Counted from the stretch's first letter, positions 1 through 64,000 are shown. The stretch: DNA of 64,000 bases from a virus (IMGVR_UViG_3300045988_117662:16448-80447), one strand, 5' to 3'. Notes: generated by a model not told the origin, from the sequence alone. Made by a program: numbers and translations.

Positions 1-288
1 TCTTTTTAGAACGTTTAGAAAAATGGTGAAGACCTTGTTCGGTTCCAATGTCAGGTCGTTTTTGAATAGCTGTCTGATGTCTGTTTCAACAGAAGAGGTT
101 TTAACCAAATCTATGAAGAAAATAGTTTCCAAGACGGTGCTGTTTTTGTACAGGAAAGCGCTTAAGAACTATCGTCGGGCATGTGGCCTTAAGTATGATC
201 CTGATTCTGGTGGTTTGTCTGTCGTACATGATTGATTTTTAAACGTATCCCATAACGTTGGATTTTCTCGTTCGTTTCTCTTATCTTT

Positions 289-3096
289 GTGAAAAAAGAT
301 GGTATGAGATTACGAATCATAAAAAATCGTCCGGTATTCGCTCCTGGTGGTAGTGTTCAGGATGTTACACAACAGGCTGATACGACATCTAATCCATATA
401 TTGATATGGATATGTCCAATGTTCCTGGTATGAGTGAGATAAATTCGGAAATAGATATGATGGAGGCTGGATTTGACAATATTATAGGTCCTGACTATTC
501 TACTATAAAAATGCAAGAACCTTCTATTCCGACTATGAATGTAAGTAATAACAATATATTCGATCCTAAGTCTATGCCCAAAGGAACTATTGTTAGTGCT
601 GATAAAGAAGAAAATCAATCAAATGAAAAGCGATCACAAGACGGGAATCCTCTGGATCCTATGACTGTTCCTTATTATTCTCCTGATCTTGGAGGTCGGG
701 CTCAAATGTTCGGTACAAGTCTTGGTCGGATAAGAGCCGGTAATAAGGTTGGTGCTAATGTGGCTCAGGCCGCTTTTTCGGGATTGAGTCTTGGCATGGG
801 TCTTGCTCGTAATATTATGGGGGCTTCATCTGCTGCGTATGCAGCCAGTAGGGACGAGCAGGCGGCGAGGGAAAAGCTTGCAAAAGAGCGCCGGCAGCAG
901 TTTATCCGATGGGAACGTGAAGGTGGTGGAATAAACCTGGGTAATGGACAGAGAATAGATTCTTCTGATTTGACAGGAGAATACATTTACCCTCTTCCTA
1001 AATCTATGGAGGGTAATGCCAATGTTGAGATAGAAAAAGGGGAATATGTTTTAACTCCGGATGATGTTGGTCCTATGGAGGCAAAAGGTAACAGGCATGA
1101 AGACGGCGGCACTCCCGTTGATTTACCCGAAGCTCATATTATTTCAGATTACCGTACTATCGATGATGATTTTGCTTCTTACGTAAGGGAAAATTATGGC
1201 ATTAGAGCTACGGAAAAAGATACGTATGCTACGCTTCTTGATAGGTATAAGAAAAAAATAGGATTGTCTGAAAAGTATGATGATCAGGAACGTGTTTTCA
1301 AGAGGTTGGAAAAGAATAAGGATGTTAAGGATAAAAACACTTCTGAGTTGAATAAGTCCATTCTTTCCAAGTACGTAAATGATAATCAAAAGGAAATAGA
1401 CGAACTTGAGGCACAATTCAGATCTTTTGCTGATATTGTCTATAACAAGCAAGAGGAATCCAAGCGCCAAGAAAAGATAGATACTTTCTTTAGAGATGGC
1501 GGAAAAGTCGATTTAAATGCTGTAAGAAAACAGGCTAAGGCTCTTAACATATCTGAATCTGATGCTAAAAATTGGATATACGATGAGTATGTAAGGAGAG
1601 TTAGAAAAATGGCTGAAGGCGGCCCTACCAAAGAACAGATAGAGTGGGGTAAGAAAGTACAGCAGCTTTTAATGAAGCAGTTTGGACGTGCTCTTAATAT
1701 GTCTATAGTGGATGTTGCGGACAGAGAACAGATTCTTAATCCTGATTCTGGTGTAAATTCTAATCAAAACCTGCAACACAGAAGTAGTGCCGGTTATGGT
1801 AGGGTAAATAACAAGGCTATTTCTAATTTGCTTGATATTAACCGCTGGGCTAATAAATACAATACAGATGGTGATTTTAATACAGAAGGATTCCAGACCG
1901 GATACAATAGCCAACTAAATAACCTATGGGCTTTGGCGGAATCAGGTGCTATAGCCAATGCCGAGAAAGCTAAGAAATTTAGAGACGAATACGGATTTTG
2001 GGGAGAAGATGCCGGTAAGTATGATCAAGGAAGTAAATCGGCATATAACTCATTTGCCGTAGATGACAAATTTGGACAAACTACGGCAACCAGATCATTT
2101 TATGGATTGGATGTAGTTACTCCTGAGCAAAAGAGATTATTAAACGAAAAAGGGATAAAGAATTATGTTGACTTATTTGGTGATAAATCTGATGCAGCTA
2201 AGAAGATTCTGGGTGCCGATTATAATAAGTTTGCTGCTTTAAAAGATAGCGGTTTGATGTCAGAAACAGACTTTGTTTTAGAAGCTGTAAACCCAGCATC
2301 AAAACCTATAGAAGCTGAACCTGTAGGAACCGATTCTAAATTTCCCAATCCAGGTTCTCCAGGCAGGATAGAAGTGAAGAAAGAAAATCCTGTTATTAAT
2401 ACTACTGTAGAAACGGAAACCGAGGAAGAAGATGACACAAACAGAAGCAAAGGCATCGGCCCTGCTTTATCAGGCCCTATATTCCCTGAGATGTTGAGGA
2501 TGCTTGATACCGGATTAGAGATAGAGGGATTGGAAAGGCATCAGGCTCCGAGAATAGATCCGGTTCTTCAATCTGCTGATCAGTATATCAACGAGCTCAA
2601 CCGCGCGACATCGGCTCAGTTGGACACAATAGGTGACGTGCCCGACTCCCAGCGTTCCGCTATTCTGGCTAATATGAACGCCATAGCTGGAAGCAATATA
2701 GCCAAGTACGTTAATGAAGTAAATTTCAATAACGCAAGGCAAATAAACGAAGCTGATAGATTCAATGAAATGGCTTATGTTCAAACAGATGATAAGAACA
2801 TAGCGGAAAGGCAACGTTATGAATCCGGATTGTTGAAGGCTATGGCTATAAGGGATGAAAATCTTGCTCGTTATTATGACAGTATAAACAGCGAGATACA
2901 GAATAAGTTTAATGTTCGAACTTCATTAAATACCATAGCTTCCATAGCTCCTAATATGAGAATGCTTCCAAGTGGTCAAATTATTTACGTTCAAGGTAAT
3001 CAGGATGTGATGAATATGGGTGATTATTCCACACCTTACTTGAGAAGTTTAAATGAAGAAGATGATGAAACTAAAAGAAGAAGGAGGACCAAATAG
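289..3096 (+). CDS. large phage virion/ejection-type protein (935 aa), function unknown
   Basis: Long uninterrupted ORF. It is first of a co-oriented giant-gene operon. It has Gly/Ala-rich hydrophobic stretches (GANVAQAAFSGLSLGMGLARNIMGASSAAYAA) and a charged coiled-coil-like middle. No catalytic motif was recognised. Confidence 0.6.
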   Translation: MKKDGMRLRIIKNRPVFAPGGSVQDVTQQADTTSNPYIDMDMSNVPGMSEINSEIDMMEAGFDNIIGPDYSTIKMQEPSIPTMNVSNNNIFDPKSMPKGTIVSADKEENQSNEKRSQDGNPLDPMTVPYYSPDLGGRAQMFGTSLGRIRAGNKVGANVAQAAFSGLSLGMGLARNIMGASSAAYAASRDEQAAREKLAKERRQQFIRWEREGGGINLGNGQRIDSSDLTGEYIYPLPKSMEGNANVEIEKGEYVLTPDDVGPMEAKGNRHEDGGTPVDLPEAHIISDYRTIDDDFASYVRENYGIRATEKDTYATLLDRYKKKIGLSEKYDDQERVFKRLEKNKDVKDKNTSELNKSILSKYVNDNQKEIDELEAQFRSFADIVYNKQEESKRQEKIDTFFRDGGKVDLNAVRKQAKALNISESDAKNWIYDEYVRRVRKMAEGGPTKEQIEWGKKVQQLLMKQFGRALNMSIVDVADREQILNPDSGVNSNQNLQHRSSAGYGRVNNKAISNLLDINRWANKYNTDGDFNTEGFQTGYNSQLNNLWALAESGAIANAEKAKKFRDEYGFWGEDAGKYDQGSKSAYNSFAVDDKFGQTTATRSFYGLDVVTPEQKRLLNEKGIKNYVDLFGDKSDAAKKILGADYNKFAALKDSGLMSETDFVLEAVNPASKPIEAEPVGTDSKFPNPGSPGRIEVKKENPVINTTVETETEEEDDTNRSKGIGPALSGPIFPEMLRMLDTGLEIEGLERHQAPRIDPVLQSADQYINELNRATSAQLDTIGDVPDSQRSAILANMNAIAGSNIAKYVNEVNFNNARQINEADRFNEMAYVQTDDKNIAERQRYESGLLKAMAIRDENLARYYDSINSEIQNKFNVRTSLNTIASIAPNMRMLPSGQIIYVQGNQDVMNMGDYSTPYLRSLNEEDDETKRRRRTK

Positions 3097-6000
3097 TGGC
3101 TTCACAGTATAGTATTTTAAGGCAATATGCCCCGTATGTTAGTCCTTACAACATAGATCTTGTTAAGGACGTTATGATGTACAAACAGCAGAAGGTTGAT
3201 GCTGCTCGTGAAAAGATCTATACCCAGGTAGATTATCTTATGGGTCAAGAGATAGATAAGCCTGAAGCCCGCGCTTATATGGAAGATAAGATGTCAGGTG
3301 TGATTGCTAACATCAATCAAAAATTCAAAGGCGTGGATCTTTCTTCTGATGGTGTTACAAGAGCCATACAAGGAGAGATTAGCTCGGTGTTGGATGATAC
3401 GGTCATTAACGCTATTGCCGGCACAAAAGAAGGCAAGAGGGTTATGAAGGAAATAGAATCTCTAAAACAGAATCATCCTGAGCTTTATTCCCCTATTAAT
3501 GAATGGCATGCTTTGGACCCTTATTACAAATGGAGGTCAGATGGTAAAGCAGGATCAAGGTTAGGAGGTCTTCATTATTCTCCTTATGTCGATTATACTA
3601 AGGAGATAAATAAGCTGGTCAGTGACTTTAGGAAAAATAATGAAGGCAAGAAGATTCAGACAACAGAATATGATGTTAAAGGTAATCCTACTGGTGGAAT
3701 CATAGAAGTCAACGTAGATGAGCTTACTGATTCCCAGATAAGGAATTTTGTGTCTGCTAACTTATCTGAAAACATGAGGAATCAGATGAGAATAGAAGCA
3801 TCATATATGGCAGCCACCAATCCGGTGTTCAGTAATCCGGATTTGGTTAGTCAATATATTGGGTCTTATGTCGAAAGATACGATAGACACATAGGAGCAT
3901 TGGAAGCGAAAAAGAAATCAGTAGGGGATAATAAGGATATTATTGATCGTATTGATAGTCAGATACAGGAAGCTAAAAATCAGAAAGCAGAAGCCAAGAG
4001 GGAGGCAGATATGATAATAGCTTCATCGGATCCGGTAGCGGCCGCTAATTTTGTTGTTACCAATAATCTTTTCGATAAGATGACTGATGCATGGAGATAC
4101 GACAATACAAGTTTTGAAAGGAAGAAAGATGATCTTTATTTTGCAAGGTTGGCAGAGGATAGGGATCAGCAAAAGTTTTTGACTGACAATGCTAAGTCTA
4201 TGGTTGAAATATCGTTGGCAAAAGAGCAACTTGCTCAGGCTAAGATTGAAACCGAATACATGCGTACTTACGGTTCCAAGATGGGTACTGAAAGCTCATC
4301 CGGAGGCACAAGAGGAGCAGGCGGTGTAGGAGTGCCGATGGCTCCTATGGACGGGCCTACGGCTATCAATTCCAGAACGGGTAAGATTGGGTCTATTAAT
4401 TTGGCTAATATCCCTTATGAACAACTCACATCCTCTTCCACGGAGCGTAGAGCAAATTTATTGAAATTATATAATTCATTATCTCCTACAGATAGAAGCA
4501 ATATCATTGCAGCATCATACGAAGAAGAAAAGTCTGATCCTGGTTTGTATGCTAATATGACTCCTGAAGAACGGATATATTTTTATTTAAAAAATAATGG
4601 AGGTCAGAAAAACGGATATTTCGGACAAGGCAATAACAGATTATCTGAAGCTTATGATGCTTTACTTCTTTCTGATTCTAAGGCAAATGGAGCCACAAAA
4701 GCTATAAATGACATAACTGATTATCAAATAGATAATATAGTTACTGAAAAAAATAAGGATATTATCAGGAAAGTTCGTAATGCTAAGTTTATGAAAGGAA
4801 ATTCTTTTATAAATCTTACCGATACAGATGATAAGGCTGGAGCTTTCCTGCTCGCTACAGCTATAACAACTGGTGTATCTGATGCCGTAGGGTTTAGAGA
4901 GTACATGATGGACCCTTCAAGAGGCATAGATATTCTTAGTGCTATATCTCCGTCATTAGGAGCTAAGGCGAGTGCCGGCAAGTTAGGGAAAAACATATCT
5001 GATGCTATTACAAGCGAGGATAATGGTTCTTCTACTGGTACGTTGGCTCTTATTAATGGAATGAAGAAACTGAATGGCGATCCTGATTTTAATATATCTG
5101 ATTATATGACCATAGATAAGGACGGTGATATAGATCTAAAAGATTATCAGGAAGGGGAGCCATTGACTATTACCCAGCTAAGATATGCTGAGAAAAATAG
5201 TAGGGTATCTGATATGATAGCGGGTCAGATGCAGGATGAGATAAAAATGTCTGTATCTCCTGATCAGATTTCTGATAAGTTATCTCAGCATCATTACCTT
5301 GATTCTTACAAAAGATACAATTGGAATGCCGATTCACCGGAAAAGTCTTTGCAGAAGGCTCAGTTTAGAAGATTGTCTGGTTACATGGCAGGAAAGGTAA
5401 ACAATCTGGATCCTACTGCTATTAATACCATCAATATGGATGCCGAGATAGATAATGGCACTGTCAGAAGATTTTTGACTGCTCAAGTAGGGTCTGGTAA
5501 AAACTCTTATGTTACAGAAAGGGTTGAGATTACGAATGATGAACTTCTTAAGGCAGGTATAGATCCTTCGGTTGAGGAGCGTAATTATCCGGTGGATGGT
5601 TACAAATCAAGTTTTGGAACCTGTGATTTTGTAGATACAGGAAAGAAGGAAGGTTATTCTTATGATAAGTATCTTATACGTAATGGCCTTCCCCGTTTGG
5701 CTTCTAAGGCTGATGTTAAGAATGATCTTTATGATATAGTAAAGGTTCACGGTTCTTACCTTAAGCCAGAAGAAATGAATGTTGTTAAAACCCTTGTTGA
5801 TAATTTTATTGACATGTCTGATAACATATCAGTTCAGTTGGAAGGAATGGATGATAGGGGTTCGAGAGAAGTAGCGGTCAATTTCTATGACAAAAGGACT
5901 AAAAATTCTAAAAATCCTGCATTGTTGTTCTCAGATTTTGTTCCTTTGGATCCGGGTAACGATGAGTATGCGGATTACTGGAATAGCATTCACCAGAAGT

Positions 6001-6155
6001 GTCCTCAGTACTTCTTTGTAAAATACGTGAAGGAGGCTGTTCAAGAACGTCTTGATCAGATGAGGGATCCGTATATGAGAGGAATAAATATCACGCCCAA
6101 CATGAATGATAAGTTTAGTAAGTTGAACTATTTTTTGCAGAAAATTTATGGCTGA
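3096..6155 (+). CDS. large phage virion/ejection-type protein (1019 aa), function unknown
   Basis: GTG start overlaps the upstream stop (TAGTG at 3094-3098), which implies translational coupling. It has a Gly-rich segment (SSSGGTRGAGGVGVPMAPMDG). Confidence 0.6.
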   Translation: MASQYSILRQYAPYVSPYNIDLVKDVMMYKQQKVDAAREKIYTQVDYLMGQEIDKPEARAYMEDKMSGVIANINQKFKGVDLSSDGVTRAIQGEISSVLDDTVINAIAGTKEGKRVMKEIESLKQNHPELYSPINEWHALDPYYKWRSDGKAGSRLGGLHYSPYVDYTKEINKLVSDFRKNNEGKKIQTTEYDVKGNPTGGIIEVNVDELTDSQIRNFVSANLSENMRNQMRIEASYMAATNPVFSNPDLVSQYIGSYVERYDRHIGALEAKKKSVGDNKDIIDRIDSQIQEAKNQKAEAKREADMIIASSDPVAAANFVVTNNLFDKMTDAWRYDNTSFERKKDDLYFARLAEDRDQQKFLTDNAKSMVEISLAKEQLAQAKIETEYMRTYGSKMGTESSSGGTRGAGGVGVPMAPMDGPTAINSRTGKIGSINLANIPYEQLTSSSTERRANLLKLYNSLSPTDRSNIIAASYEEEKSDPGLYANMTPEERIYFYLKNNGGQKNGYFGQGNNRLSEAYDALLLSDSKANGATKAINDITDYQIDNIVTEKNKDIIRKVRNAKFMKGNSFINLTDTDDKAGAFLLATAITTGVSDAVGFREYMMDPSRGIDILSAISPSLGAKASAGKLGKNISDAITSEDNGSSTGTLALINGMKKLNGDPDFNISDYMTIDKDGDIDLKDYQEGEPLTITQLRYAEKNSRVSDMIAGQMQDEIKMSVSPDQISDKLSQHHYLDSYKRYNWNADSPEKSLQKAQFRRLSGYMAGKVNNLDPTAINTINMDAEIDNGTVRRFLTAQVGSGKNSYVTERVEITNDELLKAGIDPSVEERNYPVDGYKSSFGTCDFVDTGKKEGYSYDKYLIRNGLPRLASKADVKNDLYDIVKVHGSYLKPEEMNVVKTLVDNFIDMSDNISVQLEGMDDRGSREVAVNFYDKRTKNSKNPALLFSDFVPLDPGNDEYADYWNSIHQKCPQYFFVKYVKEAVQERLDQMRDPYMRGINITPNMNDKFSKLNYFLQKIYG

Positions 6156-9100
6156 CAATAATATAGATAGATATAATCCTGCTGCTAAAACCACTTACGA
6201 AGATGTGGCAAGGCAAAGGAAATTAGCCGAAGAAGAGAATTACACTCCGGCTACATTACCAGAGACGACAACGCCTCTGGTTCCTAATTATATGCCTGGT
6301 GAAGGTGTGTATGCCCAACCTAAATTTCCGGATTACGCATCAAGGATAGCTGCTGCCGAATACGAAGAACCGTATATAGCCAAGGAGATAAGCAACAGCT
6401 ACTCAGAGGCACTGGCTCGTAACAGCTACAGGGGGGCTACACCTGCCCCGCCGCCTCTTAATCCCTATGGACCGAAGGTAAGTATCCGTGAAAGTCATCA
6501 GATGGGTAATGATGGGGTATGGCGTACAAAATATCCCAACTATATCCCGGGTATAAACAATGAGGATTATTATGCCAGAAGACAGAGTGGATGGAGTAAG
6601 TTTTGGAATGGTGTAGGTAAATTCGCTTTAAAGTCAGCATTGTACGGTGCGCAAGGAGTCGTGTCATTGCCTGACAAACTTATCAATATGGCATCTGAGG
6701 GAAGTTACAAAGCTGCGTTAAACACTAACATGGATAAGTTTGTAGGTGATCTTGACCAGCAAATAGACATGCTTCTTCCCCATTATTACAGGAAAGAGGT
6801 AGAAGATTATAATTTCGGTCAGAAGCTTTTTAAGGATACCGGTAATTTCTTATGGAATGACGTCCTTGGTAATGGAATGTCTTTTACTGTAGGAGCCATG
6901 ATATCAGCGTACATGACCGGAGGACTGGGAGTTGGTTCATTAGGTAATATAGGCGCCAAATTAGGCGGAAGAATCGGAGCTAAGTTAGTAGCAAGGCAAG
7001 CTGCCAATAGGGGCATAGGAAGCCTTAAAAGTGTGTTTAATGACTATGTAAGAAAAGGAGTTGCTACCGGAAGAAATGTAGGGGAGGCGGCTAAGACCAT
7101 GACGCTGTTGGCTACCAGTGCCGGATTCGAATCATCGGTTGAGGCAAATTCTTTTATGAAGCAATCCGAGTCTGATTTCAAGGATTATTATCGTAAGATT
7201 TATGGTCGTGATCCTAATGCAGAGGAAATGGCTGTTTTTCGTAATTCTAATGCTGATGTAGGTAGTGCAATATTTGCTGCCAATATGGGTATAGTAGGAT
7301 TATCTAACTGGCTTCTTTTTGGCAAGTATATAGGTTTAGGAGGCAAGGCTATACCAGGGTTGGAAAAGAAACTTAATAAGCATTTATTTGGATTAGGGAC
7401 GGAAGTTGCGAAGCCGGGAGAGATGGCTATTAAAATAACTAATCCCAATATAGGGCAGAAGATAGCGGGTAATGTTTTCAATATCATGAAAAGACCTGTG
7501 TCCGAAGGCTTATGGGAAGAAGGGTCTCAAGGTGTTGTACAGAATACGGCTGAAGAATATGTTAAGTCAAGATATGACAATGTGGCTATGAACGGAGCCG
7601 TCGATGTTCTTGATGCTATTTCTGAAGGATTTAAAAAGCAATATACATCTAAAGAAGGGTGGACTGAAATAGGAATCGGTGCTATTATCGGTTCTTTGTT
7701 CGGTATGAGGGAAGGCTTCTTTGGAGTGAAAGAGTATAGTAATAGTCGGATATTGCTGGAAAGGCAAGTAAATGAATATAACAAAGCATCTTCTAATCTT
7801 AATACGGCGGCTTTGAATACGTTGAAAAAGTCAATGAGTTTAGGGCCTCAAGTTCGTTCCGATGCTCAGTCTATGACCGGCAAGGAGCTTGATGATGCTA
7901 TGTTTGAAAAGATGTCTATTGACAACCAAATGGGAACCTTAGAGGATTCGGCTGAAAATTTCAGGCAGATGATTGATATGATGCCTATTTCAGAAATAGC
8001 CGAAGCTAACGGAATGTCTTTGGAAGAGGCAAAGAAATACAAGGATTCTATTATTGATAATTATAACAATCGTCTTTCTGATTTCAGATCTGCCCAGAGT
8101 TTTGCCGAAGATCTTATAGGTGATGACTCTAAGATCGAATTTAGAAAATACGTAGCTCGTAATGCCTTCCTTGGACTTCAATCAGAATCAAGGATGAAAG
8201 ACATAGCTTCTGTCATAGAAACGCTTTCGGGGCAGCCTCGCGTGGCGGATGCGCTAAGTACGTTTTCCCGGCTGTCGGGCAGGGCGAGGGAGCGGGCTAT
8301 GGCTATTCGTGGCATACGGTCAAGAATAGAAGAACTTGAATCCGAAATAGAAGATCTTGCCACCCGTCCCCGTAACGTAGATGGAAAAGACCCACAAGCT
8401 GAGTCCATACAACGAAAAACCAGAGAATTGGAAGATCTTAGAACCAATTACAATAATTCGTTGTCTGAGTTATCAACGTTAATAGGAAAAGAGTTTTCGA
8501 TAGAAAAGTTGGTAAGTAAAACCGAATCTGTTTTATCATCTCCTCTTTCTCCCATAAGTTCACAAGATGTAATAGAAGCCTATGATACTCTTGTGGCTTT
8601 TGATGATTATTTTAATGTAAAATCAAGACAGGAAAAGAAGTTTACAGCCAAAGACAAAGCCATGAGATCCTTGGTAAATGAATACCGTAGGAGTTTGATG
8701 GACTATAGGAATATGAATAATTTCTTGTCTAAGATGCTTGATAAAAGATTCTTAGCTGAGGAAAACAGGGGATTTTCAAAAGCGCTGTCTTCTCTATGGT
8801 CTACTCCTTATAAGGGGGATGACAAGGTTCCTGATTTTGCAGAGCCTAATAAAGTCGGTGAATATGACACTGATGAGGTAGTAGATCAAGCTGTGTCAGA
8901 AGGTAAGATTTCGGAAGACGAAGCTTGGACTATTAAAGCATTTATGCATGCTCTTGATAAAGTAAGAGAAGATAGGATGAAGGAAGTGGAAGATAATATA
9001 AAAGAGTCACCGCTTACGGAGTCTGTATCAGATGAAGATTATGAGGCTGCTATGGATAATCCTATTATGGTTCCGGTAGTAAGGCAGTCTATAATTGATA

Positions 9101-12100
9101 AATTATATACAGGAAATGCTGATCTTCTTACTGCGAGAGAAAAAGATGTGTATGATAAATACAAACAAGATTTTGATGATTATGTGTCGTCTTTAGGTGA
9201 CAGCCCTATTAATCTCATAAAATCATTATCTGAAAAGGCTGACAGACTTACAAGTCCGAGATCAGTATATGAGGAAAATAAAGCTATTATTGATATGGCT
9301 AAATCCAATTTAGAACCAGATCAAAGGCAGGAACTTGATGATGCTATTTCTTCGTATGTGGATATAATGAACAGACGGGACAAAGGGGAGAAAGTTGACG
9401 AAGATAAGCTTGCTGATTCGGTATTTACCATAGAAGATCTTGGCCAGGTTGGAAACATCACGGATCTCCTTCCTTATGTTGAACAAAACAGGATTATTGA
9501 CAAAGGTCGTATCTCTGAATCTACGTTGAGTAATTTTGGGGAAGATGATGCTAATATAGATTCTCTTGTAAATGAGTTAGATGAATCCGATAATACGTCA
9601 GGAGCCAATATAGATAGCGCCCAAAATCCAGAAACGTTGATGGTTAGAAGAATATCCAACGATGGCAACGAAAGGTATGAAATTGCGGGTCTTAGAGCCG
9701 ATAAATTTATATCTTCTATAAAATCATTGGTTCCTATTCAAATAAGTTTTGAAACGAACGCTAATGGCACTAAAAGATACTTCCTTAACATAGGTGGAGA
9801 AACAGCTACTATAATGGAACTGCCTTATCATGCGAGATGGTCTATAGACAAAGAATCGGCTCGTATTCTCAACCGTTACACAGATGTGTCTATTCAGGAC
9901 GTGGGTAATTCATATTCTTTGGTTTATAAGCGTCTTGATTCAGACGAATTGGTTCCGTACAGAACAGGTGTTGGGTTCGGAGAGAATGAGGTAGATAAAA
10001 TAGATCAGGAAGCATTATCTTCTTTGAAAAAAGGAGATAAGGTTAATCTCGAAATAGATGTAAATGATACTTATAATCAGTCTCTTTTTGCCGAATACAA
10101 TGACGCTGTTCAGTCCGGCGATAAAAAAAGAATAGAATCTGCTGAGAATAAACTGGTGTCCAATATGGTTATCAAGGTCATGAGTGGGAACAGATTCGTT
10201 TCTGTTGTAAAAGCTGATACGGGAGGCATAGATGGTATAAGTAAAATAAGAAGAACGGCTTTTAACAAGTGGAAGAAGGACGCCGGCCGGTCGGCTACCA
10301 TCGGCGTCGGCACGCATGTTGTTGCCCAGACCCTTCCCGGAAGACCGGTGTTTAACATGAAGGTGAACGGTCAAGGATATGGCCAGGTAGAAAATCTCCC
10401 CATTACCGAAAAAGGTGCTGAAAAAGTATCTGATGTCGGATATGTATTAAATGGCAAAGTCGTGCTTAAGAACGGATCTAAATACACAGGCTTCCCATTT
10501 GCTTATTCTATATTAAATGACAAGGGGAATAATTACAAAAATGTAAGAGTTCCGGTAGTTGTCATCAAAGGTAAAAACGGTCTTAATTATCTTTTCCCAG
10601 TTAGCCTACGTTCTGTAGAATCAGAGGAAGGGCAGAAATGGATGTCTTCTATAGATATGCTGCTTGAATCTGGTGATTCTGAATTGCTACAGATGGGTCA
10701 AGATGATATACAAGATCTTAATGCGTATCTAACCAAGTTAGGCCTTGATCCGGCTTCGTATCAAGTATCGTATTTGAATCCTATTTCAGGGCTTAGAAAA
10801 GCTCGTGAGGCTATAGAAGAATTATCTACAGTTCCTGATGTTGTTAAGTGGGTAGAAGATGGAAGTAGGAGTGTGAAAGACATTGTGACGTCTGAAGTAG
10901 AATCTGGAATAGATTTCGAAGGTGAGATGTTTGTCGCTCCTAAGATCAGGATTCAGTTTGGTAAATCATCTTCCAGACCTAAGTCGCTTATAGAGGATGA
11001 TCTTCCTTTCTCTGATGAGGGTAAGATCGTTACTTCTAAAGAAGACGTGGATGTTTATGAAGAGGAAATGTCAGAGGAAGGGGCTGTCCGGGAGACTCAG
11101 CCGGCGCCATTAGCTCAGCCGGCTTCTGCGACACAAGCTATGCAGTCTTTACCTGGCAAGAAGCGCACCTCCAGGAAAAACCTCTCTCTTATGTTAAACG
11201 AAATAGAATCTCATATAGAAAAAGAAGGATTGCCGCCTTATGCTAATATTTTTGATTTTATAGCAAGGAAGATTGTAGGAGGTGATTTGAGATTTCTTCG
11301 TGAGAGAGGTAATCCTAAAAGTCTTAAGGAGGAAATGGGATTAGAACCTAAAGGAACAGTAGGTGATAAAATATCCACTCCTTCCAGTAAAGGTGGTAAG
11401 ACTTTAGAAGAATACGTTTCTTGGCTTCGTTCTCAAACAGATCAGGTGGTGGTTGATTATGTTGGGCCAAGATCTGACGAACAAATTATATCAGAGTTGA
11501 AAAACTTTTTGAAATATATTAATTTTGTTCCAAGTAAGGCTTTAAATTATTCTCTTAGAGTCAATGGCATGGATACCCTAAAAGAATATGGCACAAAAGA
11601 GGAAGTAGAAAAAATGGAATCTGATATCAATAGTTTGGTTTCTAAAGTTTTGCCTACGGTGGATAATAAAACTGTAGAAGATGTTTCTACTGCAATAAAA
11701 TCAAACAACTTGCCTGCCATATGGGAGCCCGTGGAAAGCCTTGATATGACAAACGAGGAAAAAATAGAGTTTTTGAATAACGTAGCAGATTTCCTTAGCG
11801 GCATACCAGAGTATGATGCTGTCGTGGAGTCTATAGAGTCAGAATCAGATAATATTTTAAATGATGGAAAAGAAGGAAGTGCAGAAGGCGGTGCAGTACG
11901 CACTGAGGAAGATGGCGATAAAAAGGGAGATGGAGAAGGCAAAGGACAATCCAGAACAAATGTCGAAGTTGAAAGAAATGTCGAATTACCTGGATCTGAA
12001 GAAGGAAGAGTAGATAACTATAGGAAGAACGGAGATAAGTTCTCTGACATTGCTGAAGTTACTTTATGGCTACTTAGAAGGGCTGCCGGCATAACCTCTA

Positions 12101-12798
12101 TCCCGGAAGGAGAAGAGGTTTATGTAGAGGGAGATGAGGTTAATAGTATTATGACCGATATGGAATCAAGGTATGGTATAGACACCATCAATCACTTGCA
12201 TACGACTAAGGCTATAAGGGACCTTAACGGCGTATCAGGTTATAAAGTAGAATACGGCTTAACCTTTTTGACATACGATCCTTTTATTAGAATATCCAAT
12301 CTAAGGAAAGGATCTAAGGCTGCGAAAGACGAACCTCGTATATCCGAAGAGTCGCTTACTCACATATCAAGGGTGACAACCCCTTATTTCCTGTACGGCG
12401 GCGATGAAGCATATACATCTGTTCCGGCTAAGGTAGAACCTATACCGGAGAAGATAATGGGTCGTAATGGCATTAAATTTGGTATGAGTGTAGTCGAGTT
12501 AACCAAATTAGGGTACAAAAAAGCTGGTGGAAACTGGATATATAAATTTTATATGAACTCAGGTGTGTATGATGTGTATGATTTGTATAATATCAGTACC
12601 GGTGAAGCGTTTAGGGCAAAACCGGATCTTGGAGTTAAGATAAGTTCCAGTGCATTCATCCGCTCTTTATCTCAATCTGGTAGAAAAATACAAAATATGA
12701 TGAGTAACATGAGTCAGGAAGAGATAGATAGGAATAAGAATCTCGTAGAAGGTTCTGATAATTCGGATTCGATAAATGAGTTAAATAAAGAGTGTTGA
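6148..12798 (+). CDS. giant phage protein (2216 aa), candidate ejected/cargo protein
   Basis: ATG overlaps the upstream stop (ATGGCTGA 6148-6155). It has a Gly-rich hydrophobic block (GAMISAYMTGGLGVGSLGNIGAKLGGRIGAKL) and an acidic C-terminal region. No DxDGD RNAP motif was found by eye. Confidence 0.65.
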   Translation: MADNNIDRYNPAAKTTYEDVARQRKLAEEENYTPATLPETTTPLVPNYMPGEGVYAQPKFPDYASRIAAAEYEEPYIAKEISNSYSEALARNSYRGATPAPPPLNPYGPKVSIRESHQMGNDGVWRTKYPNYIPGINNEDYYARRQSGWSKFWNGVGKFALKSALYGAQGVVSLPDKLINMASEGSYKAALNTNMDKFVGDLDQQIDMLLPHYYRKEVEDYNFGQKLFKDTGNFLWNDVLGNGMSFTVGAMISAYMTGGLGVGSLGNIGAKLGGRIGAKLVARQAANRGIGSLKSVFNDYVRKGVATGRNVGEAAKTMTLLATSAGFESSVEANSFMKQSESDFKDYYRKIYGRDPNAEEMAVFRNSNADVGSAIFAANMGIVGLSNWLLFGKYIGLGGKAIPGLEKKLNKHLFGLGTEVAKPGEMAIKITNPNIGQKIAGNVFNIMKRPVSEGLWEEGSQGVVQNTAEEYVKSRYDNVAMNGAVDVLDAISEGFKKQYTSKEGWTEIGIGAIIGSLFGMREGFFGVKEYSNSRILLERQVNEYNKASSNLNTAALNTLKKSMSLGPQVRSDAQSMTGKELDDAMFEKMSIDNQMGTLEDSAENFRQMIDMMPISEIAEANGMSLEEAKKYKDSIIDNYNNRLSDFRSAQSFAEDLIGDDSKIEFRKYVARNAFLGLQSESRMKDIASVIETLSGQPRVADALSTFSRLSGRARERAMAIRGIRSRIEELESEIEDLATRPRNVDGKDPQAESIQRKTRELEDLRTNYNNSLSELSTLIGKEFSIEKLVSKTESVLSSPLSPISSQDVIEAYDTLVAFDDYFNVKSRQEKKFTAKDKAMRSLVNEYRRSLMDYRNMNNFLSKMLDKRFLAEENRGFSKALSSLWSTPYKGDDKVPDFAEPNKVGEYDTDEVVDQAVSEGKISEDEAWTIKAFMHALDKVREDRMKEVEDNIKESPLTESVSDEDYEAAMDNPIMVPVVRQSIIDKLYTGNADLLTAREKDVYDKYKQDFDDYVSSLGDSPINLIKSLSEKADRLTSPRSVYEENKAIIDMAKSNLEPDQRQELDDAISSYVDIMNRRDKGEKVDEDKLADSVFTIEDLGQVGNITDLLPYVEQNRIIDKGRISESTLSNFGEDDANIDSLVNELDESDNTSGANIDSAQNPETLMVRRISNDGNERYEIAGLRADKFISSIKSLVPIQISFETNANGTKRYFLNIGGETATIMELPYHARWSIDKESARILNRYTDVSIQDVGNSYSLVYKRLDSDELVPYRTGVGFGENEVDKIDQEALSSLKKGDKVNLEIDVNDTYNQSLFAEYNDAVQSGDKKRIESAENKLVSNMVIKVMSGNRFVSVVKADTGGIDGISKIRRTAFNKWKKDAGRSATIGVGTHVVAQTLPGRPVFNMKVNGQGYGQVENLPITEKGAEKVSDVGYVLNGKVVLKNGSKYTGFPFAYSILNDKGNNYKNVRVPVVVIKGKNGLNYLFPVSLRSVESEEGQKWMSSIDMLLESGDSELLQMGQDDIQDLNAYLTKLGLDPASYQVSYLNPISGLRKAREAIEELSTVPDVVKWVEDGSRSVKDIVTSEVESGIDFEGEMFVAPKIRIQFGKSSSRPKSLIEDDLPFSDEGKIVTSKEDVDVYEEEMSEEGAVRETQPAPLAQPASATQAMQSLPGKKRTSRKNLSLMLNEIESHIEKEGLPPYANIFDFIARKIVGGDLRFLRERGNPKSLKEEMGLEPKGTVGDKISTPSSKGGKTLEEYVSWLRSQTDQVVVDYVGPRSDEQIISELKNFLKYINFVPSKALNYSLRVNGMDTLKEYGTKEEVEKMESDINSLVSKVLPTVDNKTVEDVSTAIKSNNLPAIWEPVESLDMTNEEKIEFLNNVADFLSGIPEYDAVVESIESESDNILNDGKEGSAEGGAVRTEEDGDKKGDGEGKGQSRTNVEVERNVELPGSEEGRVDNYRKNGDKFSDIAEVTLWLLRRAAGITSIPEGEEVYVEGDEVNSIMTDMESRYGIDTINHLHTTKAIRDLNGVSGYKVEYGLTFLTYDPFIRISNLRKGSKAAKDEPRISEESLTHISRVTTPYFLYGGDEAYTSVPAKVEPIPEKIMGRNGIKFGMSVVELTKLGYKKAGGNWIYKFYMNSGVYDVYDLYNISTGEAFRAKPDLGVKISSSAFIRSLSQSGRKIQNMMSNMSQEEIDRNKNLVEGSDNSDSINELNKEC

Positions 12799-12837
12799 GT
12801 ATGAGAAGGAGATTTTTTTAATGCTGCGGATAATTTC

Positions 12838-13332
12838 GTGGGAGGATGTTATAATAAGTTATCTAATGAAGATATAAAAAGGCTTGGAGGAAAAAGACCT
12901 TATGTATGTCAGTTTAATAAAATTCATATACATATAGGGCCTGTATTAAAAGATCATGATTCCGATGTTAGTTACATAATGTTTAATAGTAATTGGAATT
13001 ATGGTGGTTATGAATCTATGGTTTATCATCATAGCAATAATGGTATTTTTATATTAGGTGAAAACAAAATTGGTAATATAGAAGACCATATACAAGATCT
13101 AACATATTGGTACGAATATGATCCAAGCATTAATGAAAATTATTGTTATTTTTATTATGAGGCTAATAACAGCGGAAATGCTATCAAGTTGAATGGTGAG
13201 TTTGGTAGTACCAGTACTGTTTTCAACATTCCCAGCTTGGAAGTCACCACTCTTCGTGATGGCAGTTTGAGTTTTCCGGAGATTTATATAGAAGGAGTTT
13301 GGGATCCGTCATTGTATAAATCAGTTTTATAA
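12838..13332 (+). CDS. hypothetical protein (164 aa)
   Basis: ORF with a GTG start in the track frame, located between giant genes. It is Asn/Tyr-rich and beta-rich in character. Confidence 0.45.
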   Translation: MGGCYNKLSNEDIKRLGGKRPYVCQFNKIHIHIGPVLKDHDSDVSYIMFNSNWNYGGYESMVYHHSNNGIFILGENKIGNIEDHIQDLTYWYEYDPSINENYCYFYYEANNSGNAIKLNGEFGSTSTVFNIPSLEVTTLRDGSLSFPEIYIEGVWDPSLYKSVL

Positions 13333-13358
13333 TTAACTTTGCAAAAAAGTTAATTATT

Positions 13359-15614
13359 ATGGGTGTCAAATGTCAGATAGAAAAGAAGGAAAATAAAATA
13401 GAACGGGTTGAGGCTCCTAACGGTGAGCCTTCCGTTCTTTACGAAAGTGCTTTAAAAGTATTAGGAAACAGCGAGCGGGCTCTTCAGGTATGGGCTAAGG
13501 CTTACACTCCTGGTTTTTTGTCGTATTACGGTCATTGGAATAACCCGGCTCCAGGGGAGATGTTTAATACCGATCCTAATGGCGAACCTCTTTTAGAAGA
13601 TGTGCTGTCGTATATGAAGCGTCAGGCTTATTTTTCCGATCCCTTAACGGCTCAGGATGTTAAGGATGTAAGAGATGTTATGATATCCAATTCCATATAT
13701 AGCATACGATCTCTTATTAATAGAGTTAGAAGCTCTTTTTATGTGGATGGTAATCTTATCCTAAATGAAGAAAATCTAAGGAGATCCGGCTTGTACAATG
13801 AGACAGAGATAAGTAGGATATTAGATAATCCTTCTGTACTTAATGAGGTCAGCTCTTTTATGAGGTTATTATTAGATTATTCCAATAACGAACACGATCT
13901 CGGGAAAGAGTCTTACTTCACAACCGTAGAAAAACCATACGGTCCTGTTGTGTATAAAAATGGTGTCTTCAATAAATTAGGAAAGAGAGCATCATATAAT
14001 CCGGCTGAAGTTTACGAGGTTATAAAAAATACAGTAGGAGGTATTAGTGTTGCTTCAGAGTTTGATGCTGCTTTCGAATCTTTATCTGATTCATATCCGG
14101 AGTTAGTTGAAAGATATCAGTCGGATAAGAGTTTTGCCTTGTCGCTGTTCAACGAATTTTCGAATATGAACATCGTTCCGGTTGTGGCTTTAGAAGATAA
14201 TAATATCGTAGAAGGGAAGAGACGGTCATTATCAAAGTTGCAAGATTATGCTTATTACAGCCCTATTGGATCTGAGTCATTACGAGCTCGTATATCAGCC
14301 TTTCTAAACAGGGTTAATGCTGATACAGAAGAAGACCTTAGAAGTATGATATGGGATGTAGAAGAGGCTTGTGTAGGTCTTGGTATAGATATCGTAGGCG
14401 TGTCTAAGGCATATGACGGAACAGAAGAATCGCTGAATAAAATTGATAGCTTGATGCTGGATCTTGATATTTATGTAGCAAGGCGCAACGATGATACTTA
14501 TGCTCCTACCTTAGCTTCTGCTATCGATGACGTTCTTGGAGATAGCCAGGATCGCCGTGTTATGTTTCTGCCAGAGTATATGGATAATATGAATATCGTT
14601 TATATGGAATCTGACATAGATCCGGTATCGGCATTTGAAAATCATTCTCTGCTTTATCTTGGTGGAAACCTATATCATAAGGTAGAAAGAGATAATTTAG
14701 GTGATTTGTACGATATAGCTGCCGAGCTTGCCAAGCGGAGTCTAACTTATTTCCCACCTGGTATCTATCCTGAATATTGTTTTAAGGATGGTGTTTTAGA
14801 TAAGCTCCGCGTGAAAAACGTAGATAGTAAGGCCCTTGCTGATTCTATTAAAAAATACGTCCTGTCTTATACCGATTCTCAGAATACGGAAGAGATGAAT
14901 GCTACCAGATTGGCGTTCGGTCATCTTGTTGTTCTTGGAAGCCCGTATGTTAATGAAGAACGGGAGTTTAGCCGATACATAAACAGAAAGCAGGACAAAG
15001 AGAATCCTTTACTCTTATTCGATTTATACCAATCTTATCTTGAAAATAAGCTTCATAATACGGAAGTGTACGAAGGGGCATACAAGTATCTTGACTTTAA
15101 ACCAGATCATTTACTGGGTCTTACCGTTTCAGATCCGGATACGTTAAAACAAATTGAACTATCTTTGGCAGGTAATGATCGTGAGCAGTTATTTGAGTAT
15201 AGCATGAGCAGCACCGATCCTTCTTTTACAGATCTGTTCTATTTGGATTATTATGATATGTTATATGCCGGTTCTGATTTCTATCACGATCTTTTTACGA
15301 AACATCCTAATCTCTTAAATGAGGTTCGGGATCATAACATAACTAAGCAGGATGATAATGTTATCGTAGAAGGTTTGTATGATAATTTTATCAGAATAGG
15401 AGACATGGTGTTCACTAAAGTTGGCGAAAGTAGTTCCGGCTCTATCTACCAAAATCTAACAGGAACCGAATCGGAGGTGAAATACGATTCTACTCAGAAG
15501 GCTAAGACGGTAGAAACCGATTACGCTCCATACCAAAACAGATCTGGCTTGACGCAAGATATGACCGTAAGCAAGTCTGAATTGGATGATCTTAATAAAT
15601 TGGAATGCAGGTAA
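13359..15614 (+). CDS. hypothetical phage protein (751 aa)
   Basis: Long ORF and last gene of the + strand operon. A terminator-like hairpin follows it. Confidence 0.6.
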   Translation: MGVKCQIEKKENKIERVEAPNGEPSVLYESALKVLGNSERALQVWAKAYTPGFLSYYGHWNNPAPGEMFNTDPNGEPLLEDVLSYMKRQAYFSDPLTAQDVKDVRDVMISNSIYSIRSLINRVRSSFYVDGNLILNEENLRRSGLYNETEISRILDNPSVLNEVSSFMRLLLDYSNNEHDLGKESYFTTVEKPYGPVVYKNGVFNKLGKRASYNPAEVYEVIKNTVGGISVASEFDAAFESLSDSYPELVERYQSDKSFALSLFNEFSNMNIVPVVALEDNNIVEGKRRSLSKLQDYAYYSPIGSESLRARISAFLNRVNADTEEDLRSMIWDVEEACVGLGIDIVGVSKAYDGTEESLNKIDSLMLDLDIYVARRNDDTYAPTLASAIDDVLGDSQDRRVMFLPEYMDNMNIVYMESDIDPVSAFENHSLLYLGGNLYHKVERDNLGDLYDIAAELAKRSLTYFPPGIYPEYCFKDGVLDKLRVKNVDSKALADSIKKYVLSYTDSQNTEEMNATRLAFGHLVVLGSPYVNEEREFSRYINRKQDKENPLLLFDLYQSYLENKLHNTEVYEGAYKYLDFKPDHLLGLTVSDPDTLKQIELSLAGNDREQLFEYSMSSTDPSFTDLFYLDYYDMLYAGSDFYHDLFTKHPNLLNEVRDHNITKQDDNVIVEGLYDNFIRIGDMVFTKVGESSSGSIYQNLTGTESEVKYDSTQKAKTVETDYAPYQNRSGLTQDMTVSKSELDDLNKLECR

Positions 15615-15658
15615 TTTTTGTATACATATAATATAGTTTTTTCATAATTACGATTTGG

Positions 15659-15692
15659 AAAGTGAGGCTTGTGAAAGTCTCACTTTTCTCAT
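15659..15692 (+). terminator. terminator-like hairpin after the 751-aa gene
   Basis: An 8 bp stem AAAGTGAG/CTCACTTT with a 12 nt loop runs into TTTTCTC. It lies 45 nt after the stop at 15614. Confidence 0.4.
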
Positions 15693-16113
15693 ATATGTAC
15701 GTATATCAATAACATACAAGAAAAGTTATATTTTCATTGTTTATGGATTATTTTTGTTAAGTTTGCGATATTAGTTTCAGGAAGGGATTATGGGAATAAG
15801 GAAAAAGTAAGAACCGAACGTAACTAATAACAGTAGGAAATGAGAATCAGTACCATCAAACGTAACAACAGCATTCATCTTATGTATAAAAACATTATGA
15901 ATGATTTAGGTCAATTAAGAACTGTAGTTTCAAAATCCTATATTTATAATCTGATACGAAATCAAACCGGATTAAGTATCAGAACTATATCCCATGTCTT
16001 GAATCACACAAAAGAACAGGATACAGATTCTTTGTGAAAAGCGTACATTTTCATACATTTGTGTATTCTTTAGTTTTTAGATTTAAGTTTTTTCATGGTA
16101 TTAGTTTAGAGAT

Positions 16114-16139
16114 CAGGGCTCGCAGTGATGCGGGCCCTG
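16114..16139 (+). other. GC-rich stem-loop with GNRA (GUGA) tetraloop
   Basis: CAGGGCTCGCA-GTGA-TGCGGGCCCTG forms an 11 bp stem with one G.U wobble. It is followed by GTTTGATTT and sits in a 700 bp non-coding region. Confidence 0.4.
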
Positions 16140-16305
16140 GTTTGATTTACAGCGCTTTACCCAAAATGGGAAAAGCGTAAGTTTCTGATTATCAGTTTTT
16201 CACCTTAAATGGGGAAAATTAATTATTGTGTATTATACTTCCGTTTTTGCTGAAAATACTTCTCTTCTATAGGAAATAAACACACCCATATTCCACCCTG
16301 CAATC

Positions 16306-17370
16306 ATGATCTTTGTTACGTGCTTCATGCACGTATGTTTAACAATTAAATACTATAAAATTATGGGTGGTGATAAAATCGTCCTTTTAGATGGAGCCGG
16401 GGCTAACGGTGGTGGTGCAGCCACCACCGGTCTTCTTTCAATGATTCCCGGCATGTTTGCTAATTTGATAGGTGGTAATAAAATGGATCCGAATCTGGTG
16501 GCGGCTTTGATGAACGGTCGTAACAACCAGGACGGTTTCGGTGGGGCTAACGGTTGGTGGCTCTGGATAATTGTTTTGTTCTGGCTGTGGGGTGGACGCG
16601 GCTTCGGTAACGGTTTTGGAAATGGCGGTGATTGTTGTGCCAATGGTTTGCCGGCTCAGTTGAATAACGATTACGGTCGTGAACTTTTGATGCAGGCAAT
16701 TCAAGGTAATCGTAGCGCCATAGATCAGATTGCTTCTGCTTTGAACTGTTCTACTACTCAACTTCAAAACGCTATCTGCAACGTACAGGGTGCCATTGAT
16801 AAAGTAGCTGGTCAGGTAGGTATGACTTCTCAGGCTGTTATCAACGCAGTTCAACAACAAGGTTGTGAAATAGGAAATCAAATCAGCTCTTGCTGCTGCA
16901 ATCTGAGTTCGTTGATCAATCAAAGCACTTGCCAGACTCAGGGAATGATTACTCAGCAAGGTTTTGATAACCAGCTTCGCACGTTGGAACAAACCAATGT
17001 CTTGCAGAACGGTCTCAACCAAGGTCTGGCTAACAATCGTGAGCAAGCTACAAGCCAATTCAATATCTTGTCTGCGAAACTTGACGCCCAAACCGTTATG
17101 ATCAATGACAAATTCTGTCAGTTGGAAATGAGGGAGATGCAGAACACTATTGCTCAACTTCGTGAAGAAAAAGCGGCTTTGACAGCTTCGGCATTATCTC
17201 AGCAACAAACCCAGAATATCGTTGGTCAATTACGCCCGACGGCCGTCCCGGCCTACCCCTCTTGTTCTCCTTACCAGGCTTATACTTGGGGACAGGTATT
17301 CGGAGGAGGTTGCTGCAATAACGGATGTGGATGTAACAACGGATGTTGCAATAACAACGCTGCTGTCTGA
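16306..17370 (+). CDS. low-complexity Gly/Asn/Gln/Cys-rich membrane-anchored protein (likely start at ATG 16363)
   Basis: The ORF has one hydrophobic helix (GWWLWIIVLFWLWGG) and a coiled-coil-like Q-rich middle. Its C-terminus is Cys-rich (GGGCCNNGCGCNNGCCNNNAAV). Codons are strongly GGT/GCT/AAC/CGT-biased, unlike its neighbours. Confidence 0.5.
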   Translation: MIFVTCFMHVCLTIKYYKIMGGDKIVLLDGAGANGGGAATTGLLSMIPGMFANLIGGNKMDPNLVAALMNGRNNQDGFGGANGWWLWIIVLFWLWGGRGFGNGFGNGGDCCANGLPAQLNNDYGRELLMQAIQGNRSAIDQIASALNCSTTQLQNAICNVQGAIDKVAGQVGMTSQAVINAVQQQGCEIGNQISSCCCNLSSLINQSTCQTQGMITQQGFDNQLRTLEQTNVLQNGLNQGLANNREQATSQFNILSAKLDAQTVMINDKFCQLEMREMQNTIAQLREEKAALTASALSQQQTQNIVGQLRPTAVPAYPSCSPYQAYTWGQVFGGGCCNNGCGCNNGCCNNNAAV

Positions 17371-17393
17371 TTTTATTAAGAGAGGAGGCTAAT

Positions 17394-17807
17394 ATGGCTT
17401 GTGTTTCTAAAATAGGATCGTTGTATGAGATGGTTACGAAGAATGTTATTGTCAGTACGACAAATACAGTCTTCGGTATTAACCCACGGGCTTGGATCGC
17501 CCTTCCGTGTGAGGGTCTTATCCTTCTTAAGATAAGGCAAGTAGTCCCCACAGCCGGAAGTGCTCTACCGGTACAGATTGCGGTCCCGGCAAACAGCACA
17601 GTTTCAACAGTAGGATCCGACACCTGTTGCCCGGTTACGGGAGTGAATGTCGTGAACCCTATTAACGTAGCTGTCACGGGTGCTGCTATGGTAAATGGCA
17701 CAGAACGCCTTCTGTACTTCAATAAAGTTCGTGGCGTGTTAAGATTAATGGATTGTTGTGTTCCGACAACAACAGCCCAGGCGTCTGAAGTTAAAGCAGG
17801 TAAATGA
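17394..17807 (+). CDS. hypothetical protein (137 aa), Val/Thr-rich
   Basis: ORF co-oriented with and downstream of the low-complexity gene. Its codon bias is similar to that gene. Confidence 0.45.
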   Translation: MACVSKIGSLYEMVTKNVIVSTTNTVFGINPRAWIALPCEGLILLKIRQVVPTAGSALPVQIAVPANSTVSTVGSDTCCPVTGVNVVNPINVAVTGAAMVNGTERLLYFNKVRGVLRLMDCCVPTTTAQASEVKAGK

Positions 17808-17857
17808 TTTCAGTAGGGTGATGAATATCATCACCCTATTTTCACCTAACTAATATT

Positions 17858-18352
17858 TTGATCATGTTTTCAGATTTGAAGAAAGGGTTTCAGGTACATA
17901 CCCTTGATACTAATACAGTACCTAAATACGAATTGGGAAAGGTAGTAGCCGTATCCGAACCCAGGTATCTTCCTCCTCAGCCAGGTCAGTATCAGGCGAT
18001 GCAGACCCGCGTGGTGGATCTGACGGTAGAGCTCACTGGCGAAACCAAGACCTATACGGTCCCGGAATCCCAGAATGTGGCTAAGGCTATGGGCATAACA
18101 TTATCTACCAGCATAGATCCGATTATGAACGAACTGAATGCTATAAAAAACACCAGTCAAGACATAATAAACAGCGTAGATGCCCATCGTGCCAAGATAG
18201 AGGCTTGTGAATCTATATTAGAAGACATCAATCCGGCATTCAAACAAACGAGAGAGCAGGATCGTAAAATAGCTGGTATAGAAAATAAGGTGAATGACCT
18301 TACTGATTCATTCGAAGATTTAAAGAAGTTAATTGTAGAACGTTTGAAATAA
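17858..18352 (+). CDS. hypothetical protein (164 aa) with C-terminal coiled coil
   Basis: ORF whose C-terminal third is heptad-like and charged. Confidence 0.5.
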   Translation: MIMFSDLKKGFQVHTLDTNTVPKYELGKVVAVSEPRYLPPQPGQYQAMQTRVVDLTVELTGETKTYTVPESQNVAKAMGITLSTSIDPIMNELNAIKNTSQDIINSVDAHRAKIEACESILEDINPAFKQTREQDRKIAGIENKVNDLTDSFEDLKKLIVERLK

Positions 18353-18359
18353 GTATAAT

Positions 18360-18728
18360 ATGATAGTATATGATTTAAATTCAGGACACAGAGAATATCC
18401 TGGATATGACGAGATAGAAGACAGACGAGGTGGAGGCAGAGGCAGAAGCCGGCGTTCTGATGGGACGTACATGGGGTACGGTGGTGGTATTTACGACCAT
18501 TACGGTATGCATGAGAAGATGAAGGAAATGGAAGAACGCGAAAACGAGCTGGAAGAAAGGGAAAGAAGGCTTGAAGAGCGCGAACGTCGTCATGAAATGG
18601 AGGACCGGGAATACCGGAGGATGGGTTACGAATCCTACCCGACCGATTACTATGGAGACGACAGATACTACGGTGACGGACCTCAGATGCGTAGAGGTCG
18701 CGGACGTGGCAGAGGTCGTTCTTATTGA
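18360..18728 (+). CDS. Arg/Glu-rich low-complexity protein with RGG/RGRGRGR termini
   Basis: RGGGRGRSRR occurs at the N-terminus. The centre is an ERERRLEERERR charged helix. The C-terminus is RRGRGRGRGRSY. Stops are absent in several frames here because of the composition. Confidence 0.45.
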   Translation: MIVYDLNSGHREYPGYDEIEDRRGGGRGRSRRSDGTYMGYGGGIYDHYGMHEKMKEMEERENELEERERRLEERERRHEMEDREYRRMGYESYPTDYYGDDRYYGDGPQMRRGRGRGRGRSY

Positions 18729-18821
18729 GGAGCAGACGCAGAGGATCCAGCTTATCAGAAATATGTAGATACTTACGGCTACCATTTTTCTAATGCTCTC
18801 GCTGATGAGGCGGTAAAGAAG

Positions 18822-19115
18822 ATGGTCAACGTCGATGGATCCAAGAGGATCTGGAAGCAGCCGGAAATAAAAGATATTTTTGAAAAGTGCGGAGCGAAGA
18901 AGCCGGATAAAGCGACATGGGGCGATGTCCAATATGTCTTTGCAATGTACTATTCGGATGGTTTTCCGAAGGTCTTCAAATGTGAGAACGAGTTGGTGAA
19001 AGCTACGTTAATGTATTTGGATGATCCGGATGCTCCCGAAGGAGTAGCCTTTATAAGATGGCTTGCCGTGCAAGATTACCTCGGCGAAAAAATAAACTGG
19101 AAGGATCTGACCTGA
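18822..19115 (+). CDS. hypothetical protein (97 aa)
   Basis: ORF that ends immediately before the IS element. Confidence 0.5.
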   Translation: MVNVDGSKRIWKQPEIKDIFEKCGAKKPDKATWGDVQYVFAMYYSDGFPKVFKCENELVKATLMYLDDPDAPEGVAFIRWLAVQDYLGEKINWKDLT

Positions 19116-19459
19116 GATCCAGATCCAGGTCCTTCCGGTGGTGCGGGAGCCATAGTAAAAAATATGATTCCCGCATTCCCGTTTTTCCCGTTTGGAAAAA
19201 AAGGAATAAAAATATTATACCGGTCGGCGGGCAATAGAATACCCGTGGCCGGTTTGTTTCACATAACTTTTTTTTGGATATGAATATAGCACACGAATCT
19301 AAATCGAATAAAACCCCCTTGTATTTAATAGGAGAGTTGATTGGCGTACCGAATACGGTTATGGACACGGCATTGCATGAACTGAAAGATAGAATAGACA
19401 AAGACCCTAAATGGGTGATTATATACCACTTTACACCAAAAGCGTAAAGTAATACACAT
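19116..19459 (-). ncRNA. putative omega-RNA (reRNA) / right-end region of the IS605-family element
   Basis: A 344 nt non-coding stretch lies immediately 3' of tnpB on the same strand. It has GC-rich imperfect hairpins, TTCCCG x3 (19168-19190), a TCCCGTTT tandem and GATCCAGATCCAG (19116-19128). Its position matches the known TnpB/omega-RNA architecture. Confidence 0.4.
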
Positions 19460-20722
19460 TTATACGGAAATTCGTACCGGGTTCCACCAAAACCCTCTAC
19501 CTTTTGGTAACATCGTTACATCAAAGGATTCTTTTTCTGATTTTCTAATGATGTTAAAAGCACCATTGATATCAGCATTAATTGTCCTACCGGAAGAAGT
19601 TTTAAACAATCCTCGTTTGATCCTTCTTCCTTTGTAAGATTCATGTTTGCAAATCCGTTCATTATCCAAAAAGCTACATTTTGAAGTATAAGATTCTTCA
19701 ACAATCTTAACATTAATACCTTCTAATGTTGCTTTATACGATATCATACTGATAAACGAATTAAAAGGAATAGATACAAAGTTCTGATTATTACGCTTTC
19801 CAATATTGATCTCTTGTTTCCAGCACTTGTTATGACCGATTATGATCGTATTAATACCATTGGAAACTACATGATTAACCAACATCCTATTTGCCTTATG
19901 AAGATAATCTTTGATCTTATTATTCCTTTTGTTTGTTAATGACCTGATTTGTTTTGAAATCTGTTTATCGTCTTTTAACTTAGATTTTAAGAATGCTAAC
20001 CTTTTGTTATAATATTGGTTAATAGACTTTAGTGGCCTACCATTGATGATAAAACAAGAACCGGTGTTTGAAACACAAGATGCTAAATTATCCAATCCTA
20101 TGTCGATGCCAAGATAGTTCCCATTATCGGACATAAGATTCTTTTCCTTCTTATTGTAAACTATTTCAAGAACAATATACCCATTCTTAGGAATGAATCT
20201 AAGTTGTTGAATATTTTGCTTGTTGGTTCTTGTTGTAAAGGAAAACTGTTTTGGTAACTTAACAATGCCTTGTTTTATCCATTTTTGAGAAAAAGCATTT
20301 GTTGCAAAAACAGCAGGAAACAAACCACCCTTGTTGAGATACCTTGGCATTCTTACTTCCTCAGAATACTCACCTCTATTCTTTTTATTAAAGAGATTGA
20401 AGAAAGATTTAAAGTTTCTATCAACCATCATCAACACTTGCTGAGCAACCGGTGTTGGTAAAGCACGATAGTCGACATCATTTTCTATTCTTAACTTCTT
20501 TTCAAGAGAATAGTAGTTTAGGTACTTATACTTTACAGTATTATCATCCTTGTATTGAAAATAATACTGTCTAACAACATATAACCCTTTATTGTATAAG
20601 TTTTTACACTTATGCAATAGATCATAAAGTTCATTGTAATAAACAGAACTTGGTTTGATCGTATGTTGTTCGACTAATCTCATGACACAAATATAGAAAT
20701 TATTATTTATATATGAAAACAA
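19460..20722 (-). CDS. tnpB: IS200/IS605-family TnpB (OrfB) RuvC-like protein; RuvC-II and Zn-finger appear degenerate
   Basis: The N-terminus is OrfB_IS605-like (likely start M14, MRLVEQ). RuvC-I is GIDIGLD (D207) and RuvC-III is TINADINGAFNII (D384). At the expected RuvC-II hhhEDL site there is TIIIGHN. The C-terminal zinc finger keeps only C349/C358. Confidence 0.85.
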   Translation of the reverse strand: MFSYINNNFYICVMRLVEQHTIKPSSVYYNELYDLLHKCKNLYNKGLYVVRQYYFQYKDDNTVKYKYLNYYSLEKKLRIENDVDYRALPTPVAQQVLMMVDRNFKSFFNLFNKKNRGEYSEEVRMPRYLNKGGLFPAVFATNAFSQKWIKQGIVKLPKQFSFTTRTNKQNIQQLRFIPKNGYIVLEIVYNKKEKNLMSDNGNYLGIDIGLDNLASCVSNTGSCFIINGRPLKSINQYYNKRLAFLKSKLKDDKQISKQIRSLTNKRNNKIKDYLHKANRMLVNHVVSNGINTIIIGHNKCWKQEINIGKRNNQNFVSIPFNSFISMISYKATLEGINVKIVEESYTSKCSFLDNERICKHESYKGRRIKRGLFKTSSGRTINADINGAFNIIRKSEKESFDVTMLPKGRGFWWNPVRISV

Positions 20723-20827
20723 ATTGGCGTATTTGTGGTGTAAAGTTGTATATAATTACCTAAAGATGTTAAAAATTGGCTCGAATCTTTACCCAAGATC
20801 TGAACCTATTTTTTTTTCAATACCAGG

Positions 20828-20852
20828 CCCGATGCGATTTTAACGTATCGGG
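20828..20852. repeat. subterminal imperfect hairpin (candidate IS left-end structure)
   Basis: CCCGATGCG / CGTATCGGG inverted repeat with a 7 nt loop, upstream of tnpB. Confidence 0.4.
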
Positions 20853-20932
20853 TTTTTATTTTAATTCATATTGTTTTATTTTAAATCTAATTAATTCATG
20901 AATGTCGTACTTTTGTTGAAAAACTATTCTAT

Positions 20933-21157
20933 ATGGAAAATAAGGAAGATTATGTTGGTTACGAAGATCAAGAACTGTGTAACCGGTATTACAAAGAGGC
21001 TGAAGCCATGAGGCAAAAGCAGGACTGGTCTCAGCTTAGGGCTGTCCCTGCTCCGGCCAAGGGAACGCCATCGCCCGGCTGGGGTCAGCTTGGACGTGGA
21101 ACGGCACGTGTTAAGTATGTTAGTATCAATTCAGGATTGGGAGGAGATAGGTTATGA
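20933..21157 (+). CDS. hypothetical protein (74 aa)
   Basis: ORF and first of a run of 8 small co-oriented genes. Confidence 0.4.
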   Translation: MENKEDYVGYEDQELCNRYYKEAEAMRQKQDWSQLRAVPAPAKGTPSPGWGQLGRGTARVKYVSINSGLGGDRL

Positions 21158-21372
21158 CCGTAGAAGAGTTAGCCAGTAAAAGATACGGTGGTGAATTTGT
21201 TTTCATGTTTGGTTATCTTGAAGGTAGAACAAGATTCGTTTTTGAATGCTTTGATCCCAGGCCTGATCACGAAGGTAAAAACACTTATATGGTTTCCTAT
21301 TTTGAAAAGGAACTTCATGGAAGAGATGTGGTAGATGTGCCGTGTTATATGAATGTTTTGCCAAAATCATGA
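21154..21372 (+). CDS. hypothetical protein (72 aa)
   Basis: ATGA start/stop overlap with the upstream ORF. Confidence 0.45.
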   Translation: MTVEELASKRYGGEFVFMFGYLEGRTRFVFECFDPRPDHEGKNTYMVSYFEKELHGRDVVDVPCYMNVLPKS

Positions 21373-21572
21373 AAACACTACTTTTAAATGTACCTGTATT
21401 TTCCGGTAAGATTATTTCTCCTATATGGATTAAGGCCGTAAGAGATTTTCAATCCAAATCCAAGTCAGAAAGAGACCTGTATTGTTCGATCTGTGGATGT
21501 GCAGGAGGGTGTAACTTGTGTAATGATATAAGTAAGTATAGGATTTCAGAACAATTAAAATATTACAAATAA
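21342..21572 (+). CDS. hypothetical Cys-containing small protein (76 aa)
   Basis: ORF with a CSICGCAGGCNLC cluster. Confidence 0.4.
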   Translation: MLYECFAKIMKTLLLNVPVFSGKIISPIWIKAVRDFQSKSKSERDLYCSICGCAGGCNLCNDISKYRISEQLKYYK

Positions 21573-21880
21573 TGGAATTAAAAGATTTTAAAGATGTAAT
21601 TAGAAATTTAAAACGTTTAATTCGTAGACATAATAGACAAATACATAAAATGAAAATTTTAAAAGGAGGAAAGAAGAAAAACAATCAAGCTCCTTTTGAG
21701 GTTTTCGGATTTAGATTGTTTGATAAAGTGTTGTATAACAATAAAATATTCTTTGTTTATGGAAGGAGAAAATCAGGGAATTTCAATATCAGGGATTTCA
21801 ACGGAGAAAACCCGAAGGATGTTTCACGCAAAAAGTTTAAACTCATTAGAGGTAAGAGGCATCCGATTATATTAAAGTAA
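21572..21880 (+). CDS. hypothetical basic protein (102 aa)
   Basis: Lys/Arg-rich ORF. Confidence 0.45.
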   Translation: MELKDFKDVIRNLKRLIRRHNRQIHKMKILKGGKKKNNQAPFEVFGFRLFDKVLYNNKIFFVYGRRKSGNFNIRDFNGENPKDVSRKKFKLIRGKRHPIILK

Positions 21881-21917
21881 ATGAACGGATTTAATAAATT
21901 TAATAGAAAAACGTATC

Positions 21918-22223
21918 ATGTATAATAAAGAAATCGTGATATGCGCGGCCATCTGGGTACAGGACGACAAGAAACGTCCCTATCAGCCCACCAATATACC
22001 ATCCGGCACCGTGTTCTGTGGATTGAGACACCCCTCTATACTATCTCAACTTGCGGCATACGGTATAGCCCATAAGAACCGTAGTGTTCAAGGATTTTTG
22101 ACAAGCAAGAACCGGTTTTTAACAAGAGAGGAAGCGTCTGAACTTGTTAGAAACAATAATCAGGAGATGGTGGTAGATAGGAATGCCATTAGAGAACAGT
22201 TGTATTCAGAAGATTTGTATTAA
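21918..22223 (+). CDS. hypothetical protein (101 aa)
   Basis: ORF. Confidence 0.45.
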   Translation: MYNKEIVICAAIWVQDDKKRPYQPTNIPSGTVFCGLRHPSILSQLAAYGIAHKNRSVQGFLTSKNRFLTREEASELVRNNNQEMVVDRNAIREQLYSEDLY

Positions 22224-22240
22224 CTAAAAAACAAAATAAT

Positions 22241-22591
22241 ATGGGATTTATAATCAAAAAGTCAATCACTTATAATATGATGGATGGCAATCAGTTAGAG
22301 TATAAATTTGACAACATTAATTTAGATCATGTCACATTTAAAGGTAATGGTAAAGAATCTTTTTCATTTAACAGAGCCCTTGTTGAGAATTTAATTGAGA
22401 CATTTGACACTATGCAGGATATATACTCTGATAATTACGGGATTAAGGTTTATATCGGTAATTGCATAATTCAACTGAATGTAAATCCAAAGAACTTAAG
22501 TGAATCCTTTTTTGACGTATATGATAGAGATGGGATGAAATTGATATATAGTATACAAAATAGTATTTTGAAAGAAATGTTTATAATATGA
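22241..22591 (+). CDS. hypothetical protein (116 aa)
   Basis: ORF. Confidence 0.45.
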   Translation: MGFIIKKSITYNMMDGNQLEYKFDNINLDHVTFKGNGKESFSFNRALVENLIETFDTMQDIYSDNYGIKVYIGNCIIQLNVNPKNLSESFFDVYDRDGMKLIYSIQNSILKEMFII

Positions 22592-22905
22592 TTACCAAGC
22601 AGGACATACAAGCAGCAGCATCGTATATTTTTCGAAGCAGTTTTGTCTCGGAAGACCAGGCAAGGAAAGTAATGGTAAAAGCCGGCAATAACGCTACCAA
22701 GATCCTCGTCAAGACCTTTAGAGGCAAGTTGTTCAAGAAAGCTTTTGAAAGAGCCCGTAGAGGAAAGGATATCAGTTCTTTTGAAAGACAGGAAAAAGAA
22801 AGTGGTTTCAATTTTCTACATAATCCTAATAATGGTCGTATGCAAAGCGGTCATATTATAATAGATGGAATTGGTCTGTTTAAACAAATAATTCATGAAA
22901 GGTAA
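22588..22905 (+). CDS. hypothetical protein (105 aa)
   Basis: ORF with a start overlapping the upstream stop. Confidence 0.45.
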   Translation: MITKQDIQAAASYIFRSSFVSEDQARKVMVKAGNNATKILVKTFRGKLFKKAFERARRGKDISSFERQEKESGFNFLHNPNNGRMQSGHIIIDGIGLFKQIIHER

Positions 22906-23113
22906 AAAAGTTGATATTCGTTTAGGCAGAGGTCTGGCGAATCAGATTAAGATAAACAAAACCATCCCAGTGTCTCATAAACCAAAAGAAGAACGTCGAA
23001 TGATGTTTATTTGTGGTGATGATATTGCTTCTCTTATAAAGCGGTTTGAAAACGAATCAAAGTAATATAAAGTAGGACATGTATCTTGTCCGATTTTTTT
23101 ATATATTTGTGGC

Positions 23114-23437
23114 ATGGCAAGAGGTTATTATTGGATACCACAAACAGATGAAACGTTAAATGGCAGAAGCTATTACGTGGCTAAGATAGTAGGGGATATC
23201 ACGTTTGATACTAAACGAAAAAGAATCGTATTTCAAGCTGATAGGTATTTCCCTGTAGGATCTGTTTTTCATTTTACGCACAATTGCTTCAATTATATCA
23301 TAACTTGCCGACTTCGTAAGCCGGGGCTTTGGTTTGAAGCCAGGAGAGAAGATTCAGGCTCTATTTGCCCTGAAGATATTGAGCGCTTTGAATCGGGAAG
23401 GTTTATACACCGAGATGGGTACATGCATTACATATAA
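23114..23437 (+). CDS. hypothetical protein (107 aa)
   Basis: ORF. Confidence 0.45.
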   Translation: MARGYYWIPQTDETLNGRSYYVAKIVGDITFDTKRKRIVFQADRYFPVGSVFHFTHNCFNYIITCRLRKPGLWFEARREDSGSICPEDIERFESGRFIHRDGYMHYI

Positions 23438-23444
23438 GCTGAAC

Positions 23445-23472
23445 TTGACGATTTTTCGTCAGATTATAATTT
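23445..23472 (+). terminator. weak terminator-like hairpin plus T10 tract
   Basis: TGACGA-TTTTT-TCGTCA hairpin followed within 10 nt by a T10 run at 23463-23472. Confidence 0.3.
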
Positions 23473-23550
23473 TTTTTTTCATATTATTTTTAAGCCATCA
23501 GACTGAGAAGTTGGATGGCTTTATTTTTTATGATATGCTTGATTTTTAAC

Positions 23551-23558
23551 TACCTTTG
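23551..23558 (+). promoter_or_regulatory. Bacteroidota-type -7 box (TAnnTTTG) upstream of the 2140-aa gene
   Basis: TACCTTTG lies 24 nt upstream of ATG 23582 and matches the -7 consensus. No other promoter evidence was found. Confidence 0.3.
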
Positions 23559-23581
23559 TCTCATAACAAAAATGTTTTACT

Positions 23582-26500
23582 ATGACATCAACGTGTATTA
23601 TTAAAAGAGATAATAAAAATAAAGTTGTTTCTGTCTCTACCAGATCAGGGGACAGGTCTATGTTGTTTGATAAAATAGCATCTATTCCTCTTATGGAGAA
23701 TAGGGAACGGGCTACTACTGTTTTTAAAACCGTATTTTCTAATAAGTTCTTAAAGGCTTTTGGTGACTGGAGAAGGAATGTACCTGTTAATAAACAGGCT
23801 TATAATAAGGTAAAATCCAACATCGGCCTTATTCCGGAATCCTATAGAGAAAGGGTGCTGGATAAGGCTTCTAAGATGAGTAATCCTATTCTTGTGTCAA
23901 AATCAGATGCACCTTATGGAATCCGAGAATCGGGCTTTGGATTCTACAGCCAAGATCTGGGTGATAATATTATGTTGGTGGATGCTATGGTTCCGTCAAG
24001 TATTTCCGTACCGGAAGGACCTGGAATAGACGCCGGGCAGTATTTACAAGATGCTATATCTTCGGACTTCACTCCCGTATCTATGGTACAGGATAAGGGT
24101 GTTAATTATATGGTTATAAAAGACGGTCTTAAGATATTTAGCCCAGAAGAGTTACCACAGACAGATTCTAATCCTGTGGGTGTAACGTATCATACTGGAG
24201 AGCCTCGTTTGTTTTTCATGAACGATCGTAGTCAATTATTTGAAGATTACGGAGAAGCTCTTCGCTCTGGCGGGAATGATATCAGAATAGGATTCTTATC
24301 AGGCATCGTTCAAGAATCTACCGTGGATGGAGTGGCAGACATTACTTACAAGGCCGGAAAGTATGTTCTTAATAATCCCAAATCTTTTATACCGGTCATG
24401 ACCGCTTCTGCTTCTACTTCTTTATCAACAAAAGGCGGTATAATTAACTACCTTATAAAGAAAGGTCTTTTGTCCGGATCTAAGATATTCGATCTTGAAA
24501 CAAGAAGCTATTATCTTACAGGAGAAGGTCATACAGGACAAATTAGACTTTTCAATTCAGCCTTATCCTACACCGAGCTCCGTAATCATTTTGGTTCAGA
24601 TGTTTCCATGAACGACCAAGGTATGATAACCATAAGCTCGTTGGATAATAGTAAGGTAACTATGAGGCTCGCTACCGGAGGAACGGAAAGGGTTAGCAAA
24701 GAGCAGATAAAGAACGATCTTAAGTCAGGAAGATACAATGAATTGGATGCTAAGTACGATCATTTTGATGCGCTTGTAGTTTCATTCATATTAGAAGACA
24801 ACGATCTTTATGCTGATGCTAAAGCTAAGATCGTATCGGATTATAGCAGGCAGGAACGTGACCAACGAAATTCTATTGTAGAGATATTAAAAACGCTGGG
24901 CGTTAGTGTCATAGGTATGACCGACTATATAGAGAAGTATCAAACCAAATACGGGCACGAACCTTCTGCTAAGGCATTGGCAGATATTGCCAATAACGTA
25001 ATAGCAGTTGGTGAAGATGCTACTTTATCTGATTTAGTAGAAGAAACAGCCCACTTCCTTGTAGAGGCATACAGAGATCAGAATGCTGTTGAGGCTGTTC
25101 TGCAAGATGTAGAAGGTACGGAAGAGTGGAACCAGTATGCAGGTCAGTATTATAATACATACGGTAAGGTATATGAGGGAGCTGAGCTTGATAATGCGGT
25201 TAGGAGAGAAATTCTTGGAAAGATCCTCGCCAGGGAGATGCAGACCGGCACAGCACAGGCGCCGGTAGAGCCCACCTCCTTCCTGGGGCGCGTCCGGCAG
25301 CTTCTCTCTGGAATCGTAAGCTGGCTTAAATCAGCTTTATCAACCCAAAGACAAGATTTGAATAACGTTATTAAAAACATTCGTGATCTTGCCATTACTG
25401 ACATAGATAAAGGATTTGACACCTCTCTGTTAAAGGATAATGACTTTACATTATACTCCCTTTCTTCTATGAACAAGAACAAGTTTCTTGAGTCTAAGAT
25501 CCTGGCATTAAGGAAAACATTAAGAGACTTACGTCAGATAAGTTCTGATAGGGCTGTAACTACGTCTATGACCCTTGCTCAGCTTAAGACCATAGAAGAT
25601 AAGATAAATAAAGTAGAGACCGAAATAGACAAGAATGAGATGGCGGCTGCCATGAACAGCATGATCTCTACAGCCGAAGCTCAGGTCAGATACTTAAGTA
25701 ATGTGGTGAACACCATCCTTCATGGTGATACCAAAGACGGTAAGCTTCACTTCAATACCAATGATCGAAAGAACGTAGATATTATCAACAATCAGGTTCT
25801 TCCGATCATGAACGATCTTCGAGGATATATCCGTAACAGAAGTACCGAATTTGATGAGCGTGAAAAGCAGGATTATACAAATAGGATCAATACCGTCATT
25901 GCCGACATCAACGGTATTCAGTCTGATATTAAATCAGTACAAGATCTTGATGAAAGTACGTTGCTTGATAAGTTAATGAACGAACTTCATGTGCCGGCAG
26001 ATAAGGTAAAGAGAGTAAAAGAATTTTTCGACAAGGTTCAACACGATGTTTCTTGGATAAGTAGGTGGTTTGGTATATTAGAGCATTCTTCCAGTCCGTT
26101 CAATAACGCTCTTGGAGCTATGATTGCCAAAGACAATTACAATGCGATGGTGAATGCCCAGCCCGCCATATCCGACTTCCTGGCATATGCGAAAAAGCAT
26201 GGTTTTAACAAATCTGAATTTGAAAAACTGCTTCAGAAAGTAGACGGCAAAACTTCTAATTACCTTCGTAGTGCTCTTGATATGGCTAAATACGATCGTA
26301 ATAAGAAGCTGGCGCAGATGCGAGCGTTTGCGACTGCCATGAACATAGAGATATCAGAAGAAGAAATTGGTGATGTGGTTGACAATAACCGTAATTACGT
26401 ATTTAAAAGAGAAGTAGTTGACAAGGATGGAAATACGGTTACTGAAAACGCTAAATTCAAACCATCGTCTGATAGAGTTAATACCGATATTTTTACCATC

Positions 26501-29500
26501 GAGCAGGAAAAGATCTATACAGAGCAGATGGAAAAGTGGGATGCTGAAAATTCGGAACTGGAATTTAGCGAAAGTTATGCCACAAGAATGGAATCCATAT
26601 ACAAAAAGGCTGAAGAAGAATTAGGGCATCCGGTTTCTCAAACAACCAAAGAATACCTTAATGCCCTATCCCGGCAAAAACGGATATTGAGGCAGCCTTT
26701 TATTGATAGCGGTGGTAATTTTGATGAGGTTGCCTATTTTAAAAGCAGCAATTACGAAGAAGAAGGACTGCTTCGTAAACAACGTAAGGAAGCAGCTTCA
26801 GAATACATATATGTAGGAACCAGGAGAGTGGAAAAAACCGGCGACCAACTTAAGATGGCCAAAGAAATACAAGCTATAAATGAAGTTTGGAGAAAGGAAT
26901 CAAATAATGCCACTAATGCCGTATCAGAATCGTTTTTGCAAAAATTAAGAACGATTCAGAGCGAGTCTGGAGGAGAAGCTGCGCTGAAGACACTTATGTT
27001 GGGAGGTCACCTGTCATTCAACGATCGGTTTTGGAATGATGTAGAATCAGAACAGTCGGCACGTACCGAATCAAATAACAAGGCTTCGTATCTTAAAATG
27101 GCGCATGATATCATTAGTTCTACGACAAGTGATAGAGATGCGACTGACGTGGATTCTATTGTGAAAGATATAGAAAAAAATAAGGCTATTATCAAGGAAA
27201 TAATCGGAAACAATCGCGATGTGGCTGATATCGGAGAGATTAACGAAGCGACATTTACCTCATCTGAAAGAGATGCTTTTAGGGCCGCATCTGAAGCTAT
27301 TGAAGCCGATTACGCTATTTTGATAGATTATGCTAAGATGGCGGGTCTTGAAGATATTGATAAGTACCTTACTAAAAGCAGTAAGGCTGAAAACGAAGTA
27401 AATCAGTCTTATTTAAATGCTCTTGCTGACTCCAAGGAAGTGGAATGGAAGTTCGTACAACGTCATACTACGGCGAAGAAAGCAAAAAGGATTCAGGCTT
27501 TAAGGGATAAGCTGTTTAAGGCTGCTGATAACCGATATCTGTTTACCGTATCTGAAACCAACTACCTGTCAGAAAAGCTTGGTATAAGCAAAGAATTAGA
27601 CGGTAGAGATTTCAGGAATGCTGTTAATGCTAAGATGGCCAGCTTATTTTTAAATAATACAAGAGAAGAGGGCGTAGAAGAAGCTAATGCTATTGTTAAT
27701 GAATTTGCCAGAAGCCAGGTTTTTTCGTACTATAAACGCATGGCGCCTACCGGATATGCAGCTATGATCGACAAAATCGGTCGAGGTGAGATAGATGTGG
27801 CGCAAATGGTTAAGGACGTACAAAACGGTACATCCACCCAAGATTATGGCATGGACATATCGTACTTGTCTTTCGACCCTGCAAGGGCATGGGTGGCTGA
27901 ATCTGAAGCCGAAAATAGCGGTCGTAATCCTGATTATGTAAAAGATCATGGGTATGGTCATCGAATGCCTAAGAAAAGCCTGTATCGTGACGAATCGTAT
28001 TTCAATGACTTTGGTATCAAGTATGATGCTGACGGTAATGAGGTTGCTACTAAAAACGTAGAGCAGTGGAATATGATTCAAAAACTCAAGGAAATAAAAA
28101 GACAATCCCTTGATCTATACAAAGAGCAGAGCCCGAACCTGTATGCTATTCCACAGATATCCAAACAAGATATAGAACGTGTAGAAGGATTGGGTATTAA
28201 CTTCAAAAATACGGTTCGTAATTTTGTATCAGATCTGTGCCTGGACAGAGTAGACGATTCTCTATATGGTAAGACCAGGCAAGGAGAAGTGTATGATCCA
28301 GAAGACAGGCTTAGGTCTATACCTAAATACTACATATATGAGTTGGAGAACCAAGATGATGTATCTCACGATTTTGGCTACTCTTATTCGATGCTTATGA
28401 TGCAGTCATCGTTATATAACGAAAAGCAGAAGTCTATAGAGCTTGCCCAAGGACTGGAGCAGATGTTACTGAATAAACAATTTGAGGGCGGTAAGAAGGC
28501 TGAAGCAACCCAAGCATATCAGATGTTCAGGGACTTCTTCAACGATCATTATTATGGCATTAGGATGAACACCAAAAAACTTACGGTGAACATCGGAGGA
28601 TATACGGTAGACCTTACAAGAATTATGATGGCTGTTGAAAGATTTATGTCGGTCATGAACTTGGCACTGTCCCCGTTTGTGGCAGCTACCGGCGCCTTAA
28701 CAGGTCATATCAACCTCATCATGGAATCTGCCGTAGGACAGTATATAAGTAAAGATTCCCTTAAATACGCATCGGCTGAATTTTCACGCCTTGCTCCATC
28801 TTGTATAGCAGAAACCGGAGACATAGATAGGAAAAGCAAATTATATGTCATAGGTGAGAGAATGGGGATATTCAATATCCGAAATCGTATGTATGGTGCC
28901 GGATATAATAGAGTGGCCAGGACCTTAATGCGTTCACCTATGTATGCTTTTATGGAAATCCTGAACTACCCTCTTGATCCGCAGGTTATGATTGCTACTA
29001 TGGACAATGTTCGTTATTACAAAGGCCGGTTCTACACGTTCCAAGATTTCAAGATGGAAAAAGAACGCAATAAAGAACAGAGTACCATAAAAAGAGAATG
29101 GAACGCATTAAAAGATCGTACTTTATGGAGTATGGTAGACGTCGTGGATGGAAAGGTGGTTGTAAAGCCCGGATCAGGTGTTACTGTTGAGGAAGTTGAA
29201 ACCCAGATGGCTATAACCAGGAATCAAGTCCGTAGCTTGTCGCAGATATGTAACGGATCTTTGAATGAAGAAAACCGAACTGCCGCATCGCGCAACTGGA
29301 TAGCCAGGTTCATGACCGCCCACCGAGGATGGTTGGTGCTGGCGGCTCAACGTCTGTGGAAAAGACGTGGCTTCAATTTCCAGACAATGCAAGAAGAGGA
29401 AGGGTTGTCAATTACGTTAAAGAATATGATAGCCAAAACATTTAGCTTAGCTTCCGAGTCTGGTATGAAAAACATCATAGATGCCTGGAACGAAAATAAA

Positions 29501-30004
29501 GACAATATGAATGAGGTAGAGAAAACCAATCTCAAACGTCTCAGTGTCTATGCCGGCACGTTTCTTATCATGCAAGCCGTATCTATGCTTCTTGCCGGAT
29601 GGCGTGATGATGATGAAAACGAAGAAAGTTGGCTTACTCAATTCGGATCCTATGTAGGATTCAGAACCATAAACGAAATAGCTTCACAGATGCCGTTTAT
29701 TATGGAGCTTAACGTTGTAGATATCATTAACGACCCGTTTGTTATGGGACGGAAGCTGAAGGATCTTACCGATCTTAGGAATTATTCACTTGATAAAGTA
29801 ACATCCGGTACATACAAGGGAGAGTCTAAGTTATTTAGGCAACTCGCCAAACAGACGTTTATCAAACAATGGTATAACATTAAGACGCCGGAAGACGTAG
29901 CACGCGCCTATAACTGGTGGCAGCAGACGAACAACAAGTCAATGATGTTCTTCATCGGCGCCACTCCTGATTCGGAAGGAGACGATGATGTTAGCTACAA
30001 ATAG
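23582..30004 (+). CDS. giant phage protein (2140 aa), function unknown (virion/ejected protein candidate)
   Basis: A 6.4 kb ORF, largely alpha-helical and charged. A strong terminator follows it. Confidence 0.65.
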   Translation: MTSTCIIKRDNKNKVVSVSTRSGDRSMLFDKIASIPLMENRERATTVFKTVFSNKFLKAFGDWRRNVPVNKQAYNKVKSNIGLIPESYRERVLDKASKMSNPILVSKSDAPYGIRESGFGFYSQDLGDNIMLVDAMVPSSISVPEGPGIDAGQYLQDAISSDFTPVSMVQDKGVNYMVIKDGLKIFSPEELPQTDSNPVGVTYHTGEPRLFFMNDRSQLFEDYGEALRSGGNDIRIGFLSGIVQESTVDGVADITYKAGKYVLNNPKSFIPVMTASASTSLSTKGGIINYLIKKGLLSGSKIFDLETRSYYLTGEGHTGQIRLFNSALSYTELRNHFGSDVSMNDQGMITISSLDNSKVTMRLATGGTERVSKEQIKNDLKSGRYNELDAKYDHFDALVVSFILEDNDLYADAKAKIVSDYSRQERDQRNSIVEILKTLGVSVIGMTDYIEKYQTKYGHEPSAKALADIANNVIAVGEDATLSDLVEETAHFLVEAYRDQNAVEAVLQDVEGTEEWNQYAGQYYNTYGKVYEGAELDNAVRREILGKILAREMQTGTAQAPVEPTSFLGRVRQLLSGIVSWLKSALSTQRQDLNNVIKNIRDLAITDIDKGFDTSLLKDNDFTLYSLSSMNKNKFLESKILALRKTLRDLRQISSDRAVTTSMTLAQLKTIEDKINKVETEIDKNEMAAAMNSMISTAEAQVRYLSNVVNTILHGDTKDGKLHFNTNDRKNVDIINNQVLPIMNDLRGYIRNRSTEFDEREKQDYTNRINTVIADINGIQSDIKSVQDLDESTLLDKLMNELHVPADKVKRVKEFFDKVQHDVSWISRWFGILEHSSSPFNNALGAMIAKDNYNAMVNAQPAISDFLAYAKKHGFNKSEFEKLLQKVDGKTSNYLRSALDMAKYDRNKKLAQMRAFATAMNIEISEEEIGDVVDNNRNYVFKREVVDKDGNTVTENAKFKPSSDRVNTDIFTIEQEKIYTEQMEKWDAENSELEFSESYATRMESIYKKAEEELGHPVSQTTKEYLNALSRQKRILRQPFIDSGGNFDEVAYFKSSNYEEEGLLRKQRKEAASEYIYVGTRRVEKTGDQLKMAKEIQAINEVWRKESNNATNAVSESFLQKLRTIQSESGGEAALKTLMLGGHLSFNDRFWNDVESEQSARTESNNKASYLKMAHDIISSTTSDRDATDVDSIVKDIEKNKAIIKEIIGNNRDVADIGEINEATFTSSERDAFRAASEAIEADYAILIDYAKMAGLEDIDKYLTKSSKAENEVNQSYLNALADSKEVEWKFVQRHTTAKKAKRIQALRDKLFKAADNRYLFTVSETNYLSEKLGISKELDGRDFRNAVNAKMASLFLNNTREEGVEEANAIVNEFARSQVFSYYKRMAPTGYAAMIDKIGRGEIDVAQMVKDVQNGTSTQDYGMDISYLSFDPARAWVAESEAENSGRNPDYVKDHGYGHRMPKKSLYRDESYFNDFGIKYDADGNEVATKNVEQWNMIQKLKEIKRQSLDLYKEQSPNLYAIPQISKQDIERVEGLGINFKNTVRNFVSDLCLDRVDDSLYGKTRQGEVYDPEDRLRSIPKYYIYELENQDDVSHDFGYSYSMLMMQSSLYNEKQKSIELAQGLEQMLLNKQFEGGKKAEATQAYQMFRDFFNDHYYGIRMNTKKLTVNIGGYTVDLTRIMMAVERFMSVMNLALSPFVAATGALTGHINLIMESAVGQYISKDSLKYASAEFSRLAPSCIAETGDIDRKSKLYVIGERMGIFNIRNRMYGAGYNRVARTLMRSPMYAFMEILNYPLDPQVMIATMDNVRYYKGRFYTFQDFKMEKERNKEQSTIKREWNALKDRTLWSMVDVVDGKVVVKPGSGVTVEEVETQMAITRNQVRSLSQICNGSLNEENRTAASRNWIARFMTAHRGWLVLAAQRLWKRRGFNFQTMQEEEGLSITLKNMIAKTFSLASESGMKNIIDAWNENKDNMNEVEKTNLKRLSVYAGTFLIMQAVSMLLAGWRDDDENEESWLTQFGSYVGFRTINEIASQMPFIMELNVVDIINDPFVMGRKLKDLTDLRNYSLDKVTSGTYKGESKLFRQLAKQTFIKQWYNIKTPEDVARAYNWWQQTNNKSMMFFIGATPDSEGDDDVSYK

Positions 30005-30139
30005 ACGAAGAATATCAGACTTGCATTGTTTTTGTATGATTCCAATATGTTATATTAGCATCGTCAAAGAGTAGATTGTACGTTTTTTGTTCTTACTTGA
30101 AAAGTTTGTAGGTTTATTTTTTCTGAAATTGTTTTCTTA

Positions 30140-30181
30140 CCGGTTCTCAGTCAGAGATGATAGGGAACCGGTTTCTTTTGT
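30140..30181 (+). terminator. rho-independent terminator of the 2140-aa gene
   Basis: Stem CCGGTTC/GAACCGG (30140-30146/30165-30171) with an 18 nt loop, followed by TTTCTTTTG. Confidence 0.55.
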
Positions 30182-30213
30182 TATGAAAAAAAATAGTATC
30201 TTGCAAAAAAAAA

Positions 30214-30663
30214 ATGAGAAGAAGATTTGAAAATATTAAGACAGTTGTCGGCGGCAAGATCCCTGTTTTTGCTTGTTCGATTTCGGCCCCTACAACCGCA
30301 TGGCGAAAACCTGTACCTATTCTTGGTTGTAGATACCGATCTAATGGAGCAACTATAGCGGCTTCCTATGTTTTAGATGAAATTAATAATAGCAAGGTAT
30401 GTACGATGGGCGGTAATCCTATAAGTTGTACGATATCAAATTTTGAACAATATATCCAGGCTTACTTTAATGAAGGACAGGTAACAGGTGATATTATATT
30501 ACAGTTTACGATTGGAGACGTTTTTTATTATTTCTTTATTACAGAAGGGTCCAATCAAGTACCTCAACTGAAATTAAGTCCAAGTACTCACCTTATTCAT
30601 TCAATATATAAGATAAGTACAGTTGGCAGCTTTGTTCCTATTGACACCTATGTGGAATTATAA
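30214..30663 (+). CDS. hypothetical protein (149 aa)
   Basis: Isolated + strand ORF preceded by A8 and A10 homopolymers. Confidence 0.45.
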   Translation: MRRRFENIKTVVGGKIPVFACSISAPTTAWRKPVPILGCRYRSNGATIAASYVLDEINNSKVCTMGGNPISCTISNFEQYIQAYFNEGQVTGDIILQFTIGDVFYYFFITEGSNQVPQLKLSPSTHLIHSIYKISTVGSFVPIDTYVEL

Positions 30664-30693
30664 TAAAAGATATAAAAATAGTAATAAAATGTA

Positions 30694-30897
30694 TTAGTAT
30701 AAGATAAGACGGTTATTAATTTCGAATGAATAAAAAACAGCATAACGCGCCATGCCAAACATATCGTATTTTATTCCGTTTTTCCATTTCCCAAAAATGT
30801 TTTGATATTGGCACCAATATTCTACCTCCCCATTAGTTGATTTCCTTTCAACTATTCTAAGAAGAATATGAAATAAGTTCCTAAGCATCAACTTCAT
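30694..30897 (-). CDS. hypothetical small protein (67 aa)
   Basis: ORF at the end of the minus-strand block with a protein-like composition. Confidence 0.3.
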   Translation of the reverse strand: MKLMLRNLFHILLRIVERKSTNGEVEYWCQYQNIFGKWKNGIKYDMFGMARYAVFYSFEINNRLILY

Positions 30898-31369
30898 GAC
30901 CTTCCCTATCTGTGAAAACTAAACCAATACCTTCTATAATATATCCTACTACAGGGGCTTTGTCAAATTCCTCCTTCGTAGCCCAAGTAGCATTATCAGG
31001 CATCAGATCCTTAAATGCATCCGAAACATCACCCTGACACCAGCAATTGTTTGATGCAACAATACCCTTCCCTTCGATATTGATATACATTTTTCTTCCA
31101 CCACATCCAAGGCTATTCCATCCTCTTGGCACGTTTTCCACCATAGGTTTAAGAACCCAGCTTTCACCGTCTATCCTAACCCATCCAGGATCGTCTTTGT
31201 GCTTGTCGTACATATTTTGCCAAAAAGAGCATTCGTAGCACCATCCCTTGTCTTCCATGATAGTTCTTATCTCACACCTTTCAAATCCATCTGCATCCAT
31301 CGTGTGCGGAGAATGAGGCTGGTGAGGGGTGCCACATTTTGGGCATACGAGTTTTAAATTATTTTCCAT
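30881..31369 (-). CDS. Cys-rich zinc-ribbon-like protein (162 aa)
   Basis: A CPKCG...H...H motif near the N-terminus, with several further Cys. Confidence 0.5.
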   Translation of the reverse strand: MENNLKLVCPKCGTPHQPHSPHTMDADGFERCEIRTIMEDKGWCYECSFWQNMYDKHKDDPGWVRIDGESWVLKPMVENVPRGWNSLGCGGRKMYINIEGKGIVASNNCWCQGDVSDAFKDLMPDNATWATKEEFDKAPVVGYIIEGIGLVFTDREGHEVDA

Positions 31370-31370
31370 A

Positions 31371-31607
31371 TTATTTCACTTTTACGATCTTAATAGAATC
31401 TCCGATATTGTATTCCCCTTGGCGTCCAATGAATTTGATGTATTTGGTACCACGAACACATGTAATGCCATTATCTTCTCCTTTGTATAACACACGCCCA
31501 TCATTCAAAGGTTCTAAATTATATATAACCCATCCAGTATTAACATTGTCAATATCACATGATGACAATAACAATATTATCAATAAAATAAAGTACTTCA
31601 TAATCAC
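31371..31607 (-). CDS. small lipoprotein (78 aa)
   Basis: Signal peptide with a lipobox: MIMKYFILLIILLLSSC followed by D. Confidence 0.5.
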   Translation of the reverse strand: MIMKYFILLIILLLSSCDIDNVNTGWVIYNLEPLNDGRVLYKGEDNGITCVRGTKYIKFIGRQGEYNIGDSIKIVKVK

Positions 31608-31619
31608 ATCCCAATATCA

Positions 31620-31811
31620 TTAACACAAAAATTTATAACCTGGTTTTACCGCTTCCGCTTCTTCTTTTGTATCAAACATTAAGGTAGTAACGGCTCCCAT
31701 GCCATAACAAATGTAAGATACTTTCACCCACCACCTGAAAATTCCCGATCCGTAATCATCATAATACGGTTCGGAAAGAACCTCTTCTACGTACCCATCT
31801 AAGTAATTCAT
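31620..31811 (-). CDS. hypothetical protein (63 aa)
   Basis: ORF. Confidence 0.4.
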   Translation of the reverse strand: MNYLDGYVEEVLSEPYYDDYGSGIFRWWVKVSYICYGMGAVTTLMFDTKEEAEAVKPGYKFLC

Positions 31812-32521
31812 GATCGTTCCTCCTTATTTTTAGATTCTGCCTCTTCGAGTATGCTAATTACCTTATCGACAATATTCGAATCAGACATTTTCTCAATAAA
31901 AACATCCATCGCCTTAGTTATGTCATTGGCTTCTTTTTCTTCAAGAGCTATTTCTCCACCGGTAATAGCATCAGATAATGATGTAGATAAGTGTCTTATC
32001 TTATCAATGCTCATAAACGTAAATGGATTACCACCTTGACCCCCACCCATTTCTTTCATGATCTGATATCCACCTGAAATAAGTCTGCCTGATGTCGTGG
32101 CCAAGGAGGATACGATTAGGGACAGTACCGCCGCTTCCGTCCACTCCTCGGACACACCCTTCGACCACACGGCTGCCCTTATAGCGCCGGCCAGGTCGTC
32201 TATGTATGGCATGAGGCAATCTTCCATCGCTTGTGTTATATCAGCTATAACCTCACTACGCTCTTTATTTATGTAGTAGATAGAAGCATTGTACCTCTTT
32301 ATCTCTTTGTCCATATCATTTAAAAGACGCTTGATATTGTGCTTATACATAGGACTGGTTTTAATTACTTCCTTTAGCTTAAGAATGTAATTATAAGCCT
32401 GGTCGTTTACGAACAACGTCATGGTTTCAACCGTTGAATGAAGCGTGTTGAGACTGTTAAGAATCTTATCGAAATTGTTTATCAAATAAGCTTTTCTGGC
32501 TTTTGCCGCGTAGTTAATCAT
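31808..32521 (-). CDS. hypothetical protein (237 aa)
   Basis: ORF. Confidence 0.55.
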   Translation of the reverse strand: MINYAAKARKAYLINNFDKILNSLNTLHSTVETMTLFVNDQAYNYILKLKEVIKTSPMYKHNIKRLLNDMDKEIKRYNASIYYINKERSEVIADITQAMEDCLMPYIDDLAGAIRAAVWSKGVSEEWTEAAVLSLIVSSLATTSGRLISGGYQIMKEMGGGQGGNPFTFMSIDKIRHLSTSLSDAITGGEIALEEKEANDITKAMDVFIEKMSDSNIVDKVISILEEAESKNKEERS

Positions 32522-33044
32522 CGCATTTAAATTTTAGATTTTCAAGTTCATTCAATTGTTTCTTAGTAGACTCGATCAGGTACGTTCTCCGTTTCTCTGC
32601 ATGTTTTAAAGCTTCTTCTTTGCTCTCAAAAGCATCCCTTCCTATTTCATAAGGAGTGATCCTATCAGGAATGTCGGCTAACAAAAGACCACCATACTCT
32701 TCTATTTTAGCTTTTACTTTTCTTATTACACCGTCTCTCATGCACGCATCTGTAATCCATATAAACCTATCACATTCTTCTAATTCCCTTTCGTACAATT
32801 CATACCATTCTGGTTTAGGAAATCTTAATGTGAATCTAATTTCGGTATCTTTCTCTAAGACATTAATATCATACGCCTCCGGCCACAGTTCTTTTATGCT
32901 GTCTTCATCTTCAGCATACGCCACCAATACAAATGAATTACTGGATTCTGCACTACACCAATATGGATATTTTATAGGCCATTTGACTGGACGGTAGTCG
33001 TTACCGCAGTCGGATTTTTTAATGTAAAATCTTGCTCTAATCAT
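32514..33044 (-). CDS. hypothetical protein (176 aa)
   Basis: ORF. Confidence 0.55.
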   Translation of the reverse strand: MIRARFYIKKSDCGNDYRPVKWPIKYPYWCSAESSNSFVLVAYAEDEDSIKELWPEAYDINVLEKDTEIRFTLRFPKPEWYELYERELEECDRFIWITDACMRDGVIRKVKAKIEEYGGLLLADIPDRITPYEIGRDAFESKEEALKHAEKRRTYLIESTKKQLNELENLKFKCDD

Positions 33045-34220
33045 GATTCTTTTATTCTTTTAAGTATATGTTCAATAACTTTAATAGTCCACCCGTTTCC
33101 CAACATCTTGTACTGTTGGGTTTCGCTGCATTCCCATTTATACCAATTTGGTACAGTCTGTAACCTGGAGCACTCTGTAGGGGTTAATCTTCTTATTCTG
33201 AAATCGCCATGTAATGCTCTCTGTATGATAAAATTGTTTCTATCATATGAATTACAAGATAATGTTGGAGCCTTATCTTCATGAAATCCACCTTTGTTAA
33301 ATCCTCTTGGTATTTGAAAAATAAGATTATCTTTCTGAACTGTTGTGAGACAATTGGATTTTCCATCGTTTTTAAATTCAATCATCTGAACTGTTTTAAG
33401 ACCAGATTCTCTACATGTAGGTTTTTCTGGATTCCTGCCTCTCATTGCTACACAAATAAGATCGTACATGTATTTACCCCCTACGGTAACAGTATTGGAT
33501 TTTTCATCTTTTGTTTTAATATTAGCTCCATAACAATTTCCCTTGTCGTGATTTCTTTTTAAGTGAAAAGCTAAATTGTTTAAAACTTTTTCAGATAAGT
33601 AATATTTTTCATCTACTTCATATTCAGCTATATCACTTATGGTCAAACCTTCGTCTTCAGGTTGAGGAATAATGCCGTCTTGAATATTAGTCCAATAAAT
33701 ACGTTTCCTGACTTGAGCTGAAACAAGTGCTGAATTAATATGATTGCCCTTACACCCTATAGCATCATCGAATACCGGCTCCCATTTCTTTCCCATCTTA
33801 ACGTTCTCAAGAAGAAACAACACATCAGGATTAGTTTTTCTTACATCATTCAAAATACGAATAAACTCCCAGAACAAGTAAGACTGACCGGCAAACTCAA
33901 ATCCTTGTTTTTTTTAATTCAAGATACTCATTAAGTGATTTGACTTCTATTCCTTCTACGGTAGACAACCCTTTTCTTTTTCCAGAAAAAGACATATCCG
34001 TACATGGGCTGCCGGCTAAAATAAGATCTATGCGTCCAAGATCTTCTACATTTAAATCCCTCACATCTCCTACTTGTATCGTATTAGGAAAATTTAATTG
34101 CGTTTGTTTAATAGCGAACTTATCTATTTCTGACGCATAATATACTTCAGGCGTGATCCCTATTTCTTTTAACGCTATTTGACCACATGACATTCCGTCA
34201 AATAAACTTAACACTCTCAT
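33041..34220 (-). pseudogene. DNA (cytosine-5)-methyltransferase interrupted by a frameshift in an A8 tract
   Basis: The N-terminal fragment (33897-34220) has motif I LSLFDGMSCG and the PC motif GSPCTDMS. The C-terminal fragment (33041-33877, TTG start) has ENV (FLLENV), QVRKRIYW and GNGWT motifs. The two frames meet at A8 (T8 on the + strand, 33908-33915). A7 would give an in-frame ...ELKKQGFEFAGQSYLFWEF... junction. Confidence 0.75.
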
Positions 34221-34224
34221 GACA

Positions 34225-34533
34225 TTATACACATTTTTCAATTTTAATTGATTTTGATGATAGATACATATTCCATGTTCCTCTGCCTTTGTCACCTTTT
34301 TCGTTTTGTTTTTGGATTGTCAAGTACAGATCTCCGTCTTCACATACTTCAACTTTTTTCAAGAAGCCTATCATTTCATCTCCTGTTTCGTGTAAAATAC
34401 GGATCTTATCTCCTTCTTTTAACCCATAATTGGAATCAAAATATTCTTTTTTGATTCTATCAATATTGTCTTTATGTTTTTTTATAGCATAAAGCTCTTT
34501 TCTTAATAAATAATTTAGTTGTTCTATTGTCAT
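34225..34533 (-). CDS. hypothetical protein (102 aa)
   Basis: ORF. Confidence 0.5.
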   Translation of the reverse strand: MTIEQLNYLLRKELYAIKKHKDNIDRIKKEYFDSNYGLKEGDKIRILHETGDEMIGFLKKVEVCEDGDLYLTIQKQNEKGDKGRGTWNMYLSSKSIKIEKCV

Positions 34534-35096
34534 TTCTTTTCCTCCTTATTTAATGGTATCAACCCTTTTCCATGCTTGTCATACCACAGCATAGCTATGC
34601 AGTTCCATGCACATTGTGCAAGATGAAAACATCCTGTATCGGAATCCACTCTTTCTCCTTTCATGTATTCCATCAGGTGTCGAAACATTGCAGCTCGATA
34701 CCGCTCAAATCCGTTGTCAAGATTCTGCCAATTATTAGACCCATATTTTTTGGCTCCGGCATGATAGACTTTTACAATGTCCTCAATTTCTTCCATCGGA
34801 AGCAAATCCCATCGTAGTTTGTCGTCAATGATGTCATTTTTCACTGATTTTATTGAAGTACTTTTTTCTGGATCTCCTACACGAATAAGTTCCATAATGT
34901 CTGTTTCTATAATAATTGCGTCTCCATTGTAATAAACTTCAGCAAACTTGTCATTTTCTTTTATGTTTGTTGCTGAAGTCACTAAAGATCCTTTGTATAT
35001 TATAGTGTTTTTATCTATCTTATCATCTTTCAGTGTTTGAAAAATAGATCCTTTTGGATAAAGGATGTTTTTAGTATTATTGTCCATTTTTTCCAT
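34530..35096 (-). CDS. putative MazG-like / DUF550-like nucleotide pyrophosphohydrolase
   Basis: The C-terminal segment ERYRAAMFRHLMEY...DSDTGCFHLAQCAWNCIAMLWY resembles phage dATP/dGTP pyrophosphohydrolase domains. The similarity is weak. Confidence 0.35.
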   Translation of the reverse strand: MEKMDNNTKNILYPKGSIFQTLKDDKIDKNTIIYKGSLVTSATNIKENDKFAEVYYNGDAIIIETDIMELIRVGDPEKSTSIKSVKNDIIDDKLRWDLLPMEEIEDIVKVYHAGAKKYGSNNWQNLDNGFERYRAAMFRHLMEYMKGERVDSDTGCFHLAQCAWNCIAMLWYDKHGKGLIPLNKEEKK

Positions 35097-35140
35097 CGTT
35101 TTATCGTTGTTTTAATCAATTAGTATAATGATATAGTCCA

Positions 35141-35512
35141 TTATTTTTCTTCTTCGCCTATAAAGCGATCAAATTCTTCTCCGCTCATAACAATGCGGTT
35201 AATGATAATTATGCCGTTATTGCTATAATCATCATCTTTAACTCCCATATCATCAAGCTCCTTCTTTAATTCTTCAAATGTGGGACCTGTCTTGCTTTTA
35301 AAAAATAAAGTAGCATGTACAACCTTTCCGTTGTTTAGTTTTACTCTCACGGTATAGACATATCCTTTTTCCTCTTCATCCTTTTTGTTGACACCATCAA
35401 GGATGCTATTTATCATGTTCTTATCCTCACGTGATAGGTTAGATATGGCTATTCTGCCCTTCAACCTAAATATTTCGTTTTCGTTCATGACTTTCTGTTT
35501 TATTGTTTTCAA
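35141..35512 (-). CDS. hypothetical protein (123 aa)
   Basis: ORF. Confidence 0.45.
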   Translation of the reverse strand: MKTIKQKVMNENEIFRLKGRIAISNLSREDKNMINSILDGVNKKDEEEKGYVYTVRVKLNNGKVVHATLFFKSKTGPTFEELKKELDDMGVKDDDYSNNGIIIINRIVMSGEEFDRFIGEEEK

Positions 35513-35771
35513 AATATTGTCTTACGGCTTCTATGGCTTTATCGTCATCAAAAGCTTCTTCAAACTCCGTGTAGAACCTATCTCGCTCCATGCAGAATGT
35601 GTTTTTCCCTTCCGGTATAGGACGGAACACAACCACCCTCTCTTCAGCGTGATCGGTTCCTATTATGTTATTATCTAAGATAATAGAATACCTTCTTGAA
35701 CTTTTGTTGATAACAACATCATGTTGAAGACCATACAATTTAAGTATTTCCCTTAATTCACTTGTTTCCAT
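35466..35771 (-). CDS. hypothetical protein (101 aa)
   Basis: ORF. Confidence 0.45.
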   Translation of the reverse strand: METSELREILKLYGLQHDVVINKSSRRYSIILDNNIIGTDHAEERVVVFRPIPEGKNTFCMERDRFYTEFEEAFDDDKAIEAVRQYFENNKTESHERKRNI

Positions 35772-36128
35772 TTATATTATTCCTTCCAAATTTACTTTAA
35801 TAGAACCATTTATAGTTTTAATGCTCCCATCTATGGTTGAAATCACATCATCTAAATCGTTTATAATGCCTTCCATGTCATCAACCACCTCTTCCATATC
35901 AGCTACAGCCTGATCTGATTCCCAATATTTTTCTGAGTCTTGTAACGATTCCGGTATATTATCTCTCGCCTCAGTCTCTTCGTCTAAAATCATATCAACA
36001 TCATCTTTGGCTGAATTTATGTTATACTTCAACTCCGATAACTTTGATTTGATGTATTCAAAATCTGTTTTATACTTATCTACGTTTTTAATAACACCCA
36101 ATATTTTTTTTCTTCTCTTGTCGTTCAT
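35772..36128 (-). CDS. hypothetical acidic protein (118 aa)
   Basis: ORF. Confidence 0.45.
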   Translation of the reverse strand: MNDKRRKKILGVIKNVDKYKTDFEYIKSKLSELKYNINSAKDDVDMILDEETEARDNIPESLQDSEKYWESDQAVADMEEVVDDMEGIINDLDDVISTIDGSIKTINGSIKVNLEGII

Positions 36129-37546
36129 GCTTTTATTCTATTATAATATTCGATAATCTTTTCTTTTCTATCTCCTGGTTTTACTGCCATATTCTCAGCC
36201 AAGAACCTAAAATACGACACCGGTATGTCCTTGAATCTAATTCCTTCATATTTTCCAAACCACATTATTATACTGTCAAGATCGTCTTCTCTCCTACCAT
36301 CTCCATTCACAGATTTAAGCGAGGCTGCCCGGCGAAGGATCTCGTCTTTGGTAATAATATCACCCATCCTTATATTGGACAGAAGTTGATCGCCGGCAAA
36401 CATACACCAGCCTTTAGAAGGGAATTGTTCGATTGTCAAGTCTTCTATCCGACCGAAACGCCTCATGTTGTCGCAGCAATCAACTATCAGTGCCTCTTTC
36501 TTGTCAGGATGGATGCGAACGGCACGGCCTACAATCTGGTAAAATACTGAATATGAGAATGTTGGACGCCCAAACATCACACAGTCAAGTTCAGGAAAGT
36601 CAAATCCGGTAGCAAGCGTTGAATAATTAAAAACCACCTTCAACTTGCCTTCTTTGAAATCGGATATGATTTGTTCTCTTTTCTTTTTGGTTGTTAGCGA
36701 TGTTACGACACCGGTTATGGCTCCCATCTTGGCATTCATGAACTCTGATATTCTATTACATGATTCAATAGAATCCATGCAAACCAAAATGGCTTTACGT
36801 TCGTTCATAAGTTGAAGAAGGCGCTTGTAGATAGAGTTGTTTAAGCCATTTCGTACAATACTTTCTTTAATAGATTCGTTGGTGTATTCAGCTCCGGTGC
36901 TGTTCAACATCAGAGCCGATTCATCAAAAGACCATCGTTCGTACTTAAGTGGACACCAAAACCCTTGAGAAGTTAATTCTTGTATTTGAGTCACATGAAC
37001 TATTTTCTTGAAGAAATTATGCTCGTCTTTCGTCAGCATATTGAGCTTGCTGTAGTTTCCTTCCAGCATGGAACTGTAGGTTCGGAGGCGGCAGGGAGTG
37101 GCGGTGAAGCCCAGCACCTTCGCCTCTGGGAACCTGTTCATAAACTCCATAAATTCAGAACCTTCTTCAGGAGAATACCCGCTATGCACCTCATCTATCA
37201 ATAATGTGTCTATCCCTATATCTTTCAACCTTGCTACGTCTTTCTTTATGCTTTTAAGTGTAGCATAAGTCATAGCCGATAACTCTTTTTTTTTACATGA
37301 AGCAGAATATATGGTAGGTTTAGAACCGAATGATACAGCCTTCGCATAATTCTGCTCCAGAATCTCTTTAGATGGCTGTAATACAAGGATAGGTCTTTTT
37401 AATTCATGAGCTATCTTGCTAATTATCAAAGACTTCCCCGCTGCACACGGCAATACTTCTATGCCAGGCTTCTTAGATCTTCCTGTAAGGAACTTAAGCC
37501 CGGCATCTACTGCCTCTTTTTGGTAAGGTCTAAGTTCAAAGCCCAT
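36125..37546 (-). CDS. SF2 (DEAD/DEAH, ResIII-type) DNA helicase with C-terminal DUF3820-like FGKYEG domain
   Basis: Motifs present: Walker A PCAAGKS, DEAH-box LLIDEVH, motif III FTATP and motif VI QIVGRAVR. The C-terminal WFGKYEGIRFKDIPVSYFRFL resembles the FGKYKG family. Confidence 0.75.
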   Translation of the reverse strand: MGFELRPYQKEAVDAGLKFLTGRSKKPGIEVLPCAAGKSLIISKIAHELKRPILVLQPSKEILEQNYAKAVSFGSKPTIYSASCKKKELSAMTYATLKSIKKDVARLKDIGIDTLLIDEVHSGYSPEEGSEFMEFMNRFPEAKVLGFTATPCRLRTYSSMLEGNYSKLNMLTKDEHNFFKKIVHVTQIQELTSQGFWCPLKYERWSFDESALMLNSTGAEYTNESIKESIVRNGLNNSIYKRLLQLMNERKAILVCMDSIESCNRISEFMNAKMGAITGVVTSLTTKKKREQIISDFKEGKLKVVFNYSTLATGFDFPELDCVMFGRPTFSYSVFYQIVGRAVRIHPDKKEALIVDCCDNMRRFGRIEDLTIEQFPSKGWCMFAGDQLLSNIRMGDIITKDEILRRAASLKSVNGDGRREDDLDSIIMWFGKYEGIRFKDIPVSYFRFLAENMAVKPGDRKEKIIEYYNRIKA

Positions 37547-37913
37547 CGCAATCTATTTTACTGTTTTTTGAAAGTTCTATTATCGCCTCTTTCAACATCT
37601 CCCTTGCTTTATCTTCGTTATCTTCAAGCAAGCATACACTGCACGATATGCCCATACGATCCCCATAAGCCTCGGCATTACCTAATGTGAATGCGCAGCA
37701 GTAATCATAATCCATGTTTTTTGCTACGGCAATAAACTGATTATCTTCTATCAGTACAGCATATTCAGCATCAGTTTCACACATGATAATGGCTTTATCT
37801 TTTTTTATAGACAACACCTTGTTTCTGAAAAGTCCGTTATAAATCCATAGTTCTTTTCCTGTATTTTTATAAAACACAGCCATATCTTCCTTGATTGTGA
37901 CTTCTTTTTTCAT
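37536..37913 (-). CDS. hypothetical protein (125 aa)
   Basis: ORF. Confidence 0.5.
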   Translation of the reverse strand: MKKEVTIKEDMAVFYKNTGKELWIYNGLFRNKVLSIKKDKAIIMCETDAEYAVLIEDNQFIAVAKNMDYDYCCAFTLGNAEAYGDRMGISCSVCLLEDNEDKAREMLKEAIIELSKNSKIDCDGL

Positions 37914-37916
37914 GAC

Positions 37917-38246
37917 TTACTTGTGTTTAACATCAGTAATTAAAATGTATTTTTTAACAATATCTTCAAGACTCACAGAAGAACGTATATATGGTTTTTC
38001 TTCGTACTCATATAGAACGTACCCTTCTTTTATGTCTAATATCTTAATCACATGCTTGCCTCTTTCAAATGGATCCTCAAAGTAGTTCTTATGTTCGTAT
38101 CTTTGACCTACTTTGATTTTGTCAGTTTTCTTCTTCATCTTATAACGATCTACTGCTCTACCTGTTTTTATGAAAGCTGTCGTGAGCAAGTATAATAAAA
38201 CTAAATACAAAAGGATCGCTACTCCACATATTAGATCTTCTTTCAT
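37917..38246 (-). CDS. small membrane protein (109 aa)
   Basis: N-terminal TM helix (ICGVAILLYLVLLYLLTTAFI). Confidence 0.5.
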   Translation of the reverse strand: MKEDLICGVAILLYLVLLYLLTTAFIKTGRAVDRYKMKKKTDKIKVGQRYEHKNYFEDPFERGKHVIKILDIKEGYVLYEYEEKPYIRSSVSLEDIVKKYILITDVKHK

Positions 38247-38409
38247 TGGACTCCCTTTAAGTAGTTAAACCATATATCCTCCAGCTTCTCCTGAAGTTCA
38301 AATGCTTTCTTGAAATTCCCACATCTTACAGCAACGTCTCTCATGTATTCTACGTTTATAACTTCCGGATCTTGCCGGTATTTTGTTCTTAACTTTTGAA
38401 CGTCCTCGT
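38243..38409 (-). CDS. hypothetical small protein (about 55 aa, below the ORF-track cutoff)
   Basis: Hand-translated MKYEDVQKLRTKYRQDPEVINVEYMRDVAVRCGNFKKAFELQEKLEDIWFNYLKGVQ. Its stop overlaps the downstream ATG (ATGA). Confidence 0.3.
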
Positions 38410-38412
38410 ATT

Positions 38413-39432
38413 TCATCGTTTTATCTTTTTAGACGGATCCCAATCCGAAGAGAAAGGGCATTCGTTTTTGTTATGTAATCCAAAGTCACAATAATAACAC
38501 AGTGCTGACGGGCAGGGTAGCTTGTTTTGCGAAACAGGCTGGCTTAGGGTGGCACGCCGCTTGCTATACCTGGCTCCTTCTGCTCCCTGGATGTACGCTT
38601 GAAATGATTTTACACTATTATCTTCAAAATCATACATTTTAGACAAAGTGTCATTTAGCATCTCTATAGATTTTGTTTTACGTTCCTCATCTACCTTAAC
38701 CTTTTGGTACTGCCTGGTCCTGGTAAAGAAATAGATGTTCATATCTGGTAGAACCCCACCATATCTTCTATAGATGTAAAATGAATATATAGGATGCTGT
38801 AAATTTGTTTCCAACTTCTTAGAATCAAAAACCTTATTACCTGATTTCCAATCTATGACATAATGGTGAACTACGTTCTTGCTTTTTATAGCCAGATGAA
38901 GGTCTACCGATCCTACTATGTACACATGAGTATGAATTACTCCATTTATGTTAACAGGCTTAGGAAGACGGTACGGCAGCACAAAATCTTCTTCGACTCC
39001 AACTATAGCGCTGTGTCTGATAAGTTTCTCGCAGGGATTAAGATCACTATCAGCTATCATAAACCTATTGCCGTCTTTTTTGAACAGATCCACAATCCAA
39101 GCAAGAAGCTCCCCGGATTGCTTCATGGCTATCATCATATTTTCCGGTGATTGCCAAGGTATGTCTTCTTGGTAAGCATAGTAACTTATAGCTTCCCCCA
39201 GGTCTTTTCCAGAAGGCTGTCTTCCGTTCTTAAAGAAGTATTCCAGTGTCTTATGGATAACCGTACCATAAGACGTAGCTTCTTGTTTTTCCGTAGACCT
39301 TTTGCCCTCTACGTAAGTCTTATACCATTTCATTGGACAAGTAAGAAACGTATCTATCTGGGAATAAGATATGGCAAGACGTTTCACGCCATTAAACTCC
39401 TTATATAGCAAATGCGTTTCCGGGACCATCAT
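38413..39432 (-). CDS. Cas4/RecB-like PD-(D/E)xK exonuclease with Fe-S cysteine cluster
   Basis: An N-terminal Cys sits in TCPMKWY, similar to the Cas4 CPRK motif. VIDWKSG matches the D-x-K-S/T-G nuclease motif. The C-terminus carries CPSALCYYCDFGLHNKNEC (3 Cys). Confidence 0.6.
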   Translation of the reverse strand: MMVPETHLLYKEFNGVKRLAISYSQIDTFLTCPMKWYKTYVEGKRSTEKQEATSYGTVIHKTLEYFFKNGRQPSGKDLGEAISYYAYQEDIPWQSPENMMIAMKQSGELLAWIVDLFKKDGNRFMIADSDLNPCEKLIRHSAIVGVEEDFVLPYRLPKPVNINGVIHTHVYIVGSVDLHLAIKSKNVVHHYVIDWKSGNKVFDSKKLETNLQHPIYSFYIYRRYGGVLPDMNIYFFTRTRQYQKVKVDEERKTKSIEMLNDTLSKMYDFEDNSVKSFQAYIQGAEGARYSKRRATLSQPVSQNKLPCPSALCYYCDFGLHNKNECPFSSDWDPSKKIKR

Positions 39433-39776
39433 AAGTCATTGTCTTTAAATCCTTCCGGGTAATATACGACATACTTCTTACCGTCCTCCGGCGTCATGGC
39501 GAACTGCATGTAGTTATTACGATTACGATGCTTGCCATCCAATCCTCGTTTCCAATACAGGATACCGTCTATATCCACATAAGACCGTCCGCGTTCGGCT
39601 CTAACCACGTCCGTGTGTAGCAGATACCCGTTGGAAGACACGATCCACACTTTATCCCCTTTGTTTAAATAAGATATTCTTTTTCTTACAACAACCTTTT
39701 TCTTATTATCCAATACAAATTCCTCATCCGTCATATTCTTCATCCTCCTCTTCTTCTGTTTCAAAATCAATTCCAT
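39429..39776 (-). CDS. hypothetical protein (115 aa)
   Basis: ORF. Confidence 0.5.
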   Translation of the reverse strand: MELILKQKKRRMKNMTDEEFVLDNKKKVVVRKRISYLNKGDKVWIVSSNGYLLHTDVVRAERGRSYVDIDGILYWKRGLDGKHRNRNNYMQFAMTPEDGKKYVVYYPEGFKDNDL

Positions 39777-39823
39777 ATCCCATATTCTATTAAATATATT
39801 TAAAGTTATTTATCCGTTTTAAT

Positions 39824-39861
39824 ACATCTCCTCGGAGACCTTTCGGTCTCCGAGGAGATGT
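39824..39861. other. perfect 17-bp-stem hairpin/palindrome
   Basis: ACATCTCCTCGGAGACC-TTTC-GGTCTCCGAGGAGATGT sits in the 500 bp non-coding gap between the flotillin gene and the next gene. Confidence 0.6.
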
Positions 39862-40277
39862 AAATCCCGTTAGGGATAAGTCAGGATTTCTCCTGTTAGT
39901 ACCCATCGCCAATGTTATTTAAGGTTTTGAATAAGCAACACTGTTCCTCAAATACCAGAACTGTTTAATCACTTACCTTAGAGCTACAGACTTGGGCAAA
40001 CATCCGTAGGTAACTATCTATTCTTAAATAACGTAGCCTTTGTTTCAAGGCTTAGGCTAATAACCCGATCTCTTAAAGAGATGTATTAAACTTTTATAAT
40101 AGAATTATATTGGTTTAATACTATTTGGGGTTATAACACTGATCATAATGATTGGTCAGTTCTTCTGGTTCTAAATCTTGTCCAAAATCCATGTTAAAAA
40201 TATCGTAATTAGTAAAGCACTTAAAATCACTATCCCCGCCGGCAGGAAATCTATGAATGCTGCTTTTATTTCTTTAA

Positions 40278-42011
40278 TTAGGCCCAAGTGTAACTTTGGG
40301 CCATTGTATTTATTTTTTTGTCATCTCCTTTTAACTTCTTTAAAGTATCTGCAATAGGAAGCTGATCAATGACTCCCAATGCCGGAGCGACGGTCTTGAC
40401 AACATTGTTAAGGAAATTACCAGTACTGTTCTGACCGCCGTCAAATACTGTGATATTTCCGAGGTTAATGTGCTCAAATGCCTTAACCTGTTCTCCAGCA
40501 ATTTCTTTCCACTGATTAACCATCTTGTACTGGATGGCGATCTGAGGATTGGATTCTGCTGCTTCCACCATAGCCTTAAATCCGTCGGCTTCTGCCATTA
40601 ACGACTTTTTCTTACCTTCGGCTTCTGCCTCCAGCTTCATCTGAATAGCTTTTGCCTCTGCCTCAGCTTTTGCCAAATGTGCTGCTGCCTCAGCCTCAGC
40701 CCGGCGTTTGATCTTCTCGGCCTCGGCATCAGCTTGTAAGATAGCCTCTTCCTTCTGGGTTTCAGCCGGCACAATCTTTTCAGCTTTAAGCGCAGCTTGA
40801 ACCTTCTTAGCTTTAGCTTCTTCCACTTCTTTATCAGCAAGCTCTTTTGCCGTTTTCACAGCCGCTTCCGATTTAACTCTCTCTTCTCCGGCTTTCTTTT
40901 CTGATTGAGCTTTGATAACCTGTAGCTCTGATTCTGATACAGCAACCTCTTTCTGGGCATTGTTATAACCCACAGATGCGTTTTTCTCAGCTTCAGCTTT
41001 CTTGATCTGAGCTTCGGAATCTTGGATTGCTATAGCTGCCTGTTTATCAGCTTCAGCTTTATTCTTCCCGACTTCTTCCATTCTTTCGGCTTCAGCTTTG
41101 TTTACTTCAAGTTCTGCCTTAGATTTTGCGATCGCTGATTCCTTATCAGCCAAAGTCTTTGCAATAACCGCAGCCCTATCTCTATCGGCTTGAGCTACAC
41201 CGATCTGTTTTTCTTTATCGGTTAAAGCCAAAGCTACTTCTTTTTCTTTCTTTGTTTCAGCTACTACCGTTTCCTTTTCTTTTTCAGTATAGGCAATTTG
41301 AATCTCTTGCTCTTTTTGGGTATTAGCTACAGCCGTTTCTTTTTCCTTTTGCTGTACAGCAATCTTAATAGCACCCAGCTTTTCCTGTTCTTCGATATTA
41401 GCCTGTGCTTCGTTCAGGGCCTTACTTTCAGCTTCTTTGCCAAGATTCATGATATAGCCGGCTTCGTCTCTGATGTCACTGATGTTGATATTTAGGAGGT
41501 AAAGACCTAACTTATTAAGTTCGTTATCAATGTTTTTTCTTGCCTTATCCAAAAACTCATCCCTGTCAGAATTAAGTTTTTCAATCGTCATTTCAGCAAT
41601 GATCAAACGCATTTGGCCATAAACAATATCCGTAATAAGATTTTCAGTAGATTCAGTATCCATCCCCAAAAGCCTTTCTGCTGCATTCTGCATAATTTCA
41701 GGATTTGTGCTGATTGCTACTGTAATAGTAGTAGGTACATCCACTCTGATATTTTGAGACGACAAAGCACCGGTGAGCCTACAATCTATTTGCATAGGCT
41801 CCATAGACAAAATATCATAGCTTTGAATAATAGGCAAGACGAATGCCGCTCCACCATGATATAATTTCGCCGATTTCTTTTCCCCACCTGTCTTACCATA
41901 AACGACCAAGACTTGATTAGGCTTACATCTACGATACCTTGATAAGACTCCGATGATTGTCAAAATAATCACTACAGCTAAAATAGCTGACACGTACATG
42001 ATTGTTGTCAT
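40278..42011 (-). CDS. flotillin-like SPFH/band-7 protein (YqiK-like)
   Basis: N-terminal TM helix, an SPFH-like domain, then long E/A/K-rich flotillin-type coiled-coil repeats. Confidence 0.75.
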   Translation of the reverse strand: MTTIMYVSAILAVVIILTIIGVLSRYRRCKPNQVLVVYGKTGGEKKSAKLYHGGAAFVLPIIQSYDILSMEPMQIDCRLTGALSSQNIRVDVPTTITVAISTNPEIMQNAAERLLGMDTESTENLITDIVYGQMRLIIAEMTIEKLNSDRDEFLDKARKNIDNELNKLGLYLLNINISDIRDEAGYIMNLGKEAESKALNEAQANIEEQEKLGAIKIAVQQKEKETAVANTQKEQEIQIAYTEKEKETVVAETKKEKEVALALTDKEKQIGVAQADRDRAAVIAKTLADKESAIAKSKAELEVNKAEAERMEEVGKNKAEADKQAAIAIQDSEAQIKKAEAEKNASVGYNNAQKEVAVSESELQVIKAQSEKKAGEERVKSEAAVKTAKELADKEVEEAKAKKVQAALKAEKIVPAETQKEEAILQADAEAEKIKRRAEAEAAAHLAKAEAEAKAIQMKLEAEAEGKKKSLMAEADGFKAMVEAAESNPQIAIQYKMVNQWKEIAGEQVKAFEHINLGNITVFDGGQNSTGNFLNNVVKTVAPALGVIDQLPIADTLKKLKGDDKKINTMAQSYTWA

Positions 42012-42043
42012 AACTTTTAAAATTTAATTGTTGATAAAAAAAA

Positions 42044-42538
42044 TTAGATACTTAATTCTCCTTCTTCGTATTTTATATTCACCTTGTCACCGTTTTTGTA
42101 ATTTTTTCCAGACAAGCACCTCACTCTCATCTGTTCCTGTCTTCCATTTTTCGAAATATTTACCATATAATGATTCTTCCCTGATCTAAATACTATCTCC
42201 ACTTCTCTGCCATTTAAATCTTCCGGACATTCGTACACCATTTCTTGCTTTAACTTAAGAAGTAACTTATATACGTAAAACAAAACGATAAAGAAAAACG
42301 ACCCTATTACGACCCCTATTAAATGGGAACCCGAAAAGTATGTGGTCCAGCTATATCCAAGAATAAAATGTGTTATGCCTTTGAATGATATGATGTCCGA
42401 CAAAGACATGCTTAAATCAGAAGCGTTATCAATGTCAATATCCGTATCCAGATCAGATCCTAATATCGACAATAAAAACTGTATAACAAAAGCAAATGAC
42501 GCTATTAAAGCCATGCATAAAATTATATCATTTCCCAT
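42044..42538 (-). CDS. NfeD-like membrane protein (YqiJ-like partner of SPFH proteins)
   Basis: Two or three TM helices and a C-terminal beta-barrel-like soluble domain. It lies immediately downstream of the flotillin gene, which is the classic pairing. Confidence 0.5.
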   Translation of the reverse strand: MGNDIILCMALIASFAFVIQFLLSILGSDLDTDIDIDNASDLSMSLSDIISFKGITHFILGYSWTTYFSGSHLIGVVIGSFFFIVLFYVYKLLLKLKQEMVYECPEDLNGREVEIVFRSGKNHYMVNISKNGRQEQMRVRCLSGKNYKNGDKVNIKYEEGELSI

Positions 42539-42779
42539 ATCCTTCTGTTATTATTTTGTAAACAAGATCAGTCATATCTTTGATGGATTCTGTATCATAA
42601 TCAATAATAACGATATTGAATTTTTGTTCCACCATCGCATCAAGCTCAATTCGATCAATAGAATCTAATCCAAGTTCTTTAAACGACACATCTTCTTCAT
42701 GAACTATATCCATTTCCGAATTAAGAAACTGAGTAATAATTATATCCTCTATTATCTTTCTAATTCTTACTTTTTCCAT
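42528..42779 (-). CDS. acyl carrier protein-like (phosphopantetheine-binding)
   Basis: LGLDSIDRIELDAMVE matches the ACP L-G-x-D-S-L-D-x-V-E-L motif around the phosphopantetheinylated Ser. The protein is 83 aa and acidic. Confidence 0.65.
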   Translation of the reverse strand: MEKVRIRKIIEDIIITQFLNSEMDIVHEEDVSFKELGLDSIDRIELDAMVEQKFNIVIIDYDTESIKDMTDLVYKIITEGYGK

Positions 42780-43480
42780 TGCTTTCTAATTTTGTTAAAT
42801 AAATATGTTTTTATGTTTTTCAATCGTTCTTTGTCTGTTTCCGCACTTCCGGTAAACAAATAATCCGGATTGCCTTTAGCCGGCGGCGTAGGCAATTTAG
42901 ATACGGCAAACAACCAATCCATTTCCTTATTCTTCTTAGGCTCCAAATAAGGCTCGGTAGCGATCTTAAATTTTTCAGCTATTAAGTCAAAGAGCTTTGA
43001 GTTTTTAAGGTTCATATAGACTGAAAAAGCCTGAGAAGGCGGTTTCCATATGAAGTTACATAAGCTCATTGTGTAATCTCCTGACTCTGCTATATAAGAT
43101 TCCGTTACTTGAAGTATGACCTCTTTCTTAAATGAAGTATTACCCATAAACCAACACAATCTGGATTCCGCTTCTTTTCTGCTGACACCTATGTCTTTTG
43201 AATATGATTCGTACATTCCTATCATAATCTTCAACGTTTCCAGAACCTCGTCTGTCATTTCCGGTGTCTCTATATAATTCACAAAAGACGTTCCTTTGTT
43301 GGTCAATCTCATCACGCCTGATTTTAATTTCTCAACCAGGCCAAGCTCTATATATCTACCAGCATCTTCTTCCTGCATGGCTTCGATCATAACCGAATCC
43401 TTCTGTCTTATGGCAAGAAGATTAGCGAGATCATTAGGAGTCATGTCTGATGCTGTAAGTTGTCTGAAATTGATGTACAT
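42767..43480 (-). CDS. hypothetical protein (237 aa)
   Basis: ORF in an operon with the ACP, NfeD and flotillin genes. Confidence 0.55.
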   Translation of the reverse strand: MYINFRQLTASDMTPNDLANLLAIRQKDSVMIEAMQEEDAGRYIELGLVEKLKSGVMRLTNKGTSFVNYIETPEMTDEVLETLKIMIGMYESYSKDIGVSRKEAESRLCWFMGNTSFKKEVILQVTESYIAESGDYTMSLCNFIWKPPSQAFSVYMNLKNSKLFDLIAEKFKIATEPYLEPKKNKEMDWLFAVSKLPTPPAKGNPDYLFTGSAETDKERLKNIKTYLFNKIRKQWKK

Positions 43481-43482
43481 TC

Positions 43483-43689
43483 CTAATCAGCTTTAATGAA
43501 AATAACATCTCTATTATCCTCCCTCTCCGCGTGACTACACGGACCTGCAATCACATGCACTGCCCCGCATGTAAAGTAATTGAATATACATCCTTCACAT
43601 CCTGCATTTGGCGCCGTAGGTTCCACACATTTTAATCTCACAAGTCCGGCATCAAACACTTCTCCTACTTTAAATTCCTTCTTTTCCAT
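43483..43689 (-). CDS. small Cys-rich protein (68 aa)
   Basis: Five Cys in CVEPTAPNAGCEGCIFNYFTCGAVHVIAGPC. Confidence 0.45.
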   Translation of the reverse strand: MEKKEFKVGEVFDAGLVRLKCVEPTAPNAGCEGCIFNYFTCGAVHVIAGPCSHAEREDNRDVIFIKAD

Positions 43690-43704
43690 ATTTCCTCCTT
43701 GTTT

Positions 43705-44307
43705 TTAACTGTTGTACCCTTCTTTGATAATCGAATTTCTACCGGTAGACACCGACTGACGGAGATCATCATGTACAGAATCTACCGTAGAATACTTGTT
43801 TCTGGTTGTAAAAATAACTTCCAGCATCTCCTTGTAATCACCTAAAGCCACTTCGTATCTTGGATCCACTTTGGCTTTTCTTTCAGCCTCGGCATTACTT
43901 TTAGCCAGCTCTCGGTCGAGAAGGTCTTCTTTGATCCGGTCAGCAATCATATCAAGTTCTTTTTTAATAACTTCTCCTGCTGCCCGAAGTTGACCTTCTA
44001 CGTCACCAAGCTGGTCTTGGACGGTACCTATTTCTTTCTTTAGACGATCGTATTCGTTAATCATACCCATATCACCTGCATAGCCGGAAAAGTCCTTGAT
44101 TATTCTGGTTCCTTCTTTAAGGAGCTCAATGACTCGTCTTTTGCGTTCTCTGCTTATTAAAGACGGAAGACGATAATTCATATCCGCTACTGCTTTATCA
44201 TGTATGGAGTTGATTAAAAACATCTCTCTTTCATCCCCTGCGAACTCAGTAAGAACCAAAAGGAACTTACTTATCAGGTATTCGTTTTCTTCTACGGTAA
44301 GTCTCAT
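43705..44307 (-). CDS. hypothetical protein (200 aa), coiled-coil
   Basis: ORF. Confidence 0.55.
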   Translation of the reverse strand: MRLTVEENEYLISKFLLVLTEFAGDEREMFLINSIHDKAVADMNYRLPSLISRERKRRVIELLKEGTRIIKDFSGYAGDMGMINEYDRLKKEIGTVQDQLGDVEGQLRAAGEVIKKELDMIADRIKEDLLDRELAKSNAEAERKAKVDPRYEVALGDYKEMLEVIFTTRNKYSTVDSVHDDLRQSVSTGRNSIIKEGYNS

Positions 44308-44320
44308 ACGTTTCTTTTTT

Positions 44321-45454
44321 TTAATATACTGACTGTTCTTCCTTTACCTCTTGTTCTTGATCTTGATTGTTCGTAACGTCTTCCACAGTATAGAGCTTGG
44401 GCGGCGTCGGCGGCTGGTTGGGGTTCACGAACTTCGTCCCTCCCTCCCCGTACATCCATCCATGCCCCGGCAGGATCTCTGGGTGGATTGTATTAGTAAG
44501 CTCTTCCATACTAACTTGCCTTACCTTCAGTATATGATGAAACACCAGTCCGGCTGTCCTGAATGATGTTTTGTTTTCAGTTTTAAACCGGTCAAGAGTC
44601 TGATACCAGTCTTTCCCAAATATCATATACTTGTCCAGCCCGTATCTGCGAGGATTATGCAAACCTATCATTAACGTACATAGTTGCCCCAGCGTATCAG
44701 ACTGATAAAAGTCAGAAAGACGGGGAGGCTGCTCTTGAGGGCTTTTTATCCTTCCTTCTATCTCTCTGTTGAATTGGGATATGATGAGGAAAAATATGTT
44801 TTTATATACTAATTTAGCCTCGTTCATAACCGCCACCAAATCATCTATAGCCGACTTAGGATCCAATCCCATTCTTTTTATCAAAGCAATATGATCGACT
44901 TTAAATATTATAAGACGTTTGTCTTTATGCTTAGTAGCTATATGATATACAGCCGCCTCAAACTCTTTTACCGTACACGGAGCGTCGATGTATATTATAT
45001 TATTTCTGATTTCACCTTGAAGGATTTCAAACATCCTCATCTCTTCTACTGTATTAGAATCTTGCCTTCTTAATATTTCAGGAGCCCGTTTTTTCATATC
45101 CTGACTCATTCTGCGAAGAAGAAGATCTTGAGGATTCATTTCGAACTCGCAATTGACAAGAAAATAATCTTCTGCTTGTGGGTTGATCATCGGATTCATC
45201 ACATTTTCCAATATCTTTTGGGCCACATACGATTTACCCACAGATGGCCGAGCTCCTATGGCAATAGCATGCTGAGGGAAAATACCTCCAAGCAAAGCCT
45301 CATCAATATAATCGTATCCGGTTTTAGCGGGGATAAGCTCTCCCCGCCTGTATTTTAAGATATTCTCATACGCCTCTTCCATAACCTGTTTGGAGGTTTT
45401 GAATATCCTTCTTATATCTATCCTATTTGCTATCTCCTCGTGCATTTTTGTCAC
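44321..45454 (-). CDS. DnaB-like replicative helicase (C-terminal RecA-like domain)
   Basis: H1/Walker A GYDYIDEALLGG...IGARPSVGKS, H2 IIFKVDHIALI and H4 IISQFNRE. Confidence 0.75.
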   Translation of the reverse strand: MTKMHEEIANRIDIRRIFKTSKQVMEEAYENILKYRRGELIPAKTGYDYIDEALLGGIFPQHAIAIGARPSVGKSYVAQKILENVMNPMINPQAEDYFLVNCEFEMNPQDLLLRRMSQDMKKRAPEILRRQDSNTVEEMRMFEILQGEIRNNIIYIDAPCTVKEFEAAVYHIATKHKDKRLIIFKVDHIALIKRMGLDPKSAIDDLVAVMNEAKLVYKNIFFLIISQFNREIEGRIKSPQEQPPRLSDFYQSDTLGQLCTLMIGLHNPRRYGLDKYMIFGKDWYQTLDRFKTENKTSFRTAGLVFHHILKVRQVSMEELTNTIHPEILPGHGWMYGEGGTKFVNPNQPPTPPKLYTVEDVTNNQDQEQEVKEEQSVY

Positions 45455-45701
45455 CTTTTGTATCCGATTTGGATCCCCTATTAGCTTTTACTGATTTATA
45501 CCTAAGACCGTTTTTGGTATGAGAACAATCTTTGCCTTTCCTCCAGCTTTTGCCTTTCTTCTTGTCCGTTTCGTAGTTTTTACGACCAAGCTCCCGGCGT
45601 TTGGCTTTCTGTTCCGGTCTGGCATTTATCTCCTTGTCCTTTTTAGCCTTTTTCTTCCTGGCTTCGGGATGAGTCCTGTAGTACTCTGTCGATCTACCCA
45701 T
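45423..45701 (-). CDS. highly basic Lys/Arg-rich small protein (92 aa)
   Basis: ORF that is over 35% K+R and possibly binds nucleic acid. It overlaps the start of dnaB. Confidence 0.4.
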   Translation of the reverse strand: MGRSTEYYRTHPEARKKKAKKDKEINARPEQKAKRRELGRKNYETDKKKGKSWRKGKDCSHTKNGLRYKSVKANRGSKSDTKGDKNARGDSK

Positions 45702-45753
45702 GTGCTTATATTTTTTTTGATGAATAATAGCACAAAGATAGGTAATTCGCGTC

Positions 45754-46320
45754 CTATTTCAACCTGCCGTAGCTCATATCGGGATCACACCAGACATACC
45801 CGTCTTTCTCATCATGGAGATACTCAGGGCATCCTCTGCATGCGCTACTGCCTGACACTATTTGATTGTTCTTATTAGGGCACTTATCTCCAGGTTTATG
45901 CCATTCTATTCTCGAACCTGATCGTTCTTTGTTTACATGACAGAACTGAAAGACTTTTCCCATCGTCTTCTCGCCAAACATACCTATATGTGTGTACTCT
46001 TCCGGTATAGCGAGAAATTCAGATAAATCTTTATACATCCTTTCCCGTTCCTCTGGCGTAGACCATAGTCTATCAAGTTCGGCATGGACTCTTATCTTAA
46101 GAGACCTCAGTGATGGCCCCGCAAGCCGGCCTTTAGCTTTTCCCTTATTCGGCCCTGATTCATGAACACCGACATAAGCGTTGCATGGTTTACACATCAT
46201 AACCATCCCTAAGCCTTTTCTGCTATATATTTTATCGGCATTGACCAACTCGGTTTCTCTTCCGCAATAAGGGCAAATTTCGCCTCTTAAAATCCGTTGT
46301 TGCCGCACATTGAGTTCCAT
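45754..46320 (-). CDS. zinc-ribbon protein (188 aa)
   Basis: CPYCG...CKPCN four-Cys motif plus a C-terminal CRGCPEY...C motif. Confidence 0.5.
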   Translation of the reverse strand: MELNVRQQRILRGEICPYCGRETELVNADKIYSRKGLGMVMMCKPCNAYVGVHESGPNKGKAKGRLAGPSLRSLKIRVHAELDRLWSTPEERERMYKDLSEFLAIPEEYTHIGMFGEKTMGKVFQFCHVNKERSGSRIEWHKPGDKCPNKNNQIVSGSSACRGCPEYLHDEKDGYVWCDPDMSYGRLK

Positions 46321-46565
46321 ACTCTATCCTTTTGTTTCTCTTTAAACTTTTCATACAAACTGCTTTCAGTTTCCATTTCCGAGATCTCCACCTCTACGTC
46401 CTCTCTTTTGAAAATTACTTTCTTGGCTGTAGGATACGCACATTTAGAGATACGAATAGCATTACGAATAGCGTAAACAAAATACGTTTCTGGTGATGAT
46501 TCGATCACCACTACCTCGTTTAAAGTGTTTTTATAATTTTCCATGTTGTTATCTACTTGCTTCAA
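46287..46565 (-). CDS. hypothetical protein (92 aa)
   Basis: ORF. Confidence 0.45.
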   Translation of the reverse strand: MKQVDNNMENYKNTLNEVVVIESSPETYFVYAIRNAIRISKCAYPTAKKVIFKREDVEVEISEMETESSLYEKFKEKQKDRVWNSMCGNNGF

Positions 46566-46902
46566 TTACACACCCTGGATTATCTTCACATGCCTCTTTG
46601 TATTCGATAAGAAACTTAAGAAATGAATCATAAGACCCCCATCCGTTTTCTGGTTCGTATCTCAAAAGACTCTTTCTCTTGGAGATCATAATATATATAC
46701 CTTTTGTGAGTATCTTCACCATCTCCTTAGTATCTATTTCCCTGCCCAATTCTTCCGGTCTCCAAACATAATCGTATAGTGTTTCTTTGTTTTCTGATAC
46801 GAATATTTTTTGTGCCATCTTGTTCATGTTGTGGGTGATGTTTGCAACCCATTTACGATCCTCTTCTTTCTTCTTGCTCTTAATATAAACGTCCAGGCTC
46901 AT
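46549..46902 (-). CDS. hypothetical protein (117 aa)
   Basis: ORF. Confidence 0.5.
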   Translation of the reverse strand: MSLDVYIKSKKKEEDRKWVANITHNMNKMAQKIFVSENKETLYDYVWRPEELGREIDTKEMVKILTKGIYIMISKRKSLLRYEPENGWGSYDSFLKFLIEYKEACEDNPGCVIEASR

Positions 46903-47893
46903 AATATTTCTCTTTTACTTTGTTATTAATTATCAAATCTGCCACATCATCTCCGTCCCCTACATTCTCAACACTCTGAAGATAGTCCGATACTTTTATC
47001 CTTGACTTCATCATCATCCCATCTATCTTTTTACTCCATGTGTCAAATGCTTGTCCTTTGTCCGGAAAAGCTACAGTCTTTCTATCTTTTAAAACATCTA
47101 TCACTTCCGGTCTTAAGTTCTGCAACCCACCGGTAGCTACAAACAACTCATCTGGTTTATTCACGGCGCATATAATAGCCGTCTTTTCTGACTCCACCAA
47201 ATTAACTACCTTATCTGGATACTGGCTTAGAAGATGTTCTCCAAACAGGCATTGTCTAAACAAGAAGTCTCTTGCATGCAACGAGTGATAAAACATGACA
47301 TGAGGTCGCTCATTGTCACCGTCTTTTTCCTTCACTCTTTTTACATCAATCTCATTCCCCTGGCTGTCGGTCTTTATATAAAAATCCATAATCTTGCCGG
47401 TTCTGCATACAAAGTCCTTATCTATCTGCCAGAATATACAACACCCTTTCCATCCCCATAAGTCCATTGTTCCAACATGATACCTTCTAAATACGTCAGA
47501 TACCCTTTCTTTTCCCCATAGAGACGATAAAAATCTAAATACGGTGTTTCTATCGTCTGGAACTACAGTCCTCTCAAACTCGCTAAAAGGTATGTAATTT
47601 ACAACGTCAGGATTTACAGGAGGACGATAAGCTCTTATGCACTTATTTCCCGAAATCCAAAGATCTTTGTCACCTACATCCTTGCCGGTAGGTCGTTTAT
47701 CATAACCGCAAGTTCGTTCATGATCGCATCTTCCAAACTCATTGCCAACGACCTGACCGGTCGCCACATCAATATAAGGAGTAAAGCACCGGCTTTTCCC
47801 GCAAGCCGGGCAGGTTAGCTTCAGTCGGCTCCTGCCAGGCCTGCGGTCAAGTTGAAACCGAGGTACGTTTTCGTATTTTCTAAAATCAAGCAT
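46880..47893 (-). CDS. DnaG-like DNA primase (zinc-ribbon + TOPRIM)
   Basis: N-terminal CPACG...CDHERTCGY zinc-binding motif. A TOPRIM-like block VVNLVESEKTAI...GGLQN...FPDKGQ follows. It is adjacent to the DnaB-like helicase. Confidence 0.55.
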   Translation of the reverse strand: MLDFRKYENVPRFQLDRRPGRSRLKLTCPACGKSRCFTPYIDVATGQVVGNEFGRCDHERTCGYDKRPTGKDVGDKDLWISGNKCIRAYRPPVNPDVVNYIPFSEFERTVVPDDRNTVFRFLSSLWGKERVSDVFRRYHVGTMDLWGWKGCCIFWQIDKDFVCRTGKIMDFYIKTDSQGNEIDVKRVKEKDGDNERPHVMFYHSLHARDFLFRQCLFGEHLLSQYPDKVVNLVESEKTAIICAVNKPDELFVATGGLQNLRPEVIDVLKDRKTVAFPDKGQAFDTWSKKIDGMMMKSRIKVSDYLQSVENVGDGDDVADLIINNKVKEKYYEPGRLY

Positions 47894-47915
47894 CCTTAGC
47901 TCCTCTCATTGCTTT

Positions 47916-49244
47916 TTATATCATGAACCTTTTAGATATTTCCTCTGCAATATCATATACAACCGTATGATCCTCTTCATTGTATGGTTTATTGATATTC
48001 AACACTCCTTTTCTCACTTTGAATTTCTTATCTTTTCTAAGGTGATTCAACATACCTTGTTGGAACACACAGTCCGCCTTTTCAAGTGCTACACTGTCTT
48101 CTGTCCATTCTTTCAGCGTATATCCTTTACTGCTCGTGCTTTTTGGAGAAAAGTTCATAATACGTGCATCAATGCCATACCATGCTTTAACCATTCTTCT
48201 TTCAGCTTCCAATTGGAATGCATATGATTCCCATATTCCTCCCGATTTAAAGTCAAGAATGACCACTTCTTCTTTTTCCACTTCTCTTACTTCCTTCTTC
48301 GGATCACCTTTTTTGAACTGTCCGGTAGCCCTTTGATACACGGCTCCAAAATAACCTTCTTCTTTGTATTTGAATGTCATTTTAACCATCGCATCAATAG
48401 GTGTTGCTACAAGGTAATCCTCTAAAGAAAGGATTCTTTCTATCATCATCGGTTTCACCTTGTAATCAGAACAGAATTTGGCAAACTTCATGACCCTGAC
48501 AATCATATCGTCAAGATCATCTATGCTATTAAAGAACCGATCAAGATTTTTCTTAGATATCTTCAGCTTGCCTTCTTGCACTGTCTTAACCACAAAGCTT
48601 CGATTTAAGACCATATCTCTACCTGTTAGGTACAATCCGTATAAGTAGTGCATGATCGTTCCCTTATCGGCTTCATACTGCGCTACCTCTTCTGGATTGC
48701 GACCAAGCATCTTTATCTCTTGCTTCCATTCCTGAAGTGCTGTCTTATCATCTACATACCCATCTTTGATTAAAGTTGTTACCGAAGCATATATCTTAGC
48801 CGTCCCATCATCCATCTTTCTTACATAAAAACGATTATCGTCTAATGTCAATCTTACGAATTTGGGGGTCTCAATCTTCTTTAACTCATCACAGATATAA
48901 AACGGCTCTAATGTTTCCTGATTTTCTGTAAACGGATTCGAATCTTCTTCTCCAGGGTTAGGAGCGGCTTCCTCCGCCGGAGCTTCCGGTTCCTCCTTCT
49001 GGACCGGCTCTGGCTCAGGCGCCGGCTCTTTAACTACTGGAACCTGTCCGCCTCTTTCTGCTATGTCTCTGTTCTTTATTAAAGACATAACCTCCTTCTT
49101 CAACTGCTCTGGTGTTTGGTTAGGATCTGACACCGACATCACAACATCGTTCATTCTAAACAACGTATTTCCCTCTCCTTTCACCATAGGCACAAACCCT
49201 AAATCTATTAATATTTTAATCTTTTCTTCTATCATACCTATCAA
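47916..49244 (-). CDS. PD-(D/E)xK family nuclease (phage exonuclease-like) with Pro/Glu-rich N-terminal linker
   Basis: ILDFKSG matches the D-x-K-S-G motif, with acidic residues upstream. No Cys cluster is present. Confidence 0.4.
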   Translation of the reverse strand: MIGMIEEKIKILIDLGFVPMVKGEGNTLFRMNDVVMSVSDPNQTPEQLKKEVMSLIKNRDIAERGGQVPVVKEPAPEPEPVQKEEPEAPAEEAAPNPGEEDSNPFTENQETLEPFYICDELKKIETPKFVRLTLDDNRFYVRKMDDGTAKIYASVTTLIKDGYVDDKTALQEWKQEIKMLGRNPEEVAQYEADKGTIMHYLYGLYLTGRDMVLNRSFVVKTVQEGKLKISKKNLDRFFNSIDDLDDMIVRVMKFAKFCSDYKVKPMMIERILSLEDYLVATPIDAMVKMTFKYKEEGYFGAVYQRATGQFKKGDPKKEVREVEKEEVVILDFKSGGIWESYAFQLEAERRMVKAWYGIDARIMNFSPKSTSSKGYTLKEWTEDSVALEKADCVFQQGMLNHLRKDKKFKVRKGVLNINKPYNEEDHTVVYDIAEEISKRFMI

Positions 49245-49734
49245 TTATTTCAATAATCAACCTACCTCTTTCCTTGATCATTCCTCTGCTTTCCATATCC
49301 AGTACCTTCTTTACCGCATACTTCCACACAAAAGGAAATTCTGTTTCAAGTTTATCAAATTCCATCCGGTCAAGATACATGTCGAATACCGTATGCTCCG
49401 ATTCATGTAGGAAAACTATATTATCCCTGCAAGTAGCAACCGACTTATATATCCTTTTCGGAAGTATGTGACAGACGTTACATACTGTAGGAAAATGAAT
49501 AGCCTTACCGGTCATAGACATCCGACTATTATTTAACTCTTCCAGCATAAGACGAAAAAACCCGGATAAATCCGGGCTCTCTAACTTTTTCTTCTTGCTG
49601 CTGTTTTTAATGGATGTAATTCTGTTTTTTTTCTTCGGAGTCAACTCTTTACTCCTGCAAGCCTGGCATAAGCCATGACTTCTTATCATCACTTTTCGTC
49701 CGCATCTTTCGCAGACGTACAATTTCTTTTCCAC
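49216..49734 (-). CDS. zinc-ribbon protein (172 aa)
   Basis: CERCG...CQAC at the N-terminus. Confidence 0.5.
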   Translation of the reverse strand: MEKKLYVCERCGRKVMIRSHGLCQACRSKELTPKKKNRITSIKNSSKKKKLESPDLSGFFRLMLEELNNSRMSMTGKAIHFPTVCNVCHILPKRIYKSVATCRDNIVFLHESEHTVFDMYLDRMEFDKLETEFPFVWKYAVKKVLDMESRGMIKERGRLIIEIIDRYDRRKD

Positions 49735-49919
49735 TCTCTATATTTCAATACAAGTGATATAATTGAAAAGGATACTGCCGTTAAAGATAACGTATATGGT
49801 AAGTTCATTAACCATCTCGGTACTTCTTCGGTCTTAATCACTATCAACAAAGTAGCACCTGCTACTACCAATAATACAATTGCCGTCGCAAGTGCTACAC
49901 GGGAAACAACATCACTCAT
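49689..49919 (-). CDS. small two-TM membrane protein (76 aa)
   Basis: Two hydrophobic helices. It overlaps the start of the upstream gene by 46 nt in another frame. Confidence 0.35.
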   Translation of the reverse strand: MSDVVSRVALATAIVLLVVAGATLLIVIKTEEVPRWLMNLPYTLSLTAVSFSIISLVLKYREWKRNCTSAKDADEK

Positions 49920-50382
49920 CAGTTTTCTTTTCTCCCAATTTTTCTACACCTTTTTGCAGATCGTATTTAAACACTTCAATGATCTTTGTTTCAGCAATAG
50001 ACTCGCAATTCCAGTCTCCCAACGTACCCTGCATACCTTTAGTCAACACAGCTTCGGCGTCTTTAGGATTGCCGGCTTGGACATACATATAGCATGGCGT
50101 TTTCTTTTCTTTACCTTTCTTTTCATCCAGTGTAATGTAATTCACCTTGCACTTATACCAGTACTCAGCTTCTCCGTTGAAAAAGATTTCTGACACTTTA
50201 ATAGGGTTAATTTTTACAACCTCGAAAGAATTGTACAAATCCTTAAAGATCTCCAACGATCTTGATTCTGCCTCTGTATAAGACAAGGCATCCACCAAAT
50301 ACTTTTCAGTTACTTTCTTTTTTTTGCCGTTCTCGATATTATCAATCTCGGCTTTTATCGTAATTTCAAACCAGCGATTCAT
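49912..50382 (-). CDS. hypothetical protein (156 aa)
   Basis: ORF. Confidence 0.55.
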   Translation of the reverse strand: MNRWFEITIKAEIDNIENGKKKKVTEKYLVDALSYTEAESRSLEIFKDLYNSFEVVKINPIKVSEIFFNGEAEYWYKCKVNYITLDEKKGKEKKTPCYMYVQAGNPKDAEAVLTKGMQGTLGDWNCESIAETKIIEVFKYDLQKGVEKLGEKKTDE

Positions 50383-50393
50383 TGTATTAATAT

Positions 50394-50702
50394 TTAATTA
50401 GTTGATTTCTTTCCTTTCTCTATACTATTTTTAAATCTTTCAGAACACCACTGCAAAACGTCCATCATCATCATCTCATTATTAGATAAGATACCTTTTA
50501 TAACTAACGCCAATTGATGCTGTGACATTCTTTGGCTCATATCAAATCTTCTTTCCTCTTCATTTACTATCGTAGCCACGAAATACTTACACCCCTCTAA
50601 GTGCGTCAGGGCTTCAATCATAGCTTCTTTTATCTCTTTTTCTTCCATTATGTTTGTTTTTTTTGGGCAAAGATATGTCTTTTGATAATAAAAAAGATTC
50701 AA
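50394..50702 (-). CDS. hypothetical protein (102 aa)
   Basis: ORF. Confidence 0.5.
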   Translation of the reverse strand: MNLFYYQKTYLCPKKTNIMEEKEIKEAMIEALTHLEGCKYFVATIVNEEERRFDMSQRMSQHQLALVIKGILSNNEMMMMDVLQWCSERFKNSIEKGKKSTN

Positions 50703-50722
50703 AATGATTTAATTTAGCTTAA

Positions 50723-51391
50723 TTACTGCTCTTTTGATTCGTCCGGTATAGGCATGTCAAACTTTTTTCTGATAAACGACTCTGTTTCTTCATTGAATGG
50801 ATAGGCTTCCTTAATAAAATTCATAGCTACCTCCATATCACCGTCTGCTATATCTTTATACCTTTCAAAGATACCAACCAGGTCATTGTTATATGAACGC
50901 TCTTGTTTTATGTTGTACACGTATTTCAACACCCTGTCTTTAATTTCATTGGCTTTTTTCACGGTGTCATTGAAGGTATTTATACTTGTCAATTCAGGGT
51001 TTTTATTTTTCTCATCTATCTTATCAAACTCTTCCTTGCTATATCCTGTTTCTCCTTTAACAGCCGGGCAAACACCCTCCTTCATGATCCAAAACTGTTC
51101 ATACGATCCTGCCAGATATCTCGATTCTGTTTTAAATGCATTATACTTGACAAGCAAATTAGCCACCTCAGTTGCACCTTCTATGGTTCTAAAACCGATG
51201 CCGATATCTTTTAACATAAATACCGGAACTCCAGTTCTTGGATACACGACTTCTTTTTTGTTCTTTATATTCCAGTTTTTAGCTTCAATTGGAATACCTT
51301 TACCAGCAAGCTCTTTGTCTATATACAGATATATCTCTTTGCATGTCAATGACACAATCTCATCTCTGCTTAAATCAAAAACTGTTTTCAT
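50723..51391 (-). CDS. hypothetical protein (222 aa)
   Basis: ORF. Confidence 0.55.
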   Translation of the reverse strand: MKTVFDLSRDEIVSLTCKEIYLYIDKELAGKGIPIEAKNWNIKNKKEVVYPRTGVPVFMLKDIGIGFRTIEGATEVANLLVKYNAFKTESRYLAGSYEQFWIMKEGVCPAVKGETGYSKEEFDKIDEKNKNPELTSINTFNDTVKKANEIKDRVLKYVYNIKQERSYNNDLVGIFERYKDIADGDMEVAMNFIKEAYPFNEETESFIRKKFDMPIPDESKEQ

Positions 51392-51591
51392 TTCTTTTTA
51401 TTTATTAAATTAAACAATCTACCTCTTTGTTCGGGCTCCGTATATTCAACCCATATATCGGCTGCCACATTTCTAAGAAATTCCATAAAGTCTTGATGAT
51501 CCCTGTATTCAGCAGAATCAACTTTTCTCACAAAACTTAGAATTTCCTTTAACATCTTATTGTTTTCTTCAAGAAGTTCTCTGTCGGTCAT
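51388..51591 (-). CDS. hypothetical protein (67 aa)
   Basis: ORF. Confidence 0.45.
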   Translation of the reverse strand: MTDRELLEENNKMLKEILSFVRKVDSAEYRDHQDFMEFLRNVAADIWVEYTEPEQRGRLFNLINKKK

Positions 51592-51711
51592 AACCTTTCA
51601 TATTTTCTTCTTAAGTCTTTACCTGCCCAGATATCATGATCTTTTTCTTGTTCTTGATAAATCTTTGCTGCTTTTTCAATATCTTCTCTTTTCATAATTT
51701 TATACTTTAAT

Positions 51712-52047
51712 CTAACCTCCAATAAAATCATCGGGAGTTATATATCCTACTGATTCCATACGGTCTATAATCTCATTCGCATTCATTTCTGAACCGTTCC
51801 ATTCAAGTATGATTTCATTTCCTGAAGCCATGCTCAAATTAGGCTCATTATCTCTAAATCCTGAGAAAGCAAGATGTCCCCAAATGGATTGCAGTGCAAG
51901 GTCCGCTTCGTTTTGTTTGTTTTCTGCTTTCTTTATGGCATTTCTTAATTTTTTATTCATTATCACCCCCTTTCTTCTTCGCATGGGAGCAAGTCCTCGA
52001 TGTATGCCCAGCGCATATAATGATCCTTTTCTGAAAGTTCTTCCCAT
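51712..52047 (-). CDS. hypothetical protein (likely start at internal Met, about 51960)
   Basis: ORF. The internal start MNKKLRNAIKK avoids overlap with the upstream gene. Confidence 0.45.
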   Translation of the reverse strand: MGRTFRKGSLYALGIHRGLAPMRRRKGVIMNKKLRNAIKKAENKQNEADLALQSIWGHLAFSGFRDNEPNLSMASGNEIILEWNGSEMNANEIIDRMESVGYITPDDFIGG

Positions 52048-52214
52048 GGCTTGCTCTTGGTTAAATAGACCAAATCATAAGCACCGTCAATATCCTCCAC
52101 AATGAGCAGCTTCCCTTTGTCTGGCTTTTCTCTTGCATCGTGCCACACGCTGTTAATGCGCCATTTTGCACCAGCTTTAAAAAGAGGAACAGCATATTCT
52201 ATATCTTGTTTCAT
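51963..52214 (-). CDS. hypothetical protein (83 aa)
   Basis: ORF. Confidence 0.5.
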   Translation of the reverse strand: MKQDIEYAVPLFKAGAKWRINSVWHDAREKPDKGKLLIVEDIDGAYDLVYLTKSKPWEELSEKDHYMRWAYIEDLLPCEEERG

Positions 52215-52258
52215 GTCTTATTATTGTTTAATTAATTTAAATATTTTTAGTTTTGAAA

Positions 52259-52504
52259 TTATTTAATATGCTTATCGGCTGGATTGATTATCAATCCATC
52301 GTCACATGAAGGGAATGATATGTTAGATTCTCCATTATCAAGATTAGTCAGTTTAACCGTTCCAGCATATTCATCATCCACAAAAAACAATTGACCCGAA
52401 GAAACCACAAACCTGCATTGATATGCATTCATCATTGCTCCAAGTTGTCTAATCTTAGTTTTAATCTCTAAAAGTTGAGCGTTGTTGATTATGTTCTTAT
52501 TCAT
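52259..52504 (-). CDS. hypothetical protein (81 aa)
   Basis: ORF. Confidence 0.45.
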   Translation of the reverse strand: MNKNIINNAQLLEIKTKIRQLGAMMNAYQCRFVVSSGQLFFVDDEYAGTVKLTNLDNGESNISFPSCDDGLIINPADKHIK

Positions 52505-52657
52505 ATTTTATTAAAGTTTATCTATTATTTTGTCACCCATTTCCTGCCATTCATCACTCACGCTTATAACCAATCCTATGACAGTGAATGATAATAACAA
52601 CGTAAAAATAAGCCATAACAGAAAGCAGATAAAAACACATACATACCTCATGATTTT

Positions 52658-53404
52658 TCAGTTGTTAGATAAAAGCAAAATCGGTTCATTTGACTCCGCA
52701 ATTGCTTTTATTTGTTCTGGATTGACAAAACTCTTAACTTGTTCGCTTATATTACAAATGGACTTGATCATATCAACGAATAATTTCGAGGTACATTCGT
52801 TACACTCCACTTCCATTACCTGTTTATGTCTATTGTATGATATGCTCGTTACACAATTCAGCCAGTGCGCATAAGTTCCTTTTTCTGTATTTAACCTGCT
52901 GTATTCTACTTTTGTCTCTCCATTTCCATATTCAATTACTCTTTTTAGAAATGGTTTTGCATAAACACTAAAACCGAAAGGTTGGGTGTTTAAGGCATCT
53001 AAACGGGAAGTTCCATCCCTCCATTTTCCATTTTCATCGCCTCCTGTCCATTCCTTAGAGGGGTTAGGGACAATATTTCCGTTTTTGTCATAGGAAAACA
53101 TGCAATTCGTTTCCAGTTGATACTTAATAACAGGCACTTCTTCTACTATTTTATAACTCAAACATCTCTTCAGAACTTCCCTGATTTGACTTTCCAAATC
53201 AGAAAGTGCTATACTATTGAAATATCCTTCGTTGCCTAATCTGTTTGTAGGTAATTTGATCCCATAAGAATGAATCTTGTCCACATCTTCTTTTGACAAG
53301 GTAGTGGTAAACACTCCTTCTTTGGTGACATTCACTTTAACAGTTACAGACAAACTATTGTTAGCATTATTTTCCGTTATATTTAGTGTTGTTAATGCTG
53401 CCAT
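52658..53404 (-). CDS. hypothetical protein (248 aa)
   Basis: ORF. Confidence 0.55.
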   Translation of the reverse strand: MAALTTLNITENNANNSLSVTVKVNVTKEGVFTTTLSKEDVDKIHSYGIKLPTNRLGNEGYFNSIALSDLESQIREVLKRCLSYKIVEEVPVIKYQLETNCMFSYDKNGNIVPNPSKEWTGGDENGKWRDGTSRLDALNTQPFGFSVYAKPFLKRVIEYGNGETKVEYSRLNTEKGTYAHWLNCVTSISYNRHKQVMEVECNECTSKLFVDMIKSICNISEQVKSFVNPEQIKAIAESNEPILLLSNN

Positions 53405-53422
53405 AATCAGATCTTTTTAAAA

Positions 53423-53674
53423 TCAATTTGAATAAATATAATGCATTCCTGCTTCATATACCTTATGTACATCAGGGTCATTCTTGTCTTCCGGTTCCAA
53501 TTCACTCTCTTCACGAGTATAATCCCATTCAGAGTTGTAGTACATATTCTCATTTGTTTTCTCCAAGGAGCAATCTTTCATCAAATTCAGATATTCTCCC
53601 CAAACTGCAACTTCTTGCTGTTGCTCTTCTTCTGTCATAAGAGATATTTTGTCTTTCAATTCTTTCCAGGTCAT
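53423..53674 (-). CDS. hypothetical acidic protein (83 aa)
   Basis: ORF. Confidence 0.45.
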   Translation of the reverse strand: MTWKELKDKISLMTEEEQQQEVAVWGEYLNLMKDCSLEKTNENMYYNSEWDYTREESELEPEDKNDPDVHKVYEAGMHYIYSN

Positions 53675-53703
53675 AGCTTGATTTATAAAAGGTGATTACT
53701 AAT

Positions 53704-54087
53704 TCATTCCACATCAAAAAGTTGATCCAATACCAATAATTCCGCATTCATATCTTCATCTTTTGGGAAACGAACTTTTATGTTCCCAAACTTAGATGTT
53801 TTGAATAAAATGTAGGGATTCATATCCTCGGCAGTTACCGGTTTATATTCCTTGATTTCCGACATCTTGAGATACCAGTCGCCTATTTTCACAAATCCGG
53901 AGAAGACAGAACACAAATGCGCTTTCACGGACAGTATTTCCCTTTTATCTTTAAAGGGTATAATTTCCTCCTTCCCTCTTATCCTGATTGATAGGAAAGG
54001 ACGAATGTTGTCTGTTTCATTTTGGAATCTGAAGCCTGTTATGGCTTGCTTTGGGATTCTTCTCCCCATTAATACAAAATAGTTCAT
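53704..54087 (-). CDS. hypothetical protein (127 aa)
   Basis: ORF. Confidence 0.5.
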   Translation of the reverse strand: MNYFVLMGRRIPKQAITGFRFQNETDNIRPFLSIRIRGKEEIIPFKDKREILSVKAHLCSVFSGFVKIGDWYLKMSEIKEYKPVTAEDMNPYILFKTSKFGNIKVRFPKDEDMNAELLVLDQLFDVE

Positions 54088-54099
54088 TGTTGAAAATAT

Positions 54100-54897
54100 T
54101 TAATTGGACATAAATATACAAGTTTTATTAAGATATCCTTCTGTCATCTCTATGAAATTCACACAATCTAATTTGCTTAACTTGTAAATCAATGCCGGAT
54201 TGTGTACTATGGCTATAATTTGTGTTTGTGGTTTATGAAATGACAATACATTGTAAATCTGCATTATGTTGTCAATATCAAGATTCCTGTCTGGCTCATC
54301 CATGAGAACCGTGTATTCAAAACTGCTTTTTGTTAATGCTATGCGGTTTCTTTTATAATACTTCAACAGGTTATCAATTCTTTTAATCCAAAACGCATTT
54401 GATTTTTTCTTGTATTCTACAAGATCTTGTATTGGAAACGTATAATCCTTCTGACTAAACATTAAATTGAAAAGCGATTCCAATGATAACACCACTTTCT
54501 CTCCATAAGATTTTTGAATACTATTTGCATACAAATCGAAATTGTTGATGTTTTTCAATACATTGTTTCTATCTGTCTCTATTAACGGTAATAAACGGAA
54601 TACTTTCCCTGCATAATCGGATGATATGTCAATCCCATCAAGAACCTTGTCATCATCATCAAATATAGGTGGAAAATCCAGTGCCTCGATCGGTATTTCA
54701 GAGCACATGGATTTCTCACATAACGCATACATTGATATGATGTTAAGCAAAGTTGATTTTCCACTACCGTTTTTACCTACAATCACATTCACTCCTGGCT
54801 TGAAAATAAATTCTCTGCCATTTTCAAACGCTTCTATGTCAGAAACATATTCAAATGGAGTTTTCGTATTGTCTTTTATTTTTACTGATGTTATCAT
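54100..54897 (-). CDS. compact ABC-type (SMC/RecF/OLD-like, AAA_21-class) ATPase
   Basis: Walker A VIVGKNGSGKST, signature-like SYGEKV, Walker B/D-loop VLMDEPDRNLD and H-loop IAIVHN. At only 265 aa it has no fused effector domain. Confidence 0.65.
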   Translation of the reverse strand: MITSVKIKDNTKTPFEYVSDIEAFENGREFIFKPGVNVIVGKNGSGKSTLLNIISMYALCEKSMCSEIPIEALDFPPIFDDDDKVLDGIDISSDYAGKVFRLLPLIETDRNNVLKNINNFDLYANSIQKSYGEKVVLSLESLFNLMFSQKDYTFPIQDLVEYKKKSNAFWIKRIDNLLKYYKRNRIALTKSSFEYTVLMDEPDRNLDIDNIMQIYNVLSFHKPQTQIIAIVHNPALIYKLSKLDCVNFIEMTEGYLNKTCIFMSN

Positions 54898-54908
54898 TGT
54901 AATCCTTT

Positions 54909-55745
54909 TTAAAAATCAATTACCGTCCGAACCATGTCTCCGATGTGCTTGTTGCCGGTGCCCGTGAGGCCACTGGAGAAGACCACGTACCACGCGACGG
55001 CCTGGCTGCTCTCAGTACTGGACCAATACCACGTCGAGGAGAGGGGAGATGCCGAAACATAAGTGAATGCTTTGTTTAGTTCGTCCATATAATGGGCCAT
55101 TAAATTTAATTGACCAAGAGATGGTATATACTCGCCATCTTCCAGCAGATTTCTCAATTTTGGATTTCTGGCTACAAGGCGTTCCGTATTGCCGCGTCCG
55201 TCAATGTCAAACAGCGCATCACATTCACGTTCATAATATGTCCCACTTCCGGATTCTTCACGGCTATCATCGTCAAGCAATTGTACGATATCATGCTCCG
55301 TCAGTGAGATTGCAAATGACATGTATCTGTGCTTCAACCCGATGTATCGTACACAATCTTTGGAGTTATCGCCGGTAAACGGCTCTACGTGTCCGTTCCC
55401 GTAGATTAGATACAAACCATCTTTTCTTGATGGCACTCTATTTTCGCATACGCATCTTTCATTTTTGGGTCTTACGATTATGTTCAACTCATTCAGCACA
55501 TGAGCTTTCACGACTTCCTTGCTTATTCTTTCTACAAAACCATAATCCCTTTGTTTAAGCTCATCGTTTACCATACATCTGATCCAATGTTCTATCTGAT
55601 TGTTTCCTCCGTACGTATTATGCATACACCTTTTTACAAGTTTTTCCAATAATGATTCTATGTTTTTGATTATATCTTCTTTGGTAAGGTGAAGTTCATT
55701 TAGTATGCAGTTTCTTACTGCCTTGTATTCTTTACTTGCGCTCAT
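54909..55745 (-). CDS. hypothetical protein (278 aa), upstream partner of the ABC ATPase
   Basis: ORF separated from the ATPase gene by an 11 nt gap, consistent with an operon. No motif was recognised. Confidence 0.55.
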   Translation of the reverse strand: MSASKEYKAVRNCILNELHLTKEDIIKNIESLLEKLVKRCMHNTYGGNNQIEHWIRCMVNDELKQRDYGFVERISKEVVKAHVLNELNIIVRPKNERCVCENRVPSRKDGLYLIYGNGHVEPFTGDNSKDCVRYIGLKHRYMSFAISLTEHDIVQLLDDDSREESGSGTYYERECDALFDIDGRGNTERLVARNPKLRNLLEDGEYIPSLGQLNLMAHYMDELNKAFTYVSASPLSSTWYWSSTESSQAVAWYVVFSSGLTGTGNKHIGDMVRTVIDF

Positions 55746-55897
55746 AATATATCTACTTAATACTTTGAATTATATTTTTCCTCTCCCACTATCTTCCTCT
55801 ATAGAATTATTCCATCCGTATTTTACAGCCGTAGCTTTAAATAGAGGAAGTCTATAAAATCTATAATCATTCTCAAGATAAGCATGTACTGTTGATT

Positions 55898-56560
55898 TCA
55901 TTTCAGTTCTTTAATTAAAGCATCTGCGTATATTACAGCTAATTCAGCCGCCTTATCACACGCTTCCAATATTAATTCACCATGAGGTCCATGTCCTGAT
56001 ACGGCTGTGATCGGAAGCATGGTTTTTGCCATCTCGTATCTACGTTGTTCCCAATCTACATGGGTGTTACACGGTTCTTGATTGACCTGTATATATCTTC
56101 CTTCAATATTAGAAGATCTTGATGTTTCCGCATTCTCTTCGCCGAATGCAACCAGAATAGACCCACATCCTGGACTTTCACCTATTGTTCCATCTTCTCT
56201 GTGGAATTTTATCCTTCCTTTCATGAACAATATACCTTTTGCTTTCGGGAATACAACATTCTGAAACATCTTATTGTCAAGACGATTAAAAAGAAGAGCT
56301 ATTCCATTATTGTGCTCTACCATACGAGTAATAAAATGCTCTATAGTCGGTCTTGAATAAGGTGGGTTTAACCATACCCTTCCTTCCCATTTTTGTTTTA
56401 ATCCATCTTGCTCTTTGTTATACATAACCCTGGCTGTCCTCCATAACGGACGCATAGGCGCACATGGATCTAAATCAAATTCCCCTAAAGCGTCTATAAT
56501 TTCTTTAGGTGTGTACCATTCATCTGTACTGTTTTTAGATTTCTCAAATGATGTATTCAT
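55898..56560 (-). CDS. Dam-family (phage T1-type) DNA N6-adenine methyltransferase
   Basis: N-terminal DEWYTPKEIIDALGEFDLDPCA, and the catalytic NPPY motif in VWLNPPYS. Confidence 0.7.
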   Translation of the reverse strand: MNTSFEKSKNSTDEWYTPKEIIDALGEFDLDPCAPMRPLWRTARVMYNKEQDGLKQKWEGRVWLNPPYSRPTIEHFITRMVEHNNGIALLFNRLDNKMFQNVVFPKAKGILFMKGRIKFHREDGTIGESPGCGSILVAFGEENAETSRSSNIEGRYIQVNQEPCNTHVDWEQRRYEMAKTMLPITAVSGHGPHGELILEACDKAAELAVIYADALIKELK

Positions 56561-56578
56561 ATGTCTATGTTTTATAAG

Positions 56579-57241
56579 TTAATCCCATCCTCCAGTAGTG
56601 CACAAAGATACATCTTCCTCCTCTACGTTTACACCTTTAATAGCCTGTAGAAGTTTTTTCTTTGTCTCCCGGCACATATTGTAACCATATCCTTTATACC
56701 GATATGAGCGCTCCCATGTGCTTACTGGAAAAGGAATATTTTCGTCAATGACCAGCCTCTTCATATGAAGATGTTCGAAGAATTTCTCATGATAGAGTAG
56801 TTTGTACTCGTATGCTACTATGCTTGCGGATGAGAATGGAAAATAATCATCTTCTTTTTCTTCGTATTTGGGCTCCTTATAGTAAGCCATTTTTGTCACA
56901 GTAAAATCGAAGCTCCTAAGAATCTCTTTCGGCTTTCCAAACTCTGACTCTATGAACTCTATCCATACCTTTTCTCCCTCTTTCTGGAACGCACATACCT
57001 TCTCATTTCTGTACTTAAATTTCCATCCTTCTTTCTGATGTTTTTCATCATTGAACGAATCAATAGCCTCCTGAAAATCGCTTTCACTTTCAAAGAAAAT
57101 ATCAATGTCTTTTACTCTTTCTCCGGAAAGGATATTTTTAAAACATCCACCAGCTATGAATCCTTTGTGGCCTTCCATATACTTGTCAAGCCATCTTATT
57201 TGCCAGAAATTATCTGGAGTATCTATTACAAAATTATTCAT
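56579..57241 (-). CDS. putative Pol-beta-superfamily nucleotidyltransferase
   Basis: GG-x12-DID (AGGCFKNILSGERVKDIDIFF) fits the hG[GS]x9-13DxD NTase signature. A downstream acidic FDF is a candidate third carboxylate. Confidence 0.4.
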   Translation of the reverse strand: MNNFVIDTPDNFWQIRWLDKYMEGHKGFIAGGCFKNILSGERVKDIDIFFESESDFQEAIDSFNDEKHQKEGWKFKYRNEKVCAFQKEGEKVWIEFIESEFGKPKEILRSFDFTVTKMAYYKEPKYEEKEDDYFPFSSASIVAYEYKLLYHEKFFEHLHMKRLVIDENIPFPVSTWERSYRYKGYGYNMCRETKKKLLQAIKGVNVEEEDVSLCTTGGWD

Positions 57242-57259
57242 ATTGCTTATGTTTTGCCG

Positions 57260-57514
57260 TTACCAAGCGAGATAAAAATTCCGCTTCACAATAATACAAT
57301 GAGTGTAATTACTCAGGTCGATTCCGTTGTCCGTAAATGTATCCAGGACTCGTTTTTCCACGTATTTGAGTTTTACTGTTATCCCCTTCTTAAACACTTC
57401 TATTAACTTCTCATTGCACTCAATAGGTCCAATAAGACAGTATCTATTCGAAGGACTGTCTGATATACAATATGTCTGACATCCTAACATGTTGCTTAAA
57501 ATTACTTCGTTCAT
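57260..57514 (-). CDS. hypothetical protein (84 aa)
   Basis: ORF. Confidence 0.45.
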   Translation of the reverse strand: MNEVILSNMLGCQTYCISDSPSNRYCLIGPIECNEKLIEVFKKGITVKLKYVEKRVLDTFTDNGIDLSNYTHCIIVKRNFYLAW

Positions 57515-57521
57515 AATTTCT

Positions 57522-57998
57522 CTATGATTCTAATATGGTGTCTACAAACTCCGTTATTTTATCAACGGATTCTTTTGATAAGGTATATCTTCTCCAATCC
57601 CATCTAAAATGCGCTTTTGGGAGATTTTTAGTAGAATATTTTTCATTTCCGTCCTTGTTAGTCCATTCGTAATTATCCTCTGGATCCGCCACTTTTATCC
57701 CCGATTTAGGTCCGTTACGAAAGCTATATAGCATTCTTATAACCGATTCAAAATCCGAACCTATATCAAATAGCATATGATACACCTTGTTTATTAAAGC
57801 CCTATCAGCTTGTTCCAAGTCTTCACCAAACAACTCTCTTACACTCCAATTTTTCATTTCTGAATAACGAATGAAATTAAGTTTCCCTTTTTCTATATTA
57901 GGATTTTTTCTTGATAATACAAGCTCCAAATCTTTCACAAATGATTCTTTTAGCTTCTGTTGTCCTAACAAGGCGGTGTATTTACTTACTATATCCAT
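57522..57998 (-). CDS. hypothetical protein (158 aa)
   Basis: ORF. Confidence 0.55.
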   Translation of the reverse strand: MDIVSKYTALLGQQKLKESFVKDLELVLSRKNPNIEKGKLNFIRYSEMKNWSVRELFGEDLEQADRALINKVYHMLFDIGSDFESVIRMLYSFRNGPKSGIKVADPEDNYEWTNKDGNEKYSTKNLPKAHFRWDWRRYTLSKESVDKITEFVDTILES

Positions 57999-58357
57999 TA
58001 TCCAAAGTTTTTTAATATTGCTCCAAACGAATCATATTTAACCCCTAATATATCATGTGCCTTTTGGGATCCACATTCACATTTTCCTACCTTCTGTCCT
58101 GATCCACACCCGCATAAGCCTATTCCCCAATGGTTGACACAGTGGTCGCAGCAGTAGGACTGGTGAAGTCATGTGGCATCACCAGTATCCAAATCCAATT
58201 TTTCAAATGTTTCCCAAAACATGCTATTCGAAGCACTATTATCAAATCTGATAGTGACTGCACCGCATTTACATTTTTGTATGTATTCTATTTTCATATA
58301 TGTTCCATTTTCAAAATATCTGGGGACAGATATTCTTGCAACTCCAATTTGCGTACA

Positions 58358-59152
58358 TTAAAGCGCCTCATCAGTTCCTAAAAGATGCTCGTTACCCTCA
58401 AAATGAATACAATAATCCCATAATGTTCCATTAGAACATTCGTACTTATAAGGCAATCTATTATAATCGTCCACAATTTCCCTTGCAAACAAACTGATAT
58501 TCCATTTTTTATTTCCTTCTTTTCTTACCAGCACTTTATCAAACGGCTTAAACTCATATTTCGGCTCTTCTTTAATCCCGAAGAAGCGTTTCAGATACTC
58601 TTTAGCTTTAGGTTCTTTGCTTGCCTTTAATGCGTCAACCAACTTTTGTCTTTCGGACTCAGTGGCAAATTTGTATTTTTCTATGTGATTCCCCCAAGCA
58701 CATAGACCATCTTCCATATCAAGATTACCGTCTATATCTAAAGAGGCATACAAAGATGTTAGATATTCTCCATGTGTATTTAAGATAAAGATACAATCAC
58801 CACCTTCATTACTTAATATATCTCCATCCTTAAATGTCGTATATTCTGGAACTCCAAGTTCAAGTCTGTAATTTTTAGAGCCGCATCCATTAGAAGAGAA
58901 CCAATCCGATATTATACCGTGATCAGTATGAACCACTCCCAGAATTGGATATATTCCATCTTCTTTATAATACACAAACTCTACTCTAAAATTTCTGCCG
59001 GATGTCACTATTGTTCCATTATATTCACCATTGTTGATTTTCTTCGCCAATTCCAAGTCAAATGGTATTGTTGTCATATTCTGTTTCATAATCTTATTTG
59101 TATTTATTTGGTTTTTATCCTTCTTTTTATAAGGATGAGCACTTACGCCCAT
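58358..59152 (-). CDS. hypothetical protein (264 aa)
   Basis: ORF. Confidence 0.55.
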   Translation of the reverse strand: MGVSAHPYKKKDKNQINTNKIMKQNMTTIPFDLELAKKINNGEYNGTIVTSGRNFRVEFVYYKEDGIYPILGVVHTDHGIISDWFSSNGCGSKNYRLELGVPEYTTFKDGDILSNEGGDCIFILNTHGEYLTSLYASLDIDGNLDMEDGLCAWGNHIEKYKFATESERQKLVDALKASKEPKAKEYLKRFFGIKEEPKYEFKPFDKVLVRKEGNKKWNISLFAREIVDDYNRLPYKYECSNGTLWDYCIHFEGNEHLLGTDEAL

Positions 59153-59550
59153 CCCAGTTGTTTCGCAATACTTTCCATCTCATTATATGCAATCCGGTGA
59201 CATCCGGCAGTCAGCATATCGTTTTCATATCGATTGAATGCCCATCTATGACCGGTTACATCCAATGCCAAATCGTGCTGGAACTGACCGCCATTATGGA
59301 AGACCTTAATCAATCTCCAAAGTCTTTCAGCTTCAGTTAGTTCTACTTTGATGCCCTTACTGGTTTCGATTTTTCCATTCTTAATACGCAACCATACGTT
59401 CGGCTGATCATTCTCAAACCAACAATAATAACTCAACTGGGAAATCTCGCCAGACTTCCACATTTGTATCCGTTCTTCCAATGTTTTTATAATTACCTTT
59501 CCATTCATTAAACGCTCGTTTATAGGTATCCTTGATTCCAGGCACTCCAT
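59143..59550 (-). CDS. hypothetical protein (135 aa); possibly the 3' part of a frameshifted gene
   Basis: Overlaps the next ORF by 137 nt in the +1 frame. An A5/T5 tract at 59484-59488 is a possible indel site. Confidence 0.45.
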   Translation of the reverse strand: MECLESRIPINERLMNGKVIIKTLEERIQMWKSGEISQLSYYCWFENDQPNVWLRIKNGKIETSKGIKVELTEAERLWRLIKVFHNGGQFQHDLALDVTGHRWAFNRYENDMLTAGCHRIAYNEMESIAKQLGWA

Positions 59551-59632
59551 ACTTATCAGCTATGCTGAAATCTTCCCAAAAGGTAGTCATCAGATCATAG
59601 CCTACTTCTTTCATAAATTCTTTGAATGTCAT
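59414..59632 (-). CDS. hypothetical protein (72 aa); possibly the 5' part of a frameshifted gene
   Basis: See the adjacent ORF. Confidence 0.4.
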   Translation of the reverse strand: MTFKEFMKEVGYDLMTTFWEDFSIADKYGVPGIKDTYKRAFNEWKGNYKNIGRTDTNVEVWRDFPVELLLLV

Positions 59633-59635
59633 ATC

Positions 59636-60241
59636 CTAATCATTATCGTTGTAAAAGAACTCGTCAAAATCTTGTTCCCAATCGCAACATGGGTGTTTTT
59701 GTATTGATTCAAAGAAATCAAAAACCTCTTCACATAATTCATATTCTCCATTCGTTTCCTCTACAGGAGTCACACATACACTATACGTGCAATACCCCGC
59801 CATTCCTTCTGCTATCTGACATCTGTATGGCAACGGATACGTATCACTCTTCCCTGTTATAGCTTTGTTCATCTTATATATGGTAAGACTCGTATCTACG
59901 CCATGTTTTTGTTTTATTGTTCCTTCAAACATGATGGCTTCGCATAATCCATACTGAAGAGTCAGACTTCCACCTGTATTGGTTATGCTGTCTGGATAAA
60001 TCCAATTCCATAACAGTTTATTTAGTCCCTCTAAATTTATACGCCCTACATAATTATGTTCTACGCACCCATTATCACTTTCTTCTAAAGGTATTACGTC
60101 TCTACTTGAACATTTATCTATGAAGTATTTACCCTTTTTCAAATCTGATATAGCTTCGGATGAATATGTCTTATCTGTTCCTATACCAAACTGGAAAGAT
60201 ATCAGGACTATAAAACTTAGGTTTTCTATCTTCGTTTTCAT
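59636..60241 (-). CDS. secreted/exported protein with N-terminal signal peptide (201 aa)
   Basis: MKTKIENLSFIVLISFQFGIG signal-like N-terminus with several Cys. Confidence 0.55.
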   Translation of the reverse strand: MKTKIENLSFIVLISFQFGIGTDKTYSSEAISDLKKGKYFIDKCSSRDVIPLEESDNGCVEHNYVGRINLEGLNKLLWNWIYPDSITNTGGSLTLQYGLCEAIMFEGTIKQKHGVDTSLTIYKMNKAITGKSDTYPLPYRCQIAEGMAGYCTYSVCVTPVEETNGEYELCEEVFDFFESIQKHPCCDWEQDFDEFFYNDND

Positions 60242-60255
60242 GTTAATTTATCTCT

Positions 60256-60735
60256 TTAAATATAAGTTATACTGCCAATATTAATCTGCATTATATCGTT
60301 TTCCAGCGTAATGAAATTATTTTGTTTTATGGGTCCAAACATCAATCCATATACACTTACTGTATTAAATAGCCTAACAGTGTGAAAATCTTCATTTAGC
60401 TCTACCCTGTTTTTATCCCGATATCCCAAATCGTTGATAGTCGCCGGGAATCCTCCTACGTCGTTATACTTATAGTAATCGTTTTGATTGAAAACTATTC
60501 CCTTTATTAACAAGTTCCCAATGCTTTTCATGTTGAATCCGGACAACGCGATCTGCTCTGAGATATAACTAATCAAACAGTTATGATACGTGTTTGGCTT
60601 ATCTCCTCTCTCGTTAATAATTTTCTTCCATTTCTTCGTTAATGGAACCCTAATATCCATATATGTACCAAATATGACTATGTTAGGGCATTCTCCTTCA
60701 AACTTCGTTAAATCTTCTACTCTCATAATTAACAA
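60256..60735 (-). CDS. hypothetical protein (159 aa)
   Basis: ORF. Confidence 0.55.
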   Translation of the reverse strand: MLIMRVEDLTKFEGECPNIVIFGTYMDIRVPLTKKWKKIINERGDKPNTYHNCLISYISEQIALSGFNMKSIGNLLIKGIVFNQNDYYKYNDVGGFPATINDLGYRDKNRVELNEDFHTVRLFNTVSVYGLMFGPIKQNNFITLENDIMQINIGSITYI

Positions 60736-60828
60736 ACATTTGTATTGTTTTCGTCGTTCACTATCTGACTAATATACGGTCCTGGCCACAGACAGCCAGG
60801 CCGACCTCATGGCAGGGCAGGCGCCACC

Positions 60829-61017
60829 TTACTCTGGCTGTTCTGCCCACTCTCTGTACCCTACATTAAAACCAATAGGATCATACCTTTTGATCATAGT
60901 GCCATAATTCTCTCTACCGCAATACCTGTTCTTTCCTCCAATGATCCATGCCTCATCGTCTCTATCTGGAGATATTGAGTTAAGAAACTTCTCATAATCT
61001 TTTCTACTCTTTCCCAT
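60829..61017 (-). CDS. hypothetical protein (62 aa)
   Basis: ORF. Confidence 0.4.
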   Translation of the reverse strand: MGKSRKDYEKFLNSISPDRDDEAWIIGGKNRYCGRENYGTMIKRYDPIGFNVGYREWAEQPE

Positions 61018-61363
61018 CTTTGTCTTGATTTAAACAATAGTTAATAAAATAAGCAACCTGTTCATTTTCCCCTGTATTATCATAATCACCTAAAGTCATA
61101 TCATCATAATCCAGCAGAACTATACGAAAATCGTTTTTTTTGACATACACCTCCGTTAAAAACATAGGAATCCCATTAATTTCTATTATCACCGGAAACT
61201 GATCATCAAAGTCAAACGTATTATTAGCTTCTCGCCATTCTTTAAATTTTAGCTTTATACTTCCACCGTTCTCCGCTAATGCCTCTTTGATGTACTTTAA
61301 TCTTTTTGCATTCAGATCAACCTCTGCTTTTTCTATTTCTTTGTACAATTCATTCAGATCCAT
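61004..61363 (-). CDS. hypothetical protein (119 aa)
   Basis: ORF. Confidence 0.5.
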   Translation of the reverse strand: MDLNELYKEIEKAEVDLNAKRLKYIKEALAENGGSIKLKFKEWREANNTFDFDDQFPVIIEINGIPMFLTEVYVKKNDFRIVLLDYDDMTLGDYDNTGENEQVAYFINYCLNQDKDGKE

Positions 61364-61450
61364 ATTCCACTATATTTATGTTGTCAAATTTTTCTTTTAT
61401 AACATCCAAGGCGCCACGCTCGTTTGTTACCATAACATACTTTCCTGGCT

Positions 61451-61738
61451 TCATTCCTTTATTCTACTTATTTTTAAATTGTTGTTCTTACAGTATTCCT
61501 TTATCCAACTATCCGTTAGATAACGATTAACTCTATCGTATTTCTTTTTCGGACCCTTGCTCCAGAATTTCCATTCGTTTGTAATATCGTTCCCATATTT
61601 ATCAAACCAGTAGATATAATACACTACGTTACCGTATAAATCCACTCTTTTTCTTTCCTGTATGACTACCTCGTAAGGCATCTCCCTGTCTCTTTTCTCC
61701 ATCTTTGTTCTCCTTTCTTGAATAAAAAAAAACGACAC
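61451..61738 (-). CDS. hypothetical protein (95 aa)
   Basis: ORF. Confidence 0.5.
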   Translation of the reverse strand: MSFFFIQERRTKMEKRDREMPYEVVIQERKRVDLYGNVVYYIYWFDKYGNDITNEWKFWSKGPKKKYDRVNRYLTDSWIKEYCKNNNLKISRIKE

Positions 61739-61780
61739 CTATCTTCACAGACCAGTGCCGGCAACTAACTCGCATGGAAA

Positions 61781-62191
61781 CTACTTAACCTCAACTAATT
61801 CTACAGAGCTGTAGAATTTAGTGAAGCTACCAACAAATTCTCTTATATTTTTATATTCTTCTGGTCGTTTTCTGTTACCGTCTTTTATGGAATTTACCCA
61901 CAGTCTATCCTCTATGTTCTTAATCGCATTCTCTATAGTAAATTCGTCGCTGACACACATTAAACACGAAGACCCTGTTTTCTTATGCGGTTTATACACC
62001 CTTGAAAAAGACCATATTTTTATCCTGTCGTATATATATCCGTTGTTTGGATAAACGAACCCTATTCGACTGTCGCCTTCTTTAGCATAAAACACACCTG
62101 GCTCTTTCCCGCCTTTCTTATACACAATAAATCCTTTTTCTTTTAGGATCTTAACCACTTTATCTAATTTATTTTCTACGTTCATTTTCAT
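61781..62191 (-). CDS. hypothetical protein (136 aa)
   Basis: ORF. Confidence 0.55.
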   Translation of the reverse strand: MKMNVENKLDKVVKILKEKGFIVYKKGGKEPGVFYAKEGDSRIGFVYPNNGYIYDRIKIWSFSRVYKPHKKTGSSCLMCVSDEFTIENAIKNIEDRLWVNSIKDGNRKRPEEYKNIREFVGSFTKFYSSVELVEVK

Positions 62192-62247
62192 GCAAGTATT
62201 TAAAAACGACCCTCATTATAGTTGTGAAGTTCTCTACCTCAACCCCA

Positions 62248-62631
62248 TCATTTTACCACCCTTTCTATGTGTTTAATTAATACTACTGCTATTCCCTTAC
62301 CGGTTTTTATCGCACATTCCGATCCCCTTATCCATTCTACACACCCTACATACTTTTCCGTAGCATGAAATCCGGGATTGTATTTTCCAGATGTACTGAA
62401 CTCTACCGTATCCCCTACCTTCAAATCATCAAAAGCAATAGACCATGTGGTCCAAATTCTATCATGTCTCCCAGGCTGAATGGCTCCGATTACGCCTTTT
62501 TTACGACCGTTTTTTATTGCCTTTAGTATTATACTCCTATCACCTTCAACAAGGCTGCAAAAGCGCCCGTAAAAGGTCAAATCAACCTGTTTTCCTCCTA
62601 TTCCTTCTCTTATTTTTGTTATTCTGTTCAT
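62248..62631 (-). CDS. hypothetical protein (127 aa), small beta-barrel-like
   Basis: ORF. Confidence 0.5.
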   Translation of the reverse strand: MNRITKIREGIGGKQVDLTFYGRFCSLVEGDRSIILKAIKNGRKKGVIGAIQPGRHDRIWTTWSIAFDDLKVGDTVEFSTSGKYNPGFHATEKYVGCVEWIRGSECAIKTGKGIAVVLIKHIERVVK

Positions 62632-62875
62632 TTTCTGATTTTGTTTTATTTTTTTCTTTGTTTTTTCTATCTTCTATAGAAGATGATAATAACATTATCT
62701 TTTCTATGTTACTTTTTGACTGTAAAAAAGAATCGCATTTCATTACTACTACCACCTTCTTAAGTTCCCCATTATCGTATAGCGATACACGCATCATGTT
62801 TTGCACCTCGTCCACTATCAGACCTGGAGTAGTCTTAGCCATTTTGCGTAGCTTATTATACTCCGGTCTTTCCAT
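62582..62875 (-). CDS. hypothetical protein with basic C-terminal tail (97 aa)
   Basis: ORF with a C-terminal KNKEKNKTKSENEQNNKNKRRNRRK. Confidence 0.4.
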   Translation of the reverse strand: MERPEYNKLRKMAKTTPGLIVDEVQNMMRVSLYDNGELKKVVVVMKCDSFLQSKSNIEKIMLLSSSIEDRKNKEKNKTKSENEQNNKNKRRNRRKTG

Positions 62876-63140
62876 TTCCTCTGTTTATTACTCTATAGTA
62901 TTTATCCTTATCCCCTTCTTTCAACTTCTCCAGATAGAAAATTCCATCATGTAAATGAGACAAACAAAACCTGTATCCGTATTTCTGTACTCTTCTTACA
63001 TGATCCCGCAGTCTTATCTCTTCACTTTTGTCTTGTACTTTGATTTTAATACTGTCTCCTTCTTTGATTGTGTATAAAATAGTTTGAATCTCTTCTTTTT
63101 TCATCTTATAAAATATTTTAACGGCAGCACCTATACTCAC
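62856..63140 (-). CDS. hypothetical protein (94 aa)
   Basis: ORF. Confidence 0.45.
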   Translation of the reverse strand: MSIGAAVKIFYKMKKEEIQTILYTIKEGDSIKIKVQDKSEEIRLRDHVRRVQKYGYRFCLSHLHDGIFYLEKLKEGDKDKYYRVINRGNGKTGV

Positions 63141-63594
63141 GCACCACTACTGCCTTATGTTTAACAATTAAATACTTAACTCTTCAATGGTCAAGCCTTT
63201 TTCTTTTGCCCACTTTAGCATCGCGCATAATTCTGTTTCTGACTTATATTTCGGATCACGCCACGCCCATCCGAATTTATCCAGGACATGATGATATAAT
63301 TCGTCGGCCTTTGCCGTGTAAATGTCTTTGAATAAATGCTCCGATCTTCGCAGATGGGAGCATTCTGTCTAAAGCATAAGAAAATTAATGAAAAAATTTT
63401 TCTCACTTACGCCATAGCATCTAAAATAGCTATCAGCACTATTTCTATGACAAACATAATAGAAAATATCTTAAATGCCTTTTTCATATCGCTATCTCCT
63501 CCTTTTTATTTTTTTTAGTTCCACAATAAACTGTTCCGGCTCTGCTCCGACCTACGTTCCACCTACAACCGCAGGCCTTAGCCCAAGGCGCCGC

Positions 63595-63855
63595 CTACTC
63601 CCCCTCTATGGCAGCCTGTTCGTACCTACAAAGCCAGTCTCCTTCTACACAACTAACACTACGCGATAATAAACATTTATCCTTATAACAATCATAAAAA
63701 ATACACCTATCACAACTGTAATCCTTAACGTCTACACAACTAACTACCTTAGCATATTCTATACTATCACTACCTCCTATTCCTTTCACCCCAAAAATAG
63801 AACCTTCTACCTCCTTACTCAAATCTAAGTCAGGCGCAAAGTCATATACGTTCAT
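63595..63855 (-). CDS. Cys-rich small protein (86 aa)
   Basis: Nine Cys including CDRCIFYDCYKDKC. Confidence 0.45.
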   Translation of the reverse strand: MNVYDFAPDLDLSKEVEGSIFGVKGIGGSDSIEYAKVVSCVDVKDYSCDRCIFYDCYKDKCLLSRSVSCVEGDWLCRYEQAAIEGE

Positions 63856-64000
63856 GTTGTTTATGTTTTAATTGTTATACATTCCGATTGAAAAAAAATA
63901 CTCACATAATGCAGTCCTTAACTCTTACCTACAGAATACTGTTTTAAAAACGCTGTAAGTCTTAATTTTGTTGGAAAATCCTACATTATGCTGTTTTAAA

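What the first reader, a model, noticed from the sequence alone, without database searches (positions are those of the whole stretch)
40278..43480. Phage-encoded flotillin (SPFH) - NfeD - acyl carrier protein operon
Four consecutive minus-strand genes encode three recognisable membrane-associated proteins. The first is a 577-aa flotillin/YqiK-like protein with a TM anchor, an SPFH domain and EA-rich coiled-coil repeats. The second is a 164-aa NfeD/YqiJ-like protein with TM helices and a C-terminal beta-domain. The third is an 83-aa ACP with a textbook LGLDSIDRIEL phosphopantetheine site. A 237-aa unknown and a Cys-rich mini-protein follow. SPFH/NfeD pairs organise membrane microdomains in bacteria, and a phage copy together with an ACP is unusual. 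It suggests manipulation of host membrane domains or lipid metabolism, for example superinfection exclusion, a replication/assembly platform, or acylation of a phage product.
Basis: partly seen in the sequence, partly recalled or inferred. Interest (0 to 1): 0.65.

Follow-up and report, generated by a model that had tools for sequence, protein, structure and literature searches.

The report
Host-derived flotillin pair in gut phage
An abundant human-gut crAss-like phage carries its own diverged copy of the two-gene flotillin membrane-scaffold operon of its likely Bacteroidales hosts, and the carrier-protein gene beside it looks like separate cargo, not part of one machine.

Summary

The window is an epsilon crAss-like phage, 94.5% identical over 8 kb to crAssE-Sib (OR575929). 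That GenBank record already annotates "flotillin family protein" and "acyl carrier protein".

The flotillin is 62-67% identical over its full length to chromosomal flotillins of Bacteroides, Parabacteroides and Prevotella. In 79 of 80 of those genomes a homologue of the 164-aa gene sits directly upstream, and no ACP is nearby. The pair is therefore a host-derived accessory module.

It is under strong purifying selection (dN/dS 0.04-0.07). It is nevertheless deleted, through at least seven different junctions, in about 30% of same-species contigs.

The ACP is separable from it. ACP occurs without flotillin in related phages, sometimes lacking the serine, and it evolves about ten times faster.

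Verdict: a real but ordinary new member of a known kind. The single "flotillin-NfeD-ACP operon" reading is not supported as a functional unit.

The parts
40278..42011 (-). Flotillin (577 aa): N-terminal membrane anchor, SPFH/Band_7 domain, EA-rich coiled coil, C-terminal Flot domain. Host-derived.
   Evidence: Pfam Band_7 2.6e-25 and Flot 2.2e-9. 64% identity and 80% similarity over the full length to the B. acidifaciens chromosomal flotillin. 62-67% identity to 80 Bacteroidales genomes. dN/dS 0.037 within the lineage.
42044..42538 (-). NfeD-like partner (164 aa): three TM helices, an acidic DTDIDID loop and a C-terminal OB-like beta-barrel.
42528..42779 (-). ACP-like protein (83 aa) with a DSID motif (Ser40). 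Separable, fast-evolving cargo.
   Evidence: PP-binding 26.7 bits against a cut-off of 20.8. phrog_5934 8.8e-8. dN/dS 0.40 within the lineage and 0.48 against L085. The serine is replaced by Asp in L098/L099 and by Phe in L106.
42767..43480 (-). Conserved 237-aa protein: N-terminal MarR-like winged helix plus a helical C-terminal domain. Core gene of this phage group, function unknown.
43483..43689 (-). Cys-rich 68-aa protein, variable.
   Evidence: ORF. Weak hit to phrog_33085 at 1.5e-4. Absent from the L085 lineage. dN/dS 0.33.
40171..40287 (-). 38-aa hydrophobic ORF that overlaps the flotillin stop codon. Poorly conserved; coding status uncertain.
   Evidence: ORF with a TTG start. Only 69% identity in an otherwise 99%-identical locus. 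Lost together with flotillin in the deletion variants.
44321..45454 (-). DnaB-like helicase: conserved upstream landmark gene, separated from the 237-aa gene by the 200-aa and 68-aa ORFs.
   Evidence: Pfam DnaB_C 8.9e-17. phrog_37407 2.6e-40. Present in most related lineages where the locus extends that far; not seen in L100.
38413..39432 (-). PD-(D/E)XK exonuclease: conserved downstream landmark gene; the adjacent 115-aa gene (39429-39776) lies nearer the variable slot.
   Evidence: Pfam PDDEXK_1 1.4e-20. Present downstream of the slot in most related lineages; not seen in L100.

Best explanation
The region is a variable cargo slot in the replication-gene block of an epsilon crAss-like phage, not one operon with one function. 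The slot lies between two conserved phage genes: the 237-aa winged-helix protein and the 115-aa/PD-(D/E)XK nuclease genes.

In this lineage the slot holds two independent cargoes that are transcribed together.
1. An NfeD-like/flotillin gene pair. It descends from the two-gene chromosomal flotillin operon that essentially all sampled Bacteroidales carry.
2. A small, fast-evolving ACP-like protein.

Shown here: the pair's homology and gene order match the host operon. The phage copy lies outside the tightly conserved host clade. Where present, it is under strong purifying selection. It is repeatedly deleted in natural populations.

Inferred: during infection the phage flotillin inserts into the host inner membrane and oligomerises through its coiled coil. 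Its NfeD-like partner's OB domain docks on that coiled coil, as shown for S. aureus FloA-NfeD (PMC11222466). The assembly would act as an ATP-independent scaffold that stabilises membrane proteins and membrane integrity. That would supplement or replace the host's own flotillin through a long crAss-type infection. On this view the pair is beneficial but dispensable accessory cargo of the auxiliary-gene type.

The ACP-like protein probably works separately. It may act as a small acidic binding partner, since some relatives lack the serine that carries the prosthetic group.
For: Identity of the proteins.

Phage identity: 94.5% identity to crAssE-Sib OR575929 over 8 kb and 91.7% over the first 25 kb. 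That genome has terminase, portal and capsid genes.

Host origin:
- The flotillin is 64% identical and 80% similar over its full length to the B. acidifaciens chromosomal flotillin.
- It is 62-67% identical to flotillins of 80 Bacteroidales species genomes.
- The NfeD-like gene is immediately upstream in 79 of 80 of these loci, and none has an ACP hit within 3 kb (context).
- Host flotillins are 82-99% identical to each other, while the phage copy is 65-70% identical to all of them. The capture is therefore old, or the phage copy diverged on its own path.

Functional constraint: within-lineage dN/dS is 0.037 for flotillin and 0.066 for the NfeD-like gene. DnaB gives 0.035 and the nuclease 0.050. 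Against lineage L085 the flotillin value is 0.067.

Dispensability:
- Of 79 same-lineage IMG/VR loci chosen through the 237-aa gene, 55 have both genes intact and 24 lack an intact flotillin.
- At least seven distinct deletion junctions are seen, most with 3-9 nt of microhomology, in contigs from several metagenome datasets.
- Independent assemblies contain NfeD-flotillin fusion remnants.

Slot variability:
- L098/L099 carry ACP-like + DNA methylase + two radical-SAM genes.
- L261 carries ACP + methylase.
- L260, L262, L101 and L100 have no ACP and no flotillin.
- L085/L263 carry ACP + NfeD-like + flotillin.

Mechanistic precedent: in bacteria NfeD is typically the first and flotillin the second gene of an operon. 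The NfeD OB-like domain binds the flotillin coiled coil and stabilises the oligomers, which hold unfolded membrane proteins (PMC11222466).
Against: - No experiment exists, and no epsilon crAss-like phage is cultured, so the host is inferred only from homology.
- ACP and the NfeD-like gene overlap by 11 nt and are surely co-transcribed here. In this phage family flotillin was seen only in lineages that also have ACP (2 of 2), so a functional link cannot be excluded from so few lineages.
- The 30% loss figure comes largely from one large IMG/VR dataset.
- Loss in 30% of genomes could also mean the pair is useful only in some hosts or conditions. That would fit a defence or exclusion role as well as a membrane-maintenance role.
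Confidence: 0.55

Rival explanations
1. The pair is a host-interaction weapon, not a housekeeping supplement. The phage flotillin/NfeD-like assembly would change the inner membrane so that competing phages cannot inject DNA (superinfection exclusion), or so that membrane-acting abortive-infection defences are blunted.
For: The pair sits in a slot that in related phages holds a DNA methylase and radical-SAM enzymes, which are typical defence or counter-defence cargo. Its presence/absence polymorphism within one species is typical of conditionally useful arms-race genes. The neighbouring ACP-like and Cys-rich genes evolve fast.
Against: No PADLOC defence model matches the flotillin or the NfeD-like protein. 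Both are under strong purifying selection (dN/dS 0.04-0.07), not diversifying selection. The flotillin keeps the full host-like architecture at 64% identity. No SPFH-based exclusion system was found in the literature searches.
Confidence: 0.22
2. One reading: 237-aa protein, ACP, NfeD-like protein and flotillin form one functional operon. In it an acylated holo-ACP supplies lipid to, or modifies, the flotillin microdomain or a phage product.
For: The genes overlap or abut on one strand, and no terminator signal above chance lies between them. The ACP serine is conserved in nearly all of 54 ACP alleles of this lineage. Both phage lineages with flotillin also have ACP.
Against: The host operon has no ACP. 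ACP occurs without flotillin in L098/L099 and L261. The ACP serine is Asp in L098/L099 and Phe in L106. Deletions remove flotillin and leave ACP in 23 of 24 variants. No acyl-handling enzyme or phosphopantetheinyl transferase is annotated in the 151-kb relative. ACP evolves about ten times faster than flotillin.
Confidence: 0.1
3. Hijack by mimicry: at 64% identity the phage flotillin co-assembles with host flotillin and poisons or re-targets host membrane microdomains. It would act as a dominant-negative takeover factor, not as a helper.
For: High similarity across the SPFH and C-terminal oligomerisation regions. The phage copy has extra repeats in the coiled-coil region where NfeD binds. Its NfeD-like partner is much more diverged from the host's (30-42% against 62-67%). 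Intact NfeD-like genes persist in 19 flotillin-minus variants, which hints that the NfeD-like protein can act on host flotillin.
Against: This is inference from sequence only, with no data on co-assembly. Strong conservation of the whole protein fits a working scaffold as well as a poison.
Confidence: 0.1
4. The pair is a non-functional passenger: recently captured host DNA that is decaying.
For: It is lost in about 30% of contigs, through many independent deletions.
Against: dN/dS is 0.04-0.07 both within the lineage and between two lineages whose synonymous sites are nearly saturated. ORFs are intact in 55 of 79 loci. The phage copy is only 65-70% identical to every sampled host, so the capture is not recent.
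Confidence: 0.03

Closest known systems
Chromosomal NfeD-like/flotillin two-gene operon of Bacteroidales (e.g. B. acidifaciens, locus L093 6001-6498 and 6521-8173)
   Same: Same gene order and spacing and the same domain architecture. The flotillin is 62-67% identical over its full length, and the partner is 30-42% identical with the same TM + acidic loop + beta-barrel layout.
   Different: The phage copy lies outside the 82-99%-identical host clade. It has extra coiled-coil repeats (46 gap positions in the alignment). It is embedded in a phage replication-gene block, next to an ACP-like gene that the host locus lacks.
S. aureus nfeD-floA, B. subtilis yuaF-floT, E. coli yqiJ-yqiK (bacterial flotillin operons)
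   Different: No detectable sequence similarity between the 164-aa protein and the Pfam NfeD/YqiJ models. The flotillin scores only 147 bits on the FloT equivalog model, whose cut-off is 700.
Other phage-encoded flotillins (Vibrio phage KIT04 'flotillin family protein'; gut phage MT835492)
   Same: SPFH proteins with an N-terminal anchor encoded by large virulent-type phages.
   Different: Only 25-29% identical, so these are independent acquisitions. No recognisable NfeD-like gene or ACP was seen beside them.
Phage acyl carrier proteins (PHROG 5934; Yersinia jumbo phage fHe-Yen9-04 g153)
   Same: Small acidic PP-binding-fold proteins with a DSL-type motif.
   Different: Very weak similarity (41% over 49 residues, E 9e-3). 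In this phage family the serine is not universally kept, and no partner enzymes are evident.
GenBank OR575929 (crAssE-Sib, epsilon crAss-like phage; Viruses 2024, PMC11054128)
   Same: Same species-level phage, with the same five genes in the same order. Three are annotated as 'flotillin family protein', 'transmembrane protein' and 'acyl carrier protein'.
   Different: The paper's main text never mentions flotillin or ACP. The NfeD-like nature, the host origin, the population polymorphism and the slot structure are not described there.

Membership tests
Flotillin / SPFH superfamily | SPFH (Band_7) domain | tested here: met
   Pfam PF01145, E 2.6e-25, 89.9 bits against a cut-off of 23.6, residues 30-211, covering profile positions 4-176 of 176.
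Flotillin / SPFH superfamily | C-terminal flotillin domain and EA-rich coiled coil | tested here: met
   Pfam PF15975 Flot, E 2.2e-9, 37.9 bits against a cut-off of 27, residues 450-559. EA-rich repeats are visible in the translation.
Flotillin / SPFH superfamily | N-terminal membrane anchor | tested here: met
   A hydrophobic stretch at about residues 4-24 (IMYVSAILAVVIILTIIGVLS), read directly from the translation. It is conserved in the host homologue.
Flotillin / SPFH superfamily | Equivalog of B. subtilis FloT (NCBIfam NF058507) | tested here: not met
   147 bits against a curated cut-off of 700. It belongs to the flotillin family but is not a FloT orthologue.
Flotillin / SPFH superfamily | Oligomerisation and microdomain localisation | not testable with these tools
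   Needs microscopy, membrane fractionation or cryo-EM.
NfeD (short, OB-domain type: YuaF/YqiJ-like) | Match to NfeD/YqiJ sequence profiles | tested here: not met
   No Pfam or NCBIfam hit for the window protein or for any of 45 family members at E up to 1. No sequence hit in the PDB.
NfeD (short, OB-domain type: YuaF/YqiJ-like) | C-terminal closed beta-barrel resembling solved NfeD C-domains | tested here: met
NfeD (short, OB-domain type: YuaF/YqiJ-like) | N-terminal transmembrane helices | tested here: met
   Predicted helices at residues 2-25, 52-69 and 72-96, all hydrophobic in sequence.
NfeD (short, OB-domain type: YuaF/YqiJ-like) | Gene immediately upstream of an SPFH gene in one operon | tested here: met
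   A 32-nt gap in the window. The same arrangement is seen in 79 of 80 Bacteroidales loci, in L085/L263 and in L087/L095.
NfeD (short, OB-domain type: YuaF/YqiJ-like) | Physical binding to the flotillin coiled coil | not testable with these tools
Needs a two-hybrid assay, a pull-down or AF-multimer.
Acyl carrier protein | PP-binding fold or profile | tested here: met
   Pfam PF00550, 26.7 bits against a cut-off of 20.8, partial coverage of profile positions 10-49 of 67. phrog_5934 8.8e-8.
Acyl carrier protein | Conserved serine of the DSL motif | tested here: inconclusive
   Present in the window (Ser40, LGLDSID) and in nearly all alleles of the lineage. Replaced by Asp in L098/L099, by Phe in L106 and by Tyr in L177.
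Acyl carrier protein | Curated equivalog scores (AcpP and relatives) | tested here: not met
   The best NCBIfam ACP models score 24-29 bits against cut-offs of 66-106.
Acyl carrier protein | Partner enzymes (PPTase, acyltransferase, synthases) in the same genome | tested here: not met
   None is annotated among the 206 features of OR575929. Annotation was the only basis; hypothetical proteins were not all searched.
Acyl carrier protein | 4'-phosphopantetheinylation and acyl loading | not testable with these tools
   Needs mass spectrometry.
MarR-like winged-helix DNA-binding proteins (237-aa protein) | Winged helix-turn-helix fold | tested here: met
MarR-like winged-helix DNA-binding proteins (237-aa protein) | MarR sequence family and dimerisation helices | tested here: not met
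   No Pfam hit for the window protein. The C-terminal 140 residues form a different helical domain with no match.

The most novel reading that the evidence does not exclude
Either of two readings remains open.
(a) The phage flotillin/NfeD-like cage forms a dedicated membrane platform on which this crAss-like phage anchors its replication or assembly machinery. It is encoded inside the replication-gene block.
(b) The ACP-fold protein has been repurposed. It would be a prosthetic-group-independent acidic partner of the adjacent winged-helix protein, which would explain the Ser-less variants and the fast evolution. That would be a new regulatory use of the ACP fold in phages.
Probability: 0.15. 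Interest if true: 0.65.

Novelty: new member of a known kind. Interest (0 to 1): 0.38.

Why it matters
What bacterial flotillins do is still debated. Here a very abundant human-gut phage has kept a diverged copy of the host NfeD-like/flotillin pair under strong purifying selection, while natural populations also contain clean deletion variants. That offers a ready-made natural experiment. Comparing flotillin-plus and flotillin-minus genomes across hosts, individuals and time would show when a flotillin scaffold pays for a phage.

The pair also points to Bacteroidales as hosts of the uncultured epsilon crAss-like phages. It also shows that Bacteroidales flotillin partners form an NfeD-like family that current Pfam and NCBIfam models miss.

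The result is not a new kind of system, and the flotillin and ACP annotations are already in GenBank.

Tried and rejected
- A literature search for 'csAssE' returned only irrelevant papers. The correct name, crAssE-Sib, found the source paper, which does not discuss these genes.
- Searches for 'flotillin' with 'crAss-like', and for phage-encoded SPFH/NfeD, found nothing on phage flotillins. One 2026 paper concerns a prophage integrating into host floA, not a phage-encoded flotillin.
- PADLOC gave no defence-family hit for the flotillin or the NfeD-like protein.
- Sequence searches of the NfeD-like profile against the PDB found nothing relevant.
- The afdb50 fold library was unavailable, so full-length comparison with AlphaFold NfeD/YqiJ models could not be done.
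- Sigma-70 promoter, Bacteroides -7/-33 promoter and terminator scans gave no signal above shuffled controls, so transcription-unit boundaries are inferred from gene packing alone.
- A viral-contig scan with a reordered 237-aa alignment, meant to reach distant lineages, was swamped by the same abundant lineage. It did yield a locus set not selected on flotillin for the deletion count.
- The idea that the 237-aa protein and ACP are an obligate conserved pair was considered. It was dropped after four lineages were found with the 237-aa gene but no ACP.
- FabT (a MarR-type regulator that binds acyl-ACP, PDB 6jbx) appears among the wHTH fold hits. It is no better than dozens of other MarR proteins, so nothing is built on it.
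Full report
**Observation.** The six-frame ORF list shows the minus-strand genes exactly as described.
- 40278-42011: 577 aa
- 42044-42538: 164 aa
- 42528-42779: 83 aa
- 42767-43480: 237 aa
- 43483-43689: 68 aa, Cys-rich

The 237-aa and 83-aa genes overlap by 13 nt. The 83-aa and 164-aa genes overlap by 11 nt. A 32-nt gap precedes the 577-aa gene. A further 38-aa hydrophobic ORF (40171-40287) overlaps the end of the large gene.

**Profile searches.**
- The 577-aa protein matches Pfam Band_7 (E 2.6e-25, 89.9 bits) and Flot (E 2.2e-9, 37.9 bits), both above their curated cut-offs.
- It matches the NCBIfam FloT model at E 7.8e-43 but far below the equivalog cut-off. It is a flotillin-family protein, not a FloT orthologue.
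- The 83-aa protein passes Pfam PP-binding (26.7 bits, cut-off 20.8) and hits PHROG 5934 'acyl carrier protein'. It carries LGLDSIDRIEL, with the serine at position 40.
- The 164-aa, 237-aa and 68-aa proteins have no Pfam or NCBIfam match.
- No PADLOC defence model matches the flotillin or its partner.

**What genome this is.**
- The 8 kb around the finding is 94.5% identical to GenBank OR575929. The record is named 'csAssE-Sib' and the paper calls the phage crAssE-Sib. It is a 151-kb genome from the human gut.
- The first 25 kb of the window match the same record at 91.7%.
- That genome encodes terminase, portal, major capsid, crAss-type ring and muzzle proteins, and BACON-type carbohydrate-binding proteins.
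- It was published as an epsilon crAss-like phage (PMC11054128).
- The record already labels the three genes 'flotillin family protein', 'transmembrane protein' and 'acyl carrier protein'. The paper's main text mentions neither flotillin nor ACP.
- The phage is common. 165 IMG/VR stretches encode a relative of the flotillin, and the best 80, which were kept, are 97-99% identical to it.

**The 164-aa protein.**
- A first homologue search found only the same phage lineage plus a few distant relatives, none with Pfam domains.
- A profile of four diverse members then found 455 proteins. These include 165-aa 'hypothetical proteins' of Bacteroides at 35-40% identity.
- In B. acidifaciens this gene lies directly upstream of a 550-aa Band_7/Flot protein.
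- An AlphaFold2 model built on 45 family members (pLDDT 80) has three membrane helices, a disordered acidic loop (DTDIDID) and a confident C-terminal beta-domain.
- No member of the family matches Pfam NfeD/YqiJ even at E = 1, and profile searches of PDB sequences find nothing.
- The protein is therefore NfeD-like by fold, topology and gene position, but it fails the sequence-profile test. I file it as an NfeD-like partner, probably a remote homologue, and not as a demonstrated family member.

**Origin of the pair.**
- The phage flotillin is 64% identical and 80% similar over essentially its whole length to the B. acidifaciens chromosomal flotillin.
- A scan of one genome per prokaryotic species found 149 relatives. 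The best 80 are all Bacteroidales (Bacteroides, Parabacteroides, Phocaeicola, Prevotella, Leyella, Xylanibacter) at 62-67% identity.
- In 79 of these 80 loci a homologue of the 164-aa gene (30-42% identity) lies just upstream. The one exception has only 50 nt of upstream sequence. None has a hit to the phage ACP within 3 kb.
- Bacterial flotillins from different genera are 82-99% identical to one another. The phage protein is 65-70% identical to all of them and branches outside that cluster.
- The pair is therefore a copy of a near-universal Bacteroidales operon that has long evolved on its own path. This matches the general rule that NfeD is the first and flotillin the second gene of a bacterial operon (PMC11222466).

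**Is it a functional unit with the ACP?** Related phages answer this. The slot between the 237-aa gene and the 115-aa/PD-(D/E)XK genes holds the following.

| Lineage (identity of 237-aa protein) | Slot contents |
|---|---|
| This window | ACP, NfeD-like, flotillin |
| L085/L263 (75-76%; flotillin 83%) | ACP, NfeD-like, flotillin |
| L098/L099 (59%) | ACP-like, DNA methylase, two radical-SAM genes |
| L261 (58%) | uncalled ACP-like ORF with LGLDSLD, DNA methylase |
| L260 (62%) | no ACP, no flotillin |
| L262 (56%) | no ACP, no flotillin |
| L101 (47%) | no ACP, no flotillin |
| L100 (37%) | no ACP, no flotillin |

- Conversely, NfeD-like/flotillin pairs occur without ACP in all the bacterial loci. 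They also occur without ACP in two other contigs, L087 and L095.
- The ACP-like protein of L098/L099 has Asp in place of the serine. A divergent allele in L106 has Phe.
- The region is thus a variable cargo slot, and ACP and the flotillin pair are separable cargoes. With only two flotillin-bearing phage lineages, both also carrying ACP, a link cannot be formally excluded.

**Population variation.**
- I compared the window's proteins by tblastn with all fetched loci. For counting I used the 80 loci retrieved through the 237-aa gene, which were not selected for flotillin.
- Of 79 same-lineage loci that span the slot, 55 have intact NfeD-like and flotillin genes and 24 do not.
- The 24 fall into at least seven junction types: 42041|40198 (the commonest), 42165|40135, 41933|39995, 41873|40297, 41322|40305, 42517|40671, and a replacement between 42739 and 40200. 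Most of these junctions overlap by 3-9 nt, which suggests microhomology.
- The variants occur in contigs from several IMG/VR datasets. Independent assemblies contain the corresponding in-frame NfeD-flotillin fusion proteins.
- The NfeD-like ORF is intact in 19 of the flotillin-minus loci.
- The flotillin is therefore dispensable and repeatedly lost.

**Selection.**

| Gene | Within-lineage dN/dS |
|---|---|
| Flotillin | 0.037 |
| NfeD-like | 0.066 |
| DnaB | 0.035 |
| 237-aa protein | 0.044 |
| PD-(D/E)XK nuclease | 0.050 |
| ACP-like | 0.40 |
| Cys-rich ORF | 0.33 |

- Against lineage L085 the flotillin gives 0.067 and the ACP 0.48.
- Where it is present, the flotillin pair is maintained as a working protein pair. 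The ACP-like protein is under much weaker or diversifying constraint.

**The 237-aa protein.**
- An exhaustive profile search finds 258 representative clusters among 1.84 billion proteins.
- 29 of 43 distant members hit PHROG 32643, of unknown function.
- The only significant viral fold match is an uncharacterised protein of Cellulophaga phage phi14:2.
- It is a conserved gene of this phage group, probably DNA-binding, with unknown function.

**Mechanism.**
- Shown: the homology, architecture, gene order, host origin, selection and dispensability described above.
- Inferred: the phage flotillin anchors in the host inner membrane and oligomerises through its EA-rich coiled coil, with the NfeD-like OB domain docked on that coiled coil. 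This is by analogy with FloA-NfeD of S. aureus. There the NfeD OB-like domain binds the flotillin coiled coil and stabilises the oligomers, and the complex holds unfolded membrane proteins without ATP (PMC11222466).
- The assembly would buffer membrane-protein and membrane integrity during infection. It would be a conditionally useful accessory function.
- The main rival is an exclusion or counter-defence role. It fits the nature of the slot and the polymorphism, but not the strong purifying selection or the lack of any defence-family match.
- A single ACP-flotillin lipid machine is the least supported of the functional models.

**Novelty and score.**
- Phage flotillins are rare. Homologues occur in 9 of 50,697 phage records, most of them fragments; examples are Vibrio phage KIT04 and one other gut phage. 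They are not unknown, and this one is already annotated in GenBank.
- New here: the NfeD-like identification, the Bacteroidales origin, the slot structure, the separability of the ACP, and the selection and deletion data.
- This is a new member of a known kind, namely host-derived accessory genes in phages. It is of moderate interest.

Noticed in passing
window 39895-40134 (-), within the 390-nt gap between the 38-aa ORF and the 115-aa ORF: A full-length HEARO RNA (Rfam RF02033, the IscB-associated omega-RNA family) scores 105.7 bits against a gathering score of 83, E about 1e-21. No IscB-sized ORF is adjacent, so it is an orphan copy. The stretch 40133-39777 that contains it is absent from many related contigs and present in others, independently of the flotillin deletion, so it behaves as a roughly 355-nt indel. 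The relative crAssE-Sib carries two TnpB genes elsewhere.
   Followed up: partly
window 39825-39860 (-): A perfect 16-bp hairpin, CATCTCCTCGGAGACC-GAAA-GGTCTCCGAGGAGATG, lies at the 3' side of the HEARO-containing indel. No T-run follows it. It may be the end of the inserted element or a structured RNA.
   Followed up: no
window 42528-42779 and 43483-43689 (-), and the same genes in loci L002-L179: The ACP-like and Cys-rich genes are local hot spots of amino-acid change (dN/dS 0.40 and 0.33) between neighbours that are almost invariant (the 200-aa protein gives 0.007). There are 54 different ACP protein alleles among about 160 loci, including one 35%-identical replacement allele without the serine (L106).
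   Followed up: partly
L098 5941-8946 and L099 (related ~154-kb phage); L261 5936-6769: In related epsilon-type phages the same slot holds a cytosine DNA methylase and two radical-SAM proteins instead of the flotillin pair. This suggests a hot spot for host-interaction or DNA-modification cargo.
   Followed up: no
Proteins P0020, P0028, P0029, P0032; loci L172, L131/L137/L163: Natural in-frame fusions join the N-terminal membrane part of the NfeD-like protein to the C-terminal Flot domain of the flotillin, each with a different breakpoint. They are remnants of independent deletions.
   Followed up: partly
window 40278-40310 (3' end of the flotillin gene): The window's flotillin is 577 aa, while most alleles and crAssE-Sib end after 566 aa (…LKKLKGDDKK). 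The window copy has an 11-residue C-terminal extension, and the downstream small ORF differs accordingly.
   Followed up: no
L095 6001-8580 (104-kb metagenome contig): Another large contig whose genes mostly lack Pfam hits, and which is therefore phage-like, carries an NfeD-like gene (40% identity) followed by a 683-aa Band_7 protein (32% identity). This may be a separate phage acquisition of a flotillin pair, again without an ACP.
   Followed up: no
L090 (GenBank MT836799.1, 'UNVERIFIED Bacteriophage sp.'): This 8.7-kb 'phage' record carries a MurA gene and a GNAT acetyltransferase next to its NfeD-like gene. It looks like bacterial chromosomal DNA, not phage.
   Followed up: no
L237 (Phocaeicola vulgatus) compared with the other Bacteroidales loci L180-L259: The P. 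vulgatus flotillin found by the scan is only 70-73% identical to those of other Bacteroidales, which are 82-99% identical to each other. It is about as divergent as the phage copy and may be a paralogue or a fast-evolving lineage.
   Followed up: no
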